Source of the DNA: Armatimonadota bacterium
GTDB lineage: Bacteria; Armatimonadota; UBA5829; DTLH01
Direction of reading: 5' to 3'
Length of the DNA stretch: 64,000 bases
NCBI GenBank assembly: GCA_039680575.1
Contig: JBDKSP010000089.1
Span: 1-64,000, forward strand
Both the position numbers and the translations under genes were made by a program. Shown in pieces: positions 1 to 64,000 of this stretch. Under the pieces are notes generated by a model that was not told the DNA's origin, made no database searches, and saw only the letters and a program-made list of their open reading frames with translations. The stretch's first letter is position 1. Each line of letters begins with the position of its first letter.

Positions 1-35
1 GCCAATACTGTTAAACTATGCTTCGACGGGTTCAT
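1..35 (-). CDS. 5' end of a gene running off the window (MNPSKHSLTVLA...), possibly UDP-GlcNAc 2-epimerase
   Basis: ATG at 35 on minus strand, open to the edge. The position downstream of wecA/tagO matches the usual glyA-wecA-wecB order. Only about 12 codons are visible. Confidence 0.25.
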   Translation of the reverse strand, partial: MNPSKHSLTVL

Positions 36-251
36 TGTCCATATCCTTTGCTTTTTTGTCGAAACTAAGGATACCGTGAATCCGTCATTCTTTTCAAATC
101 CTCTTATATCTGTGGGACGGTAGTGAATCAAGTTCAGCATGACGTTTTCCTTTTGCTTCGGGACGAAAAGCGGTCCCGAAGCACGAATTTCCACCAATTT
201 CATTCGCGCAATCCGCTAAATCCGCGTAATTCGCGTTTCAAAACCCTACAG

Positions 252-1262
252 CTACTTCAGATACCAGAACATAACCAGTCCCAGTGCGGAGAGCGCCGCT
301 GTCAGGAGATAGATCACCCAGATTGTCTGTTTCTGGCTCAGTCCGCGCTGCAGCAGGCGGTGATGCACGTGGCTCTTGTCCGCTTCGTAGACTTTCGTGC
401 CCCGGACTGCTCTTCTTACGACAACGAAAGCCGTATCGAGAATAGGAATGGCAAGCACAAGGAGCGGGACTGCCATCGCGACGAGCGCAGCCACTTTGAA
501 CGCGCCGATCACTGAAGCAGATGCGAGCACAAACCCCATAAACTGGGCTCCAACCGTCCCCATGAATATTTTTGCCGGAGGATAATTGAACCGGAGAAAC
601 CCCAGGCTGGCTCCGAGGAGAGCGCCGCTCAGGATCATAACCGTAGTAAAGAGCCTGATCCTGTCCGCACTTTGTGCCGTAGGGATGACTACGTTGTGGA
701 TGTCTCCCAGCGCTTGCAGCGACATAACAAGGAATGTTGCTGCTGAGATAGCGCAAATCCCGGCTGCGAGCCCGTCAAGCCCGTCCATCAGATCGACTGT
801 TTTGGTAACTCCGAATATCCAGATGAGTGTTATCGGTATCGCAAGCCAGGGCTTGAACCACCAGAACCCTGGGCCAAACGGCTTGCTGACGTAAGAAATG
901 GTCCCTCCGAAGTAAACCAGCACGACCCCACTAACAAGAATGGCCGCAATTTGGGCGTACGGCGGAAAATCATACTTGTCATCAAACAGTCCGGCGATAG
1001 CTATCACCGTGCCGCCAAAGAGCACACCGAGCAACTGCCGGTCGAACCCTACCCTGGGGTCGATGGCAACCGCGGTGGCGACGGCGATTATGAACGCAGC
1101 ATAGATCGCAATCCCGCCCCATCTCGGAGTCGGCGTTACATGTACCCTGCGCTCGCCGGGTTGGTCGATAACACCGAATTTTATCGCCAGCTTCCGTACC
1201 AGCGGTGTAAACAGAAAGCACCCTGTAAGGGCAACGACGATTGCGATAATCGCACTTCTCAC
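252..1262 (-). CDS. Undecaprenyl-phosphate GlcNAc-1-phosphate transferase (WecA/TagO, MraY-like family)
   Basis: Multi-TM protein; DQPGERRVH..PTPRWGG, GLFDD, DLMDGLDGLAAG, NYPPAKIFMG, HVHHRL motifs. Confidence 0.93.
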   Translation of the reverse strand: MRSAIIAIVVALTGCFLFTPLVRKLAIKFGVIDQPGERRVHVTPTPRWGGIAIYAAFIIAVATAVAIDPRVGFDRQLLGVLFGGTVIAIAGLFDDKYDFPPYAQIAAILVSGVVLVYFGGTISYVSKPFGPGFWWFKPWLAIPITLIWIFGVTKTVDLMDGLDGLAAGICAISAATFLVMSLQALGDIHNVVIPTAQSADRIRLFTTVMILSGALLGASLGFLRFNYPPAKIFMGTVGAQFMGFVLASASVIGAFKVAALVAMAVPLLVLAIPILDTAFVVVRRAVRGTKVYEADKSHVHHRLLQRGLSQKQTIWVIYLLTAALSALGLVMFWYLK

Positions 1263-1732
1263 TAAATATCCTCGGAATCTAATACAAACCGGACCATTTC
1301 GATTTCAGCCTGTCCCAGCATCTCCAGTGCGAAATCGTCCGGGTAATCGCCCTGAAATACTACGCGCTTGACACCGGAGTTTATAATCGCCTTCGCGCAC
1401 AGACTGCATGGCTGATGCGTGCAGTAGAGTGTAGAACCCTTCGTCGATACGCCATAGAGCGCAGCCTGCATAATGGCGTTTTGCTCGGCGTGGAGCGCCC
1501 GGCACAGCTCATGCCTGGTGCCGGACTCGATTCCAAGCTCGTCACGCATACATCCAAGTTCAAAGCAATGCGGCAATCCGCTCGGTGCGCCATTGTAACC
1601 GGTCGTGAGTATTCGTTTATCTTTAACGACGATAGCCCCGATCTGTCTCCTAATGCATGTCGAGCGCTTGGCTACCACATGGGCGATTTCCATAAAATAT
1701 TCGTCCCAATCTGGCCGCCTGCGCTCCGTCAA
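1262..1732 (-). CDS. dCMP deaminase / ComEB family
   Basis: [24 protein letters not shown], PCxxC zinc motifs. Confidence 0.93.
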
Positions 1733-2976
1733 TTCGCGCCTCCATAGATCGGGAATGCGTCGCAGAGTTCCTTGACGCGCGACTTGATCGAATTTTTAGT
1801 CGCTTCGCTTTCGGGATCGGAAAGTGCTGTCGTTATGAGGCCGGCGATGGTCTCCATCTCCGGTTCTTTCATACCTCTTGTGGTTATTGCTGGTGTCCCA
1901 ATCCTGATTCCGCTTGTGACGAACGGTTTCTCCTTGTCAAAGGGGATCATGTTCTTGTTTACTACAATGCCGACATCTTCAAGCACTGCCTGAGCCTTTT
2001 TACCAGTCATCTGCTTTGCGGTAAGGTCGATCAGCATCAGGTGGGTGTCCGTTCCGCCTGAAACGAGCCTGAATCCTTCAGCAGCAAGCCTAGTTGCCAG
2101 CGTCGAGGCATTCCGTATGATCTGGTTCTGATAATCCTTGAACTCAGGGGACATTGCCTCTTTATAACATACGGCTTTTGCCGCGATTATGTGCTCCAGC
2201 GGCCCGCCCTGCATACCTGGGAAGACTGTTTTATCGATAATCTCCGCGAATTCCTTCCTGCAAAGGATCATTCCGGCGCGCGGACCTCTCAATGTCTTGT
2301 GGGTGGTGCTCGTGACGATGTCCGCGTGTGGTACCGGCGAAGGATGCGCTCCTGTCGCTACCATTCCAGCGATGTGCGCCATATCGACCATAAATACTGC
2401 GCCGACCTCGTCCGCGATGCTCCTCATTTCGGCAAAGTCGATAATCCTTGGATACACGGATGCGCCGGTGACAAGTATTTTCGGCTTGCACTCCTTCGCA
2501 ATCTGCCTGATATGGTCGTAATTCAACACTTCCGTGTCCTGATCGACTCCGTAGTGGACTGCATTATAGAGCCTGCCGGAGAAGTTCACGGGACTGCCGT
2601 GAGTCAGGTGTCCGCCGTGCGCCAGATCAAGCGCAAGGAAGGTATCTCCCGGCTTCATAACCGCGAAGTAGGCTGCCATGTTTGCGATGGCGCCGGAGTG
2701 AGGCTGGACATTCGCATGTTCGGCTTTGTACAGCTCTTTCGCGCGCTCGATAGCAAGCGTTTCTATCACATCGACAAACTCACATCCGCCGTAATAACGC
2801 TTTCCCGGGTAGCCCTCGGCATATTTATTGGTCAAAACCGAACCCTGTGCCTGCAGGATAGCCCGGCTGACATAGTTTTCGGATGCGATCAGCACGAGCT
2901 TTTCATGCTGCCGTTTCTCTTCGAGCTTGATTGCTTCGGCGACTTCAGGGTCTACTTCCGAAAGAGGAAGCTCCAT
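1729..2976 (-). CDS. glyA: Serine hydroxymethyltransferase
   Basis: [42 protein letters not shown] motif. Start placed at ATG 2976 (MELPL). Confidence 0.97.
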
Positions 2977-3069
2977 TGTACCACCAATCCGTATATCTAC
3001 AGCACCCACTTGTTGATCCTCCTTGGAGCACATCCGTATCGGACGCGCCCATTGCTCCTGAACTGCTGC

Positions 3070-3501
3070 TTATTGTTCGATCTTGTTGACGCGGTCTATG
3101 TGGCGCGGCTCTGTCGAAAAATCGGTCTCAAGCCATACATGCACTATATTTTTCGCAAGCTCCGGCCCGATAACCCGGCCTCCGAGCGTAAGCACGTTGG
3201 TATTGTTGTGTTCCCTTGACAGTCTGGCCGTGTATTCATCCGATGCGAGAACAGCCCTGATCCCACGGACTTTGTTGGCTGTTATGCACATCCCGACGCC
3301 TGTTCCGCAGATAAGGATGCCACGGTCATATTCGCCCGAAGCTACGGCTTCCGAGACTTCGCGCGCTATATCGGGATAATCGACGGACTTCTTCGAGTGG
3401 GTCCCGAAGTCCCGATATTCATAGTTTTCCGACCTGAGTGCGTCAAGGATTTCATGCTTCAGGTCGTAACCACCGTGATCGGAGCCGACAGCTATCTTCA
3501 T
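3070..3501 (-). CDS. rpiB: Ribose-5-phosphate isomerase B
   Basis: GSDHGG, DYPD, CGTGVG, ANKVRGIRA, HNNTN motifs. Confidence 0.96.
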   Translation of the reverse strand: MKIAVGSDHGGYDLKHEILDALRSENYEYRDFGTHSKKSVDYPDIAREVSEAVASGEYDRGILICGTGVGMCITANKVRGIRAVLASDEYTARLSREHNNTNVLTLGGRVIGPELAKNIVHVWLETDFSTEPRHIDRVNKIEQ

Positions 3502-3593
3502 TATCTACGTAATCCTTACAAATGTGGTTTCCCGGCGGCTTGTGCCGGCGCAATTATACCGCTCTGAGCAGACCAATGTAAAGCGAATGGGCA

Positions 3594-3723
3594 GAGTTCA
3601 GAGTTGATGAGTATAACATCATACTGAACCACCACAACGTCATTCCGAGCTTGACTCGGAATCCAGGAAAAGAATGGACCCTGAATCAAGTTCAGGGTGA
3701 CGTGCTGGTTATTCAGGGTGATA
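3594..3723. repeat. REP/MITE-like family B copy (CGTCATTCCGAGCTTGACTCGGAATCCAG...GGACCCTGAATCAAGTTCAGGGTGACG)
   Basis: Double palindrome; related copies at about 13205-13345, 29450-29578 and a half copy at 124-144. Confidence 0.85.
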
Positions 3724-3925
3724 TATAATTCCTGCAAGAGTGAACTATTACAGCGAATGGACAGAGTAGCTGCCGGATTTAGAACCGCGGAGACACGGAA
3801 TGGATAAAGACTCGGAAGGTGGAGATTTACAGCAACTTCCACAAGACTCTCAACTTCTCACTAATCCCCTTTTTCGCATCTTCCGTGCTTCTTCGCGTAA
3901 TTCACGGTTCAAAATAAACAGACCG

Positions 3926-4594
3926 TTACTTCTTCCTTGTAAGCATCCTGCGAGTAATGTTGCGTGTGCTGCGGCCTATGTTTTTTGCAAGCTCTTCGTA
4001 GGGCAAAGGGGTGTTAAGCCGGTCTATTTCCTCGGGGCGAAGCTGGTCCGGCGCATGTTTACGCTTTAACATCAAAACCGCGTAGTGGTCGCCGTCGATA
4101 AATTGCCGGAACAGGAAGTTGATTAGCGGGTTCAGCCCGTGACCACGCATTACGCAGGCAGCAAAATCTACCACCTTTGGTTTACCGTCACTCGTAACCA
4201 TCACATTACCGGAGCTCCTCAAATCACAGTGGGTGACGCCTAGTGAATGCACAGCATCCATAATATCGACCAGCTCATCGAAAAAACCTTCAGGGATGTC
4301 TCCTTTGAAGTCCCTGAGAGCGGTCCCATCGATATGTTCGATGACCATGGCGTACCGGTCGATCCGCTGGAACAATCTGGGCACACCTTCGACGCCGTCC
4401 ATCCTGGCGAGTGCTGCGCTCTCACGCCGGATCAGGAGTGGACCGACGATAGCTTTAAACAAAAGGTCACTTCGTCGAAAATCCTTTACCACAAAGCGGC
4501 GGTTTTCAATTTCCACCACTCTAACGTCGGGACGTGTCCCTCCAGCGGTCCTAAGGAATGCAACAGTGTGATTTTCTATCTCTTTTCGGGTCAT
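3926..4594 (-). CDS. Kinase-like protein (RIO/Kdo-WaaP-like fold)
   Basis: VVKDF Lys, RRE, GVTHCDLRSSGNV catalytic loop, VDF. Confidence 0.75.
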   Translation of the reverse strand: MTRKEIENHTVAFLRTAGGTRPDVRVVEIENRRFVVKDFRRSDLLFKAIVGPLLIRRESAALARMDGVEGVPRLFQRIDRYAMVIEHIDGTALRDFKGDIPEGFFDELVDIMDAVHSLGVTHCDLRSSGNVMVTSDGKPKVVDFAACVMRGHGLNPLINFLFRQFIDGDHYAVLMLKRKHAPDQLRPEEIDRLNTPLPYEELAKNIGRSTRNITRRMLTRKK

Positions 4595-4643
4595 TGGAAG
4601 TGCCTGCGCCGGGTATTCCCGGCACGTCTCGAGGAATTAATAA

Positions 4644-5624
4644 TCAAAACATCTGGTTTACGAGCTTCCGAGCATCGCTGTCTTTCGCCGTAACATAAAC
4701 GCTATCATTGTTCGGGAGGATCGCCGTTCGGATTGATTCCTTGGGCAGCGTTTTGATAAATTTAGCTACGGTCATCAACTGCGCATCGCTCATCGAGCTG
4801 TTTACACCGCTTCGGAGCGTGTCTATCAGCTCCGGCAGGTGCAGGAAGACAGACTTGGACATGATTTTACCCTTAGCTGCCATAAGAAACTGATGCTGTC
4901 GTGCGATCCGCTGCTGATCGGTAACGCTGTGTCCGTCATTCGACTTTCGGAACCGCACGAACCCCAGGGCTTCTCTGCCGTCCAGAACCTGGGTCCCAGG
5001 TTTAAGATGGATGTGGAGATTCCCCCAGTTGTCGTCGTAGTCCATTTGTTTGTCTACAGCGACCTGCAGGCCGCCGAGCGCATCTATCGCCTTTTCGAAG
5101 CTCTTGTAGTCTACTACTATGTATTCTTCGGGTTTGATATCCAGGAAATTTTCGATAGTCTCCATGCAGAGTTCAGGGCCGCCGAACGCATGGGCTGCGT
5201 TTATCTTGTGCTTTCCTCGATAGCCGGGAATCCGAACGCGTGTGTCTCTCGGAATGGAGAGGATGTTTGCTGTCTGGTCTTTGAAGTCGAGCCGGACAAG
5301 CAAAATTGTGTCTGTGCGGCCGTTTGTTTTAAGCACTCTTGCATGGTTGTCGAGATCGACATCCTTGCCGAGGAAAAGCAGGGTAATGTTGTCTTTCCCG
5401 GGGAACGATTTATCAGGCTGCCACATACCTGTACGCCAGTCATGGACTATCTGGCGCACGGTCTGGCTGCCAAAATACATATATCCTACCACCGTGCCTA
5501 GGCCAAGTGAGAAAACAAGAAATAATCCTAAAAAGATTCTCCATACCCAACGAACAGTCCGTCGCCGCCGGACGGGTCTCCTGGACACAGGCCTTCTCGA
5601 CACGGTACGCATGCGCTGTTCCAT
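4644..5624 (-). CDS. LytR-CpsA-Psr (LCP) family protein
   Basis: Arg-rich N-terminus plus TM; GRTDTILL, LSIPRDT, KINAA, RFR, RIARQ. Confidence 0.93.
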   Translation of the reverse strand: MEQRMRTVSRRPVSRRPVRRRRTVRWVWRIFLGLFLVFSLGLGTVVGYMYFGSQTVRQIVHDWRTGMWQPDKSFPGKDNITLLFLGKDVDLDNHARVLKTNGRTDTILLVRLDFKDQTANILSIPRDTRVRIPGYRGKHKINAAHAFGGPELCMETIENFLDIKPEEYIVVDYKSFEKAIDALGGLQVAVDKQMDYDDNWGNLHIHLKPGTQVLDGREALGFVRFRKSNDGHSVTDQQRIARQHQFLMAAKGKIMSKSVFLHLPELIDTLRSGVNSSMSDAQLMTVAKFIKTLPKESIRTAILPNNDSVYVTAKDSDARKLVNQMF

Positions 5625-5816
5625 CAGTCTTTCAAGAATCCTCCAAAACTACAAGTCTCAGTCAAAGCACACTCACCTGCTTCGTAGTGAGCTTTCATAA
5701 GTATAGTGTCGTGGCAAGGCGACTGTCAACCGAGTAAGCACGGCTTTTTGCTCCAATTGTCCCGAAAACGAAACCTTGCCACTCAGCCATAAATCCCCTA
5801 ATATGGAGTTATTAAA

Positions 5817-5873
5817 GAGTTTCGGCTGAAATGACATTTATTGCTCGCTGCATCAATTACCAAAACTCATTAG
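5817..5873 (+). repeat. Partial family A element (second hairpin plus ACTCATTAG end)
   Basis: GAGTTTCGG...CCAAAACTC ATTAG, similar to the end of the 15409-15475 copy. Confidence 0.45.
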
Positions 5874-5892
5874 TAGTAACAGAGGAAGTTTT

Positions 5893-7842
5893 ATGAAGAG
5901 AGTTCACGATTTATCTCAACTAGACTGGAAACTTACGGGGTGGGTGCCTGAGCTTTGGCGGACTACTGCCAGCGAACAGCTCACCAATGGATCGAGTGCC
6001 GAAATAACAGCCGTACCGGCCAAGGTGCCGGGATCGGTGCAATACAGCCTCCGCGAGGCCGGAGTAATCCCTGACTGGAACATAGGGCTCAACTACCGCC
6101 TGTGCGAATGGGTCGAAAACCGCCACTGGATTTACGAGGCACAGCTACCCGATGCATGGATCGAGCCAGGAAAGATGTTCATACTTAACTGCCAGGGGCT
6201 GGACTACTGCGGCGAAGTCTACCTGAACGGCAAACTGGTGTCCGGCTTCTGCGGGACCCATGTACCGCATGTCTTCGATCTGACAGAGCACCTTGAACCG
6301 AGCGGAAACGTGCTTCGGATCTTCTTCGATCTCTCCCCGCGCTGGCTGGGACAGTTCGGGTGCACTTCCAAGATGGACAAGTGGAAACCGCGCTTCAATT
6401 ATTTCTGGGACTGGACCGCGCGGCTTGTCCAGATCGGTATCTGGGACGATATCTCCCTCGAAGTTACCGATGGAGAGAAAATCGACTCATTCCGCTGCTG
6501 GACAGAGACGGACGCAGCCGCGCAGAAGGGCAAAGTCGTCGCGCTGGGCAAAGTGACCGCCGGTACCGGCGCAACGGTAAAAATTTCCATCGCTAGAGAC
6601 GGAAAAACAGTTGCGGAGAAGTCTGTCCCGGCAGCTTCCTTCAATGAAGCGGGAATGACGCTCGATGCAAGCCCGGTCGAGCTCTGGTGGCCGAACCTGG
6701 CAGGTGAGCAGCCGCTTTACGAGCTGAAACTTCAGCTTCTGGACGGAAGCGGCAAGGAAATCGACTCGACCGGGAAGCGCGTAGGGTTCAGAGAGATCAA
6801 ATGGGAGCAGTGCGAAGGTTCATGTCCCGATTCCGACCCGTGGATCTGCGTGGTGAACGGCAAGAAGGTGTTCATGCAGGGCGCGAACTGGACTCCCATC
6901 CGCCCGAACTTCGCCGATCTCACCGAAGCGGACTACCGGAAGCGGCTGGAACTCTACAAAGACCTCGGCGCGAACACTTTCCGCGTTTGGGGCGGCGCTT
7001 CTCTTGAAAAAGAGTGGTTCTACGACATCTGCGATGAGCTCGGCCTGATGGTATGGCAGGAGTTCCCGCTCTCCTCATCTACCATGGACTGCATACCGCC
7101 CAAAGATGAGAAATCCATAAGTGAGATGGCCGAAATCGGCAAGTCTTACGTGGAGCGCAGACAGCATCATGCGTCGCTCATCATCTGGTGCGGAGGAAAC
7201 GAGCTTCTGAACACCACAGACTGGGTACCGGCGGATACGAGCCACCCGATGCTCGCGCGTCTGGAGAAAGTGGTCGAAGGACTCGACCCGACGCGAAGGT
7301 ATCTGGCGACATCTCCCAGCGGACCGAGAGCAGGATTTGATGCTGCTAACGCCGGAAAAGGTCTCCACTGGGACGTTCACGGACCATGGAAGTGCGAAAG
7401 CGACATAGAGCCCGAATGGTTGGATTACTGGATCTCGGACGATTCTCTTATTCGCTCCGAGACCGGTTCGCCCGGCGCAAGCTCAGCGGAGATCATCAGA
7501 AGCACCGCCGGCGAATGCGATGTAATGCCGCCTGTAGCCACAAACCCGATCTGGCGGAGGCACATGGACTGGTGGATCGAGGAAAAACAGTTCGTCAAAG
7601 AGAAAGGCCGCAAGCCCGAAACTCTGGAAGAATACGTAGAGTGGAGCCAGGCAAGGCAGGCCAAGTGCCTTACCATCGCGCTCATGTCCGCGAAGATCCG
7701 GTTCCCGCGCTGCGGAGGGATGATCTTCTGGATGGGGCACGATTGCTTCCCCTGCGCCGCGAATACGTCGATAATCGACTTCAACGGCGACCCGAAACCC
7801 GCCGCGCTCGCCGTCAAGGCAATCTGGCATAACAACAGCTGA
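5893..7842 (+). CDS. Glycoside hydrolase family 2 (beta-mannosidase-like)
   Basis: VPGSV, WDW..R....GIW, LWWPN, GANW.P, RVWGG, CDELGLMVWQEF, WCGGNE. Confidence 0.9.
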   Translation: MKRVHDLSQLDWKLTGWVPELWRTTASEQLTNGSSAEITAVPAKVPGSVQYSLREAGVIPDWNIGLNYRLCEWVENRHWIYEAQLPDAWIEPGKMFILNCQGLDYCGEVYLNGKLVSGFCGTHVPHVFDLTEHLEPSGNVLRIFFDLSPRWLGQFGCTSKMDKWKPRFNYFWDWTARLVQIGIWDDISLEVTDGEKIDSFRCWTETDAAAQKGKVVALGKVTAGTGATVKISIARDGKTVAEKSVPAASFNEAGMTLDASPVELWWPNLAGEQPLYELKLQLLDGSGKEIDSTGKRVGFREIKWEQCEGSCPDSDPWICVVNGKKVFMQGANWTPIRPNFADLTEADYRKRLELYKDLGANTFRVWGGASLEKEWFYDICDELGLMVWQEFPLSSSTMDCIPPKDEKSISEMAEIGKSYVERRQHHASLIIWCGGNELLNTTDWVPADTSHPMLARLEKVVEGLDPTRRYLATSPSGPRAGFDAANAGKGLHWDVHGPWKCESDIEPEWLDYWISDDSLIRSETGSPGASSAEIIRSTAGECDVMPPVATNPIWRRHMDWWIEEKQFVKEKGRKPETLEEYVEWSQARQAKCLTIALMSAKIRFPRCGGMIFWMGHDCFPCAANTSIIDFNGDPKPAALAVKAIWHNNS

Positions 7843-7879
7843 TTAAGCTGTCAGCTTTCAACTATCAACAGTCAGTAAC

Positions 7880-7913
7880 GAGCCTTCGGTTGTCGGAAGA
7901 TGCCGGAGGCTGG
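7880..7913. terminator. Hairpin (terminator-like), duplicated at 9689-9723
   Basis: AGCCTTCGG-ttgtcggaagatg-CCGGAGGCT followed by GGTTTTGTTT. Confidence 0.55.
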
Positions 7914-7974
7914 TTTTGTTTAGCTCAGTGTTCCGATAGCCGGTGAAGGAATCGGCGCGCTTTTCCGATAAGAT

Positions 7975-9681
7975 GTGTACAAGACTAAAATCGGAGCGCA
8001 GACATTGCAAAAAACATTTTTGAAACTTACACTTTGCCTGATGGCTTTTGCTTTTATCAGCCCGACCCGTGCCGTAGACGTCCAGGTGGAGAAACTCGGG
8101 ACTATCCCCATCTTCGTGCTTACTACCCCGAATGACTACAAGGACTGGCCGCGGCAGAATATGCAGGAATTAGTCGAGCACGATATTTCGACTGACTTTG
8201 CTTTATGCACAAGGTCGCCTTACGACCGGCATGTTGGCGCAGTAGCCCTAAAAATGGACGGTAAATGCTGCGTGTGGCTGGATGGTAAGGAAGGATCAGA
8301 ATACGACCAGGTGCGCAGCATCGTAAAGGGTGCATACAGGAGCCAGGATTTCGAATTCAGCCCGGACGGAAGCCGCCTGGCCTACACAGCCAGAAAAGGC
8401 AGTAAGTGGGTGATAGTCACTGACGGCAAAGAAAGCGCCGCGTTCGACGGCGTGAGAGAGCCATATTTCTCGGCTGACAGCAAGCATACATGCTATGTCG
8501 GCTTCAGAGGAAAAAATTGCATTCCGGTACTCGACGGCAAAGAACTCGGAAATTACCCCGGCATAAAGATGAGTTTTCCTTATTTCACCGCAAGAACCCC
8601 GGTCCGCAAAATAGATACAATGTATTGCCCCGGAATATTCGGCGCAAACGGGAGATTTGCTTTTGTCGTATTGAACGGCTGCGACAGGGAAGCGGCGGTC
8701 ATCGATGGCAAGAAAACTGCGGAATATGAGAAGATTGCAGGGATAGAATTCAGCCCTGACGGCAAGCATACGGCGCTCGCTGTCCGAAAAGGCGGCAAAA
8801 TGTTCGTTTTTCTGGACGGCAAGGCCGGGCCGAAGTATGACGAAGTGGACGGTATATTCACATTCAGCCCCGACAGCAAGCGGTTGGCCTATGTCGCTAC
8901 CAATTATGACGCTAATTCCGATCCTATAACATTCGTAGTGATTGATGGAAAACCGGGGCCTAAATTCAAAGATCTTTTCAGCCTCAGCATCGCATTCAGC
9001 CCGGACTGCAGGCATTTTTCGTATATCGCCGAATGCGGAGAAGAAAAATACTGCCTGGTCGAGGATGGCAAGCCCGGCAAGGCGTATGATGAAGTCGGAG
9101 GAAACACCGCAAGCGCGTTCCAGGTATACGGGCTGGACGGCAAGCTGTACTACTGCACCAGAAATGATGACAAATACCGGATGGTGGTCGATGGCGTTCC
9201 TTCCAGGGCCTATGACTACATAGCAAACCCCATCCCAGTCCTTAGCCGGGACGGGAAACACTATGCGTTTGCTGCGCAGGACGGCGACAACTGGCTCGTC
9301 GTGAAAGACGGTGTAGAAGGCCCGATTTATTCCGGTATCGACCACGAAACGATAGCTATTACGGGTAACAACAAGCTATCGTATACTGCACAGAAACCGG
9401 GCTCCTCCTACAGAGTAGCAGTCGTCGACGGCAGGGAACTGCCAGGCACTTCTCATGTAACTTTCAGCGCGGATGGAACGCAGATGGCCTGTACAAAAAC
9501 CGTCGATGATTGGAAGAACCCTGTATTGGCAGTGTTTAACGGGCAGGAAATCGGCAGGTTTATGGCTGTCTTGAACATGTCCTATGATGAAAATAACACG
9601 CTGACCTTCCTCGCAGTCCGCGACAACAGCCAGGAAGACAAACTGCCAAAAGATCTATACCGGGTGCGGGTCACTCCCTAG
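7975..9681 (+). CDS. Secreted TolB/PD40-like beta-propeller repeat protein
   Basis: Signal peptide; repeated FSPDGKH/R..Y...VVIDGK.G..YD units of about 45 aa. Confidence 0.8.
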   Translation: MYKTKIGAQTLQKTFLKLTLCLMAFAFISPTRAVDVQVEKLGTIPIFVLTTPNDYKDWPRQNMQELVEHDISTDFALCTRSPYDRHVGAVALKMDGKCCVWLDGKEGSEYDQVRSIVKGAYRSQDFEFSPDGSRLAYTARKGSKWVIVTDGKESAAFDGVREPYFSADSKHTCYVGFRGKNCIPVLDGKELGNYPGIKMSFPYFTARTPVRKIDTMYCPGIFGANGRFAFVVLNGCDREAAVIDGKKTAEYEKIAGIEFSPDGKHTALAVRKGGKMFVFLDGKAGPKYDEVDGIFTFSPDSKRLAYVATNYDANSDPITFVVIDGKPGPKFKDLFSLSIAFSPDCRHFSYIAECGEEKYCLVEDGKPGKAYDEVGGNTASAFQVYGLDGKLYYCTRNDDKYRMVVDGVPSRAYDYIANPIPVLSRDGKHYAFAAQDGDNWLVVKDGVEGPIYSGIDHETIAITGNNKLSYTAQKPGSSYRVAVVDGRELPGTSHVTFSADGTQMACTKTVDDWKNPVLAVFNGQEIGRFMAVLNMSYDENNTLTFLAVRDNSQEDKLPKDLYRVRVTP

Positions 9682-9688
9682 AATTAGA

Positions 9689-9723
9689 CCAGCCTCCGGT
9701 TATCGAAAGATGCCGGAGGCTGG
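9689..9723. terminator. Hairpin between convergent genes, duplicate of 7880-7913
   Basis: CCAGCCTCCGG-ttatcgaaagatg-CCGGAGGCTGG. Confidence 0.6.
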
Positions 9724-9759
9724 AGCTTACTATTTGGACTACAGCAAAGCGTTTAGGAG

Positions 9760-10185
9760 TTACGTCGAACGTAGACGATAACCCAGAACCTTTCCATCAC
9801 CCGTCACAAAAACATATCCCATCCAACCAGTGAACCCTTGTTCATAATATAATACCTGTGAGGTTCTTTTGGGAATACTCATGGTCGCGTAACTGTCTTT
9901 TGATACTTGCAGAGCTTCCCTGGGAGACATTATCAGATCTGGTTTTCCCATCCAACGTATGACATAGGCTTTAGTGCAACCAGGCTGGCTGACTAACTGC
10001 AGCGTTGATACCCATGATTGCTGTCTGTTAAGTGCGAGTAGCTGCAGTTGCAATCCTATACAGAACAGGACCACTACTATAAGCCCAATAATTAGTACTT
10101 TATCAGTTAGGTGATTTCTGCTGCTCATAATAGATATCCCTCCAAATCCATCACACTGCACTGTCAAGTATGCAAGTCTATTCAT
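9760..10185 (-). CDS. Hypothetical membrane-anchored protein (SmpA/BamE-like motif)
   Basis: TM segment then PGCTKAYVIRWMGKPD...YYE...FVTGDGKV; AT-richer than flanks; start may be the internal MSSRN. Confidence 0.55.
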   Translation of the reverse strand: MNRLAYLTVQCDGFGGISIMSSRNHLTDKVLIIGLIVVVLFCIGLQLQLLALNRQQSWVSTLQLVSQPGCTKAYVIRWMGKPDLIMSPREALQVSKDSYATMSIPKRTSQVLYYEQGFTGWMGYVFVTGDGKVLGYRLRST

Positions 10186-10252
10186 TATAGCTTTTCACAT
10201 ACTTCAGCGCACTCTTGGGAGTGTGGTATGTCTTCATATGGAGCTTAGAACT

Positions 10253-10675
10253 TCAGTTGTTTGCTAGCTTGGCACTGCGGACCCTGCCTTGTGAGTTGAA
10301 TTCTATTGCTAAAACCTCAGCATCTCCCCACCCGTCCGGGTGGAGAAAGTAATGGTAATATCCACCCAAATCTGACTCCGGCTTACCGAGCAATCGACGG
10401 ACATCCTGTCTGGACATCCCACTCAGTATGCCTTTTTTCAGCAAATCGCCGACCATCCGGCTTCTCACATACGGCTTCGAGTATATTTTGGATGTATCTT
10501 TCCAGATTACCGGATCGAAACGGGCGTCCGCGCTCCTCACATGCCTTATGACCCTTCTGACTACGGCTCTCCCGATGTTCGTTTTATACACTCCGAACAC
10601 CGACACCAGGAAAAGCAGCAATATTATCAACAGCCACCAGCGAGAGCCTTTAGTCTTTGCCATACACTCGTTCAC
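10253..10675 (-). CDS. Hypothetical membrane-anchored protein, SmpA/BamE-like domain
   Basis: TM; RSRMVGDL..GMSRQDVRRLLGKP...LAIEFNSQGRV. Confidence 0.65.
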   Translation of the reverse strand: MNECMAKTKGSRWWLLIILLLFLVSVFGVYKTNIGRAVVRRVIRHVRSADARFDPVIWKDTSKIYSKPYVRSRMVGDLLKKGILSGMSRQDVRRLLGKPESDLGGYYHYFLHPDGWGDAEVLAIEFNSQGRVRSAKLANN

Positions 10676-10855
10676 ATACTTCGGCGCACGCTTTTTGCGC
10701 CGAAGTCCCCTTATTCGATATCCACAGCCTCATCTACCAAGCTGCCTGATTCCGTTTCTGCTCAAATTACTCCCTATAAAAGGTATCTCTTTGATGCCGA
10801 GGCAATCTATCCGATAGATTGGTTGGCTTCGGCGAAAACTACTCGCACTGAAGAT

Positions 10856-11506
10856 TCAAGTAGAGGTTTTTCTAATAATCAAAGCCCATACAAGAATGGA
10901 AATCGCTAAAATAACAGGGCTGATTATCAATACTTGGAAGAATACAACTTCTGGACGGACTCTAGACCACCCAACTGGATACACACGCTCACCTTTGACC
11001 TTGTATATACTGACAATATCATCCCTATCATCCATATCCAGCACTTTTATAGTCTGAGACTTACTTTTCGCATCATCCTTTATGATCTTCACATGAAAGC
11101 GGCGATAATTGACTGAGCCACTGTTGCTGAACTTGGAGTTAATCTTCGCTAGATCTCTTTTGGAGAGGTAGTATCTCAAAGGCATCTTTGCCCTGCCCGT
11201 ATCTGCCCAAACAATAGGTAATCCAGCACGTGACTCCTTTTCGGCACGAGAAGTCTTATCCTTTTCTCCGCTAATATAATAAGCTGTCACTAGGCCTGAC
11301 CACTCGTGTACGAGCTCAACAGGATGTTCACCGTCCATAGCTACCACAGTGAAGCCCCAACCCCCATTTTTCATCGGGCCTGTTACTGCGTCCGGTCGAG
11401 ACATCATGCTGTAGAAATAATGACCAACAAGGATACAAATAATAATCGTTGTTCCTATAGAGAGTAGTGCTATTTTGAGTGTATTTCCGGTTTTCTTACG
11501 TGCCAT
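10856..11506 (-). CDS. Hypothetical protein with N- and C-terminal TM helices
   Basis: 216-aa ORF with hydrophobic ends; AT-richer than flanks. Confidence 0.6.
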   Translation of the reverse strand: MARKKTGNTLKIALLSIGTTIIICILVGHYFYSMMSRPDAVTGPMKNGGWGFTVVAMDGEHPVELVHEWSGLVTAYYISGEKDKTSRAEKESRAGLPIVWADTGRAKMPLRYYLSKRDLAKINSKFSNSGSVNYRRFHVKIIKDDAKSKSQTIKVLDMDDRDDIVSIYKVKGERVYPVGWSRVRPEVVFFQVLIISPVILAISILVWALIIRKTST

Positions 11507-11564
11507 GCTTATTACCTAAGGCCTTTGTATGCACCGGGACGTGGATGCCCCGATACATAACAAA

Positions 11565-11900
11565 TCAGGTAGTTGCCTGGTTCTTTTTCTCGGGCTGGTT
11601 TCTGATGGTCGTCCAGTATTCTTCGCGGACTTCCTCGTCGATTTCCACCGGGGTGCGATGCGCCCATGGGTAGCGGTCTTCACCGCTCTTTTTGGGGCCG
11701 GATATCCAGTATATGTCTCCTGTGTCAGTATCGAAATAATTGCCACAGGAGCCAGGCCGCCCACGCTGGAGGCTCCTCCCCTGGTAGTACAATGTGCTCC
11801 CGGTCTTGGAAAACGTGACACGGCCGATGCGTGCAGGACCGGCATCATTGTGACCGCCCGGATGAGTTTTCAGCTCTATATACATAATCCGCGATTTCAA
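11565..11900 (-). CDS. Conserved-looking hypothetical protein
   Basis: MKSRIMYIELK..GPARIGRVTFSKTG.TLYY..GNYFD..YWISGPKK.G.DR; GAGGA RBS upstream. Confidence 0.7.
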   Translation of the reverse strand: MKSRIMYIELKTHPGGHNDAGPARIGRVTFSKTGSTLYYQGRSLQRGRPGSCGNYFDTDTGDIYWISGPKKSGEDRYPWAHRTPVEIDEEVREEYWTTIRNQPEKKNQATT

Positions 11901-11922
11901 TGTGCCGGTCCTCCTATTCCAG

Positions 11923-13161
11923 TCAGGCTCCGATGCCGCCTGATCCTGCTCTTACGCCTCTTTCCTTGCTGACTTTCGCCCAGTAGCCGCTCGCTCTGAA
12001 TGCCGCAAGCGGGTCGGGGTCGAGTCCCATCTCTTCTCTTACCACGCGGAGAAGAGGCTCAACGTCCGTATTGAACGCATCCTGCAGGCAGTCCTCAGCC
12101 GTCACTATATCATCAGCCAACTGCGACTTGTAGAGCTTTGCTCTGTCCACGCACATCGACTTTGCGTAAGCCCGCTGGATGTTCATTATCGTCTGGATCA
12201 TCGCATCGATCTTCGACTTGGTTACGAACGCCTGGTCAACCATATAAGCTATCGGCGGGTTGCCGTTCGGGGCATCCTCGGCCTTCACGATCTCGTTGTA
12301 GATCAGGAAAAGCTCATAAGGATTCACGGAACCGGCGGTCAGGTCGTCATCGGCGTATCTGTGGTTGTTGAAGTGGAAACCGCCCAGCCGCTCCTCGTCT
12401 ATCAGGAACGACACCAGGTGCTCTATGTTCTGGCCGGTAAAGTGATGCCCCAGGTCTACGAGCACGTGGGCATTCGGGCCGCATTTGTTCGCAAAGCTGT
12501 AGCTCATCCCCCAGTCACCGAAATCGGTGTGGTAGAAAGCAGGCTCGAAGGGCTTGTACTCGATCAGCATCCGCATGTCTTTCGGTATGGCGGCGTAGAC
12601 CTTCTTCAAGGACTCTTCAGCGTATTTCTTCCTTCTTCTGAAGTCCCCCTGCCCCGGATAATCGGTCCCATCCGCGAACCAGAGAGAGAGCGTCTTCGAC
12701 CCGAGCTTCTTGCCGATCTCCACGCAGTCGATCATGTGGGCTACGGCCATCTCGCGCACCTTCGGGTCCTCGTTAGTGATGCTTCCGAAGGCATATTCCC
12801 TGTCCTGGAAGACGTTCGGGTTGATCGCGCCTATCGCCACTCCGAGGGATTTGGCATAGCTTGCCAGAGAATCGGCGTCCGCGAGCCCGTTCGGGAAGTC
12901 CCAGAGGACGTGGACAGCCACGCCCGGAGCGATTCCGGTGTATTTATGCACCTGCGCGGCATCGGCGATTTTTTCTTCTATGGTTACTGCCGACCCAGCC
13001 TGTTTATAGGGTCCGAACCTCGTTCCTGAGTCTGCGTAACCCCAACTCGGCGTCTCTATCTGCTGGGATTTCAGTCTTGCTTTTACTTTTTCTACGTCTA
13101 CCCCTCTTGCGGCCAGTTTTCCGGCCAAGAGGTCATATTCAGTTTTCCAGTCACTCGACAT
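11923..13161 (-). CDS. rhaI: L-rhamnose isomerase, RhaI type (xylose isomerase-like TIM barrel)
   Basis: ETPSWGY..SGTRF, INPNVF, W.ADGT.YPGQ, IEYKPFEPAFY.TD..DWG, DLGHH, FHFN. Confidence 0.88.
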   Translation of the reverse strand: MSSDWKTEYDLLAGKLAARGVDVEKVKARLKSQQIETPSWGYADSGTRFGPYKQAGSAVTIEEKIADAAQVHKYTGIAPGVAVHVLWDFPNGLADADSLASYAKSLGVAIGAINPNVFQDREYAFGSITNEDPKVREMAVAHMIDCVEIGKKLGSKTLSLWFADGTDYPGQGDFRRRKKYAEESLKKVYAAIPKDMRMLIEYKPFEPAFYHTDFGDWGMSYSFANKCGPNAHVLVDLGHHFTGQNIEHLVSFLIDEERLGGFHFNNHRYADDDLTAGSVNPYELFLIYNEIVKAEDAPNGNPPIAYMVDQAFVTKSKIDAMIQTIMNIQRAYAKSMCVDRAKLYKSQLADDIVTAEDCLQDAFNTDVEPLLRVVREEMGLDPDPLAAFRASGYWAKVSKERGVRAGSGGIGA

Positions 13162-13204
13162 AAGCTTGCTCCTGAATAGATTTATAACTTGATATTATTC
13201 TAAA

Positions 13205-13345
13205 TGAGAATTACACGTTACTCTGAACGGACAACCACGTCACTTTGATCTAAGGTCCATTCTTTTCCTGGATGCTGAATCAAGTTCAGCATGACGTTGT
13301 GGACATTCGGAATAACGTTGCGTTCGTCCAGCATGACGTTGTAAC
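13205..13345. repeat. Family B REP/MITE-like copy, inverted
   Basis: Reverse complement reads CGTCATGCTGAACTTGATTCAGCATCCAGGAAAAGAATGGACC, sharing the spacer with 3661-3680; about 21-bp periodic ATGACGTTG tail. Confidence 0.8.
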
Positions 13346-13348
13346 AGA

Positions 13349-14104
13349 CTAATGTAAGTTTTGCTTTCTGTAGGCCTCGTCTGGCCTTGTATAAATCCTA
13401 TCGATGTTCGAATCGGAGAGGTAATGGACTCCTCCGAGGGCATGCGCCCCTGCAAGTACCCTGGCGGTCTTCACATACATCGCCGTAATCGCTTCGACTT
13501 CCTTCGCCGTAGCGCCGAGAGCGATAAACCCGTGGTTCTGCATAAGGACGACCTTCGGGACTACCCCTTCTTCATCCATAAACTTGACTACGACTTTCTG
13601 CACAGCCTTCGCAAGGGTGACACCGGGGTCGACATAGGGCATAAACACGGGTTTTATACCGCAGTAGACTATCTCATCGGGAAAAATCCTGCTTTTTATG
13701 ATGTCTTCAGCGGCATTGGAACAAAGGATGGTGTTTACGGCTATCGGGTGGGTGTGTCCGACGAAGTTTACATTCGGCAGGGAGAGGAGATACGCATGGA
13801 ACAGCGTCTCAATGGATGGCCTGGGGGCATTCGGGTTGACTCTCGCGGCTCCCAGCCTGTCCTTTATCTCCACATCGGAGAGTTCACCGCACTCGAACAT
13901 ATCGAGCACGTCTTTAGTCCGTATCTCGACGAAGATTTCGGGGTGGCTTTCGGAGAGATATGCTCCCGTCTGCTTAACGAAGAAACTGTTTTCATCTACC
14001 TTGGCTGAGGTATTGCCCTCTCCAAGTATTACATATTCATTTTCCGGTTTGGCCAGATTAAGAGACATCCTTACAAGCTCTGCAAGGACCGATGCGTCAG
14101 TCAT
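13349..14104 (-). CDS. Class II aldolase/adducin family (rhamnulose-1-P aldolase-like)
   Basis: GEGNTS, RPSIETLFH, GHTHP, LMQNHG; adjacent to rhaI. Confidence 0.85.
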   Translation of the reverse strand: MTDASVLAELVRMSLNLAKPENEYVILGEGNTSAKVDENSFFVKQTGAYLSESHPEIFVEIRTKDVLDMFECGELSDVEIKDRLGAARVNPNAPRPSIETLFHAYLLSLPNVNFVGHTHPIAVNTILCSNAAEDIIKSRIFPDEIVYCGIKPVFMPYVDPGVTLAKAVQKVVVKFMDEEGVVPKVVLMQNHGFIALGATAKEVEAITAMYVKTARVLAGAHALGGVHYLSDSNIDRIYTRPDEAYRKQNLH

Positions 14105-14115
14105 CTACTACTCCT

Positions 14116-14196
14116 TTATATGGATTTTCGACTGTTTGCACAGCTGCTATTGCCGAAAATCTTCGAAAGAATCTCAGGTGTGTTCACTCTGAAACC
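14116..14196 (+). repeat. Family A two-hairpin element
   Basis: GATTTTCGAC...GCCGAAAATC TTCGAAAG AATCTCAGG...CTGAAACC. Confidence 0.7.
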
Positions 14197-14316
14197 ATTT
14201 TGATAAATTATGCCTGCTTATTATAGCATACCAGTCGTAAACAGGCGCAAGTTGCGTTTGACGATTGAACTGTGGAATGATACTCTGAATGTGAATTTTT
14301 CTGAGGAGATACTGTT

Positions 14317-15255
14317 TTGGCTGTTTACACCGTTACCGGTGGAGCCGGGTTCATCGGCTCCCACATTGTAAGAAGACTGGCAGAAGAAGGACACTTCGTA
14401 AGGGTGCTGGATAACTTCAGCACCGGCAGCAAAAAAAACCTTATAGGGCTTCCCGAAAGAATTACGATAATCGAGGGCGATGTACGAGACCGTGAAATAG
14501 TCTCTTCGGCTGTTCAAGGAGCGGACTATGTGCTCCACCTTGCAGCGCAGATATCCGTGCCCATTTCGGTGGAGAACCCGGTAATGAACGAAGAGGTAAA
14601 TTCGGGCGGGACACTGAACGTGCTTCTGGCAGCGCGGAATACCGGTGTTAAGCGGGTTGTGCTTTCATCATCATGCGCTATCTACGGAGACAACCGGGAC
14701 TTGCCCCTAAAGGAAAGCAGCCTGCCGTCGCCGCTCTCGCCTTATGCGATCACAAAGCTCGCCGGAGAGCATTACTGCAAGGCTTTCCACGAGCTTTACG
14801 GCCTTCCAACCGTCGCGCTCAGATATTTGAACGTGTTCGGACCCGGACAGCGGCCTGATTCGGCCTACGCGGCAGTCATACCCAAGTTCACCCACGCAAT
14901 CGTGAATGGCCTTGCCCCGACCATATACGGTGACGGGAAACAGACACGCGACTTTGTCTTTGTAGAGAACGTGGTCGATGCAAACCTCCTCGCCTGCAAG
15001 TCGGACAAAGCGGTGGGACGTGTGATGAACATCGGAAGCGGTGTCGAGATCAGCCTGAGCCAGCTTCTTGAGATGCTGGAACGGCTGATAGGGCAAAAAG
15101 TCACCGTCTCTTACGGCCCACCGAGAACAGGAGACATCGTCCGCTCGGTTGGAGATATTTCGCTCGCCCGCGAGCTTATGGGGTTTGAGTGCAAGGTCGA
15201 TTTTGAGGAAGGGCTCAAGAGGACCTACAAATATTTTATCAACGAGACCATATGA
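14317..15255 (+). CDS. NAD-dependent nucleotide-sugar epimerase/dehydratase (extended SDR)
   Basis: TGGAGFIGSH, SSCAIYG, YAITK, NVFGP.Q, GDGKQTRDF. Confidence 0.93.
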   Translation: MAVYTVTGGAGFIGSHIVRRLAEEGHFVRVLDNFSTGSKKNLIGLPERITIIEGDVRDREIVSSAVQGADYVLHLAAQISVPISVENPVMNEEVNSGGTLNVLLAARNTGVKRVVLSSSCAIYGDNRDLPLKESSLPSPLSPYAITKLAGEHYCKAFHELYGLPTVALRYLNVFGPGQRPDSAYAAVIPKFTHAIVNGLAPTIYGDGKQTRDFVFVENVVDANLLACKSDKAVGRVMNIGSGVEISLSQLLEMLERLIGQKVTVSYGPPRTGDIVRSVGDISLARELMGFECKVDFEEGLKRTYKYFINETI

Positions 15256-15340
15256 TGACACTGGCGAGCTGGATCAGGATTCCGCTTGTAGCTTATGGAC
15301 GGGATAATCCCGCTCTGGCTTGCCAGAAAATACACGCTGA

Positions 15341-15405
15341 AGCTTGCAAGTAGCTGCAAATAGCTACAAGTGGGTGGAACATTAATCAAACAATCATGGT
15401 ATAAT
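15341..15405 (+). promoter_or_regulatory. Three 10-bp direct repeats and an extended -10 promoter (TGgTATAAT)
   Basis: agcttgcaag/tagctgcaaa/tagctacaag at 15341-15370; TATAAT at 15400-15405. Confidence 0.5.
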
Positions 15406-15408
15406 CAA

Positions 15409-15475
15409 TTATAGATTTTCGGCTATAGTCGAAAATTTTCCGGGAGAGTTTAAGGTAATACCTGAGACTCATTAG
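15409..15475 (+). repeat. Family A two-hairpin element occupying the probable 5' UTR
   Basis: TTATAGATTTTCGGC tata GTCGAAAATT TTCCGGGA GAGTTTAAGG taata CCTGAGACTC ATTAG. Confidence 0.8.
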
Positions 15476-15487
15476 AGGTAATATACC

Positions 15488-15805
15488 ATGCAACGGATGC
15501 TGACGGTTGACGAAGCTGCAGCAATGCTGCGGCACAGCAAGTATACTATCCGCAACTGGATAAAACGTGGCAGGCTCCAGGCGACCAGAGTAGGACAGCG
15601 CTACCTTATAATGGAAGGCGCAGTGCAGGAGCTTGTCGTTCCTCCCGCCCAAACGAAAATCCCGCGGGAAGAAAGCAAGCACCTTATGGAGCATCTCCTT
15701 GCCGAAGGAGTGAGAGCAGGCGTAACGGAAGATACTTACAACCATGTAATGCGTGACGCCGAAGCAAGGGAAGAAGCCGCACGCTTCAACACCGGAGCGC
15801 TGTAA
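15488..15805 (+). CDS. Excisionase-family (HTH_17) DNA-binding protein, putative antitoxin
   Basis: MLTVDEAAAML..SKYTIRNWIKRGRLQATRVG. Confidence 0.85.
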   Translation: MQRMLTVDEAAAMLRHSKYTIRNWIKRGRLQATRVGQRYLIMEGAVQELVVPPAQTKIPREESKHLMEHLLAEGVRAGVTEDTYNHVMRDAEAREEAARFNTGAL

Positions 15806-15806
15806 T

Positions 15807-16232
15807 ATGGCTATAGTCCTGGATGGCGCAGCCGCCGCAGGTATACCTCTCAATGATCCCCTATTAAGAAAACACGTCGAGTCAGCGCTGGATGAACACA
15901 AGTGCTACATGACACTTGCAGCCGTCACTGAGTTCGCCTGTCTTGTAACTGCCGGATGCGGGGCAAAGCTCGCAGAGCAGTGGGTGGGATGGCTATATAC
16001 TCACGAGTGCATCGAGATCGTAGAGCAGCGCAAGCTCGACCGGTACGCGTCTCTGGAGTTTCTGCTTGTGGCTGCTGATGCTTATAATAGATCGGGATTG
16101 GCTCCCGCAGCTGCCTCATCCGCCGCACTCGCCAAATATATGAGAATCCCCGTGCTGACAAACCGCGAACGGTTCAGAACACTGGAAGAAGAGCGGTTTT
16201 GCAAGGTAAAATGGGCGGTAGAGAAGATTTGA
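15807..16232 (+). CDS. PIN/VapC-like domain protein (degenerate active site)
   Basis: IVLD, AVTE, GLAPAAA..AALA, PVLTN..F pattern; starts 1 nt after the HTH stop. Confidence 0.65.
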   Translation: MAIVLDGAAAAGIPLNDPLLRKHVESALDEHKCYMTLAAVTEFACLVTAGCGAKLAEQWVGWLYTHECIEIVEQRKLDRYASLEFLLVAADAYNRSGLAPAAASSAALAKYMRIPVLTNRERFRTLEEERFCKVKWAVEKI

Positions 16233-16253
16233 AACGCGAATTTGCAGGAGAAA

Positions 16254-16850
16254 ATGATGCAGCAAAACGCTATTATGCGTGAAGAATACGAGTGGTCGAA
16301 TATCTGGTGGGACCATGCAGATGATGCCAGCTTGAAAAGGGTCTTACTGATCGGTGATTCGATATCAGTCGGATACACTCAACCGGTGATCGATCGGCTA
16401 AAGGGCATATTCCATGTAGACCGATTAGCCAATTCAAGAGGTATAAATGATCCGGCTCTCTCTAAAGAGATCGATTATATGCTCAGTGAATACCAATATG
16501 AAGCCATCCATTTTAACAATGGCCTCCATGGTTTTCATATTCCTGATGATGTGTATGCTTATTTTCTGGAGCACATGGTTCAAACACTGATACAATACGG
16601 ACACGGCGCGAAACTGGTCTGGGCCAGTTCTACACCGGTTACAACGCCGGATGCGGAGAATAATGCCCTTGTGCTGCGCCGCAACGCACTGGCAGCAGGC
16701 ATTATGCAAAGATACAATATTGCTATAAACGACCTGAACAGCATTATTGCAGAGCGTCCGGAACTCAGCGCCGGTGATGGATACCACTATAAAGCAGAAG
16801 GCTATACTCTGCTTGGAGAAGCAGTTACCCAAGCGCTGACTCAACGCTAG
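16254..16850 (+). CDS. SGNH/GDSL hydrolase
   Basis: LLIGDSIS, HFNNGLH, DGYH. Confidence 0.88.
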   Translation: MMQQNAIMREEYEWSNIWWDHADDASLKRVLLIGDSISVGYTQPVIDRLKGIFHVDRLANSRGINDPALSKEIDYMLSEYQYEAIHFNNGLHGFHIPDDVYAYFLEHMVQTLIQYGHGAKLVWASSTPVTTPDAENNALVLRRNALAAGIMQRYNIAINDLNSIIAERPELSAGDGYHYKAEGYTLLGEAVTQALTQR

Positions 16851-16879
16851 ACGGATTTGTCATTATTGACCGCGCAGTC

Positions 16880-17350
16880 TCAGCGGGCGTTTTTGTTCAG
16901 GAGTTCGTATATTACGAGTGCGACACCTCCCGGCGATGCGATCTCTGCTGACTTCACAAAGCCCACTTTTTCGTACAGATGCCGGGTCTGGGGGTTATCT
17001 TTGGGTGTAGCAAGCGACCAGATGACTGCTTCCGGGTGTTGGGACAGCATGAACTCGATTGCTTCTCTCCCTATCCCCTTGTTCTGGTATTCCGGGTGGA
17101 CGCAGATCATATAGAGGTGGTAATGAAAGTCATTTCTGGGATATATCTCTATCCCTCCGATGATTTTGCAGTTTGCGAGCGAGATTTTATAAAATATCGC
17201 CTTGTTGATCTTCTCGACCATCGTCCCGCGCTCAGTAATGTATGAAGGGCACTCTCCATAATTAAGAAAATCACGCTTGAATGCTGCGTTTTGGGCTTCC
17301 ATCAGCTCGTCCGTGTCTTTCACAGACGCCCGCTCGATAATTATTTCCAT
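16880..17350 (-). CDS. GNAT acetyltransferase
   Basis: VHPEYQNKGIG, HLYEKVGF. Confidence 0.85.
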   Translation of the reverse strand: MEIIIERASVKDTDELMEAQNAAFKRDFLNYGECPSYITERGTMVEKINKAIFYKISLANCKIIGGIEIYPRNDFHYHLYMICVHPEYQNKGIGREAIEFMLSQHPEAVIWSLATPKDNPQTRHLYEKVGFVKSAEIASPGGVALVIYELLNKNAR

Positions 17351-17653
17351 TGAATGCCTCCTCCTTGCAAAAATTCTTCTCGCAGCAGCTAAACTGCGGA
17401 AATGCCCCTAATTATACTACATTTCAACTTGTCCTTTACTCCCTTATTCGGCTAAACTGGGTAGGATATTTTTATCACGAAAGCTTGGAGCAGGACTTAG
17501 AGGGAAAACTATGCTTCGGGATGAACCACGATCACGAAGCATAGAGAACATTCTACATAAATCAGGCATCTACGATGCCTATGGCCGGCACGGAGACCGG
17601 CCACTACTTCTGTTCCCTATCATCTGTTCACTGTTCCCTATACGGAGGTCATT

Positions 17654-18982
17654 ATGTCTATTCCAATTAAACTCGATACTTCTTATCTCGCTCCGGAGGT
17701 GACTCCAGATGAAGTCTACTCCTGGCAGGCTCATGTAGATTTCTGCCATGAAAGGCTCCATACCAAGTCCGGCGCCGGTTCGGACTTCCTCGGATGGGTA
17801 GATCCGAAGCTCATGATGCCTGCCGCGGAGGTCGATAGAATCTCGCGGGTCGCCGCACGGCTTAGATCTGAATCCGATGTGCTGGTCGTTATCGGCATCG
17901 GAGGGTCGTATTTAGGCGCGAGGGCGGTAATAGAAGCGATAGGCGGCCCGGACAAAGAGAGAATCATCTTCGCAGGCCAGAATATATCTGCTCATTACCA
18001 TAAGGAACTGCTCGGCAAACTGGAAGGCAAGCGGGTTGCGATCAACATCATATCCAAATCAGGGACGACAACAGAACCGGCGATAGCCTTCAGGCTCTTT
18101 AGGAACTATCTCGAAGAAAAAGTCGGACGCGAGAAGGCCGCGAGACTGATCGCAGCGACCACCGACGCCCAAAAAGGCGCCTTGAGAAACCTTGCGGTCG
18201 AGCAGGGTTATGAGACCTTTGTGGTCCCGGATGACGTAGGCGGCCGCTATTCCGTGCTCTCCGCCGTCGGGCTTTTACCGATTGCATACGCAGGGATAGA
18301 CATCAAGGCGCTCTTAGGATCAGCCGCTAAATGCGCTGAGGAGCTGAAAACAGCCGATCTCAAGACCAACCCGGCTTATTATTACGCAGTTCTCAGGAAC
18401 ATGCTCTACAACAAGGGGAAAGGCATAGAAATTCTGGCATCTTTCGAGCCCAGGCTGCACTACATGGCCGAATGGTGGAAACAGCTCTTCGGCGAGAGCG
18501 AAGGGAAAGAGAATGTCGGGATATTCCCCGCCTCGGTGGACTTCACGACGGACCTGCACTCGATGGGCCAGTGGATACAGGAGGGACGGCGCAGTATCTT
18601 CGAGACGTTTATCGATATAGAAGCCGGTGAGCCAGACCTCACCATCCCGAACGAGCCGAACGATGCCGACGGGCTGAACTACCTCGCCGGGAAGCAGGTC
18701 CATGAAGTGAACCGCGAGGCTTACCGCGCGACGGCGCTCGCGCACCGTGAAGGCGGAGTCCCGAACTCGTCGATCGTGCTGCCAAAGTTGGATGCGGAAA
18801 CACTCGGAGCAATGCTTTACTTCTTCGAGAAGGCTTGCGCCATAAGCGGTTATCTACTGCGGGTGAACCCGTTCAATCAGCCAGGGGTCGAAGCCTACAA
18901 AGGCCACATGTTCGCGCTTCTCGGCAAACCGGGGTTTGAGAAGCAGACAGAGGAGATCGAAAAGCGGCTGCAGCTCGGTTAA
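17654..18982 (+). CDS. pgi: Glucose-6-phosphate isomerase
   Basis: [51 protein letters not shown]. Confidence 0.97.
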
Positions 18983-19141
18983 CAGCTGCGCCTGTTTCAC
19001 TTTATCCTGCGGGAACTAAAACGGGGTTAACAGATAAATACATACTTTCCGTTCCCGCAGGATACAAATTCTGTCCGCCTACGGCGGACGCTTCGGCAGC
19101 TATCGCGCTTTCTTCGAAAGCGCTGTCGCGGCAGCATCATC

Positions 19142-19210
19142 TATAGATTTTCGGCTATGGCCGAAAATCCTCCGGAGGGTTTCAGTTGCAATTCACAACT
19201 GAAACTTTAG
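19142..19210 (+). repeat. Family A two-hairpin element
   Basis: TATAGATTTTCGGC tatg GCCGAAAATC CTCCGGAG GGTTTCAGTTG caattca CAACTGAAACT TTAG. Confidence 0.8.
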
Positions 19211-19278
19211 ATGATGCGAGAGCAAGCAGTCCGAAGCAAATGAATTACATGGGGAGAATTACCACACACCAGCAACCA

Positions 19279-20763
19279 CTAAAAAGCGACCGACGCGCTC
19301 AGGTTAAACTGGCTTTCCTTCTCCGGCAGGCGAAGCGACTCATAACCGGCGCTTATGCTGCTTCTGGCGTTAAGATCGTGGACCAAAAGCAGTCTCAAGC
19401 TGCTGGTATTATCGGGGTCGACGCCTTCCTTATCCCGCGGGCTGCGGTCCAGATACTCAGCCACGCCGGTCCATCTTTCTGCCAGCTTACGGTCCAGCCT
19501 CAGGAACAACGCCTTGCTGTTTCGTCCGACGGGATGCCCGATAACAAGCCCGCTGTGAGTGTATTCATGCTCAAAGTACTCGGGCCTGGTTGCGCCGTAG
19601 GTCCCCTCATCCGTAAAGATATACTCGGCGCGGAGCCCCGTGCTGCCATCGCCCAGTAGATTCGGCCAATATGATCCGGCGAAGAAACCGAGTTTTCGCG
19701 GGCGGTGCCAGTTGCCGTTACGCAGTATCGGAGGGGCGTTCATATCATCTACAAGAAAGTCGAAGTATCCCTCGAACCTGGGAGAAAACTTGTACAGTGC
19801 ATCGATGGATAGAAATGAGTTCCATTCCGCGTCCACATCATCGACAAATATATGCTGATAGAGGTACAGTGATGGAAGAATAAGGACCAGCGGGTTCGGG
19901 GTCTTGCTTGTCTTTGCAGTCTCATTTATCCCGACATGGAACTGCCTGGAAAGCCGCTTTTCCCACCGTCTGCCGAGCAGGTAGAAGTTTATCCCCCCGT
20001 CCTCGAACGGAGCTACAAACTGTGTTATCTTTATGTTGCCGATCCGGCGGCCGAAGTTTACATCTTTTGCGGCCAGAAAATACATAAAGGCCGGGCTGTT
20101 GTCGGAAAGGATCATCGAGCCGCTGTAACCCGGTCCCCACCACTGGTAGTCCCTGCCTATCTCCCACTCCCAGTTCGGAGTCTTGCCTCTGACAAGGAGC
20201 TTTTCGAGGTCCGAAAACTCATCTCCATCGAGCTTTCTCCGCCGGTCTGAAAGTGTTGCAACGTATGTGACATATTTGCCGCTTGTCGCGATCAATGTCC
20301 CGTCGTAAATGCCGGTAAGGTGGTCGTCTCCATCCGAATGCATAAACCTCGACTCGAAGGAGCCGGTGGGGATAAATGCATGGCTTTCGGCATACGGTTG
20401 GAGCTTTGAAAGCGCCTCTTCTCCGCCAATCGACCGTATCTCTGCTGAATACTCGGCGGCAAGCCGGGAAAGAAGAGCCCTGTCCTTTTCGGTAACTTTC
20501 TCATTAGCGGCGTTAAACGCGCTCAGGGTGAAAGCGGCCATCTCCTCGCGAGTGTAGAGCCAGTCGCCCATAAACCGCTCGGCCGGAACGGATGGGATCA
20601 GTCCGCCTGCGGCGAGGTGCATCAAAGCGTTGTATGTCCAGTTTTCAGTGGGAACACGATCTGTCGAAGCAGTTGGTTGGGCAAAACATGTGATTCCGCA
20701 GAAAACAAGCACGACAGTAATGAGCAGACACAACCTGCTCGGTCTTACGCTGCAAAGGGTCAT
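19279..20763 (-). CDS. Wzi-like outer-membrane protein with N-terminal SLH-like domain
   Basis: Signal peptide; VPTENWTYNAL..L...GLI...TREEMA; GRDYQWWGPGYSGSMILSDN; IGHPVG; C-terminal Phe. Confidence 0.8.
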   Translation of the reverse strand: MTLCSVRPSRLCLLITVVLVFCGITCFAQPTASTDRVPTENWTYNALMHLAAGGLIPSVPAERFMGDWLYTREEMAAFTLSAFNAANEKVTEKDRALLSRLAAEYSAEIRSIGGEEALSKLQPYAESHAFIPTGSFESRFMHSDGDDHLTGIYDGTLIATSGKYVTYVATLSDRRRKLDGDEFSDLEKLLVRGKTPNWEWEIGRDYQWWGPGYSGSMILSDNSPAFMYFLAAKDVNFGRRIGNIKITQFVAPFEDGGINFYLLGRRWEKRLSRQFHVGINETAKTSKTPNPLVLILPSLYLYQHIFVDDVDAEWNSFLSIDALYKFSPRFEGYFDFLVDDMNAPPILRNGNWHRPRKLGFFAGSYWPNLLGDGSTGLRAEYIFTDEGTYGATRPEYFEHEYTHSGLVIGHPVGRNSKALFLRLDRKLAERWTGVAEYLDRSPRDKEGVDPDNTSSLRLLLVHDLNARSSISAGYESLRLPEKESQFNLSASVAF

Positions 20764-21432
20764 TTAGTAAGCTCCGTCAGCAGATATTACAGCAGGAATA
20801 GTTTTGAGAAGTATTATGATGTCCAGCCAGATAGAGCGCGATTCGATGTATTTCAGATCAAGGTTTACCCACTCATCGAAGCTCAACTTGCTCCTGCCGC
20901 TTATCTGCCAGAGGCATGTAATGCCCGGAATTACGGAAAGCCGCCTGAGCTGCCATTCTTCATACTGCTCGACTTCATCAGGAAGCGGAGGACGCGGACC
21001 GACGAAAGACATATCACCTTTCAAGACGTTGAAGAGCTGCGGAAGCTCATCCAGGCTGTAGCGCCGCATGAATTTGCCGACGCGGGTGACTCTTGGATCG
21101 TTCCGTATCTTGAATATAGGCCCGGAGACCTCGTTCAGGTGAAGTATTTCGGTCTTCGACTTCTCGGCATCGATGCACATAGACCTGAACTTGTAGAAGA
21201 CGAACGCTCTACCGCCCAGACCAAGCCGCTTCTGCCGGAAAATAATCGCGCCGGGGGAGTCCACCCTTATACATATAACTATGAGCAGGAAAACAGGTGA
21301 AAGGATGAGCAGCAGAACCAACGCGCCGATGACATCAAGGGCGCGCTTAACGAGTTGATAACCTGAACGGCCATACGCCGCAGGTACACTCAAACTTTCG
21401 AGCGACACTTTCACTTTCTCCTGCCTATACAT
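20764..21432 (-). CDS. Bacterial sugar transferase (priming polyprenyl-phosphate glycosylphosphotransferase)
   Basis: KRALD, KFRSM, DPRVTRVG, SLDELPQL, GDMSFVGPRP, PGIT. Confidence 0.94.
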   Translation of the reverse strand: MYRQEKVKVSLESLSVPAAYGRSGYQLVKRALDVIGALVLLLILSPVFLLIVICIRVDSPGAIIFRQKRLGLGGRAFVFYKFRSMCIDAEKSKTEILHLNEVSGPIFKIRNDPRVTRVGKFMRRYSLDELPQLFNVLKGDMSFVGPRPPLPDEVEQYEEWQLRRLSVIPGITCLWQISGRSKLSFDEWVNLDLKYIESRSIWLDIIILLKTIPAVISADGAY

Positions 21433-21991
21433 CCCCTGCTATAATTCGATCCACCGCTTCAGAAAGATCGGCGGCGATAAGATCAGGAGCCGGATCGACC
21501 GCACCGGCATCACCGGCAGAAACCATACCGGAGAGCACCAGAACAGTCCTGCACCCGGCGGCTTGGCCTGCCTGCATGTCCTTGGCATTATCTCCAATAA
21601 AGACGGTATCCTCGATGTCTACCTTCATATCGCGGCCAGCCTGCAAAATCAGCCCTGGAGCAGGCTTTCTGCAGCCGCATTTATCTTCCGGCCTGTGATA
21701 ACAGTAATACGTGGCGGCAATCTCTCCGCCCGCATCTCTGACCTTGGAAAACATCAACCGGTCTATACCGGCAAGACCTTCCCTGGTCAGTAAACCTTTA
21801 CCAATGCAAGCCTGGTTCGAGATAACGACGGCCTTGAACCCTGCCGCGTGTAATCGCCTCAGCGCATCGAGCGACCCCGGCAAAAAACGAAACTCATCAG
21901 TATTTTTGACATAGTCGTCCCTGTTCTCATTGATGACTCCATCACGGTCAAGGAAGACTATTCGCGTCCGGTTATTTCCTGGTAAAGACAT
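21425..21991 (-). CDS. gmhB: D-glycero-manno-heptose-1,7-bisphosphate phosphatase
   Basis: FLDRDGVIN, SNQ, CxH...CxCRKP, IGD. Confidence 0.9.
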   Translation of the reverse strand: MSLPGNNRTRIVFLDRDGVINENRDDYVKNTDEFRFLPGSLDALRRLHAAGFKAVVISNQACIGKGLLTREGLAGIDRLMFSKVRDAGGEIAATYYCYHRPEDKCGCRKPAPGLILQAGRDMKVDIEDTVFIGDNAKDMQAGQAAGCRTVLVLSGMVSAGDAGAVDPAPDLIAADLSEAVDRIIAGDV

Positions 21992-22548
21992 GTAAAAATC
22001 AAGTGCGAAAGTACTACGTGGACATCTTCGACCTGTTGCATACTGTTACTCGGCACTACGACCGGCTTATCAGCTATTTCAGCGAGTCGCCCGCCGCCGA
22101 TGCCAGTCAGACCGATTGTCGTAACTCCCCCGGACTTAGCGACTTCCACAGCGCGTAGGATATTAGGAGAATTACCGCTTCCGCTTATGACGATCAACAC
22201 ATCGCCCGGGTTGGCCCACGTCGCAACCTGCTCCGCAAATATATTTGAATAATCGGTATCATTGGCCCAGGCCGTTATAGTAGCAACACCGTCATTAAGC
22301 GATAAAACACGAAATTTTTGATTACCGAGGCACCCGATCCCTTTTTGCAGATCGCAGGCCAGGTGAGACGCGGTAGCAGCGCTCCCGCCGTTCCCGCAGA
22401 TCATAACCTGTTTTCCTTCTTCGTAAGCACGCTTGATAGTTTGGACCAGATCACCAACCGTGTCCGACGGAAGCTCGGAAATAAGCCTCGCTACATCACC
22501 TAAATAACTGCTGATAAGGTTTAAACGGTCCGCGGCGACTATATGCAT
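21958..22548 (-). CDS. gmhA: Sedoheptulose-7-phosphate isomerase
   Basis: CGNGGSAA.ASH, AND, ISGSGNS.N, QVEDVH. Confidence 0.88.
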   Translation of the reverse strand: MHIVAADRLNLISSYLGDVARLISELPSDTVGDLVQTIKRAYEEGKQVMICGNGGSAATASHLACDLQKGIGCLGNQKFRVLSLNDGVATITAWANDTDYSNIFAEQVATWANPGDVLIVISGSGNSPNILRAVEVAKSGGVTTIGLTGIGGGRLAEIADKPVVVPSNSMQQVEDVHVVLSHLIFTCLYQEITGRE

Positions 22549-22595
22549 CCTGCATCCCTCCATCTGTGTAACCACCAATCATTTAGTAATGCCCA

Positions 22596-23573
22596 TTATC
22601 GACGGACATTAAAGATGACCTTGCTTCCGTCTCGCTCAAGTCGAAACGGAAGCTCCTTGAGGTTTGCAAGCGCCTTACGGACCCTGTTCTGATAAGCCGG
22701 CTGGCAATAAAGCAGTAAAAACCCGCCGCCGCCGGCTCCGGCTACCTTTCCGCCGGTCGCACCGGCCTTCAAAGCCTTCTCGTAAAGCTCGTCTATATAA
22801 CTATTACTAATGTTCGATGCCAGAGATTTCTTGAGATTCCATCCTGCGCTCAGGATATTGCCCAGCCGGTTAACTCTTGAACCGATAAGACAATCGCGCA
22901 CGGTATATGCCTGATCGCGCATCTTCCTCAGCACGGACATTTTGTCCGCTATGTTTTCTTTCTGCTCAGCCAGCACTCCGCTCGACTTTCGCGTGATGCC
23001 TGTATAAAACAGCATCAGGCTTTCATCGAGTTGTCTCCGACGAAAACCGTCCATTTCCAACGGTTGGACAGTCACGCTGCCGTCTCTTATAAATTTGATG
23101 CAGCGTATACCGCCATAAGCCGCAATATACTGGTCCTGCTTTCCAATCGGCTTGCCGAGCACGTTGATCTCGATCTCACATGCTTCTCTTGCCAGGATCT
23201 CAGCCGGTTTGATCTCCCCTCTATACGCATAGAGCGCATTCAGGAGACCGACCGTGACCGTGCTCGATGACCCCAGGCCGGAACCTTCCGAAGGCACATC
23301 GGCCATTGTGGAAATCTCGATCCCGCTTTTTATACCTACTTTCCGCAGACTCTCTCGAACCAGTTCATGCTCGATCTCAGTGACATCGTTGACCATTTCT
23401 GTTCGGGAGTAACCTACGCGGATATTGTCATCGAAACGTTCCTTTACGATGACGTAGATATATTTATCAATTGCGGATGAAACAACGCATCCTTCTTCTC
23501 TTGCATAAAAGTCGGCGAAGTCTGTGCCCCCGCCGGCGAAACTGATGCGTAAAGGAGTCTGGGTAATGATCAT
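22596..23573 (-). CDS. hddA: D-glycero-alpha-D-manno-heptose-7-phosphate kinase (GHMP)
   Basis: [32 protein letters not shown]. Confidence 0.88.
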
Positions 23574-23674
23574 CCTTTTCTCCAGTTCTGGTTGTATTTT
23601 AACATATGCAGGCTATGAGCTTCAAGGCTACCCTAAAGGATTTTCCTTCACAGACGTGTAAGTTTACCCAAGAT

Positions 23675-23702
23675 GGAAGAGTTTCAGGTGTCACCTGAAA
23701 CC
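23675..23702 (+). repeat. Partial family A element (second hairpin)
   Basis: GGAAGAGTTTCAGGTG t CACCTGAAACC. Confidence 0.5.
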
Positions 23703-23766
23703 AATAAATAACGCTTTTTCACAATGGACTGCGTATGTATAATAGGTTTACAGGAGGCATAGCAAC

Positions 23767-24894
23767 TTGAGGATATTAAAAAAAGCTGAGTTGAAAGGCA
23801 TCCTTGGGATGTTTTTCTTTGCATTCTTGCTTGGAGCAGTAATACTCACTCTGACCGGCACACTTACACAGTGGTTCGGCTGGCGGCTGCCGTGGGAGAA
23901 GTCGATTACGAACAAGATAGTATTTGTTTCCAACAGAAACGGCCACCCGGATATATGGATAATGAACCCGGACGGATCAGAACAGAAGCCACTTACAGAC
24001 GATGAGTTCGTGGACTCCGACCCGTTAGTCTCTCCCGATAGCTACATGATCGTATTCGTATCGTCACGCGGGCAGGACGGCTCACAAATTTATGCAATGG
24101 ACGTTGATGGCTCACACCTGCACAGGATCTCGAAGATATCGGGGGCTAAATCCCAGGTCAGCTTCAGCCATGACGGAAGTGAGCTAACTTTCTTGTGCGG
24201 CGGCGAACTGTGGCGTATCGGATCGGATGGAAGCATGCCCGGACGGGTCCTTCCTACTCAACAGGAAGCCTCGATCGCGCGCATGAACGGCACAAAAGCC
24301 TACTATGTCTGGGCGGAGAGATCACCTGACGGTAAACAACTGGCTGGGGTGAGGTCTGCTGACGACAAACAGGAGGCCGTTTTGATGAATGACAATGCTG
24401 ATGCGCCCAAGATACTGACTCCGACCACGGACCGGGGCGCACTTCCCATTACCGAAGAGCAGGTCTTTGGGAAATGGAACCCCGGCGAAGCAAAACTGGC
24501 GCTGACTATGACCGACTCAAAGGGAACAGGTCTTCTACTAGTGGTCGATGTTGAAAACAACGATATACCGGTACTATACAACGGCAATGCGCTGATCGAC
24601 CCCACATGGTCCGCCGATGGCAGTAAAATCGCGGCAGTGGAAATCAAGAGAAGGAATGCGAACGATTACATCCCCACAAAACTAATGTCACTCGATATTT
24701 CAAAACGAGAAGCGAAGGTTGTCGACAAGGGTGAAATAACCGACGCAGGATGGGCTACCTCCGGTGAAGTCATCACCTACTGTAAAAACGGTGATATCTA
24801 CTCCGCTGATGTTGAGACCGGAAAGATCACGAACCTGACCAAAGGCAAAGGCAATAACACCAGCCCGGCATGGGCTCCGTCAGCAGAGAAGTAG
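23767..24894 (+). CDS. TolB-like beta-propeller protein with N-terminal TM
   Basis: KIVFVSNRNG..DIWIMNPDGS, SPD/WSADG repeats, SPAW. Confidence 0.85.
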   Translation: MRILKKAELKGILGMFFFAFLLGAVILTLTGTLTQWFGWRLPWEKSITNKIVFVSNRNGHPDIWIMNPDGSEQKPLTDDEFVDSDPLVSPDSYMIVFVSSRGQDGSQIYAMDVDGSHLHRISKISGAKSQVSFSHDGSELTFLCGGELWRIGSDGSMPGRVLPTQQEASIARMNGTKAYYVWAERSPDGKQLAGVRSADDKQEAVLMNDNADAPKILTPTTDRGALPITEEQVFGKWNPGEAKLALTMTDSKGTGLLLVVDVENNDIPVLYNGNALIDPTWSADGSKIAAVEIKRRNANDYIPTKLMSLDISKREAKVVDKGEITDAGWATSGEVITYCKNGDIYSADVETGKITNLTKGKGNNTSPAWAPSAEK

Positions 24895-26076
24895 ATGCTC
24901 ATAAACGACCCATATCTCAGGCACCAGTTAATCCCGTATATTGGCAATAAAAGAAAGCTCCTTCCGATGATCCAGTCGGCGGTAGAAGCCACCGGGCTGA
25001 AAAACGGCGTTTTCTGCGACCTTTTTGCAGGAAGCGGCGTCGTTTCCAGGTTCGCCAAGCGGATGGGCTTTCGTGTCATATCGAACGACTGGGAACCTTA
25101 CACAGAGAAGATCAATCTCGCGTACATCGAAGCGAACCAGCCGCCTGCATTCACAGCATTCGGCGGGATCGGTCCCGTTTTCCAGAAACTGAACGCATTA
25201 TCACTGGTCCGGGGCTACATAGCGACGCACTACTGCCCAATGGACGATGAAAACCCGGACTTCAGACGCGAGCGGATGTTTTACACGCAGGAAAACGGGC
25301 AAAAGATCGATGCGATCCGCGAAGAAATCAGCTCGTGGCGCAAGTCCGGGCTCATCGACCGAATGGAAGAGGCCGTACTCCTCGCTCCGCTCATCTACCA
25401 GGCGTCCTACTGCAGCAACACATCGGGTGTCTTCAAAGGGTTCCACCATGGATGGGGAGGCCGGACAAGCACCGCTCTCTACCGAATTCGAAGCAAACTC
25501 GCCATATCGCCGCCGGTATTCTACGACAACGGTCAGGCTAATGCTGCAATGAGGGAAAACGCCCTGGAAGTCGCAGAGAAGATTGATTGCGATATAGCCT
25601 ATATCGACCCTCCCTACAATCAGCACCAGTACGGCTCGAACTATCACCTGCTGAACACCGTTACGCTGTGGGACAAGCCACCAGTCAGCAGATACATCCT
25701 GCCCGGAAGCAAATCAGCGATCCGGCTGGACTGGCGTACTCTCCGGCGCAGCCCTTATTGCTACAAATCAACGGCATTACCGGCATTTTCAGAGCTTGTG
25801 GCCAGAATCCGTGCTCGTTACGTCTTGGTAAGTTATAGTACTGATGGGATTATACCAACCGATGAACTGCTCCAGTTACTGGGCGCCCGAGGCAGCCTTA
25901 TGTTACTGACCAGGCAGTATAAACGTTATCGTGTGAGCAGCCAAAGGCCTTCGCCCAAGCCGCACACCATCGAGTTTGTCGCCATAATCGATACCGCCGC
26001 TCGAAGCAAGCCGAAAGATATAGACCGCGCGGTAGAATCTATACGTGAAGCCGGCATCGGCCGGCAGGACTCTTGA
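24895..26076 (+). CDS. N6-adenine DNA methyltransferase (D12 class), no cognate nuclease adjacent
   Basis: YIGNKRKLL, DLFAGSG.VS, SND, YIDPPYN, SYS. Confidence 0.9.
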   Translation: MLINDPYLRHQLIPYIGNKRKLLPMIQSAVEATGLKNGVFCDLFAGSGVVSRFAKRMGFRVISNDWEPYTEKINLAYIEANQPPAFTAFGGIGPVFQKLNALSLVRGYIATHYCPMDDENPDFRRERMFYTQENGQKIDAIREEISSWRKSGLIDRMEEAVLLAPLIYQASYCSNTSGVFKGFHHGWGGRTSTALYRIRSKLAISPPVFYDNGQANAAMRENALEVAEKIDCDIAYIDPPYNQHQYGSNYHLLNTVTLWDKPPVSRYILPGSKSAIRLDWRTLRRSPYCYKSTALPAFSELVARIRARYVLVSYSTDGIIPTDELLQLLGARGSLMLLTRQYKRYRVSSQRPSPKPHTIEFVAIIDTAARSKPKDIDRAVESIREAGIGRQDS

Positions 26077-26088
26077 AAGGGGAAACAG

Positions 26089-26769
26089 TTGAGAATATTT
26101 GTTTGTATTGCATTAGTCCTCGCAACTCTGGCTGCTGGACCTGTTTTGGCCGATAGGATAATATTCGCGCCTACCGGCACTACACTCTCTGCGGGTGAGG
26201 TCAAGGCTGAAGCAGCCACAAGCCCGTCGAACGACGATTCCAAGATATACTGGGTGGGGCTCGGCCTGCAGAATTTCGAAGTGAACGCGATCAGGTTCGA
26301 TTTTAAGAACGACAGCCCTACAGTTACCAAGAACAGAAGCAGAACGATAGTCAATTTCGACACCTCACTGGATGAAGAAGATTACGACATCGTGAACGCG
26401 CAGCTCGGGCTTATACCTGAGACAACCCTCACTCCTGCCATAAGCATCGGGACCTGGGACCTTACGGATAAAACTGCCGATGGGACCGGCTATTTCCTTG
26501 CGTTCAGCAAAGCAGTACCCCTTACAAAGGAACTGCCCCTGCCTGTAAGCGATGTCAAAGTCCATGCAGGATTCGGCATCAGCGGGATGGATAATATTTT
26601 TGGCGGTGCAGAGGCATCTTTGCCGCTTGGACTTAAGGTTTCTGCGGAATACTTCCAAAAGGACTTTAACTACGCTTTAGGCTGGGGACCTGTCGCAGGG
26701 CTGCAGCTCAAAGCGTACATCCTGGACGGAGAGACATACTACGGGCTGAAATTCTCATCTCCGCTCTAA
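26089..26769 (+). CDS. Secreted/outer-membrane beta-rich hypothetical protein
   Basis: Signal peptide; alternating beta-strand pattern; PETTLTPAISIG.WD. Confidence 0.7.
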   Translation: MRIFVCIALVLATLAAGPVLADRIIFAPTGTTLSAGEVKAEAATSPSNDDSKIYWVGLGLQNFEVNAIRFDFKNDSPTVTKNRSRTIVNFDTSLDEEDYDIVNAQLGLIPETTLTPAISIGTWDLTDKTADGTGYFLAFSKAVPLTKELPLPVSDVKVHAGFGISGMDNIFGGAEASLPLGLKVSAEYFQKDFNYALGWGPVAGLQLKAYILDGETYYGLKFSSPL

Positions 26770-26955
26770 TTCTTCTCCGTTCGGGGGTCTTTAGTCACGA
26801 GATAGGGAACAGTGAATAGCGAGGATAGGTGGAGATTCAGGGATGCCACTGGCTTGCTTTCTTATGCATCGGGATAACATCCCGATGCACGACATTCTCC
26901 AATTCCTTTTCTCCCTTTCGTGATAAAAATGATCCGTCCGAGACGGGGGGAAGAT

Positions 26956-27948
26956 ATGAGATTTGCGGTAATCGGCTGCGGTGAGGCAGGCAGCAGGAGA
27001 GCAGCAGCTATAGACTCCGTAGAAAGCGCCGAGGTTATCGTCTGCGTGGATATGGTGAGAAGCCGCGCAGAGAACCTGGCCCGGCGCTTCGGAGCTGATT
27101 CATCTACTGACTGGAGATCATCCATCGTAAGGGCCGATGTAGACGCTGTAGTCATCGCCACATCCAACAACCTTCATGCTGCAATCGCCCTGGCATCTGC
27201 TGAAGCCGGGAAGCATATCCTGTGCGAGCGCCCTCTGGCACGGAACCCGTCCGAGGGAGCACGGATGATTGGAGCAGCGCAAGAGTACAAAGTCAGACTG
27301 AGGACCGGGTTCAGCCGCCGTTATCATCCTGCAGTCATCAAAACTCGAAACATCATAAATGAAGGCCGTATAGGTAGGATTCTCTTCATCCGCGGCAGGA
27401 CAAGCCGCGGAGGCTACACGGAGCGCCCGGCGGACTGGATGGTCGATTGCGAGCTTTCAGGCGGCGGTACACTGCTCGACAACGGCATGGACCTGATAGA
27501 CCTCTGCCGGTTCTTTATGGGTGATTTCAAGCAGGTAACAGGGCGGGCGGCGGCATTGATGCTGCCGATAGAGCCATGCGAAGATAATGCGTTCGCGATC
27601 CTCACCACATCGGACAACCGGTCAGCCATTATTCACTCCTCCTGGACTGATTGTGTAGGCTATCTCTCTATGGACCTCTCCGGGACGGAGGGATACATCA
27701 AGCTCGACTATGATAACGCCACCGTCACCGTCGGATTAAAGCCGGGAGAGGTCGGGGCGGGGCTTGAGGAAGTCTTCGATCTTTCACTGGAACCGGACCG
27801 TTCACTCGCAATGGAGGTAGAGGATATGGTGCATGCTGTCGCTGAAGGCCGCAGGCCTATGGAGACTGGATTGGACGGGCAGGAAGCCCTGACTATAGCC
27901 CACGCGGTCTACCGATCATCCGACACTGGCACAGTCGTGAGAGTGTAG
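26956..27948 (+). CDS. Gfo/Idh/MocA oxidoreductase
   Basis: AVIGCG, DAVVIAT...H, GKHILCERP, GGGTLLD.G. Confidence 0.9.
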   Translation: MRFAVIGCGEAGSRRAAAIDSVESAEVIVCVDMVRSRAENLARRFGADSSTDWRSSIVRADVDAVVIATSNNLHAAIALASAEAGKHILCERPLARNPSEGARMIGAAQEYKVRLRTGFSRRYHPAVIKTRNIINEGRIGRILFIRGRTSRGGYTERPADWMVDCELSGGGTLLDNGMDLIDLCRFFMGDFKQVTGRAAALMLPIEPCEDNAFAILTTSDNRSAIIHSSWTDCVGYLSMDLSGTEGYIKLDYDNATVTVGLKPGEVGAGLEEVFDLSLEPDRSLAMEVEDMVHAVAEGRRPMETGLDGQEALTIAHAVYRSSDTGTVVRV

Positions 27949-27960
27949 GTTTTCTGCTAC

Positions 27961-29187
27961 CTATGGCTTCTCCAGATGGAACGCGTTATGGAGCGCCTTG
28001 ACGGACTGTTTCACATAATCTTTGTTTATAAGGCAGGTAATGCGGATTTCACTTGTGGAGATCCCGAGGATATTTATACCTTCGTCCGCGAGCGCGCCGA
28101 ACATCTTTGCCGCGTATCCGGGATGGCTGCGTATTCCGCTCCCGATGATGGATATTTTCGCCACGTTTTGATCAGTGAACAACTCTTTGGCGCCCATTTC
28201 CTCAATTAGGGGGGAAAGTATGCGCTTCGCTTTTTCAAGATCGGGCAGCGCAACCGTAAAGGATATGTCGGTCAACCCTGAGGTGACGGACATATTCTGA
28301 ACGATAATATCTACATTAATACTGTTATCGGCCAGCGATTGGAACAGCTTATATGCAACCCCGGCTCTGTCGGGCACAGACATGACAGTCAGTCTTGCAG
28401 TGTCGGCATCATGTGCAATCCCGCGCACTGGATTTCGTATTTCCATACCAGTGTCCTCCTTTTTGATTATGGTGCCTGGCGAATCATTTGAGCTGTTGGC
28501 AACCAGTATCTCAACATCATAAAGTTCGCCGAGCTCCACTGCTCGGGAATGCATTACTTTCGCGCCTTGTACAGCCATTTCGAGCATCTCTTCGTAGCAG
28601 ATGCTATCAAGCTTAACGGCGTTTGGTTCCAATCGAGGATCGGCGGAGTATACGCCATCTACATCGGTGTATATCTCGCATTTGTCGGCCTTAAGCGCTG
28701 CTGCGAGCGCTACAGCTGTCGTATCGGACCCGCCGCGTCCGAGTGTTGTAATATCAGCCCAGCTTGCGTTCTCTGTTATACCCTGGAATCCGGCGACAAC
28801 GACGACTTTACCGTTGTTTAGTTCTTCTTCTACGCGTCCGGGATCGATCTTGAGGATGCGGGCTTTACTCGGCACTCTTTCCGTGATGATTCCGGCCTGT
28901 CCACCTGTGAGAGATACCGCCCGAACACCTTCGGACTGCAGCGCAATAGTCAGGAGCGCGCTCGACATCTGCTCGCCGGTTGCCAAGAGCTTATCGAGTT
29001 CTCTGCCGTCGGGCATGGCGCTCAGTTCCTTAGCCATTGAGAGCAGATCATCTGTGGTGTCACCCATTGCAGAGACTACGACCACCACGCTGGCATCTTT
29101 GGCGGCAATGGCTGCCCGCTTTGCTACGTTACGAATCTTTTCAGTGTTGGAGACTGAACTACCGCCGTACTTCTGGACTATAATCAC
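27961..29187 (-). CDS. lysC: Aspartate kinase
   Basis: [40 protein letters not shown], two ACT domains. Confidence 0.96.
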
Positions 29188-29449
29188 GGAATCGCCTTCC
29201 TATAAACCTCTGGTGATTAATATCACTTGAAGGTCTAAAAGGATTTTTGATGATCCCTAGATGAGTAACCGGTAATTCACTGCATTGACTGCAAAACCGG
29301 CACCTGTACTCATGCATAACGGACCACGCTTAATAGAATAACACATCACACAAAAAGGTGTAAAGAAAGAAAGACCAAGTAACAGTTCACTCTTAATGAG
29401 AGATCTTACATCAAATTGCACAACCAACACATCACAATAGATAGAAGCA

Positions 29450-29578
29450 CGTCATTCCGAACTTGATTCGGAATCCAGGAAGATTATGGACCCTGAATCA
29501 AGTTCAGGGTGACGTTGTGGCCATTTGGAATGACGTTGTGATAATTCAGCATGATGTTATACTTATCAACAGTGAGCT
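29450..29578. repeat. Family B REP/MITE-like copy
   Basis: CGTCATTCCGAACTTGATTCGGAATCCAGG...GGACCCTGAATCAAGTTCAGGGTGACG plus about 21-bp periodic tail. Confidence 0.85.
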
Positions 29579-29615
29579 ATTACCAACTTTCGGATTTAAC
29601 CCAATTGCCTTATCT

Positions 29616-30707
29616 CTACTTTCCGACCTTCCACAAGCGGGAAACTTCGTTTACGAACCAAACTACGGGTTTGCACACCGAGTCCATGGATGCTGCAAAG
29701 CCTACATCCGTAGTCTGCAGCTTTACCGGCGCCCCGTTTGGAGGCGTGGGGTTGTCCATAGACATGGATTCCTTGAAATTGAGGTCATCCAGGCTGGCTG
29801 CCCAGCGCTTATTGGCTTTGAAATATCTCTTCTGAGCGTAATAGACTTCCATCAGGTAGTCGCGTACCGGCTCATCGGGGTCACGGACGAACTCGGCCTC
29901 TCCTTTACCGGCCTGGATGTCCGTAAACTGCACATATCCCCATCTTTCCGGCTGATGGATGTTGCGGGCGTACTGAGGCGTCCATGTCTGGTCGTTCGAG
30001 AGCCTGTTTTTCACCTTTTCATACTTGCTGTCGACGATCTCGTGGTCCCACTCGACCCGCGAGAAGTTGACTCTCCACTGGTCTCCCTCTCCCGGAGGAG
30101 TCCGCATATAAGCGCATTCCCTCAGCACTGCCCAGGGGATCGCAAACTCCACTGTCCAGCCCTTGTCCACGTCGCTCGAATCGTTAAGCGTGCCGTCTAC
30201 ATGCACAGCGTGCTTTAAACCGTTGATGTCCCAGTTATAAATCGCGGGAGCGCCGTCACGGTAGGGCTTTACCAAAAACAGGTCCCATACGGTATTGAGC
30301 ACGTTTATCTCGATCTCGTAGTAGAGATGGGTATCGCCGTCCGGGTCGATGAACACCTCGAAGTCATTATCCATGTATATAATCGAGTCGCGCTTCGTGA
30401 GAGTCCCCCACACATGCGGCTCCTCCATCTCGGCGGCGATGTAGAAATACTCATCGTCCCACAGCATCTTCACCCTTGTCTTGTATCTCGGCGCCGGTCT
30501 TACATCTCCTTCGATATCGGCGAAATAGTTCGTCCACGGAGCGTTTTCCCAGGACTCTTCGTCCATTTTGCCGTCTATTTCAATCGGGCCGGATGCACGG
30601 TAGCAAATATAGCCGTACGGCGGCCTGATAGGATGCTCAGGCTGTTCAGGATACCTCTCGGCAACTACTGCCTCAGGTGTAGTGTCTGATTTTGACTCGC
30701 TATTCAA
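29616..30707 (-). CDS. Carbohydrate-binding family 9-like (CBM9/DOMON-like) protein
   Basis: IDGKMDE..W..APWT, TRVKMLWDD, DNDFEVFIDPDGD, WTVEFAIPW, WRVNFSR. Confidence 0.85.
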   Translation of the reverse strand: MNSESKSDTTPEAVVAERYPEQPEHPIRPPYGYICYRASGPIEIDGKMDEESWENAPWTNYFADIEGDVRPAPRYKTRVKMLWDDEYFYIAAEMEEPHVWGTLTKRDSIIYMDNDFEVFIDPDGDTHLYYEIEINVLNTVWDLFLVKPYRDGAPAIYNWDINGLKHAVHVDGTLNDSSDVDKGWTVEFAIPWAVLRECAYMRTPPGEGDQWRVNFSRVEWDHEIVDSKYEKVKNRLSNDQTWTPQYARNIHQPERWGYVQFTDIQAGKGEAEFVRDPDEPVRDYLMEVYYAQKRYFKANKRWAASLDDLNFKESMSMDNPTPPNGAPVKLQTTDVGFAASMDSVCKPVVWFVNEVSRLWKVGK

Positions 30708-30845
30708 AATGACTTTCTCCTCAATTTCGTTTTCTGACTTTAATGATTTCTATAGCGGCGGTCTAATTCCTCTATAACGGTTGGAACAATTGTCTAGCGA
30801 GAATGCAGCATATGCCTTATAATCGTATAAAACGAGGGTTGAGTA

Positions 30846-31400
30846 ATGAGCATATTTTCGACAGTGGAAACCGAGAGACTGATCTTGAGACCACTTGCGC
30901 CTCAGGATGTAGATTTCATATACAGGCACTTTTCGGATGAAGATGTCTGCAGGTATCTGTTCGACGCTGAGCCGCTGACAAGTATCGATGGGGCGCAGGC
31001 GATAATCGACTTCTACATGAGTTCGGAAAAGAACGACCGGAACAGGTGGTGCATCATCAACAAGGAATCCAATAAAACGATCGGTACATGCGGTTATCAC
31101 CGTTGGGATAAAACGAATAACATAGCGGAGCTTGGTTATGACATGGAACGCGAATCATGGGGACATGGCTATATGCAGGAAGCCCTGAACGCGGCGTTCA
31201 AGGCAGGTTTCTGCAATACGAACCTGAACCGGATAGAGGCATTCACATCCGTTGAGAACGAAAGGTCCATCAAGATTCTAAAAAGGCTTGGATTTACCGA
31301 AGAAGGAATTATCAGAGACAAGCATTATTTCCGGGGAGAGTATTACGATCATTACTGCTTTTCACTCCTAAGGCGAGAGTGGACCGGCAACTGCGTTTGA
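30846..31400 (+). CDS. GNAT acetyltransferase, RimJ/RimL family
   Basis: ETERLILR, ELGY, WGHGYMQEA, NERS...L.RLGF.EEG. Confidence 0.9.
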   Translation: MSIFSTVETERLILRPLAPQDVDFIYRHFSDEDVCRYLFDAEPLTSIDGAQAIIDFYMSSEKNDRNRWCIINKESNKTIGTCGYHRWDKTNNIAELGYDMERESWGHGYMQEALNAAFKAGFCNTNLNRIEAFTSVENERSIKILKRLGFTEEGIIRDKHYFRGEYYDHYCFSLLRREWTGNCV

Positions 31401-31521
31401 GCTAATAACAGCTATACCGTGTCTGTCCGGCCTGTCTTGCCGAAGGAGCGCTGCCCGGTATACGGGTTGAAGATTTGCGCATATGTCAGTGGCTCGACCA
31501 TTTCAGTTGTTTTTCAGCTCC

Positions 31522-31980
31522 TCAGGCAGCCTTGATCAACCCCAAGCGAATTAAGCCTTCTACGGCGAATTTGTCCGCTTTGGTCTGTTTGTAGCGGCCA
31601 TTCCTACCTTCCATGTGGTCCAGGTAGTGAGAAAACTCGTGGAGGAAGATCCCGACCATAAGGTGCTCTGCAGTACTGAACTTTTCTGAACGAAGTTTCT
31701 GATAAGTCGTCTCCCGCCCGCGCAGGTCGGTCTTTTTGTAGTACTGCGATGTCTTGAACGGCACCGTGACCGGATAACGGTTCGTGTGGTTTATCCTGAG
31801 CCTGATAAGCTTGCCGTCGGGCGCGGATTTCGTCCAGCGGTAGTACGTGCCGGATATCGAGCGCCGGGACCGCTCCGGGCAGTATTTGACTTCGACAATC
31901 AGCCCGTCGTGATCATAGCCCGAAACAGACTCATGAAATAGATGTTCGATGTTGTATTTTGTGAGATTATGAATGATCAT
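31522..31980 (-). CDS. Small putative zincin metallopeptidase-like protein
   Basis: IFLHEFSH followed by ..ADKFA helix. Confidence 0.6.
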   Translation of the reverse strand: MIIHNLTKYNIEHLFHESVSGYDHDGLIVEVKYCPERSRRSISGTYYRWTKSAPDGKLIRLRINHTNRYPVTVPFKTSQYYKKTDLRGRETTYQKLRSEKFSTAEHLMVGIFLHEFSHYLDHMEGRNGRYKQTKADKFAVEGLIRLGLIKAA

Positions 31981-33226
31981 GAGGCCGGTAAATGCTTATC
32001 CCAATAAGCTCAAACAATAAAGCAATTACCAGGCCGAGGGCAAACGACTCCGGCACGGACGGACCGAGCGTTATCGCGGCCTGGTTGGTGACATTTTCGA
32101 TAGTAAAGCTCGATTTTTGGATGAGCATGTAAAGCGGAGCAAAGAGAGCCATGAGAGCCGCATAAGCTATGGCAATCCCGGCAGCAAGCGGCCATTTTTT
32201 GACCGGCTTATTCGATGTCTTTGCGGCGTAATACCCCCCAAGAACGAGCGCCACAGCCGGAATAATGAGTGTGAGATACGCGAGCAGCGGGACATGCTTC
32301 TTTTTGCCGTCCGTCTCGATTCCTCTGATGAGCCCGGCACTGAGTTTGAACCCGCTTTCATCATCGACAGTCGAAGAAGCACCTCCACGGATGGTTACAC
32401 CGTGTGAAATGTAGTATGCAAGGCCTGATGCTGCAGGAAGGAGCGTCACAGCGCTTTTGACCCGCTCAGTCCTTTCCGCTTTAGTGTGCCCCTTGAGCCC
32501 TATACCGATGTATACGGCAAACAGGCAGAAAAATATGAGCTGTCCGATCAGAAATGAGATCAGCGCGCCGCGTATCCATGCCGGAAGCCATGCATCTTTC
32601 CCGAAAAGTCTCTTTTTGACGCCTGCGAGGCCGCCAAGAGCGCCTATTCCGCCGAAAATGACCCCGAATATAAGCCCATAAAATACCGTGCCGCCTGCGG
32701 CGGGGATGAGTTTCGCGGCGATCAGTTCGGGAGCGGGGTTCCATCCGCCTATTTCGAACTGCGGCAGGTGAATGGCGCTGGTCGCCGCCGTAAAGAACGG
32801 CCTTGCGATCAAAAGGAAGATAACGTAAGGTATCGCAACGAGCGCCCCGGCTGTAAACCTGCCCGCGTCTTTCGCTCCAGCCAGTTTCGCGCTCACCAAA
32901 CCTCCGAGCGCAAGCGCTATGGCCGGCACTGCCGCCCACAGGGTCAGCGGCCATAAAATGCTCAGCGTCAGCCCGGGTATTCCTCCGGGCATACCGGCTC
33001 CGGCTATACTTATGTGGTGGATTGCGTAAAAGTTAAGCCCGGCGCGGCCTACGAACTGGCTGATCGTCGAATGAGTTCCGTTGGACGGAACAACCAACCC
33101 AAGCCCAAGCATGTGAAACCAGGCGCTCAACCCGAATCCCAATATAGCTGCGACGACCGCGCCCGATGCCGCGCCATAGACAAGCCTGACCCATCCGGGA
33201 GAGGCATTACTTTCAGTTTCCCGCAC
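31967..33226 (-). CDS. Multi-pass membrane protein with internal duplication
   Basis: About 10 hydrophobic segments; repeated PA.AL.LGG..A.K motif in both halves. Confidence 0.7.
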   Translation of the reverse strand: MRETESNASPGWVRLVYGAASGAVVAAILGFGLSAWFHMLGLGLVVPSNGTHSTISQFVGRAGLNFYAIHHISIAGAGMPGGIPGLTLSILWPLTLWAAVPAIALALGGLVSAKLAGAKDAGRFTAGALVAIPYVIFLLIARPFFTAATSAIHLPQFEIGGWNPAPELIAAKLIPAAGGTVFYGLIFGVIFGGIGALGGLAGVKKRLFGKDAWLPAWIRGALISFLIGQLIFFCLFAVYIGIGLKGHTKAERTERVKSAVTLLPAASGLAYYISHGVTIRGGASSTVDDESGFKLSAGLIRGIETDGKKKHVPLLAYLTLIIPAVALVLGGYYAAKTSNKPVKKWPLAAGIAIAYAALMALFAPLYMLIQKSSFTIENVTNQAAITLGPSVPESFALGLVIALLFELIGISIYRPHDHS

Positions 33227-33255
33227 TACCCAGTATCCTCGTATGAATTAATCGC

Positions 33256-33693
33256 TCAAAACGGCCATTTATCAGACCTGAAGACGGCAAACGCTCCCGG
33301 TCCCGAAAGCACGAGCGACAGCGCCATGGCTATAAGGGCAAGATTATACTCGAACCCTCCGCCTCCGGCAAAGAACCCGCGCTTCCCGTGGACAAGAACA
33401 ATTGCCACGACCATGTCCAGGATTATTAAGACGCTTATAATCCTGGTGAATAGACCAATCACCAGAAAAAGGCCGCCGAGGAATTCCACAAGCGCCACCG
33501 CCCATGCCGAAAATACCGGCAGTGGGACATTAAGTGACTGCAGAAACTGTGCAGTGCCGCCGATCCCGCCGCCGCCGAACAAGCCGAACAGTTTCTGCGC
33601 GCCATGGGCCATAAAGATAATTCCAAGCACCAACCGGATAATGAACGGGGCCCAGATTGCGGCCGGTCTGAGATAAATCGAAAAATCAGGCAT
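33256..33693 (-). CDS. DoxX family membrane protein
   Basis: RLVLGIIF.AHGAQKLFG, EFLGG, GFEY.L; GGAGG RBS before ATG 33693. Confidence 0.92.
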   Translation of the reverse strand: MPDFSIYLRPAAIWAPFIIRLVLGIIFMAHGAQKLFGLFGGGGIGGTAQFLQSLNVPLPVFSAWAVALVEFLGGLFLVIGLFTRIISVLIILDMVVAIVLVHGKRGFFAGGGGFEYNLALIAMALSLVLSGPGAFAVFRSDKWPF

Positions 33694-34020
33694 ATTTATC
33701 GCCTCCGTCTTCTGTTCCTGCCATATTCGCTTCAGATAATATACCCGGCGGACTGTTGATTGAAAGCAAAGATGTGGTTTAGGGATTGGCGGAGAGCCGT
33801 GTGTCGGGAGGAAACACAATCTCGATGCATAAGGTCTCGCCACCTTCGGTGTCGGCTTCGGCAGCAAGCGGTCCGAAGCAAACAATTGATCATAATGTCC
33901 GTCGATATGGTTGTAATCTTTGGTAGTCTGCAGCGGTGTGCTATACTAAAAGGCAAGTTGGTATGAGCTTATAAAGACGGTTGTCTCGACGGATATAAAA
34001 TTCAATGAAGGGACATAGTT

Positions 34021-35061
34021 ATGGATAAAGCACACTCAATCTATAGGATGGGACTTAAGCCAGAAGACACTGTACAGTTGGTTCAACGATCAGCATCATC
34101 ACTTAAGGTAAAGGAAAAACAGATAGAGAACTGGATGGCTACAAAACCGGAGTTGCTGTTTTCTAATCCAGAATCACTGCAGATAATAGCGCAGGAAGTA
34201 TCCGGCGAACTTATGGCTGATATCCTGGCTGTAGATAGCCAGGGCAACTTGATAATCATTGAGATTAAAAGAGAATCATCTGATAGAGGGACTGTCGGCC
34301 AGTTGCTGGACTATGCAGCGAGGTTGGCATCCTGGAACTACGACGACTTCAACCGCAGATGGCAGAATCATACCAAGACCAAAAACGACTTGTTTGAGGA
34401 GTTCAAGACGTTTGTTGAGAACCCAGACTTCGACAAAGATGATTTTCTGAAAGACCGTCGGCTTTTTATTCTTGCCTCTTCAGAAGATGAAAGTATGAAG
34501 AGGATTATCAGTTGGCTTCGTGACACCTACGCTGTGCCAATAGATTTTGTGCCGTTTCAATTCTACGAAGACAATGAACAGGTTTACCTTGATATAGCAA
34601 AGATTGACATCGAGCCACTAACCATACGCACAAAGTGGTCAGGGGACTGGTTCTTCAATACCAACGAGACGTACAGCAAAGGGGCTTACAGTGTCATGCT
34701 CGAACAAGATGTTATTGCTGTATATGGTTATGAAGGTGACCGTGGCAAAGAGATGATCAGCCAACCTGCTGTGGGTGAACGCGTTTTCGCTTATCTCAAC
34801 AGTTATGGCATCATAGCTGTAGGCACTATTGTCGATGATGAAGTGTTCTCAGCTAACTCAGTGTTCGGCAAGCAACATGAAAAGGAGTTCCATCGCAAAG
34901 TTAAGTGGGAGACGAAAGTAAAACCTGCACAGGCTGTCTCTTCGGCACAAGTAAGTCAATGGAATTATAATCTGCCGGTAAGATCAACTCTCTGCAGGAT
35001 GAATGCAGGTGCTGTTGCGGATAGAATAGCAACTGCATTGAACAATAATACGAGCCGATAG
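34021..35061 (+). CDS. PD-(D/E)XK nuclease (NucS-like domain) with possible C-terminal EVE/PUA-like domain
   Basis: E..IE.W....P; ADILAVD..GNL.IIEIKR; GQLLDYA; C-terminal GERVFAY...GIIAVG.I..RKVKW; AT-richer than flanks. Confidence 0.75.
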   Translation: MDKAHSIYRMGLKPEDTVQLVQRSASSLKVKEKQIENWMATKPELLFSNPESLQIIAQEVSGELMADILAVDSQGNLIIIEIKRESSDRGTVGQLLDYAARLASWNYDDFNRRWQNHTKTKNDLFEEFKTFVENPDFDKDDFLKDRRLFILASSEDESMKRIISWLRDTYAVPIDFVPFQFYEDNEQVYLDIAKIDIEPLTIRTKWSGDWFFNTNETYSKGAYSVMLEQDVIAVYGYEGDRGKEMISQPAVGERVFAYLNSYGIIAVGTIVDDEVFSANSVFGKQHEKEFHRKVKWETKVKPAQAVSSAQVSQWNYNLPVRSTLCRMNAGAVADRIATALNNNTSR

Positions 35062-35287
35062 TTCACATACAATAGATAATGGTTCCAAGTAGATGGTGTT
35101 GAATTGTGAATCTATTACCGGCCCGCTGCCTTTGTTTCATGGGCTTGGATACATTTTTTGTTTCTTTCTCTTTTCGTATCTGCTTTTGTGGTAAAAAAGC
35201 CGACCGCTGTTTTTGACAGCTATTTCTTGACACCTCAGCGCTATGTGCGGTTTCATGATGGGTATTACAGAGTAACAGGAGGCGAAT

Positions 35288-36397
35288 ATGGCAGACTATA
35301 AAGCTAAATATTTCAGCAGAAATGAAGGTGAATTCCCGGATGAGATCACGGTCATCGATACGAAGTACACCAAGGTCGATGACCTGCGCTATGGGACCAA
35401 CCCGCACCAGGCAGCGGCTTATTACCGCCCCAAGGGGTCTTCCGGCCTGCCCTTCGCCGATATGGAAATACTGAAGACAGGCAAATCGGGTTTATCCGAG
35501 ACCAACCTGTCCGATATTCACCATGGGATTTCGATAGTCAAATACTTCGTAAACCCCGCATGCGCGGTGATGAAGCATCTGAACCCGAGCGGCGCGGCGG
35601 TCGCCGGTGCTGGAGATGTCCAACTGGACGCTTACATCCGGGCACGCGACGCAGACTCCCGCGCGGCGTTCGGAGGAACAGTCTGCTTGAACACCCCGCT
35701 TGACGCAGCTACGGCTGAAGAGATCATGCAGTCGGTAGTCGAAGTAGTCGCAGCCCCGGATTTTGAAGATGGCGCGCTTGACGTGTTGAACGACTTCGAA
35801 AAGTTCAAGAAAAACAGAGAACTCCGCGCAATAAGGGTTCCAGGGATAGCCGCACTGCCGAAATTCGTCGGCGATCCCGCGGCACCGACGATCAAAGTCC
35901 TCGGCGACGGCTCTTTGATCCTTGCAGAACCGCTTTTGACGAAGATCCGGACCGCGGCAGACCTGCTGCCTGCCGTTACGGACCACCCAAAACAGGGACA
36001 TTTCGAGATAGCGCGGGTCCCTACCGAGCGGGAATACGACGATCTCATTTTTTCATGGTATGTGAACCTGAATGTCCGCTCGAACGGTGTCGTCATCGCA
36101 CGCGACGGCGTAACGCTCGCAGTCGGCACAGGTGAGCAGGACAGAGTAGGCGCAGTCGAGCAGGCCATTGATAAGGCAAAGCGCAAGTTCGTGGGCGACG
36201 CTGATCTCAAGGGCGCTGTGCTGTCATCCGACGGGTTCTTCCCCATGCGGGACTCGATAGACGTCTGCGCAGCCACCGGTATCACGGCAATCGTCCAGCC
36301 GGGCGGCTCTGTGCGCGACTGGGAAGTCATCCAGGCCGCAAACGAGCACGGCATAGCAATGGTCTTCACCGATGAGCGGATATTCTCGCATCATTAG
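35288..36397 (+). CDS. purH: AICAR transformylase (PurH C-terminal domain only)
   Basis: LRYGTNPHQ, KH.NPSG, AAFGG, SNG, SDGFFP..D, QPGGS..D, R.F.H; lacks the N-terminal IMP cyclohydrolase domain. Confidence 0.88.
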   Translation: MADYKAKYFSRNEGEFPDEITVIDTKYTKVDDLRYGTNPHQAAAYYRPKGSSGLPFADMEILKTGKSGLSETNLSDIHHGISIVKYFVNPACAVMKHLNPSGAAVAGAGDVQLDAYIRARDADSRAAFGGTVCLNTPLDAATAEEIMQSVVEVVAAPDFEDGALDVLNDFEKFKKNRELRAIRVPGIAALPKFVGDPAAPTIKVLGDGSLILAEPLLTKIRTAADLLPAVTDHPKQGHFEIARVPTEREYDDLIFSWYVNLNVRSNGVVIARDGVTLAVGTGEQDRVGAVEQAIDKAKRKFVGDADLKGAVLSSDGFFPMRDSIDVCAATGITAIVQPGGSVRDWEVIQAANEHGIAMVFTDERIFSHH

Positions 36398-36411
36398 GAT
36401 TTAGAATGTAT

Positions 36412-36590
36412 TGGCCGGGCTGAAGTCCCGGCCATTGGCAGCTTCGCTGCCGAAATACCCCTCATCCCAACCTTCTCCCGCAAGGGGAGAAGGGGCTGAT
36501 TGTGCAAATCTCCACTAATCCCCTTTCGCGTCTTTCGTGCCTCTTCGCGTCCATCGCGATTCAAAACCTGACAGCTGATGGCTGACGGCT
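36412..36590. repeat. Cluster of intergenic palindromes/REP-like repeats
   Basis: TGGCCGGG..CCCGGCCA; GGCAGC ttc GCTGCC; CCCCTCATCCCAACCTTCTCCCGCAAGGGGAGAAGG; TTCGCGTC..CGCGATTCAAAA; 7-mer GCTGAnn runs. Confidence 0.7.
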
Positions 36591-36594
36591 CCCT

Positions 36595-37308
36595 TCAAAG
36601 CGGCTTTTTCACGATCTTTGCGCCGTGGCGGGGGAACTCCTCTGGTGTGGGCTTCTGTTTCTTGATAACGATCAAACTGCGCTGAATATCCGTGCCGGGG
36701 AGAGTCAGCCGGATAATCTCGGGGTGTCCGCCGCCGAGCGTTCCTATACCGGGTCTTGCGCCGTCGAGCTCGCTGTCTACATCGGGACCTTTCATAGCGA
36801 TGAACACGCCCCCTACCCTTACGAGCGGCAGGCAGTACTCGACCAGCATCCTCATATCGGCAACGGCCCTTGCAGTGACTATATTGTAGTGCTCTCTGTG
36901 CTCCGGTATCCGCCCTGCTTCTTCCGCGCGGGAGTGCATAAGCTCGATATTGGAAAGATTCAGCTGCTGGCGGACTTCATCCAGAAAAGTCAGCTTTTTA
37001 TTGGTGGCTTCGATAAGCGTGACTTTGACATCAGGCCGCGCAATCGCGATTGGGACTCCCGGAAAGCCCGCTCCGGTCCCTACATCGGCAACTTCGTCGC
37101 CGTTTCGGAACCTGGCTGCCCTAAAACATGAGAGCGAGTCGAGATAATGCTTCACACCTATCTCACCGGGGTCAACGATAGACGTCAGGTTGAACTTTTG
37201 GTTCCATTCCAAAAGAAGCTCGGTATATTCCGCGAACTTCTCCGATTGTTCGCTATCTATCTTTACTCCCAGCTCAAAAGCGCCTTTAACAAGTCGTTCC
37301 TCGATCAC
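36595..37308 (-). CDS. rsmG: 16S rRNA m7G527 methyltransferase
   Basis: WNQKFNLTSI, HYLDSL, DVGTGAGFPG.P, RAE, ARAV. Confidence 0.96.
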   Translation of the reverse strand: MIEERLVKGAFELGVKIDSEQSEKFAEYTELLLEWNQKFNLTSIVDPGEIGVKHYLDSLSCFRAARFRNGDEVADVGTGAGFPGVPIAIARPDVKVTLIEATNKKLTFLDEVRQQLNLSNIELMHSRAEEAGRIPEHREHYNIVTARAVADMRMLVEYCLPLVRVGGVFIAMKGPDVDSELDGARPGIGTLGGGHPEIIRLTLPGTDIQRSLIVIKKQKPTPEEFPRHGAKIVKKPL

Positions 37309-37466
37309 ACAGCCCTCCGTCTATCATTTAAATTTTCTTCCAATAGTATAGCAGACCTGAAAGCAGCGGATTATAGATTACCGATGTTTGGGAAAAATAG
37401 GAAAGGCTCTACGGGCTCAGCGGTTCCACAGACACGATTACTGCTTGTGATGAGTGTGGGAAGGAA

Positions 37467-37700
37467 GTGTTTCAGATGCCAATGATCTTCGATGCAGCGA
37501 TGGGACAGCTCATACGAGAACGCCTGCAGCAGGACAAGCGTACGGCGGGAGTGACAGTCGAGATCAACTGCGCGGACGGCTGTATCAGCCTGATCGGCGA
37601 AGTGGACTCGGAAGAACAAAAGAACACAACGCTCTTTCTTATCGAAGGGCTGTCTGGAGTGAGGTCTGTAATGGACCAGATCATTATCAGACCCCACTGA
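37467..37700 (+). CDS. BON domain protein
   Basis: V.I...DG.ISL.GEVDS......A...GLSGVRSVMDQI. Confidence 0.75.
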   Translation: MFQMPMIFDAAMGQLIRERLQQDKRTAGVTVEINCADGCISLIGEVDSEEQKNTTLFLIEGLSGVRSVMDQIIIRPH

Positions 37701-37711
37701 TTCTATCTTTA

Positions 37712-38758
37712 TTACTTGCTAAGGAGCGGAAGATAAGGCGACATGGCAAGCTGCGCCAGAAGGCAGCATACCGTCGATTCCGAACCCTGGTTCAAGTTGA
37801 CGCCCGACGGCATAAGACCGTCATAGCATCCGCCTGTTACCGGATCATAAAGCGCTTCGCTGATGCTGTTGCCGCCAAAGAACCAGTCGAACGCAATCCT
37901 TGCCTGGTCCAGGTAATTGCGGTCGTTCGTAACATCGTACGCTGACAGGTTAGCCATTACGGACGCCATCGGATCGACCGCCTGCTGATCGAACCAGGCT
38001 CTTTCCTCGCCTTTAATATACCAGCCGTTGCAGCCGATGGGATGGTGGACTCCATCGATATTGGTAACGCTGTTCAGAAAATCGAGGCTGCGGGCTGCCA
38101 CATCCAGATACTCCTGTTTTCCAAACACTTGATACGCGAAGAACAGCGCTCTCGGCGGGATTCCATTGGAATAGGTCAGGTAGTTATCGAACCACGGCCA
38201 GTCATCCGTAGCGTTTTTGTGGAACGCCTTGCACATCGTATCTGCAAGTTTTCCCAGGTGTACGCGCACTGCATCCGCTTCGGGTTCGCCCTTCAGATAG
38301 AAGTAGCATCCTAGTGCGGAATACGCATGTCCCCTGGTCCAGTTAATGGTCGGAAGCCATCTTATAGCATCATCGAACAGCCTGCGTGCAACCTTCTTTA
38401 CATTTTCGTGTATGTTGGTTGCAAGCGCTTCTCCACAAGCCCATAGGACCCTTCCGAAGCAGTCCTCAGACCCTTCGTCGTCCAGAAATATCTGGTCGAA
38501 CGACATGAAGTTGTGAAACCGCTTGCCGGATGTCTGCGCATAGTGCAGAAAACTCAGGTAAGTGCTGACCAGCCTGAGCATCCGCCTGTCCCCGCTGCGC
38601 TCGTATTCCTGAAGCGCAACGATCAATGCGCGGGCATTGTCATCGGTAGTATAGCCTGTCCGTCTGTTTGGTATCGAATAAATGGCATGCTGGATAACGC
38701 CCGTACGGTCCGTGAGCGTTTCCAGATGCTCAAGCACAATCGGTGGATAATCCGTCAC
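37712..38758 (-). CDS. GT4-associated alpha/alpha-barrel protein
   Basis: HL..LTD.TGV.QHA...P....GYTTDDNARAL, SED.FGR..W, FDQQ.VD, GGCYDGL, NLNQGSES. Confidence 0.8.
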   Translation of the reverse strand: MTDYPPIVLEHLETLTDRTGVIQHAIYSIPNRRTGYTTDDNARALIVALQEYERSGDRRMLRLVSTYLSFLHYAQTSGKRFHNFMSFDQIFLDDEGSEDCFGRVLWACGEALATNIHENVKKVARRLFDDAIRWLPTINWTRGHAYSALGCYFYLKGEPEADAVRVHLGKLADTMCKAFHKNATDDWPWFDNYLTYSNGIPPRALFFAYQVFGKQEYLDVAARSLDFLNSVTNIDGVHHPIGCNGWYIKGEERAWFDQQAVDPMASVMANLSAYDVTNDRNYLDQARIAFDWFFGGNSISEALYDPVTGGCYDGLMPSGVNLNQGSESTVCCLLAQLAMSPYLPLLSK

Positions 38759-38760
38759 TG

Positions 38761-40110
38761 TTAAACCTCTATTGCATCTTCTTCCGGCGTGGTCTCAGCC
38801 GCGGCTCGTCTCCGCTGCAGGATCCTGTGGAACATATCCAGATAATCTATAGCAACATTGAACCACGCCGTCCGCCTGCCGAACTTGTAAGCCAGAGCTT
38901 CCATTTGCTCTCTCTTTGCAGGATTATCCAGCAAGTCTATAATGGCATTCGCCATAGCATCAGGAGACTTGAAATCGACCAGAGTCCCTCTGCCGTCGGC
39001 CAATACTTCCTCAGCGTAAAGATAAGGGGTGGATACTATAGCTTTTCCGCAGCCCAGCGCATAAGCAAGCGTGCCGCTTACGATCTGATCCTTATTCAGA
39101 TAAGGAGTAATATACACGTCTGTTGCGCACAGATACCTGACAAGCTCCGTGAGCGACAGGAAACGGTTGTTGAACCGAACATTGTTTTCCAGATTGTTGC
39201 GCCGGACGGCCTCGAGCATCTCGTTTCGGTAAGTTTCACCTTCCCAGGCTCTAACGCCAGGGTGTGTCTCACCGAGCACCAGATAAAGAGCTTCCGGATA
39301 TTTGGCAACTACGCGAGCCATAGCCTCTATGGCGAACTCAATGCCCTTACCCCGGTTAATCAGGCCGAAGGTGGATATAATCTTGCGATTAGCAATCCCC
39401 AGAGATCTCTTCACCGCAGCTGTCGATACTCTGTGAACGTTCGGCACTCCGTGGTGGATAATCGTTATCTTCTTAGGGTCGATGTCGTATGTATCGAGCA
39501 GTATCTGCCGTCCCGTGCGGACCATAACTACGACGACTTCGCACAGGTCCGCCAGTTCCTGCAGCACCCGCTTTTGATCCGGGTCAGGGTTATTGAGCAC
39601 GGTATGCAGCGTAGCGACGGCGGGCTTTTTAAGGTTTTTGATCAGGTCGAGCACATACTCTCCCTGCGTCCCGCCGTAAATTCCATACTCGTGCTGGATA
39701 CTGACGATATCGACCGTGGAATCGTTGATATACTTCGCCGCATCCAGGTAGCTCTGCCGGTCATCACGGAATATCTGAGCCCGGACGATCCTTCCGTAAG
39801 GCTCGATCTCTTCTTTTCGCTTAACGGCTATGACTGTCGGCTTGGAAAACGGCGTATACTTGGCTACCGAAGTTACCACGTCTTTTGTGAAAGTCGCAAT
39901 ACCGCATTCGCTTGGAGGATATGTCGCAACGTACGCAGGCTCAATTTTGTTCATTGATTCCTTGAGGAACTTGAACAGCTTATTATCTTCGGCTTTGAGC
40001 CACCTTACCTCGTCTCTGAGGACATACTCCTCCGGAACATCCGTTTCATATGGCAATCCGCCATCGGGTTTTGTTTTATCTTTTTGCATAACTTTTCCGA
40101 AGCCGGGCAA
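38761..40110 (-). CDS. Glycosyltransferase family 4
   Basis: YPP.ECGIATF, QHEYGIYGG, FGLI..GKG.E, YITPY..Q..SGTL.YA.G.GKA; exact start uncertain. Confidence 0.9.
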   Translation of the reverse strand: MPGFGKVMQKDKTKPDGGLPYETDVPEEYVLRDEVRWLKAEDNKLFKFLKESMNKIEPAYVATYPPSECGIATFTKDVVTSVAKYTPFSKPTVIAVKRKEEIEPYGRIVRAQIFRDDRQSYLDAAKYINDSTVDIVSIQHEYGIYGGTQGEYVLDLIKNLKKPAVATLHTVLNNPDPDQKRVLQELADLCEVVVVMVRTGRQILLDTYDIDPKKITIIHHGVPNVHRVSTAAVKRSLGIANRKIISTFGLINRGKGIEFAIEAMARVVAKYPEALYLVLGETHPGVRAWEGETYRNEMLEAVRRNNLENNVRFNNRFLSLTELVRYLCATDVYITPYLNKDQIVSGTLAYALGCGKAIVSTPYLYAEEVLADGRGTLVDFKSPDAMANAIIDLLDNPAKREQMEALAYKFGRRTAWFNVAIDYLDMFHRILQRRRAAAETTPEEDAIEV

Positions 40111-40179
40111 TTACTGCTCGACTCGCTACGAGCTACAAGAACTGTTAAATCTGACTATTTACGGAGCAAATAACGCGGT

Positions 40180-40530
40180 TTAAGGCGTAAGTGTGACTGC
40201 TGCTTCCGATTCATCCTCGAACAGGGGGAATACTTTCTCCAAGCCTGTGATCTCGAAGACTTTACGGATCTGGTTGGAACTGCACACTACTGCGATCTTG
40301 CCGCCGCTCTCGCTGGCTCGCTTAAGACCTCCCACCAGTGTTCCCAGACCGGAACTGTCGATATATTCTACCCCAGCCATGCTGACTACGACACTCGGAT
40401 GACCTTGCTCGATGACATCTATCATCGTATCTCTGAACTGGGCACAAGTGTAAGAATCTAGTTCGCCAACTAGCTCGATGATGGGGATGTCCTTCACCAT
40501 TTTCGTCCTGATTCGCAAATCCATTTCCAT
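40180..40530 (-). CDS. STAS-domain anti-sigma-factor antagonist (RsbV/SpoIIAA-like)
   Basis: GELD, YIDSSGLG.LV, VFEITGL; AAGGAG RBS. Confidence 0.93.
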   Translation of the reverse strand: MEMDLRIRTKMVKDIPIIELVGELDSYTCAQFRDTMIDVIEQGHPSVVVSMAGVEYIDSSGLGTLVGGLKRASESGGKIAVVCSSNQIRKVFEITGLEKVFPLFEDESEAAVTLTP

Positions 40531-40651
40531 TATTCTGGCACTCCTTCTCCAGCAGGTAACGCGGACGTGTCGAGCGGCCGTCTGCGGGCTTGACTGCAAT
40601 GCTCACGAAGGTATCAGGTTGTGGGGCGATGTGGAACTGTCGCCACCAACT

Positions 40652-40718
40652 GAGTTTCAGTGTTCCTCAAACCTGAAACCCTTTCTTGAGATTCCCGGCT
40701 GTTGCTGAAAATCTATAA
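40652..40718 (-). repeat. Family A two-hairpin element (minus strand)
   Basis: Reverse complement: TTATAGATTTTCAGC aaca GCCGGGAATC TCAAGAAA GGGTTTCAGG...ACTGAAACTC. Confidence 0.7.
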
Positions 40719-40845
40719 TTACTTATTCCTTGGGACAGTCCAAATCGAAACATGACATCATCGGCATCGTCTCGTCGGAGGAAGTTTATCATTTACGCAG
40801 GACAATGTCAACTGTACCCGCTCGCCAGAATCTGGTTACGAATGG

Positions 40846-41436
40846 TCAGGAGTGCTTACGAGGAAGGAACGGTGGCCTCAGCCGGTTTGTGTTTGCAGCG
40901 CTTTCGGCAACGGATTGCAGAGTTATCTCTGTAACATACCACTGGTTCACTACCGGCAAATCCAGTTGTTTCAATCTTATAAGCATAGCCGGTCTGGACA
41001 CATAAAACCTATCGGACAGAACGGACAGCCGCCAGTCAGGGTCGTCCTCCAAGGAATCATACATTTTGACGACCAACGGCTCGGGCATCAGGAGGCACGC
41101 GGCAAATTTCGACGCATACCGTTCTTCCTCATCCTCATCAACCTCAGCTTCTCGCATAAGGAGCCGCATTGAAGGCCGTGCTGAGTTTATGACGTGATGT
41201 CCCAGCTCATGAGCTATTGAAAACTGCCTTCTCCTGGGTGAATCGAGTGAGTTTACCACGATCTCGGTCCTGCCGCTCGGCAGCGTCAGATAGAACGCGG
41301 AAACCTCGTCACCCAAAGGCCGGCGTATCAAGTTTATATTGTAGTAATTGCAAACGGCGCTGACATCACAGGGAATGGTAAGGCCGAGTTGCTTCCATAT
41401 CCGGGCTGATTGATCCTCCAGCAAGTCATCGATCAT
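40846..41436 (-). CDS. ImmA/IrrE family metallo-endopeptidase
   Basis: RRRQFSIAHELGH, EE.YASKFAACLLMP, F.VS..A..IRL. Confidence 0.92.
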   Translation of the reverse strand: MIDDLLEDQSARIWKQLGLTIPCDVSAVCNYYNINLIRRPLGDEVSAFYLTLPSGRTEIVVNSLDSPRRRQFSIAHELGHHVINSARPSMRLLMREAEVDEDEEERYASKFAACLLMPEPLVVKMYDSLEDDPDWRLSVLSDRFYVSRPAMLIRLKQLDLPVVNQWYVTEITLQSVAESAANTNRLRPPFLPRKHS

Positions 41437-41782
41437 GTCCGGAGTTCCTGTCTATCTCGAGCCTTTCTCTGACCACTTCTTCTATAATCCTTCTGGACTC
41501 GTCCGATAGAGTATCGTTTCGCCTAAGCGCTATCCGCACTACTTCGATAACATCCTTTGGCTGCATATAACCGGCAGCGATCATAAGCGGCTCTACGGAT
41601 GTCTTGTAGCCTTTTGCAAATTTTTCTACAATTTCGCGAGACGGTACTTTTCCGCCTTTCATTGCATGGAGGTAAGCCTGGCTTATACCGGTCTTTATCG
41701 TGGCTTTACCGTAGCTGTCCTCCCCCATTATCTCCTTGACTATACGTCCAAAGTCTTCGCTTACACGGGTCTCAACTGGCAT
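41426..41782 (-). CDS. XRE-family HTH repressor
   Basis: TGISQAYL..M..GKVPS...VEKFA......L..AAGY; overlaps the ImmA start. Confidence 0.8.
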   Translation of the reverse strand: MPVETRVSEDFGRIVKEIMGEDSYGKATIKTGISQAYLHAMKGGKVPSREIVEKFAKGYKTSVEPLMIAAGYMQPKDVIEVVRIALRRNDTLSDESRRIIEEVVRERLEIDRNSGHDR

Positions 41783-41919
41783 TGTTCACCTCACTACAAA
41801 GGGTAGCATACGAACACAAATATTTCCAAAAGTTCTTTATCGAAAGCCTTTACAACGTAGCGAAGAACGTTTAAAATCAACATGGCACACGTCGTTCACT
41901 ATGAAGAGAATAATGTCTT

Positions 41920-42372
41920 ATGTCAGATAATCCCCTTATGGATAACACTGAATATGGATTACCAGCCGGCCAATCGCAGGTTGACTTCCGCTTTAACGCA
42001 ACTGCGCAAGCGGCAGCACAGATCCGCAGGCAATTCAAGCATATACTCGATACCTGGTGCCCGGACTGCGGTGCCGCCGGGAATGAACTGCTGCTGGCTG
42101 TCGGCGAAGCAGTGAGCAACGCTTGTCGCCACGGCTGCGACGGCAAGCCTTTACCTGTCCACCTCAGCGTATCCTGGGATGCAAATACCCGGGAAGTGAC
42201 CGTGGAAGTGTGCGACCCCGGCTCAGGGTTTGATTATCCCCTGTTTATACGCCGGACGCACTCCGATAAAGACTACTCATGCGGCCTCTTCCTGATGGTC
42301 AACAGCGCAGACAGCGTAAGTTATGAGCGCCGGGACAATTCCTTCGTCTGCACGATCAAAAAACGGCTCTGA
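41920..42372 (+). CDS. RsbW/SpoIIAB-like anti-sigma factor (HATPase_c_2)
   Basis: LAVGEAVSNA..HG, V.DPGSGFD, GLFLM...D.VSY. Confidence 0.85.
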   Translation: MSDNPLMDNTEYGLPAGQSQVDFRFNATAQAAAQIRRQFKHILDTWCPDCGAAGNELLLAVGEAVSNACRHGCDGKPLPVHLSVSWDANTREVTVEVCDPGSGFDYPLFIRRTHSDKDYSCGLFLMVNSADSVSYERRDNSFVCTIKKRL

Positions 42373-42508
42373 CACCCCATACAACATGATATTTAGCCCT
42401 CAACCTTCCTACATCCTGCATTAAGACCCATCCACCGGCCTCAAAACTCTTACAATTCACTCCTGTATGAAGGATAATCCGGCGAATACGGCGTATATTG
42501 TATAGACA

Positions 42509-42871
42509 ATGGAAATTATTGGTATCGGGACCGATATTATTGAAATAGAGCGGGTCGCGAAGGTAATGGCGGAGAACCATCGGTTTGCCTCACGCATCTT
42601 CACCAGGGCAGAACTCGACTACTGCCGGGACAAGAAGAACTGCTACCCGCATTTTGCCGCAAGGTTCGCTGCCAAAGAGGCTGTCGGAAAAGCAATTGGT
42701 AGGCCGATTTCGTGGCAGGATGTGGAAGTAGTGAAAGGCAGTGAGGGAAAGCCGGAAATCAGGCTCCATGGCGAGGCAAAAACCGCAGCGGACGGCTGCA
42801 GGGTTTTTCTAACCATGTCCCACTCAAGAGACTACGCAACTGCCGTAGCAGTGCTGGCGTTGGAAAGCTGA
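42509..42871 (+). CDS. acpS: Holo-ACP synthase
   Basis: GIGTDIIEIER, RFAAKEA..KA, GKP, SHS.DYA.A. Confidence 0.95.
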   Translation: MEIIGIGTDIIEIERVAKVMAENHRFASRIFTRAELDYCRDKKNCYPHFAARFAAKEAVGKAIGRPISWQDVEVVKGSEGKPEIRLHGEAKTAADGCRVFLTMSHSRDYATAVAVLALES

Positions 42872-42879
42872 CAGCTAAA

Positions 42880-44433
42880 ATGTTTCTTACAACTGCTGAA
42901 CAGATGAGAGAGCTGGACCGGCGGGCAAGCCGGGAATTCGGAGTACCAAGCATCGTTCTGATGGAAAACGCCGGGCTTCGGACCTTCGATGTCGTCTACG
43001 GTATGCTGGAGGAGATCGAAGGCCACAGGGTTGCCGTCGTCTGCGGACGAGGGAACAACGGCGGTGACGGTTTTGTCGTCACTCGCCATCTTCATCAGGT
43101 CGGCGTGGAAGTCGAAATCTTCCTCATCGGCCGTATAGAGGATGCCAAAGGCGATGCCGCAATAAATTTGAACATAGCCGGGAAGTCCGGTATACCCATA
43201 ACCGAAGTTACGGATATAAACGCGCTTAAATCTGCGCTCGTGCACTCGGATTTGATAGTCGATGCGATCTTCGGAACGGGAATCAAGGGTGAGATCACCG
43301 GACTTGCAGGCGAGGCGATAGACGCGATCAACGACTCAGGTTCGCCGGTCGTCTCAGTCGATCTTCCATCGGGGCTGGATGCCGATACTGGACAGGTTTC
43401 CGAAAGATGCGTGCGAGCCGATGCGACCGTCACGTTCGCGCTGCCGAAGATCGGACTTGCGACCTATCCTGGAGCCTCCTGCGCAGGCGAAGTCACCGTA
43501 GCGGACATAGGGATTCCCGATCTTGCGTTCGAGACGGCGGGCATCGATACTTTCGTCACCGATGCCGATGATGTAAGAGTCCGGCTTCCTGAGCGTCCCG
43601 ATGATGCCAACAAAGGTACTTTCGGGCGCGCGGCGATCATAGCAGGGTCGGTAGGGATGACCGGCGCGGCAGCGATGGCCGGGATGGCAGCGGTAAGGAT
43701 CGGCGCGGGGCTCGTCACACTCGGTATACCTGAGAGTCTGAACGATATACTGGAAGTCAAAGTCACGGAAGTTATGACTCTCCCGATGCCTGAAACAAAA
43801 GACCGGAGTTTTTCGCTGTCTGCTGTCGATAAAGCGCTCGAACTCATCCAAAAATGTGATGCCGTGGCTATCGGGCCCGGAATCGGCAGAAATCCTGAGA
43901 CTGCGGCCTTCATTCACGAGCTTCTGCCAAAAATCGAGACGCCGGTGGTAATAGACGCGGATGGGCTTAACGCCGTATCTGAGAATGTAGAGTTGTTCAA
44001 GAGCCTTAAAGCTCCGGCGATTATCACCCCCCACCCCGGCGAGATGTCGCGGCTTACAGGAACTCCCGTTGAGGCTATCCAGTCTAACAGACTGGAGGCC
44101 GCGAAAGACGCAGCCGCGAGGTTCGGAGTCACGGTCGTCCTGAAGGGCGCGGCGACAGTCACGGCTTCGCCCAGCGGAGAGGCCTGGGTCAACTCGACAG
44201 GCAGCGTGGCGCTGGCATCCGGCGGGACGGGAGATATTTTGACCGGAACGATCACCGGGCTGCTTGCACAGGGACTCGAGCCGCTTGACGCGGCGGTTTG
44301 CGGCGTATACATACATGGAAAAGCCGGAGAAATGGCTGCCGAAGAGATCGGCAAATCCGGCGCGGCGGCAACCGATCTGCTTCCACTGCTGCCGCTCGCG
44401 CTTGGTATTATAGATTTTCGGCTGATTAATTAA
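42880..44433 (+). CDS. nnr: Bifunctional NAD(P)H-hydrate epimerase/dehydratase
   Basis: LMENAG, CGRGNNGGDG, DAIFGTG, DLPSG, KGTFG, IDADGLN, TPHPGE, GGTGD. Confidence 0.95.
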   Translation: MFLTTAEQMRELDRRASREFGVPSIVLMENAGLRTFDVVYGMLEEIEGHRVAVVCGRGNNGGDGFVVTRHLHQVGVEVEIFLIGRIEDAKGDAAINLNIAGKSGIPITEVTDINALKSALVHSDLIVDAIFGTGIKGEITGLAGEAIDAINDSGSPVVSVDLPSGLDADTGQVSERCVRADATVTFALPKIGLATYPGASCAGEVTVADIGIPDLAFETAGIDTFVTDADDVRVRLPERPDDANKGTFGRAAIIAGSVGMTGAAAMAGMAAVRIGAGLVTLGIPESLNDILEVKVTEVMTLPMPETKDRSFSLSAVDKALELIQKCDAVAIGPGIGRNPETAAFIHELLPKIETPVVIDADGLNAVSENVELFKSLKAPAIITPHPGEMSRLTGTPVEAIQSNRLEAAKDAAARFGVTVVLKGAATVTASPSGEAWVNSTGSVALASGGTGDILTGTITGLLAQGLEPLDAAVCGVYIHGKAGEMAAEEIGKSGAAATDLLPLLPLALGIIDFRLIN

Positions 44434-44566
44434 CGGCCAATCATATATTGGCTGTTGCCGAAAATCTTCCGGAAGAGTTTCAGGTGTAAGTGTAAAATCA
44501 ACAGATATAGCTACATCAGAGAACTTTTATATAGCTGTAAGGCTGTTACTTTATCTCCTGAAACTC
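44408..44566 (+). repeat. Family A element with expanded loops, overlapping the nnr 3' end
   Basis: TTATAGATTTTCGGC-(~34 nt)-GCCGAAAATC TTCCGGAA GAGTTTCAGG-(~70 nt)-CCTGAAACTC. Confidence 0.8.
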
Positions 44567-44675
44567 TGTAGTTAGGGAACAAAAGGGCTAAGCGAATGTC
44601 ATGTTTCGGGACGGACTGCGGTCCCGAAGCATAAGGACCATCCCCCTTCCCCTTTTATATAAGGAGTGTTATGTT

Positions 44676-45989
44676 ATGCTTCGAAAAACAACAGTTCTGC
44701 AATTATTCATGCTATTCACATTGATCTTTGCGATTTCCGCTGCCACATGGGCTGATCCCAAGGTGCAGGTGAGCTTCCCGGAGAAGGGCGGCTACCTCTA
44801 CTGGCTCGAATACAAGGGCGCTGACGGCAAACAGATAATAACGGCTCCAAAGCACGCAGCCGGATCGGGAACATCCGTCGATCTCGCTCCTGCCGCACCG
44901 GGAGGAAAGCTCGGCGAAGGGACATTTAAAGTCTACGATGATAAGTCCGGCAACGTCGCGGCGAAAAACATCCAGAACCTCAAAGGCAAAACGGACCTCA
45001 AGCTCAAAACAAACGATTTTACGCTTATCAGAACACTGAAGATCGTCCTGAAACCAGCCGATGGCAAGGATAATGAGCGGATCGAGTCGGCTATCGTAAC
45101 ACTGACGGATGCCAATTCCGACACCTTCACCACGATTGTCGACCCGGCGAGCGAAGGTGTCGCGGAGTTTCACGATATTGCAGGTGGAGCTGTAAGCATA
45201 ATTGTCCAATCAGAGGGGAAAAAGATGTCCCTCGACCTGGACATGCCCCTCGATCGGGATACTGCTGTGCATACCGAGGATTTGACGGTGTCGTTCAAGA
45301 CTCGGACAGTTAATGCGTCGGTTACAGCCGGTTCGAAGGTATCGGCGGATGACGAAGAAGGCGGAAAGAAGCCTGCCGCATCGAAAGAGCAGAAGGCACA
45401 ACCCGGAACCGGTATACTGCAATACATTATGGGTATTGCAGTCCTTGTGATGATCGGGTTCATCGGCTATGTAGTCCTGAAAAGCAAGGGTCTAAACGCT
45501 GACAACCTGAGGAAGCTCGGAGTACAGCTCCCGCAGGGTGATGATACGGCAGTGAACGTGCCTGGAACGGCTCAGGAGCCACAGATCGACCCGAATGTGT
45601 GCCAGTTCTGCGGGCAGCGCAAAGACCCGGCGACCGGAAACTGCGCATGCAGTGTCAGCAGCCCGGCTGCAGGGCAGGCGCCTTCCGCCACTGCCGGGAT
45701 ACCGAGGCTGATTGGGACCCAGGGGCAGTATTCGGGACACATTTTCGAGCTAACGGGAGCTGAGGCCACGATAGGGCGTGACCCCGGCAATACCATCCCT
45801 CTGGTCGAGGACAGCACATCGTCCCGCAGGCACGCGAGGTTCGGGCAGGAAAACGGCGCGTATTTCGTAATGGACGAAGGCAGCTCGAACGGAACGTTCG
45901 TAAACGGGATGAAGATTACTGGACGCCACCCGCTTCATACCGGCGATGAAGTCCAAATCGGCGGCACGAAATTCAGGTTTGAGGCGTAG
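44676..45989 (+). CDS. Single-pass membrane protein: extracytoplasmic beta-rich domain, TM, Cys motif, C-terminal FHA
   Basis: Signal peptide; CQFC..CAC; IGRD...SRRHA...SSNGTFVNG; AAGGAG RBS. Confidence 0.88.
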   Translation: MLRKTTVLQLFMLFTLIFAISAATWADPKVQVSFPEKGGYLYWLEYKGADGKQIITAPKHAAGSGTSVDLAPAAPGGKLGEGTFKVYDDKSGNVAAKNIQNLKGKTDLKLKTNDFTLIRTLKIVLKPADGKDNERIESAIVTLTDANSDTFTTIVDPASEGVAEFHDIAGGAVSIIVQSEGKKMSLDLDMPLDRDTAVHTEDLTVSFKTRTVNASVTAGSKVSADDEEGGKKPAASKEQKAQPGTGILQYIMGIAVLVMIGFIGYVVLKSKGLNADNLRKLGVQLPQGDDTAVNVPGTAQEPQIDPNVCQFCGQRKDPATGNCACSVSSPAAGQAPSATAGIPRLIGTQGQYSGHIFELTGAEATIGRDPGNTIPLVEDSTSSRRHARFGQENGAYFVMDEGSSNGTFVNGMKITGRHPLHTGDEVQIGGTKFRFEA

Positions 45990-46092
45990 GGAAAGATTGT
46001 GGAGACTTGAATGTATCCTGTGACTCATTAGTTCAGGGTAACTTACTTCTGTTCCCTACTGATTACTGACGGCTGAAAGCTGATAGCAAAAA

Positions 46093-47598
46093 ATGGCAAG
46101 AGTTACTAAATATCTTTTACTTGCAGCGATAGGCGGATTTCTGGCTTGGGTGATACTTGAACCGATCAATTCGCTCACGCCTTACGTGCCTCCAGGGCAG
46201 GATGCGCCCGACATGACATTTGGGCAGATGATGGCAATAGGCGCCATCTTTGGAATGTTCCTTGGTCTGTTTCTCGGCCTGGCTGAGGCATTTTCCGGCG
46301 TCTCGCCAAGAGATGCGGTAAAAAGTGTTGTTGTAGGCATCGGAGTCGGCATACTCGGTGGAATGATCGGGATTACTCTAGGCAATTCTCTGATCTATAA
46401 ACCGCTCCTCCGGTTGTCGTACGTCTTCCGCAGCGGTGAGATAATGAACCCTCTACAGTTTGTGATCCTACTGGTCGCTCGCTCTGCAGGATGGGCGATG
46501 ATCGGTCTGTTGGCCGGACTCGCTCAGGGAATTTCTACACAGTCCAGCCAGAAGATGACTAACGGAGCTGTCGGTGGAATAATCGGTGGATTTGCCGGAG
46601 GAATGGCATTTGAGCTTCTCGTCCATTTCGGTGTACCTCCAGAGATGCTTAGAATGGTCGGTTTTACAACCACGGCAGCGGCGATAGGGCTTTTCATCGG
46701 GTTCATAGAAGAAGTCCGAAAGAAAGCCTGGATCGTGCACCTCAAGGGACGGAACGAAGGCAGGGAATTTTCGATTTTCAAGCCGGAGACAATCGCCGGA
46801 CGCGATGAACTGGTGGATATCCCGATCTTCGGCGACCCGGACGTCGAGCCCAGGCACTTCGCCATAAAGGCGGATCAAAACAGATACGTCCTTTTGGATA
46901 TGAACACCACGGCAGGCACATCCGTAAACGGTCAAAAAGTCCAGAAACAGACATTGAGAGACGGAGACATCATCCAGGTCGGTATGACCCGGCTTTTATT
47001 CAGAGATAAGGCAACGCGGTCGTTTACATCCAGACCGGTCGATCCGTACAGCGCGACCGGGACAAGCATACCGACATCCGAGCACATCTGCCCGTTCTGC
47101 GGCGGAATCAAGGACGCAGCCGGTAACTGCTCCTGTTCGGCAGGTGTCCAAGCACCGGGACAGCAGGTTCAGAACCAGACCATGCAGCAGACGGTTGTAT
47201 CGCAGCCGAACCAGACTGTGCAAACGACCCAGGCGATGAGCAACCCGTTCTCAGGAGCGCCTGTCGATCCGTTTGCAGGCGCTCCGCTCTCGAACACTCC
47301 CGGAACCGGAGCGAGGCTCGTCGCGGCATACGGGCCGTATACGGGGCAGGTGTACAACCTGAACCCTGCCGGTGAGACTACTATCGGGCGGCAGTCCGAC
47401 CAGATGATCTCTCTGTCGAACGATAATACAGTCTCTAGACAGCATGCAAAAGTGGCAAATGAGAGCGGACAATTCGTCTTATATGATTGCGGAAGCGCGA
47501 ACGGCACTCATGTGAACAATACCAGGATCACCCGCCACGTTCTGACACCCGGCGACCTGGTGCAGATAGGAAGTACAAAATTCAAATTTGAAGGGTGA
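46093..47598 (+). CDS. Polytopic membrane protein with two FHA domains
   Basis: About 6 Gly-rich TMs; GRD..RHF..GTSVNG; CPFC..CSC; IGRQ..VSRQHA..SANGTHVN. Confidence 0.88.
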   Translation: MARVTKYLLLAAIGGFLAWVILEPINSLTPYVPPGQDAPDMTFGQMMAIGAIFGMFLGLFLGLAEAFSGVSPRDAVKSVVVGIGVGILGGMIGITLGNSLIYKPLLRLSYVFRSGEIMNPLQFVILLVARSAGWAMIGLLAGLAQGISTQSSQKMTNGAVGGIIGGFAGGMAFELLVHFGVPPEMLRMVGFTTTAAAIGLFIGFIEEVRKKAWIVHLKGRNEGREFSIFKPETIAGRDELVDIPIFGDPDVEPRHFAIKADQNRYVLLDMNTTAGTSVNGQKVQKQTLRDGDIIQVGMTRLLFRDKATRSFTSRPVDPYSATGTSIPTSEHICPFCGGIKDAAGNCSCSAGVQAPGQQVQNQTMQQTVVSQPNQTVQTTQAMSNPFSGAPVDPFAGAPLSNTPGTGARLVAAYGPYTGQVYNLNPAGETTIGRQSDQMISLSNDNTVSRQHAKVANESGQFVLYDCGSANGTHVNNTRITRHVLTPGDLVQIGSTKFKFEG

Positions 47599-47702
47599 AG
47601 GTTTTTATCACGAAAGCAGAAAAAGGGAATAGTGGATGTCGTGTTTCATTATTTCGTGATTATTAACCTTCCAGAACAATCACCTTTAAAGGACAAACGA
47701 CT

Positions 47703-49100
47703 ATGGACAGCACGCAGATGATGCCTCCGTTCGATAACGAGCGGACACAGATCGGAAACTTTGGACAGAACAACGATCCGGGAAAAACACAGATGTCCAG
47801 CCCATTCGACCCCGGCAGAACACAAATGCCCGGACCGTTCGATCCTGGCAGGACACAGATGGCAGGCCCGCCCGAGAAATCAATCCGGCTGGAATGCACT
47901 GCCGGAAACCGCTTCGCGCTCTCGACCCGAAGCTCCAGGGAACACGTTCTGGTCAGCCTGTTCTCCAGCGGCGTGATAGGTGGCGCACGAATGCCGCTCA
48001 ACCTCTGTCTCATCATCGACCGCAGCGGATCGATGGAGGGAGAGCCGCTCGAGTATGTCAAACGCGCATGCGGCTACGTAGTAGACCTGCTTGAACCGAA
48101 CGATGTTCTCTCTGTAGTCGCATTCGAGGAACGGGTCGAGGTCATCATGCCCGCAAGACGTGTGGTCAACAAAGCACTCATAAAGGAACATATCAACCGG
48201 CTCGAACCGGGAAATACCACGAATGTTTATGACGGCATCGCAGCCGGGGCAAGCCAGATCGCAAGCGTTTACTCCAAGAGCTATGTCAACCGCGCGCTAC
48301 TCTTCACCGACGGCGACCCTACAGCAGGAATCAAGGACTTCAGCTCGATAGTCGGAATGGTCGGCGAGCAAAAGAGCCGGGGGATCACAATAACGGCACT
48401 TGGGTTCGGAAACGAGTATAATGAGGAGCTTTTAGCCGGGATCGCTCGAAAATCCGGCGGGAACTATTACTACATAACGCGGCCTGAGCTCATCCCTGAG
48501 GTATTCAGAAAAGAGCTCGAAACGCTGATGACGGTCGTCGCCCGCAATATAAGGCTCACATTCAACCTGTCCAAATGGGTGCAGGTCCGGCAGATTTATG
48601 GACATCTACCGGCATTCGGCAACCGGACCGCCGAAACAACACTTACGGACCTCGAACGGGGCAGCGCATCGAGCGCTATAGTTGAGGTCGAGCTGGGCCC
48701 CAGGCCGGCAGGGACCTATAGGATAGGCAAGGTCGAGATCAATTACGACGACTCCTCCACCGGCAGGGCTGAGAGGTTGATAGAAGATGTCGTGATGGAG
48801 TTTACGCCGGACGAGAACCTGGTCGCTGCAAACATCAACCCCAAAGTCCAGTGCGAGATAGAGGTCGCGCTTGCATCCAAACAACTCGAACGGACGGTTA
48901 TGGGGATGAGGACGCAGCAGATCTCACCCGCCGCTGCCATGCAGGAACTGGAAAAGACCCGCATGATGCTCGTCCAACAGGGCAAGACTCTGCAGGCACA
49001 GGAAATTGAGCAGGCTATGGACAGCATAAAGAAAGGCGCGGGGGTCGAAAAGACACTCGTCGGAACGATCTATAACCTCGACAGAGGGGGGAGCAAGTGA
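47703..49100 (+). CDS. vWA domain protein with N-terminal TQM repeats
   Basis: MIDAS DRSGSM, T, TDG; repeats DPG(K/R)TQM. Confidence 0.9.
   Translation: MDSTQMMPPFDNERTQIGNFGQNNDPGKTQMSSPFDPGRTQMPGPFDPGRTQMAGPPEKSIRLECTAGNRFALSTRSSREHVLVSLFSSGVIGGARMPLNLCLIIDRSGSMEGEPLEYVKRACGYVVDLLEPNDVLSVVAFEERVEVIMPARRVVNKALIKEHINRLEPGNTTNVYDGIAAGASQIASVYSKSYVNRALLFTDGDPTAGIKDFSSIVGMVGEQKSRGITITALGFGNEYNEELLAGIARKSGGNYYYITRPELIPEVFRKELETLMTVVARNIRLTFNLSKWVQVRQIYGHLPAFGNRTAETTLTDLERGSASSAIVEVELGPRPAGTYRIGKVEINYDDSSTGRAERLIEDVVMEFTPDENLVAANINPKVQCEIEVALASKQLERTVMGMRTQQISPAAAMQELEKTRMMLVQQGKTLQAQEIEQAMDSIKKGAGVEKTLVGTIYNLDRGGSK
47775..47870 (+). repeat. 33-bp coding tandem repeat (DPGxTQMxxPF, about 3 copies)
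   Basis: gatccgggaaaaacacagatg / gaccccggcagaacacaaatg / gatcctggcaggacacagatg at 33-nt spacing. Confidence 0.85.
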
Positions 49101-50161
49101 TGGAAAACGGGATTGAAAAGACTCAACTCGCAAACGGCAACGCGACACAGATGATCCCGACGCAGGGTGCGGAAGCCACCCGGATGGGGATGAGCATCAC
49201 CTGCCCGGTCTGCCATTCGACTACCCCCGAAGGAGAGAAATACTGCTCCGACTGCGGGTTCCTGCTCTCTTCTCAGCCGGTAGAGACTGCCGATATGCCC
49301 GAACCGCCCGCGCTTCCCAGGATCATCGACCCGACGAGCGGGCGCGAATCTCTCCTGAACCCCGGCGAAAACACCATCGGCAGGGAGAATTCGGACGTAC
49401 TCGTCTCCCACCCCACCGCGTCACGCAGGCATGCGAAGCTCACGGTTTCGGATGGTAAATATATATTGGAAGACCTCGGAAGCACGAACGGGACTTATGT
49501 CGGAAACAGGAAAGTCGAGCCAGGGCAGCCGGTCGAGATAAAACCGGGAGATGAGATCAGGTTCGGCTCCGCTGTTATGAGGCTTGAGGAACCTGCTTCG
49601 GAAGCTGTAATTGCCGCCGAAGAGGCTGTGCGCGAGGTTGAGGAAGCCGAGGAGCGCGAAGAGCTTGCTGAAGAGTCGGTCGAAGTCGAACAGGCAGCCG
49701 AACAACCTGCTCCGCCGTCAGTCGAAGAGGAAAACGAAGAGCATGAGGAGTCTCACGAGGCTGTCGAAGCAGTAATGAAGATAGAACCGGGCGTGGAGTC
49801 CGGGTTCGAAGCAACTCCTGAACAGGCACTCGAAGAGCCGGTGCAGCCTGTGGAGATTCATGAAGAGCTGCCGGCGCTCGCGAGGCTCGTTCCGAAAGCC
49901 GGAGGAGATGAACTCCTTGTAAAACAGGGCGAAAACACTGTCGGCAGGAGACCGGCAAACGATATCGTGATCGCCGACCCTTACATATCGGGAAGCCATG
50001 CCGTAATCAGCGCATCGGACGGCAGCTTCTCGGTCACGGACACCGGCAGCACCAATGGGACATCCGTTAACGGAGAGAGACTGTCACCAAACGAGCCTCA
50101 CGCACTCACGGACGGCGACGAGGTAACGTTCGGACAGGACTCGTTCAGGTTCACTGTATGA
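49097..50161 (+). CDS. Zinc ribbon plus two FHA domains with acidic linker
   Basis: CPVC..CSDCG; IGRE..SRRHA..STNGT; VGRR..SGSHA..STNGT. Confidence 0.9.
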   Translation: MMENGIEKTQLANGNATQMIPTQGAEATRMGMSITCPVCHSTTPEGEKYCSDCGFLLSSQPVETADMPEPPALPRIIDPTSGRESLLNPGENTIGRENSDVLVSHPTASRRHAKLTVSDGKYILEDLGSTNGTYVGNRKVEPGQPVEIKPGDEIRFGSAVMRLEEPASEAVIAAEEAVREVEEAEEREELAEESVEVEQAAEQPAPPSVEEENEEHEESHEAVEAVMKIEPGVESGFEATPEQALEEPVQPVEIHEELPALARLVPKAGGDELLVKQGENTVGRRPANDIVIADPYISGSHAVISASDGSFSVTDTGSTNGTSVNGERLSPNEPHALTDGDEVTFGQDSFRFTV

Positions 50162-50853
50162 TATGTTCCAAATGCGGCGCGGAGAATGATTCCAGCGCTG
50201 AAAAATGCAGGCAATGCGCGTGGTCATTGAAATCGCGGCTCGTCGTAGATGAACAGATCTGCGCGAACCATCCCCGGCGGATGGCTGTAAGCACGTGTCA
50301 CTCCTGCGGGCTGGAGCTTTGCGAAGAGTGCGAAGTCTTCATCGGGGATGTTTCATACTGCAGGGAATGCGCCGAACGGCCTGGAGAAGAGGAACTCCTC
50401 CGGGATGTGCCTGTGGTCGATCCGGCTCAGGCAGAGCCTGCCGGTTTCTGGATCAGAACCCTTGCGGGGGCTGTGGACCTGATAATCCTCGGCTGCGCAT
50501 TTTCCGTGCTCTGGACGGCGTTCTGGCTGCTATTCGGCGACCCGACCGTCCCCTTGCGCCTGGGAGACCATCCATGGGCTCATGTGCTGTTCTGGGTGAT
50601 TGTGGGCGTAACAATACCTGTCTACTACATCTACAGTATTGCAACAAACTCACAGACACCGGGGATGTCGGCTTTCGATATTGCCGTCGTGCGCAGCGGA
50701 GGAGAAGCTGCCGATTATCGCACGGCAATTCTTCGTTATATGGCGGTATTTCCGGCTATAGTATCGATATTCGGTATATTCTGGTGCATCTGGGACAAAA
50801 ATGGCAGGATGCTTCACGACAGGCTGACCAAAACGAGTGTAGTTAGGATGTAA
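50158..50853 (+). CDS. Zinc ribbon/B-box-like plus RDD membrane protein
   Basis: CSKC..CRQC; CANHP..CHSC..CEEC..CREC; AGFWIR..A..D, QTPG, LHDRL..T.V. Confidence 0.88.
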   Translation: MICSKCGAENDSSAEKCRQCAWSLKSRLVVDEQICANHPRRMAVSTCHSCGLELCEECEVFIGDVSYCRECAERPGEEELLRDVPVVDPAQAEPAGFWIRTLAGAVDLIILGCAFSVLWTAFWLLFGDPTVPLRLGDHPWAHVLFWVIVGVTIPVYYIYSIATNSQTPGMSAFDIAVVRSGGEAADYRTAILRYMAVFPAIVSIFGIFWCIWDKNGRMLHDRLTKTSVVRM

Positions 50854-50857
50854 TGAT

Positions 50858-51808
50858 ATGGATCAAGAAAACGTAATCCCAGTAGCGGACGATGTCGAGG
50901 TAACTGCGGAACTCAACACCGGTGAACTTGAAGCTGAGTGGGAAAAGCTCGCTGAACGCGCGAAACACATCCACCCAGTCATCAAAATGGGCGCCCGTAC
51001 GGACCTCGGGCGGGTTAGGGAGAATAACGAAGACAAATTCGATTTCTTCGAGCCCGAAGATGCCGGTCTGCTCGCCCAAAAGGGGTCGTATTACGCAGTC
51101 GCCGATGGTATGGGAGGACATGCAGCCGGTCAGATAGCAAGCGAGATGGCGCAGAAGACCGTCATAAAGTCTTATTACGCCGATCCGTCTCCCGATGTCC
51201 ATGGAAGCCTGATACGCGCCGTATTTGAAGCAAACAGCCTTATATTCGATGCAGCGCAGATGATCGTCGAGCGCTCCGGGATGGGAACTACCCTCACCGC
51301 GGTCATAATCCGGGGTGACACGGCCTATTTCGCACAGGTCGGCGACAGTAGAGGCTATCTGATCCGTAATGGCGCTATCAGACAGGTGACTGAAGACCAT
51401 TCCTGGGTCGCGGAACAGGTCAGGCGCGGCGCTATGTCCGAAGAGGAGGCTAAATATTCGCCGTTCAGGAACGTCATTACCCGATCACTCGGGAATCTGC
51501 CGACCGTAGATGCTGATATTTATGCTGAAGACCTTCAGCTGGGGGATATGATCGTCCTCTGCTCGGATGGGCTCTCGGGAAATCTGTCGGCTGATGATAT
51601 ACTGAACATAGTATCCGGCAAGAGTCCCTCACAGGCAGCCGTCGACCTGGTCGATGCAGCTAATGAAAGAGGCGGCTCGGACAATATAACCAACATAGTC
51701 CTTGCAATCAGGGATATAGTATATGAGGAGGGTCAGACTCCTCCAGAAAGAGAACTAAACGATCAGGAAACACCGCGAAAGCGAGGGTTTCTCGGGATTT
51801 TTAGATAA
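50858..51808 (+). CDS. PP2C/PPM Ser/Thr phosphatase (Stp1/PstP type)
   Basis: TDLGRVRENNED, VADGMGGH..G, VGDSR.Y, LCSDGL, GG.DNIT. Confidence 0.95.
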   Translation: MDQENVIPVADDVEVTAELNTGELEAEWEKLAERAKHIHPVIKMGARTDLGRVRENNEDKFDFFEPEDAGLLAQKGSYYAVADGMGGHAAGQIASEMAQKTVIKSYYADPSPDVHGSLIRAVFEANSLIFDAAQMIVERSGMGTTLTAVIIRGDTAYFAQVGDSRGYLIRNGAIRQVTEDHSWVAEQVRRGAMSEEEAKYSPFRNVITRSLGNLPTVDADIYAEDLQLGDMIVLCSDGLSGNLSADDILNIVSGKSPSQAAVDLVDAANERGGSDNITNIVLAIRDIVYEEGQTPPERELNDQETPRKRGFLGIFR

Positions 51809-51836
51809 ATTAGGATTGAATCCTGAATCCTAACCT

Positions 51837-53516
51837 ATGTCATCGACCAATACGCTTGGAAAATATGAAATATTAAGGGAGATTGCCAGGAGCAACGACA
51901 TCGTCTACGAGGCGATGGACCCGACACTGGGGCGGCACGTTGCGTTGAAAGAGTTGTACCTGCCCGGCAATCTCACGGGAGCGCAGAAACGCGAGCGGAT
52001 CGAACGTTTCCTGCGCGAAGGCAAGGCTGCTGCTCGTCTGGAACATCCAAACATCGTTACTGTCTATGATGTCGGACAGGAAGGCGACCGGTTTTACATC
52101 GCGATGGAACTCCTGGGGGGACAGACTCTTCGGGAAGTGATCCAGATGCGGGGCGCTCTTCCTGTCAAGGAAGCTGTCGATATCGCGCTTCAGCTCTGCA
52201 ACGCGCTTGCCTGGGCACATCAGAACAATGTAGTCCACCGGGACGTCAAGCCGGAAAACGTCCAGATACTCCCCGGCGGGCACGTTAAACTGACCGATTT
52301 CGGGATCGCGAGGATCATGTCCGAGCCGTCCATTACGGTCGATGGACAGGTCTTCGGCACTCCAAGCTATATGTCGCCGGAACAGGTGTCCGGAAAGCAG
52401 ATAGACGGCAGGTCCGATATTTTCGCGCTTGGTGTCGTGCTCTACGAGATGCTCGCCGGACAAAAACCATTTTCCGGGGATACGGTTGTCACCATCACCT
52501 ACAATATTATGAACTCGGAACCGGCGGCACCACCCGGCATGCCGCCTTACCTTGTCGGCATTGTGCGAAAAGCGATGGCCAAAGACCCGAATATGCGGTT
52601 CCAGACGATAGAGGAGATGGCAAATGAGCTGAAAAACGAGCCGCCGTACGGCGGTGTCCCTTATGCGGACCCGTTCGGTACAGCCGCTCCGCATAACACG
52701 GTCCCGCCGTACGGCGGACAGATGCCGGGGGGTTACAGTGCGCCTCCGACAACCTATGCGCCTCCGCCTTATGCACCCGGTCCATCGGCTGCGCCTGACC
52801 CGTTTGCTCATGTACCTCCGACACAGGCAGCGCCTCTCCCGGCGCCTATACCCAGAAGGCCGATGCTGTCCGCTGAGACTCGCGCATTTCTCGGCGCGCT
52901 GACGCTTACTATCGGTATAGTCGGGATGCTGTTCTTCGCAGCCTGGGCGGTGATAGAAGCCTATAGCGCCTATAGCGAGCGTACTACGACCGACATCGTG
53001 ACGAAGTACATAAACCAGGGTGACCGGCTGTTAAGAGACGGCAAAGCCGATGCGGCCATGACCCAATACGCAAACGCTCGAAGAGTCGCGGGCTCCACCA
53101 AAGCCGGCGCAAAAGCGCGGAGAAGGCTCGCCGAAGTCTATGTCCGGCTCGCGGGAGATGCGCTCAAAAACGGAGCGTATACAGTGGTAAAAAACAATGC
53201 AGTATTGGCGGTGGATGCCGACACGACATACTCCGGCGGACACTACTACCTTGGGCTGGCCTACCATTACATCCGGGATGAAGCTTATGACGCTGAACTC
53301 AGAAAAGCCATCGAAACGGGCGGCAACGATGATTTCGCTCAATCCGCCAGAAAGATGCTCTGCAGTTATTATATAGCTCAGGGTGATGCTCTTCGAAACG
53401 TGGGGAACAACGCGGGCGCTAAGGAATGGTACCAAAAGGTGCTCAACGACCAAATGCTCTATGACCCTGAGATCGAACAGCAGGTGCAGGACCGGTTGCT
53501 TTCGGTGAGCCAGTGA
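51837..53516 (+). CDS. Hanks-type Ser/Thr kinase with Pro-rich linker, TM and TPR-like tail
   Basis: VALK, HRDVKPEN, DFG, GTPSYMSPE, SDIFALG. Confidence 0.94.
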   Translation: MSSTNTLGKYEILREIARSNDIVYEAMDPTLGRHVALKELYLPGNLTGAQKRERIERFLREGKAAARLEHPNIVTVYDVGQEGDRFYIAMELLGGQTLREVIQMRGALPVKEAVDIALQLCNALAWAHQNNVVHRDVKPENVQILPGGHVKLTDFGIARIMSEPSITVDGQVFGTPSYMSPEQVSGKQIDGRSDIFALGVVLYEMLAGQKPFSGDTVVTITYNIMNSEPAAPPGMPPYLVGIVRKAMAKDPNMRFQTIEEMANELKNEPPYGGVPYADPFGTAAPHNTVPPYGGQMPGGYSAPPTTYAPPPYAPGPSAAPDPFAHVPPTQAAPLPAPIPRRPMLSAETRAFLGALTLTIGIVGMLFFAAWAVIEAYSAYSERTTTDIVTKYINQGDRLLRDGKADAAMTQYANARRVAGSTKAGAKARRRLAEVYVRLAGDALKNGAYTVVKNNAVLAVDADTTYSGGHYYLGLAYHYIRDEAYDAELRKAIETGGNDDFAQSARKMLCSYYIAQGDALRNVGNNAGAKEWYQKVLNDQMLYDPEIEQQVQDRLLSVSQ

Positions 53517-53551
53517 GCTTGTTGCTGAAAGCTGATGGCTGATTGCTAACA

Positions 53552-53579
53552 GGTTTCGACATAAAGCGGTGCCGGGTAA
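53552..53579 (+). promoter_or_regulatory. SigB/SigF-like promoter GGTTT-N17-GGGTAA
   Basis: Motif upstream of the PRC-barrel gene; similar motifs before the BON and DoxX genes. Confidence 0.4.
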
Positions 53580-53634
53580 GCAAAGTTAAAAGAAGCGGGT
53601 CCGGGCGCATATACCCCGGCAGGAGAGGACAATT

Positions 53635-54033
53635 GTGGAAATGCAAGGTGAAAACAAAACAAGCGGGCAGCTTGTCAGGCTGAGACAGATCGATTACGAG
53701 ACTGAACCCGGGCAGCCCGACCTGCTGGGTTGGGAAGTAGCCGATTCGGACAACAACCTGATCGGAAAACTTGACGATATGCTGGTTGATACAGACACCG
53801 GAGAGATCCTGTTTGGTTCAGTGTGTTATAACGACAGATGCATAGTAGTGCCGCTTGAGCTGATGTTTATGGATGAAGCAAATAAACAGCTTGTCCTGCC
53901 CGTCAGTGTGGATGAACTGGTAGATGCCCCGGAATTCACAGAAGAAACAGAAGACATGCAGCCGCATATAAGATTCTGGACGCAACTGGTCTCCGACTGG
54001 GAAGAAGAACCGGTCGAAGACGAGGAATCCTGA
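53635..54033 (+). CDS. PRC-barrel domain protein
   Basis: DLLGWEV.D.D...IGK.DD.LVD..TG.I, VP, DAPEF. Confidence 0.85.
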   Translation: MEMQGENKTSGQLVRLRQIDYETEPGQPDLLGWEVADSDNNLIGKLDDMLVDTDTGEILFGSVCYNDRCIVVPLELMFMDEANKQLVLPVSVDELVDAPEFTEETEDMQPHIRFWTQLVSDWEEEPVEDEES

Positions 54034-54064
54034 ACCCCGGATGGACGGTCCGGTTCAGTCCATT

Positions 54065-56329
54065 TTATCTATGAGTGGGTGAAACCAGTGCATTAAAATA
54101 CCCTTCCACTCTTACAGGCGAACCGGCTTCCGGCAGCCATAAGTAGATAGCCTCCGGCGATTCCAGATGATAATTGATGCCGTCCGGTTCAGCCTGCCAG
54201 TTTATTATGATGACTCCGTTTCTGCCTGGCATGGGGACGCTGCCTTCGGCTTTTTCCAGATTACCTGGTGAGAACGTCAACTGGTAATGATACTGCCCAA
54301 GGTCGAATCGCGGCACAAGGCCGAGCAGGTATCTTGAGATCTGCCAGGTGGGGCAGGCTGACCACTGGTGGCAGCGGCTCCATCGAAGGTCGAAAACTTC
54401 CGGCCAGGTCGTGCTTCCGGTCTCCAGCATCCAGCCCCAGCATTTCCGATAGATATCCAGCGCAAAGTCCATCTCACTTCGCTCGATCAGAACAGGCATC
54501 GCGAAGTGGAAAAAGTAAGGTGTGATGATCTGTGTGTCTCTTACGCTGGGGCTGCTCAGGCGGGGGGTATCGGCTTTGTTCGGGAAGCAGCCGAGGATGT
54601 GTTTTTTGATGAATTCAAGGCACTCCCCCTCATCTTTACCGTCGAAATACCCGAGTTTCAACCCCAACACCGCTCGATGGTAGCCAATTGACTCCCAGTC
54701 CTCCTGACCGGCAAACCAGCGAGCTATAGCGACACTAAGTTTCCGGTCCAGTGACGCATAATGCTGAGCGCGGTCATCGAAACCCAAAACTTCGCACCAC
54801 TTTGTCATATCGCGAAGAGAAGCCAGGTAGTGCATATTGAGCGCGATGTCCACCGGACCTTGGTTTCTTACGTATCCCCAGTCGATGAACCCCCAGCCTA
54901 CCTCGTCGATTACGCCGTCATCCGATGTATACTTTTGGAACGCTTCGATGTTTTTTTCGGCGGCTGTGAAGAGATCGACAAGTATGGAACGGTCTCCCGT
55001 CAGCTTCCAATAATGCACGCATGCGCTGACCCACTGAGCCGCATACGAGGCTACATATACGCCTCCGCCCGGACACAGCCCCGAAACAAGCCCATCTTTC
55101 CGCGCGCACTGGGCAAACTGGGTCAAAGCGCGTTTGAAAAGCCTGAGGTCGGAGTATCCTGCTGCGGCGACATCCAAGCCGACGGAGACCACATCCCCCG
55201 CCCACTGCCCGCGCTCCCTGGTCGGGTTATCGACGAGGGAATCCTCGGCGCAGGCTCTCAAAGTATCGATCCCTACCGTCCAGATGCGGTTCAGTATAGG
55301 GTCACTGCTCCTGAAAGCCCCTTCCGGCGCTCCATAATAGCACCGCTCAAGGAACTCTTCCTTTATAAACGGACCGGATTGGGCAGGTTTGCAGCCGTGT
55401 GGATAGATAATATGCACTTCGACGTAACGGCCGCCCTTTGGTGTAAGCGGAAAGAACTCCTGCACTCCGCCACGCGCTGTGTAATGGTCAAAATTGCACG
55501 AATCCCCTGCAGAGAGTGTAATCCACGGCGAAACCCGGCCATGCATCAGGTATTCGCTCCAGGCTAACTCCACCTGCGTTCCGGCGGGCAGGTCCAGCGT
55601 AAAACGGGGACGGCAGAGCATAATCCGGCCAAGATCGTACCTGCGCCAGACTCCCTGAGCCTCATGTTCGCCGGACTGAAGGTCACGGAGGAAGAACCTG
55701 GCTGCGATGTTGTCCATCTCATAGCCATAGCCCTCAGCCAGAAACCCTTCCGCGGCTGGTCCGGGCATACTGTGAACAGATGGAAGGACTGTGGCAGTCT
55801 CAAGCGGTTCGATATGTCCAAGATCGCGCTCGACAAGCTCCGGGGAAGGCCACCCGGAATCGTCATAATCAGCCGACTGCCAGTTTTCGGGGACTTTGCG
55901 CGTATCGCACCACTCGATCCAACCAAGCTGCGGGTTTATCCGCTTGACCCGCGGCTCGTAGCCGTCAAGAAGAGCGCATTTCCATTCCACCTGGACTTCG
56001 CCCCCGTTTTGATGGATTTCGCAGTATAGAAACGGCGGAATATCCGCCAACATACGGGTTTCGACGCCTTCGTGGTGCACCTGAAACGCAATTATGTGCC
56101 TGCCTGCTGAAAGCTTGTGCCTGGTGGACTGGTACTGCGGATGATCTCTGAAAAATCTCGCTGGACCATCGGTGATGTACTCGCCGTCCAGCCAACAGCC
56201 GTACCACGACGCGCCGAGCGTCCTCAGTTCGATCTCTGCGTCAGTGTTTAATTCGAACTGCCCCCTGAAAGCAACATATGAGTCCGCTTCACATGCTTTC
56301 GGGTTGGCTGGCCACATAAACTTGTTCAT
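54065..56329 (-). CDS. Alpha-L-rhamnosidase-like GH78 glycoside hydrolase
   Basis: LNRIW..G..TL, DNPTRERGQWAGD, FIDW, G.TTW.E, S.CH.WS..P. Confidence 0.85.
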   Translation of the reverse strand: MNKFMWPANPKACEADSYVAFRGQFELNTDAEIELRTLGASWYGCWLDGEYITDGPARFFRDHPQYQSTRHKLSAGRHIIAFQVHHEGVETRMLADIPPFLYCEIHQNGGEVQVEWKCALLDGYEPRVKRINPQLGWIEWCDTRKVPENWQSADYDDSGWPSPELVERDLGHIEPLETATVLPSVHSMPGPAAEGFLAEGYGYEMDNIAARFFLRDLQSGEHEAQGVWRRYDLGRIMLCRPRFTLDLPAGTQVELAWSEYLMHGRVSPWITLSAGDSCNFDHYTARGGVQEFFPLTPKGGRYVEVHIIYPHGCKPAQSGPFIKEEFLERCYYGAPEGAFRSSDPILNRIWTVGIDTLRACAEDSLVDNPTRERGQWAGDVVSVGLDVAAAGYSDLRLFKRALTQFAQCARKDGLVSGLCPGGGVYVASYAAQWVSACVHYWKLTGDRSILVDLFTAAEKNIEAFQKYTSDDGVIDEVGWGFIDWGYVRNQGPVDIALNMHYLASLRDMTKWCEVLGFDDRAQHYASLDRKLSVAIARWFAGQEDWESIGYHRAVLGLKLGYFDGKDEGECLEFIKKHILGCFPNKADTPRLSSPSVRDTQIITPYFFHFAMPVLIERSEMDFALDIYRKCWGWMLETGSTTWPEVFDLRWSRCHQWSACPTWQISRYLLGLVPRFDLGQYHYQLTFSPGNLEKAEGSVPMPGRNGVIIINWQAEPDGINYHLESPEAIYLWLPEAGSPVRVEGYFNALVSPTHR

Positions 56330-56447
56330 CGATTACCTCTGTCAGATATTACACTCCTCGCTACCCGTTATTTTAGCACATCGGTTGTTTCGGTGGGGCG
56401 TTTCCTCTACTATACCCTCCGTGTTATAATACGGCCTAAGGTGCTTT

Positions 56448-57272
56448 ATGGAAGTCGGCGCGTTCTCCATTACTCTTGTGCTTGCTCTGGCGGCTGGGCT
56501 TATAGGCGGTATGCTCGGACTGGGCGGTGGGATTATCCTCGTTCCGGGACTCACTCTCTTGCTCGGGTATGATGTCAAAGTGGCGGCGGCGGCAAGCCTT
56601 GTGACCGTGATAGCGACATCCACGGCGTCAGCGACGGTCTATGTGTCCCAGCGCCTTACGAACATCCGGCTTGGGATGCTGCTTGAGATCGCCACTACGC
56701 TTGGCGCGCTTGTCGGCGGGGTTATCGCGGTCTACATCAGTGGGAAGTATCTCTTTTTCATATTCGCTGCTGTACTTATATACGCAGGTACAAATATGCT
56801 GCGAGTTCAAAGGAGCCGGTCTGAGCCATCTTCAGATGAGCCGCTTTCTGCATTAGACAGCAGTTACACCGACCCCATGAGCGGCAAAATTGTCGATTAC
56901 CGTGTGAAGAATGTCCCGGCGGGAATGGCAGGCAGCCTCATCGCGGGAATTATGTCCGGGATGCTCGGGATCGGCGGAGGCATCATCAAGGTTCCGCTGA
57001 TGAACCTGATCATGCGCATCCCCATGAGGGCTGCAATCGCCACCAGCAACTTTATGATCGGAGTCACAGCCGCAGCCGGAGCGCTGGTCTTCTGGGTAAA
57101 CGGCAAAGTCGATCCGGCTGTTGCCGCTCCATGCGTCATAGGAGTGCTGATCGGCGCCAGACTGGGCACCAGAGTCGGCAGCAGAGTTCCATCACGCGCG
57201 CTCAAGATCGGGTTCGCCATATTCGTGGTAATCACGGCGGCGCAGATGATACAGAAAGGCTTTTCGCTATGA
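56448..57272 (+). CDS. TauE/SafE (TSUP) family membrane transporter
   Basis: G..GLGGG...VP, GMLGIGGG..KVP, ATSNFMIGVTAA. Confidence 0.9.
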   Translation: MEVGAFSITLVLALAAGLIGGMLGLGGGIILVPGLTLLLGYDVKVAAAASLVTVIATSTASATVYVSQRLTNIRLGMLLEIATTLGALVGGVIAVYISGKYLFFIFAAVLIYAGTNMLRVQRSRSEPSSDEPLSALDSSYTDPMSGKIVDYRVKNVPAGMAGSLIAGIMSGMLGIGGGIIKVPLMNLIMRIPMRAAIATSNFMIGVTAAAGALVFWVNGKVDPAVAAPCVIGVLIGARLGTRVGSRVPSRALKIGFAIFVVITAAQMIQKGFSL

Positions 57273-57601
57273 GAGCAGACGTCAACAGATATGTGGAAGT
57301 CGTGCTGACCACCGGAGTTATCCTGAGTCTGGTCATTCTGGCATTCGGATCGATCCTGCTTATGGTAAAACCTGTGCCGGTGGGAGTCCCGGGGTCTGTT
57401 ATGGACATCTTGAGAGGTGTCATACGGCTGAATCCGTCCGCGATAATCAATCTGGGGCTTCTGGTGCTGCTGTTAACACCTGTTGTGCGGGTCATCGCCG
57501 CAATGCTCGCCTTCTTTGCGGAAAAAGACAGGAAATTCGGACTCGTCTCGCTTACAGTGCTCGTTATTCTGGCTGTCTCCGCCCTGGTGGGCAAACTTTA
57601 G
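57269..57601 (+). CDS. DUF1634-like membrane protein
   Basis: GL..LL.TPV.RV; overlaps the TSUP stop (ATGA), usual partner gene. Confidence 0.82.
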   Translation: MRADVNRYVEVVLTTGVILSLVILAFGSILLMVKPVPVGVPGSVMDILRGVIRLNPSAIINLGLLVLLLTPVVRVIAAMLAFFAEKDRKFGLVSLTVLVILAVSALVGKL

Positions 57602-57655
57602 CAGGAATTTATGCATTTGGAAGCTAAGAAAAGCACAAGGAAAGGATATTTTTGT

Positions 57656-58234
57656 ATGAAACTGACTTCAATCAGCGCGGTCAAGACGCGCGTCAACACT
57701 AAGAGCATTCTCCTCGTATTCGGATTTGCGCTTCTTTCGGCTGTAGCTGCAAGAACGAAATTTTGCCTGCCGTATATACTCATCCCGATAACACTTCAGA
57801 CGATGGTCGCAGCCCTCGCCGGAATGATACTCGGCAAGAAGCTGGGAGCGCTCAGCCAGGCTCAGTATCTCGTAATGGGGCTTGCGGGAGCGCCTATATT
57901 TACGTATCCTCCGTTCGGCGGACCGGCGATGCTTTTATCTCCGACCTTCGGCTACATCCCCGGCTTCATACTCGGAGCTTATGTGGCAGGTCTGGCCTGG
58001 GAAAAACTTGGGCGAAGGGGCATGAAAAGTGCGATCATCTCCGCAACACTCGGCATAGCATCTATCTATACAATCGGAGTGCCGTGGTTTGCGGGCTATC
58101 TGTTGGTAACTACAGGCCAGCCTGCATCAGTATGCGTAACCCAGGCGTGGCTCACAGGGCTTGCGCCGTTCGTCGGAGTTGAGGTCTTCAAAGTCTGCAC
58201 CGCTGCGGCTATTGCTTCGAAATCAAGGATATAG
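57656..58234 (+). CDS. bioY: Biotin transporter S component
   Basis: PITLQT, YL..G..G.P.F, PTFGY..GF, Y..G..W. Confidence 0.9.
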   Translation: MKLTSISAVKTRVNTKSILLVFGFALLSAVAARTKFCLPYILIPITLQTMVAALAGMILGKKLGALSQAQYLVMGLAGAPIFTYPPFGGPAMLLSPTFGYIPGFILGAYVAGLAWEKLGRRGMKSAIISATLGIASIYTIGVPWFAGYLLVTTGQPASVCVTQAWLTGLAPFVGVEVFKVCTAAAIASKSRI

Positions 58235-58261
58235 GATTTCGGAAAAATAGTGGAAACTTGA

Positions 58262-58374
58262 TAGGCCGGGGGTTCAAAGCCCCGGCCTTTGTTTCACGGG
58301 CATCCATGCCCGCTACTACTCATGGGACATGGATGTCCAAAAGAAAAAAGACCTGGGCATGGATCCCCAGGTCC
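58262..58374. terminator. Terminator-like hairpin plus REP-like palindromes between convergent genes
   Basis: AGGCCGGGG..CCCCGGCCT TTGTTT; GGGCATCCATGCCC; GACCTGGG..CCCAGGTC. Confidence 0.55.
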
Positions 58375-58404
58375 ATCGATTCAACCGAATCAGCCAACGG
58401 CTAA

Positions 58405-59190
58405 TTATTTCATCTCTTGTCCGCCGGTGACGTTTATCGCCTGGCCGGTCATATAATTCGCTTCTTCTGATGCCAGAAATACGACCACGTTGGCAATGTC
58501 ATCATATGTGCATCCACGTCCAAGCGGTACCTGGTCGAGATATTTCTGCCGCACCTTTTCGACAGTCGTATTGAAGCGCTTTGCATACTGCTCATAGAGG
58601 CTGTCGACCCATAGCGGCGAGTCAAGCAGGTTGCCGGGGCAAACAGAGTTGACTCTCACTCCATACGGTGCAAGTTCCATCGCCAGACTCTGGGTAAGCC
58701 CGATCCCTCCGAACTTGCTTGCGGCGTATGCGGAGTTCCTGAAGCTGCCTTTCTTGCCGGACTTGGAGTTGATCTGGACGATAGCGCCGCTCTTCTGCTC
58801 GACCATGATCTTCGCGGCCTCGCGCGAACAGATAAAGTAACCGACCAGGTTGACGTCTATAACTTTCCGCCACTTGGCTACATCGAACTCGGTCACTTCA
58901 CCGGATATGAGTATCCCCGCATTGGATACAAGTATATCCAGCCGCCCGAAGGTGTCAATAATACTCTTGAATCCTGCAGCAGCGCTGCCTTCATCAGTGA
59001 CATCCATCTTGATACCGAGCGATTTGATACCGTATTCTTTTGCCAGTCTCTCTGCTTCGGCTACCGCCCCGCTTTCGTTTATATCGCAGACAATAACATG
59101 AGCGCCTTCCTTAGCAAGACGCTCCGATAATGCCTGTCCAAGACCCTGTGCGCCGCCCGTCACCAGGGCGACCTTATCCGCTAATCGCAT
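58405..59190 (-). CDS. srlD: Sorbitol-6-phosphate dehydrogenase-like SDR
   Basis: TGGAQGLG, QINSKSGKKGS..NSAYAASKFGG, GNLLDSP, TGQAINVTGGQ. Confidence 0.8.
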   Translation of the reverse strand: MRLADKVALVTGGAQGLGQALSERLAKEGAHVIVCDINESGAVAEAERLAKEYGIKSLGIKMDVTDEGSAAAGFKSIIDTFGRLDILVSNAGILISGEVTEFDVAKWRKVIDVNLVGYFICSREAAKIMVEQKSGAIVQINSKSGKKGSFRNSAYAASKFGGIGLTQSLAMELAPYGVRVNSVCPGNLLDSPLWVDSLYEQYAKRFNTTVEKVRQKYLDQVPLGRGCTYDDIANVVVFLASEEANYMTGQAINVTGGQEMK

Positions 59191-59213
59191 AATACCTCCA
59201 TTTTTGGTTCCTG

Positions 59214-59675
59214 TTACTCCCTACCTGCCTCGGCTCTCCGGCGCTCGCGATCGATGTCACGTTCTGCGATGGACTGCCGTTTGTCATAGAGCTTCTTTCC
59301 CCGCCCTATGCCTATCTGCATCTTGGCAAAACCCCGGTCGAAGTAAATCTTCAGAGGAATGATCGTAAGCCCCTTCTGCTCCGACTTTGCCTTAAGCTGA
59401 CGAATTTCGTCCTTCCTGAGCAGAAGTTTTCTCTTACGCTTCGAATCCACAGTCCAGCGGTTGGCGAACTCGTAGGGCGCGATGTACATATTGTGCACCC
59501 AGGTTTCACCGTTTTCGATGCGGCAGAAGCTGTCCTGCAGGTTGACCTTACCGGAGCGGATCGATTTGACCTCGGTACCGACAAGTGCAATCCCGGCTTC
59601 GTAGGTTTCTTCTATCGTATATTCATGCCAAGCCTTACGGTTGGCTATACTGACGTTTTTATGTGTCTTCTCCAT
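59214..59675 (-). CDS. smpB: SsrA-binding protein
   Basis: NRKA..EY, EAGI.L.GTEVKS.R, RKLLL, GKKLYDKR. Confidence 0.97.
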   Translation of the reverse strand: MEKTHKNVSIANRKAWHEYTIEETYEAGIALVGTEVKSIRSGKVNLQDSFCRIENGETWVHNMYIAPYEFANRWTVDSKRKRKLLLRKDEIRQLKAKSEQKGLTIIPLKIYFDRGFAKMQIGIGRGKKLYDKRQSIAERDIDRERRRAEAGRE

Positions 59676-59797
59676 AACAACGATATTATAGCAGCTTTCA
59701 GCCTATGGCTGCCTTATTCTTTTGTTTTTGCCAAACCATCTTTGATGATTCACCGATGCATATGGTAAAATATAGTGTAATTGCTCAGTTGTTGTAG

Positions 59798-60277
59798 GTG
59801 GTCAAACCGGTGAACTGCACTCAAGAAACAAAAACAAACAAGGAATCTACAATAACGTTTTCTTCTGTTTTCGTTGAACAGACGGACTCCATTATAACGC
59901 AGATAATCAGATTCGGTATGGTAGGCGCAGTGTCAACAACTGCCGACGCCTCGCTTCTATTTACACTCACGCATTACTTGGGATTATCTTACTTGATTTC
60001 TGCAGCTTTCGGTTTTACCTTGGGCATCATCATCTGCTACGTCATAAGTATCAACTGGGTTTTTGCTTCGCGTTCACTAGACAGCCGCCATATTGAGTTC
60101 CTGGCATTCTTCGTGATAGGTATAATCGGGTTTGCTTTGACGGAACTCATACTGTATACGAGCGTGGAGGCACTGCATTTACACTATATGGCAGGAAAGG
60201 CTATCGCCGTTGTTCTTGTTTTTGCCTGGAACTATGGTGCACGGCGCGTATTACTGTTCAATAAAAGCGCAAATTGA
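59798..60277 (+). CDS. GtrA family membrane protein
   Basis: RFGMVG, NWVF, 4 TMs, WNY. Confidence 0.88.
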   Translation: MVKPVNCTQETKTNKESTITFSSVFVEQTDSIITQIIRFGMVGAVSTTADASLLFTLTHYLGLSYLISAAFGFTLGIIICYVISINWVFASRSLDSRHIEFLAFFVIGIIGFALTELILYTSVEALHLHYMAGKAIAVVLVFAWNYGARRVLLFNKSAN

Positions 60278-60358
60278 GTATTACCTTCCGCGTTTCCCCT
60301 TATTCCGCGTCTCCGCGGTTCAAAAGCTGACTGCTGAAAGCTGATAGCTACTCGTTCT

Positions 60359-61510
60359 CTACAGCGGATTTACCGGCTTACCATTGACGCGCTTTTCGAA
60401 GTGGCAGTGCGGTCCGGTGCTCCATCCGGTGCTTCCGGAGCGGGCGATTACGGTCCCACGCTTTACATGCTGGCCTGTACGGACAAGAAGTCTCGAATTA
60501 TGGCCGTAAAGAGTCGATACGCCGCCGCCATGATCGATGACGACTGCATAGCCATATGCACCCATCCATCCGGCCATGATAACTTCTCCATCAGCGGCTG
60601 CCTTGACCGAAGTACCCGAAGGACAGGCGATATCTACACCGGTATGCAGCGATCTGTTTCCGGTCACGGGGTGGATACGGTATCCGAACCTGGATGTGAA
60701 CCGCCCGTTGACAGGCAGCATCAACCCGCCGACAAATTTCCCGCTATAGTGCCCGGTGCTTCGCCTGGATGCCTGGTAACGTTGAATGGAAGCAGCGATC
60801 TCTTCGGACTTCGCCATCAATTCAGCCAGCGCACGCTCGTAAAGCTCGCGGTCCTGTTCGATTGCGTTAAGCTGAGCGGATTCATCCTCGGCCAGACTAG
60901 AAACGCTGTCCCTCTGCTGAATCAACTGAGACTGGAGGCTTGCTATCAGCCTGACCTCTTTAGCCTGAGCCATTTTGTCTTTTTCAATCTGAGCTTTATC
61001 TCTCTTATACTGATTGATCAGATCGACATCGCTCGATACTATCTGTTCAATATAGTATCGCCTCGACAGAAAAGTCTTCATGTCACGGGAGCCCAGCATA
61101 ACTTCGAGGTAACTGACGTCCTCACCCTCATAAACATCCGATATCCGGCCGGCAAGGAGCTTTCCACGGCGGTTAAGCTGGCGTTCAGTCCTTGCGAGGC
61201 GGGCGTTGATTACTTTCAGCTTGCTCTGTGCATTGTTCAAGCTCATCTTGTTTTTGATGACCTTCGATTGAGCTGTCTCTAGATTGCGCTGAGTGGATAT
61301 GAGCTGATCAGTAACATTTCTCTGCTGAATTTTGGTTTGCTTGAGGCGTGCCCGCATGTCTTTGATTCGCGTGTTGACATTATGCAGGTCTCTTTTGAGT
61401 GCCTTGGTGGATCGTCGGGCAGGTTTCGCTTCGATGACGAGCGGCGACGAAGCGCATACAAAAAACACAGCTATAATGAATAACAAAATTATTCTGAATA
61501 AAGACCGCAA
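60359..61510 (-). CDS. EnvC-like coiled-coil plus M23 peptidase
   Basis: Signal peptide, coiled coil, HTGVD, YGH, STGPH.HFE. Confidence 0.92.
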   Translation of the reverse strand: MRSLFRIILLFIIAVFFVCASSPLVIEAKPARRSTKALKRDLHNVNTRIKDMRARLKQTKIQQRNVTDQLISTQRNLETAQSKVIKNKMSLNNAQSKLKVINARLARTERQLNRRGKLLAGRISDVYEGEDVSYLEVMLGSRDMKTFLSRRYYIEQIVSSDVDLINQYKRDKAQIEKDKMAQAKEVRLIASLQSQLIQQRDSVSSLAEDESAQLNAIEQDRELYERALAELMAKSEEIAASIQRYQASRRSTGHYSGKFVGGLMLPVNGRFTSRFGYRIHPVTGNRSLHTGVDIACPSGTSVKAAADGEVIMAGWMGAYGYAVVIDHGGGVSTLYGHNSRLLVRTGQHVKRGTVIARSGSTGWSTGPHCHFEKRVNGKPVNPL

Positions 61511-61543
61511 GCTTTCACACCACCCGAAGAATTGATGAAGCCG

Positions 61544-62428
61544 TTATATTTTGAGGAATCGCCTGATGGACACCATACTACCGAGCGCGCCGATCGCGGC
61601 GCCAGTCAGGACGATGAACATCGTAAACTGTAAATGCCCCACACTGGGAGCCATTGTGCGTATTGTGGGAGATATGTGTTTCCACATCAGATTAGATGCG
61701 TACCCGGACCCGGCCGCTAACAGTCCACTGGCAATCAGTGCGCCGGACATGCCGAGCACTATACCCTCAAGCACCAGCGGAATCCTGATAAACCAGTTTG
61801 TAGCCCCGACAAGCTGCATTATTCTGATCTCGTGACGTCTCGCAAACAGGGTCAGCCTGATTGCGTTGCTGATGATAAAAATCGTAGTCAGGCAAAGAAC
61901 GATAGCGCCAACGATCCCCAACACCTTAACGAGGTCGGCTACTGCCCTTACATGCCGGTAATCTTCTTCCGCATTCCCGACTTTATTGACGCCGTCGATC
62001 TTTCCGACCTGCTCGGCCAGTTCGGACACTTTATGCGGGTCCTTCGCCGTAATGTCTATCCTGTAAGGCAGAGGGTTGCCGACGACGCCGCCCAGGTCCA
62101 TATCTGGACTGATCTGGTGTTTGAACCCTGCCCATTCCTTATCTCTGGAGAGAAGCTCGGCGTTTTTGGTGAGCGGAAGATTCCTTATGGCATCGCGCAC
62201 ATCTTCAGCCTGTTTTGAGGTTGCTTCACGAGGAACGAAGGCCGCAATTTGGAACTGGGCCAACTCCCCTTCGACAAAGCGATGGCTCGAAATGGCAATA
62301 AGCAAAAATGCTCCCAATATGGCAAGTGACAGCGCGGCAGTCGTGATAGCGGCTACGGCCATAATGCCGTTTCGCCATATCCCGATGAACGCTTCCTGTA
62401 TCAGGTATTCAAGATTCCGCAGTTTCAA
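61544..62428 (-). CDS. ftsX: Cell division permease FtsX
   Basis: RN..M, NPLP, N.IRL...RRHEI.IMQLVGAT.WFI..P..LEG; TTG start inferred. Confidence 0.93.
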   Translation of the reverse strand: MKLRNLEYLIQEAFIGIWRNGIMAVAAITTAALSLAILGAFLLIAISSHRFVEGELAQFQIAAFVPREATSKQAEDVRDAIRNLPLTKNAELLSRDKEWAGFKHQISPDMDLGGVVGNPLPYRIDITAKDPHKVSELAEQVGKIDGVNKVGNAEEDYRHVRAVADLVKVLGIVGAIVLCLTTIFIISNAIRLTLFARRHEIRIMQLVGATNWFIRIPLVLEGIVLGMSGALIASGLLAAGSGYASNLMWKHISPTIRTMAPSVGHLQFTMFIVLTGAAIGALGSMVSIRRFLKI

Positions 62429-63134
62429 CGTTATAAAGACTTTCTGATTCCGGACCGGCGCTATAAGCGCCTTTATCTTCATCTCGGACCATCCTGCCGG
62501 CTCCAAGCTCCACAACCCGGCGCATCATCCGGTCTACTATCTGGTTATCATGGGTTGCAACAAGTACCGTGGTACCTCTCGCATTGATTCTTGAAAGGAT
62601 TTGGACAATTCCCCACGAAGTATCGGGGTCCAGGTTGCCGGTAGGCTCATCGGCGATCAGGATGGGAGGGTTATTGACTAGTGAGCGAGCTATCGCGGCG
62701 CGCTGCTGTTCTCCGCCGGAAAGCTCTGCCGGGAATGAGTCACACCTGTGCATCATTCCCACAAGGTCGAGGGCTTCGGATATGCGTTTTCTCATCTCTT
62801 TTCTGGATACACCCGTAACTCTGAGAACAAACGCAAGGTTTTCCCAGACAGTCTTCCTCGGCAGGAGCTTGAAGTCCTGGAAAACCACTCCAAGCCGCCG
62901 TCTGAGATAAGGAATATGGTTCACCGCGAGCGATGTAACATCCTGTCCGGCGACGAACACATTGCCCTCGGATGGAACAAGCTCCCTGTACAACAGCTTG
63001 AGGAGTGTCGACTTGCCGCTGCCGCTCGTACCGACGAGAAACACAAAGTCACCCCGTCCTACGCGTAAGCTAACATGCGATAATGCCTGCACGCCGTTCG
63101 GGTAGACCAAAGAGACATCACACAGTTCAATCAT
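62409..63134 (-). CDS. ftsE: Cell division ABC ATPase FtsE
   Basis: GTSGSGKST, VFQDFKLL, LSGGEQQR, ADEPTGNLDP, ATH. Confidence 0.95.
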   Translation of the reverse strand: MIELCDVSLVYPNGVQALSHVSLRVGRGDFVFLVGTSGSGKSTLLKLLYRELVPSEGNVFVAGQDVTSLAVNHIPYLRRRLGVVFQDFKLLPRKTVWENLAFVLRVTGVSRKEMRKRISEALDLVGMMHRCDSFPAELSGGEQQRAAIARSLVNNPPILIADEPTGNLDPDTSWGIVQILSRINARGTTVLVATHDNQIVDRMMRRVVELGAGRMVRDEDKGAYSAGPESESLYNVETAES

Positions 63135-63413
63135 TTTGCTCAAGGTCTCCCATGACTTCACACATCCGTGAAGCTCAAAAAAATAAAGTGCCGCCTCTCA
63201 GCACCGATACCAATTATACCTGAACAGTGAATTCAACGCAAACCGTAAGAGTTTCGGAGGGTGAAACAGTATATATTAATCGTTACATCAACTGCCGTAA
63301 TTCCGGTAGGTTTACCGGGTTGTGACGAGCGTGATATAATCGCTTATGGCTGAATTGTTCATTCTTCGGCCATATGTGCGTTTTACACACATCGCACCGG
63401 GTATCAACAACTG

Positions 63414-64000
63414 ATGAGACTCTTAGATAGATACGCCATAAAAGAGATGGTAGTTCCAACACTGGCAGGGATGCTGGTGATTATCATAATGATGCTCGGG
63501 AACTTCCTCTTTTATCATATACACGAACTTTTCCACCGGGCGGACTTCATCGATATTGTGAAGCTGCTCCTTTTGACCATCCCGTCGTCCGCGTGGATGA
63601 TCCTGCCCTCCGGCGCGCTTTTCGGGTGCGCGCTCGCCGTCACCAGGCTTGCCAGGGACTCAGAGATCACCATGATGCGTATGGCCGGGATCAGCGCAAG
63701 AAGGATATTCCTGCCCATATTTATAGTGGGGATTCTGCTCTCCGGCATCCATTACATGGTACAGGAAAAAGTCACTCCCTGGGCTGAAACCAAAAGCAGG
63801 GATATTATGAACCGGATATTGTGCATGCCTGGCGCACCCTCGATCCAGGCGAATGTCTTCTTCAACTCGGAAAACTACTGGTTCTACGTGCAGCGGGTGG
63901 AGAAAAATGGCAAGAAATCGATCCTTCATAATGTCATGGTCTACGAATTGACTCCCGGAGACGAATATCCGGAGATTACTACCGCCGAGACAGCCGTTCA
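63414..64000 (+). CDS. LptF/LptG family permease (partial, runs off the window; absent from the ORF track)
   Basis: Manual translation MRLLDRYAIKE...RLARDSEITMMRMAGIS.RRI..P...EKVTP. Confidence 0.88.
   Translation, partial: MRLLDRYAIKEMVVPTLAGMLVIIIMMLGNFLFYHIHELFHRADFIDIVKLLLLTIPSSAWMILPSGALFGCALAVTRLARDSEITMMRMAGISARRIFLPIFIVGILLSGIHYMVQEKVTPWAETKSRDIMNRILCMPGAPSIQANVFFNSENYWFYVQRVEKNGKKSILHNVMVYELTPGDEYPEITTAETAV

Follow-up and report, generated by a model that had tools for sequence, protein, structure and literature searches.

A probable ArnA-ArnB-like phosphothreonine assembly switch encoded by a seven-gene locus of an Armatimonadota bacterium

Gene content and organization of the locus

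The window, that is, the whole 64,000-nucleotide stretch of Armatimonadota DNA analyzed here, contains at 44676..53516 (+) seven co-oriented open reading frames, g1 to g7, separated by intergenic gaps of 103, 104, -4, -4, 4 and 28 nt. Both coordinates and gaps agree with the original prediction of seven same-strand genes whose later members lie close together or overlap. According to Pfam and NCBIfam, the products follow the order FHA, FHA+FHA, vWA, Zn-ribbon+FHA+FHA, Zn-ribbon+B-box-like+RDD, PP2C and Pkinase. All five FHA domains of the genome reside within these seven genes; they were anticipated as five readers on three proteins, but just four are canonical, the first FHA of g2 being degenerate. 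Hydropathy assigns a signal-peptide-like segment and one transmembrane (TM) segment to g1, several TM segments to g2, three to the RDD protein and one to the kinase, bearing out the presence of two membrane-anchored FHA proteins. The expected Zn-finger RDD protein and PP2C eraser were also recovered, the former through its Zn-ribbon and RDD matches in Pfam/NCBIfam, and the latter through a match above the Stp1_PP2C cut-off.

Upstream of the cluster, Pfam/NCBIfam identify a YjeF/Nnr NAD(P)HX repair gene (42880..44433, +), a homologue of which is found at 30 of 74 loci, a denominator that includes contigs ending early on the upstream side. This gene is probably a conserved neighbor lying outside the circuit. 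Promoter and terminator scans gave counts at or below shuffle level (5 versus 6.3 and 7 versus 10.5, respectively).

The vWA hub and its zinc-ribbon adaptor

Judged by sequence and predicted structure, g3 (47703..49100, +) is an ArnB-fold hub composed of a split beta-sandwich, a MIDAS vWA domain and a C-terminal helical bundle, and g4 is an ArnA-like Zn-ribbon/FHA adaptor. The AF2 model of g3 (pLDDT 83) retrieves 8S05 as its top Foldseek match (E 5e-26), and profile searching likewise places 8s05_A first among PDB entries (E 1e-15). Superposition by VIA aligns 372 residues (model 59-463 versus 2-382 of 8s05_A) with a Z of 35.4 and an rmsd of 3.1, the actinobacterial structure 4FX5 tying with ArnB in this comparison. 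The MIDAS residues D106, S108, S110, T172/T173 and D203 are present in 44/44 aligned orthologues, in support of the proposed MIDAS vWA protein. At the level of NCBIfam models, none of the matches of g3 is TerY-named, and its fold is of ArnB type.

Two regions of g3 carry threonine motifs. The N-terminal tail (47703..47867, +), modeled with low confidence and probably disordered, aligns as four [RK]-T-Q-[MI] repeats (T15, T29, T40 and T51), mirrored in the DNA by a tandem array of period 33 at 47786-47861. The helical bundle (48840..49085, +) displays three invariant [RKQ]-T sites, T398, T419 and T451, with each Thr conserved in 44/44 orthologues. It has been established that the equivalent helical bundle of ArnB is phosphorylated (PMC12852372).

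The adaptor g4 (49097..50161, +), delineated by Pfam and alignment, consists of a Thr-motif tail (49100-49198), a CxxC-x10-CxxC Zn ribbon (49202-49255) and a pair of canonical FHA domains (49373-49567 and 49937-50134, from Pfam and orthologue alignment) joined by an acidic linker. The Cys spacing of the ribbon, kept in 32/37 orthologues, is the same as that of ArnA. Complex modeling of the g4 ribbon on g3 scored 0.69 versus 0.00 for the best control, with at least 95% contact agreement between runs and a partner pLDDT of at least 77; the mark adopted for such models is reached by 116/157 solved pairs and 2/215 mismatched pairs. The score may nonetheless stem from the resemblance of the modeled pair to the solved 8S05. 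The modeled contacts involve g3 residues 74, 290-292, 334-342, 362 and 364, among which R340 (44/44), G337 (41/44) and Y/F339 (44/44) are conserved. While the published ribbon site of ArnB comprises the beta1-beta2 loop, the alpha5 linker and the bundle (PMC12852372), the model uses the same ribbon half as ArnA and overlaps on the hub with the beta1-beta2 loop alone, missing the alpha5 linker. The CxxC ribbon is missing from two naturally occurring vWA+FHA+FHA fusions, as would be expected if the ribbon serves as a tether.

Membrane FHA proteins

Pfam and hydropathy divide g1 (44676..45989, +) into a signal-peptide-like N-terminus, a predicted extracytoplasmic domain, one TM segment, a cytoplasmic Cys motif and a canonical FHA domain (45768-45962) whose G-R, S-R-x-H and N-G signatures are kept in 29/29 orthologues. 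For the outer domain, an atlas search yielded a CarboxypepD_reg-like match scoring 0.87, which, being below 0.9, is a lead only. Within the system, sequence variability is highest in the extracytoplasmic portions of g1 and g7. The four-Cys motif CxxCG..C-x-C (45600..45650 in g1, 17/29 orthologues; 47089-47136 in g2, 23/34 orthologues) is common to both membrane proteins, which account for two of the four ORFs bearing it among 2595 in the genome.

The g2 protein (46093..47598, +; Pfam and AF2) begins with a Gly-rich membrane domain (46093-46728), modeled as six helices with a pLDDT of 92.7, followed by the degenerate FHA (46792-46983), the Cys motif, a Thr/Gln-rich linker and a canonical FHA (47377-47571; Pfam and orthologue alignment). 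In the aligned columns of 34 orthologues, the degenerate FHA keeps G-R and H and lacks both the Ser of S-x-x-H and N-G. Searches with the membrane domain returned no Foldseek match at E <= 0.001, atlas leads below 0.9 only, and, in Pfam, glycine-zipper families only (8 and 5 of 34 members). Fold comparison gave top rows with Z 6.0-7.8, including complex I and TIM22/TIM23 chains, and the best profile match was NDUA11 (E 0.002). The resulting Tim17 lead found no backing in the reciprocal PF02466 search, which matched nothing in G000 and did not hit any listed g2 position in 201 genomes; it has been cautioned that bacterial glycine zippers give Tim17-type matches (PMC5072337). A relationship of this bacterial domain to the Tim17 family, as envisaged in the boldest version of the proposed switch, is put forward as a very long shot.

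RDD protein, phosphatase and kinase

According to Pfam, g5 (50158..50853, +) combines a Zn ribbon, a B-box-like domain and an RDD membrane domain. The PP2C phosphatase g6 (50858..51808, +) retains the acidic catalytic residues E58, D59, D83, D237 and D275 in 24/24 orthologues, and its N-tail carries an E-x-T-x-x-[LF] motif (50897-50914) at T16, itself conserved in 24/24.

The last gene, g7 (51837..53516, +), encodes a Hanks kinase domain, a Pro-rich linker, a TM segment (residues 355-373 by hydropathy) and an extracytoplasmic tail described as TPR-like. Kinase and TM segment stand as predicted; TPR-like is a weak call, since the sole match of the tail is a weak one to a TPR-type PilW model (E 0.005). 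Residues K38, E61, D136, K138, N141, D154, T167 and T175 are invariant in 29/29 orthologues. The GxGxxG loop is absent from all 29 aligned kinases, its place being taken by I[AG]RSND[IV]V (51882-51908; S19-N20-D21 in 29/29), and kinase activity is therefore not assured. A CxxC-x10-CxxC motif was not found in g7.

Conserved threonine motifs

Threonine motifs are conserved in four places: the g3 N-tail, the g3 helical bundle, the g4 tail and the PP2C tail. Across 44 g3 orthologues, 94 of 205 tail Thr lie in [RK]-T-x-hydrophobic contexts, versus 3.2 +/- 1.7 in shuffles, in a comparison where the pattern was defined after inspection of the tails and the orthologues are not independent. When all 2595 genome ORFs are ranked by clustered motifs, g3 comes first and g4 second. 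The tail repeats are nearly missing in a few g3 orthologues, and 7/44 lack any [RK]-T-x-hydrophobic motif. In the phosphatase, E-x-T-x-x-[LF] occurs in 23/24 tails, versus a shuffle mean of 2.7.

Distribution and co-inheritance

Among 201 Armatimonadota genomes, orthologues of the vWA protein and the kinase are both found in 119, the vWA protein only in 3, the kinase only in 1 and neither in 78, with co-occurrence cut-offs chosen within the analysis and most absences corresponding to whole families. The two are present together even though far apart in the single-contig genomes G200, G158, G166 and G060. Losses inside clades concern G011, G014, G024, G131 and G220. The core of the proposed self-contained operon is thus co-inherited, whereas the seven-gene unit as such is not maintained: all seven genes occur together at 4/41 loci, and several lineages have the cluster broken up. 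The neighborhood survey also gave a divided answer, as g4 follows the vWA gene at 49/58 loci while g1 and g2 lie upstream at 37/58 only and the RDD gene follows at 7/58. Since the intact set is so rare, the RDD protein is considered accessory. In one family the core is present in 13/13 genomes and g2-like genes in 6/13. A metagenome scan with the sister-family protein P0012 retrieved 11 loci, mostly ordinary copies of the operon, the ORFs remaining unparsed in 4.

A proposed phosphothreonine assembly switch

We consider it likely that the locus encodes a dedicated switch which, like ArnA-ArnB, works by phosphothreonine-dependent assembly and which additionally spans the membrane. As judged from alignments, four FHA domains keep the pThr pocket, and the catalytic residues of kinase and phosphatase are preserved. 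Writer, eraser and readers probably form a dedicated circuit assembled via pThr-FHA contacts, a proposal already made for this DNA and strengthened by the excess of T-Q-M motifs over shuffles, the co-inheritance of the core and the lack of T6SS or T7SS to account for the set.

In the resting state, g4 would be loosely tethered to g3 via its Zn ribbon. An extracytoplasmic cue would be read by the TPR-like tail of the kinase, and perhaps also by g1, leading to kinase activation via T167 in the activation loop. The kinase would then phosphorylate the T-Q-M repeats of the g3 and g4 tails, together with the Thr of the g3 bundle, and multivalent pThr-FHA binding would lock hub (g3), adaptor (g4) and both membrane readers (g1, g2) together in an assembly tethered to the membrane. 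Finally, PP2C, recruited via the pThr of its own N-tail, would reset the switch. Because the operon has no recognized DNA-binding domain, the output may be post-translational and exerted at the cell envelope, although we hold this part as somewhat less than an even bet.

A more ambitious version envisages a bacterial membrane-spanning ArnAB/Sec23-24-core system, in which a P-loop-remodeled kinase writes tandem pThr on disordered tails, four FHA domains read two motif classes, and a coat- or condensate-like assembly forms reversibly and multivalently at the membrane, where Zn ribbons would act as docking tags exchangeable for one another; we regard it as speculative and rather unlikely. The two motif classes of this version are [RK]-T-Q-M in hub and adaptor and E-x-T-x-x-L in the phosphatase.

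Alternative readings and candidate outputs

It could be postulated that the scaffold is the same and that g7 acts in it as a pseudokinase or a weak scaffold kinase, the marks being written by the housekeeping PASTA kinase (PknB-like), which would tie the system to cell-wall status. The replaced Gly-rich loop speaks for such a division of labor, as does the absence from the genome of any Hanks kinase above the Pfam cut-off other than g7 and the PASTA kinase, whereas the invariant catalytic residues and activation-segment Thr of g7, together with its almost strict co-inheritance with the hub, make it improbable.

A comparably improbable reading sees a threat-sensing or defense module akin to TerY-P or Esr, responding to phage, epibionts or toxic metals. 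The vWA, PP2C and kinase are shared with TerY-P, and vWA, kinase, phosphatase and FHA with Esr; the outer parts of g1 and g7 vary most, and the kinase domain scores on PD-T4-6 kinase models, as any Hanks kinase might. Against this, the operon is nearly always single-copy and clade-wide, a distribution that argues against a mobile defense island, and it mostly lies 3' of a housekeeping gene. MoxR, nuclease and ter genes were not recognized among recurring neighbors, the one MoxR of the genome being on a different contig (C21), and the kinase is devoid of a C-terminal Zn ribbon or OB-fold. PADLOC matched nothing among g1-g5, its matches being to kinase models plus, weakly, a single PP2C model. 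Envelope stress and cell contact, suggested together with defense in the original prediction, are further candidate purposes.

The PpkA/PppA/Fha set controls the T6SS. Whole-genome searches (96.8% complete) returned no match to VipB (T6SS) or to WXG100 (T7SS), the latter also counting against the defense reading and both in keeping with the earlier remark that no T6SS/T7SS genes lie nearby to account for the gene set.

Least probable, and resting on analogy with the role of ArnAB at the archaellum, is a regulator of motility or surface appendages, for which the flagellin of this genome and the joint lack of hub and flagellin in G011, G014 and G131 could be invoked, against the weak association of hub and flagellin across the 201 genomes (85 with both, 37 with the hub alone, 33 with flagellin alone and 46 with neither) and the clade-level anti-association with Tad RcpC (23/99/60/19, in the same order). 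PilM, found in 199/201 genomes, is consequently uninformative on type IV pili. Flagella, Tad pili, T6SS and Esx were accordingly set aside as outputs unsupported by phylogenetic profiles or genome searches.

Comparison with known systems

The ArnA-ArnB switch of Sulfolobus acidocaldarius (PDB 8S05) operates with the kinase ArnC and the phosphatase PP2A (PMC12852372, PMC6509490). It shares with the present locus a three-domain MIDAS vWA hub with a Thr-bearing helical bundle, an adjoining CxxC-x10-CxxC Zn-ribbon/FHA partner, a Hanks kinase and a ribbon-to-hub tether, the last modeled here and matching the ArnB site partly. Unlike ArnAB, the locus is bacterial, with about 18% identity and no archaellum; its hub and adaptor carry Thr-repeat tails in addition, and there is a second FHA domain as well as two membrane FHA proteins. 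Moreover, its kinase is operon-encoded, transmembrane and provided with a non-glycine P-loop, and the place of PP2A is taken by a PP2C that bears a Thr motif itself. While ArnAB represses archaellum expression, 37/122 hub-bearing genomes have no flagellin match. It has been reported that the ArnB fold is widespread, bacterial members included, that most members are not multiply phosphorylated and that multi-site phosphorylation is for the most part a peculiarity of ArnAB, the downstream mechanism of which is called unresolved there (PMC12852372).

The original prediction framed the locus as a TerY-P triad (definition of PMC11090510, after Anantharaman 2012). Although vWA, PP2C and Ser/Thr kinase occur in the same order, TerY-P kinases end in a Zn ribbon or an OB-fold and accompany restriction or tellurite genes, whereas g7 ends in a TM segment and TPR-like tail, and FHA readers are central to the locus. 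That framing is not supported, and the ArnAB switch fits better because the vWA protein has the three-domain ArnB fold.

In Deinococcus radiodurans, DRA0331-DRA0334 also unite in one operon a vWA protein, a membrane Ser/Thr kinase, an FHA protein and a PP2C, a degenerate FHA included (bioRxiv 10.64898/2026.01.23.701218; compared in composition). According to the accessible part of that description, the phosphatase carries the degenerate FHA as a fusion, there is a single reader protein and the gene order differs; Thr-repeat tails and an ArnB comparison do not appear in that part. The Esr threat-sensing pathway of Actinomycetota (PMC13622651) likewise combines a sensor at the cell surface with vWA, kinase, phosphatase and FHA proteins and uses Thr phosphorylation (predicted at the locus), but it needs MoxR, a beta-propeller sensor and a transglutaminase and is linked to Esx, none of these being present in the cluster.

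Significance

The locus is built of known parts and should be seen as a good lead, not as a novel kind of system. It appears to provide a complete bacterial version of ArnAB, for which the writer, the eraser, the readers and the residues predicted as targets can be named. Specific tests are thereby enabled of the Thr positions that carry phosphate, of the pairing between FHA domains and motifs, and of catalytic activity in a kinase that has no Gly-rich loop. The switch core is present in about 60% of the sampled members of Armatimonadota, a poorly studied phylum, and bears on the age of the vWA/Zn-ribbon/FHA type of switch, which is related to the Sec23/24 core.

The Gene Cluster and Its Genome

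Seven co-oriented open reading frames, g1 to g7, occupy positions 44676-53516 of the forward strand of the window, separated by gaps of 103, 104, -4, -4, 4 and 28 nt. ORF and domain calls agree with the original prediction on this arrangement and its domain set: a TM-FHA protein (g1), a membrane protein with two FHA domains (g2), a vWA hub (g3), a Zn-ribbon adaptor with two FHA domains (g4), an RDD protein (g5), a PP2C phosphatase (g6) and a kinase (g7). The gene cluster is thus a real observation. A whole-genome Pfam search of the source genome (2.97 Mb, 96.8% complete) gives five FHA matches, every one inside the cluster, and the Pkinase cut-off is passed by two kinases, g7 and a PASTA kinase. 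The claim that no T6SS or T7SS genes lie nearby is likewise borne out, VipB and WXG100 having no match in this 96.8% complete genome.

Several neighbours deserve mention. An nnr gene is the usual upstream neighbour of the cluster (30 loci), while a PRC-barrel gene downstream of the kinase (window 53635-54033) is retained only in the three closest loci. An IrrE/ImmA-like Peptidase_M78 gene and an adjoining HTH gene lie next to an anti-sigma-type HATPase_c_2 gene and an ORF labelled STAS-like by eye (window 40846-41782, reverse strand, and 40180-42372).

Conservation across the Phylum

The neighbourhood was surveyed in 74 loci fetched around vWA homologues, with neighbours detected by phmmer using the window domains, a procedure that may miss diverged copies. 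The proposal of a self-contained seven-gene operon stands in part: the Zn-ribbon/FHA gene and PP2C lie downstream of the vWA gene in 49 of the 58 loci with at least 3 kb downstream, but all seven genes occur together in only 4/41 loci, and the six without RDD in 14/41. The kinase is downstream in 34 of the 49 loci with at least 7 kb, g1 and g2 are upstream in 37/58, and the RDD gene is present in 7/58. In two genomes (G036 and G038) the cluster is broken into g1-g2-vWA and g4-PP2C-kinase at separate places.

In 201 evenly sampled genomes of the phylum, each at least 90% complete, the hub was found in 122 and the kinase in 120, at cut-offs chosen by the analyst (E <= 1e-60 and E <= 1e-78, respectively). 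Both were present in 119 genomes, the hub only in 3, the kinase only in 1 and neither in 78, counts in which kin are non-independent and most absences represent whole families. Three genomes of the source genome's order (G011, G014 and G024) have neither the hub nor an operon-type g2 and give no strong match to g4, although G014 has a weak g2-like match (6.5e-28); their kinases and those of G131 and G220 score only 5e-21 to 5e-42. Genes resembling g2, paralogues included, occur in 138/201 genomes, and in one family they are found in 6/13 genomes, with the core in 13/13. Because of the locus counts and the 201-genome profile, hub, adaptor, PP2C and kinase are considered the core, g1 and g2 frequent partners, and RDD an accessory.

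Five loci (L054:8574-9242, L058, L072, L077 and L104) carry a Tpt1/KptA RNA 2'-phosphotransferase gene between the PP2C and kinase genes. In a 60% complete assembly (G035:C3:456860-461066), the operon is fragmented over several frames, which may reflect either sequencing error or decay.

The vWA Hub and Its Zn-Ribbon Adaptor

The AF2 model of g3, built on 44 orthologues drawn from the window and the 74 surveyed loci, with truncated and some near-duplicate rows left out, reaches a pLDDT of 83, its first 55 residues being of low confidence, and predicts a beta-sandwich, a vWA domain and a helical bundle. Its top Foldseek match is ArnB of the archaeal ArnAB complex (PDB 8S05, E 5e-26), with Sec23/24 following; ArnB is also the top PDB profile match (E 1e-15), the alignment extending into the bundle. 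In the VIA comparison, ArnB is level with Catenulispora 4FX5 (Z 35.4). According to PMC12852372, the ArnA Zn finger (C21, C24, C35, C38) loosely holds unphosphorylated ArnB, and phosphorylation of Thr in the ArnB bundle switches the pair to tight FHA binding.

The ArnA Cys spacing is present in 32/37 g4 orthologues. When g3 residues 55-465 and g4 residues 26-66 were modelled together as a complex, the score was 0.69, the best control reaching 0.00, with at least 95% contact agreement between runs and a partner pLDDT of at least 77; the mark is attained by 116/157 solved and 2/215 mismatched pairs, rough counts for analyst-made alignments, and the pass may be an effect of likeness to 8S05. The second hairpin of the g4 ribbon is predicted to contact the hub, as in ArnA. 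The modelled g3 contacts (74, 290-292, 334-342, 362 and 364) overlap the published ArnB site only at the beta1-beta2 loop. Two proteins in which an ArnB-type vWA is fused to two FHA domains (P0037 and P0056) lack CxxC, which would fit a tethering role of the ribbon, superfluous after vWA-FHA fusion.

A CxxC-x10-CxxC ribbon begins the RDD protein (window 50158-50217) and is fused to PP2C in one locus (L059:12201-13115; 2/54 PP2C ORFs match the pattern), with a similar ribbon in L070. Its occurrence on both proteins suggests a common docking tag, although the pattern, found in 16 genome ORFs, is non-specific. An additional N-terminal segment, which we take to be J-domain-like, is carried by g4 of L063, L068, L082, L087 and L092; the alignment shows no HPD motif in it. 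A sister ArnB-type subfamily (P0012, P0017, P0020, P0037, P0056; L120, L121) has D/E-A-T-hydrophobic repeats in the N-tail, and in L121 its gene is followed by a Zn-ribbon/FHA gene.

FHA Domains and Membrane Partners

Five FHA domains are indeed present, as originally predicted, but not all five appear to be readers. G-R, S-x-x-H and N-G are all kept in four of them (29/29, 34/34, 37/37 and 37/37 aligned orthologues), whereas in the first FHA of g2 only G-R and the His are retained, Ser and N-G being absent from the corresponding columns. Since these residues, as named in the Deinococcus DRA0331-34 paper (bioRxiv 10.64898/2026.01.23.701218), are missing, this domain is probably not a pThr reader.

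A short four-Cys motif precedes the last FHA of g1 (window 45600-45650) and g2 (47089-47136), conserved in 17/29 and 23/34 orthologues. Chains of mitochondrial complex I and of TIM22/TIM23 are among the top fold matches of the g2 membrane domain (window 46093-46728; Z 6.0-7.8), and its best PDB profile match is NDUA11 (E 0.002), both results pointing towards the Tim17 family. Tim17 kinship was unsupported by a reciprocal Pfam search, and the matches likely reflect glycine-zipper convergence. A TM-FHA paralogue of g2 lies within a prokaryotic ubiquitin-like operon (G013, L110:1831-10476) containing ThiF/E1, two JAB, five Prok-RING and an E2-like gene, and P0208 fuses a g2-like protein with UQ_con.

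Kinase, Phosphatase and Threonine Motifs

In g7, K38, E61, the HRD Asp, K138, N141, the DFG Asp, T167 and T175 are conserved in 29/29 sequences. In place of the canonical Gly-rich loop of kinases, GxGxxG, the sequence reads I[AG]RSND[IV]V, of which S-N-D does not vary among the 29. The acidic catalytic residues of PP2C are conserved in 24/24, and g6 exceeds the Stp1 cut-off.

Candidate substrate threonines were compared with shuffles, which take no account of orthologue relatedness. [RK]-T-x-hydrophobic occurs at 94/205 Thr of the 44 hub tails versus 3.2 +/- 1.7 in 1000 shuffles (at least one in 37/44 tails, at least two in 28), and Ser in these tails does not follow this pattern (11/91). T-x-hydrophobic is found at 80/200 in the 37 adaptor tails versus 43.6 +/- 5.4, and [ED]-x-T-x-x-hydrophobic in 23/24 PP2C tails versus a shuffle mean of 2.7 and maximum of 8, T16 being invariant within an otherwise variable tail. 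In the g3 bundle, T398, T419 and T451 are Thr in 44/44, each after R, K or Q. Among 2595 source-genome ORFs, g3 ranks first and g4 second for these motifs, a ranking that is partly circular because the patterns were defined after the tails had been inspected.

Relation to Known Systems and Proposed Mechanism

The cluster shares structural features with ArnAB of Sulfolobus acidocaldarius, and by analogy it is fairly likely that the switch works in a similar manner, although ArnAB regulates the archaellum and the Armatimonadota cluster does not. The framing as a TerY-P triad is not sustained, as g7 departs from the kinase definition in PMC11090510. Among bacteria, the closest precedents are the Deinococcus DRA0331-34 operon and the Esr pathway (PMC13622651); PMC6509490 and PMC4858521 also informed the comparison. 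Top search results, with most subscription journals outside coverage, returned no published account of this system.

Regarding output, flagellin is unsupported by the 201-genome profile (both 85, hub only 37, flagellin only 33, neither 46), as is Tad (23, 99, 60 and 19, in the same order); the PilM profile is uninformative. A role in defence is disfavoured by the single-copy, clade-wide distribution, by the usual position downstream of nnr, and by the lack of MoxR in the cluster, of an Esx match and of any PADLOC match for g1-g5.

The reading we favour, and hold to be reasonably probable, is a kinase-driven phosphothreonine switch. The analysis shows the fold, the motifs, the intact active sites and the co-inheritance; the phosphorylations, FHA contacts, signal and output are all inferred. 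An extracytoplasmic cue would be sensed by the g7 kinase, which would phosphorylate Thr of the hub and adaptor. Through multivalent FHA binding, the loose, ribbon-tethered g3-g4 pair would then join g1 and g2 in a tight assembly attached to the membrane. PP2C, docked via its own pThr, would reverse this step, resetting the switch.
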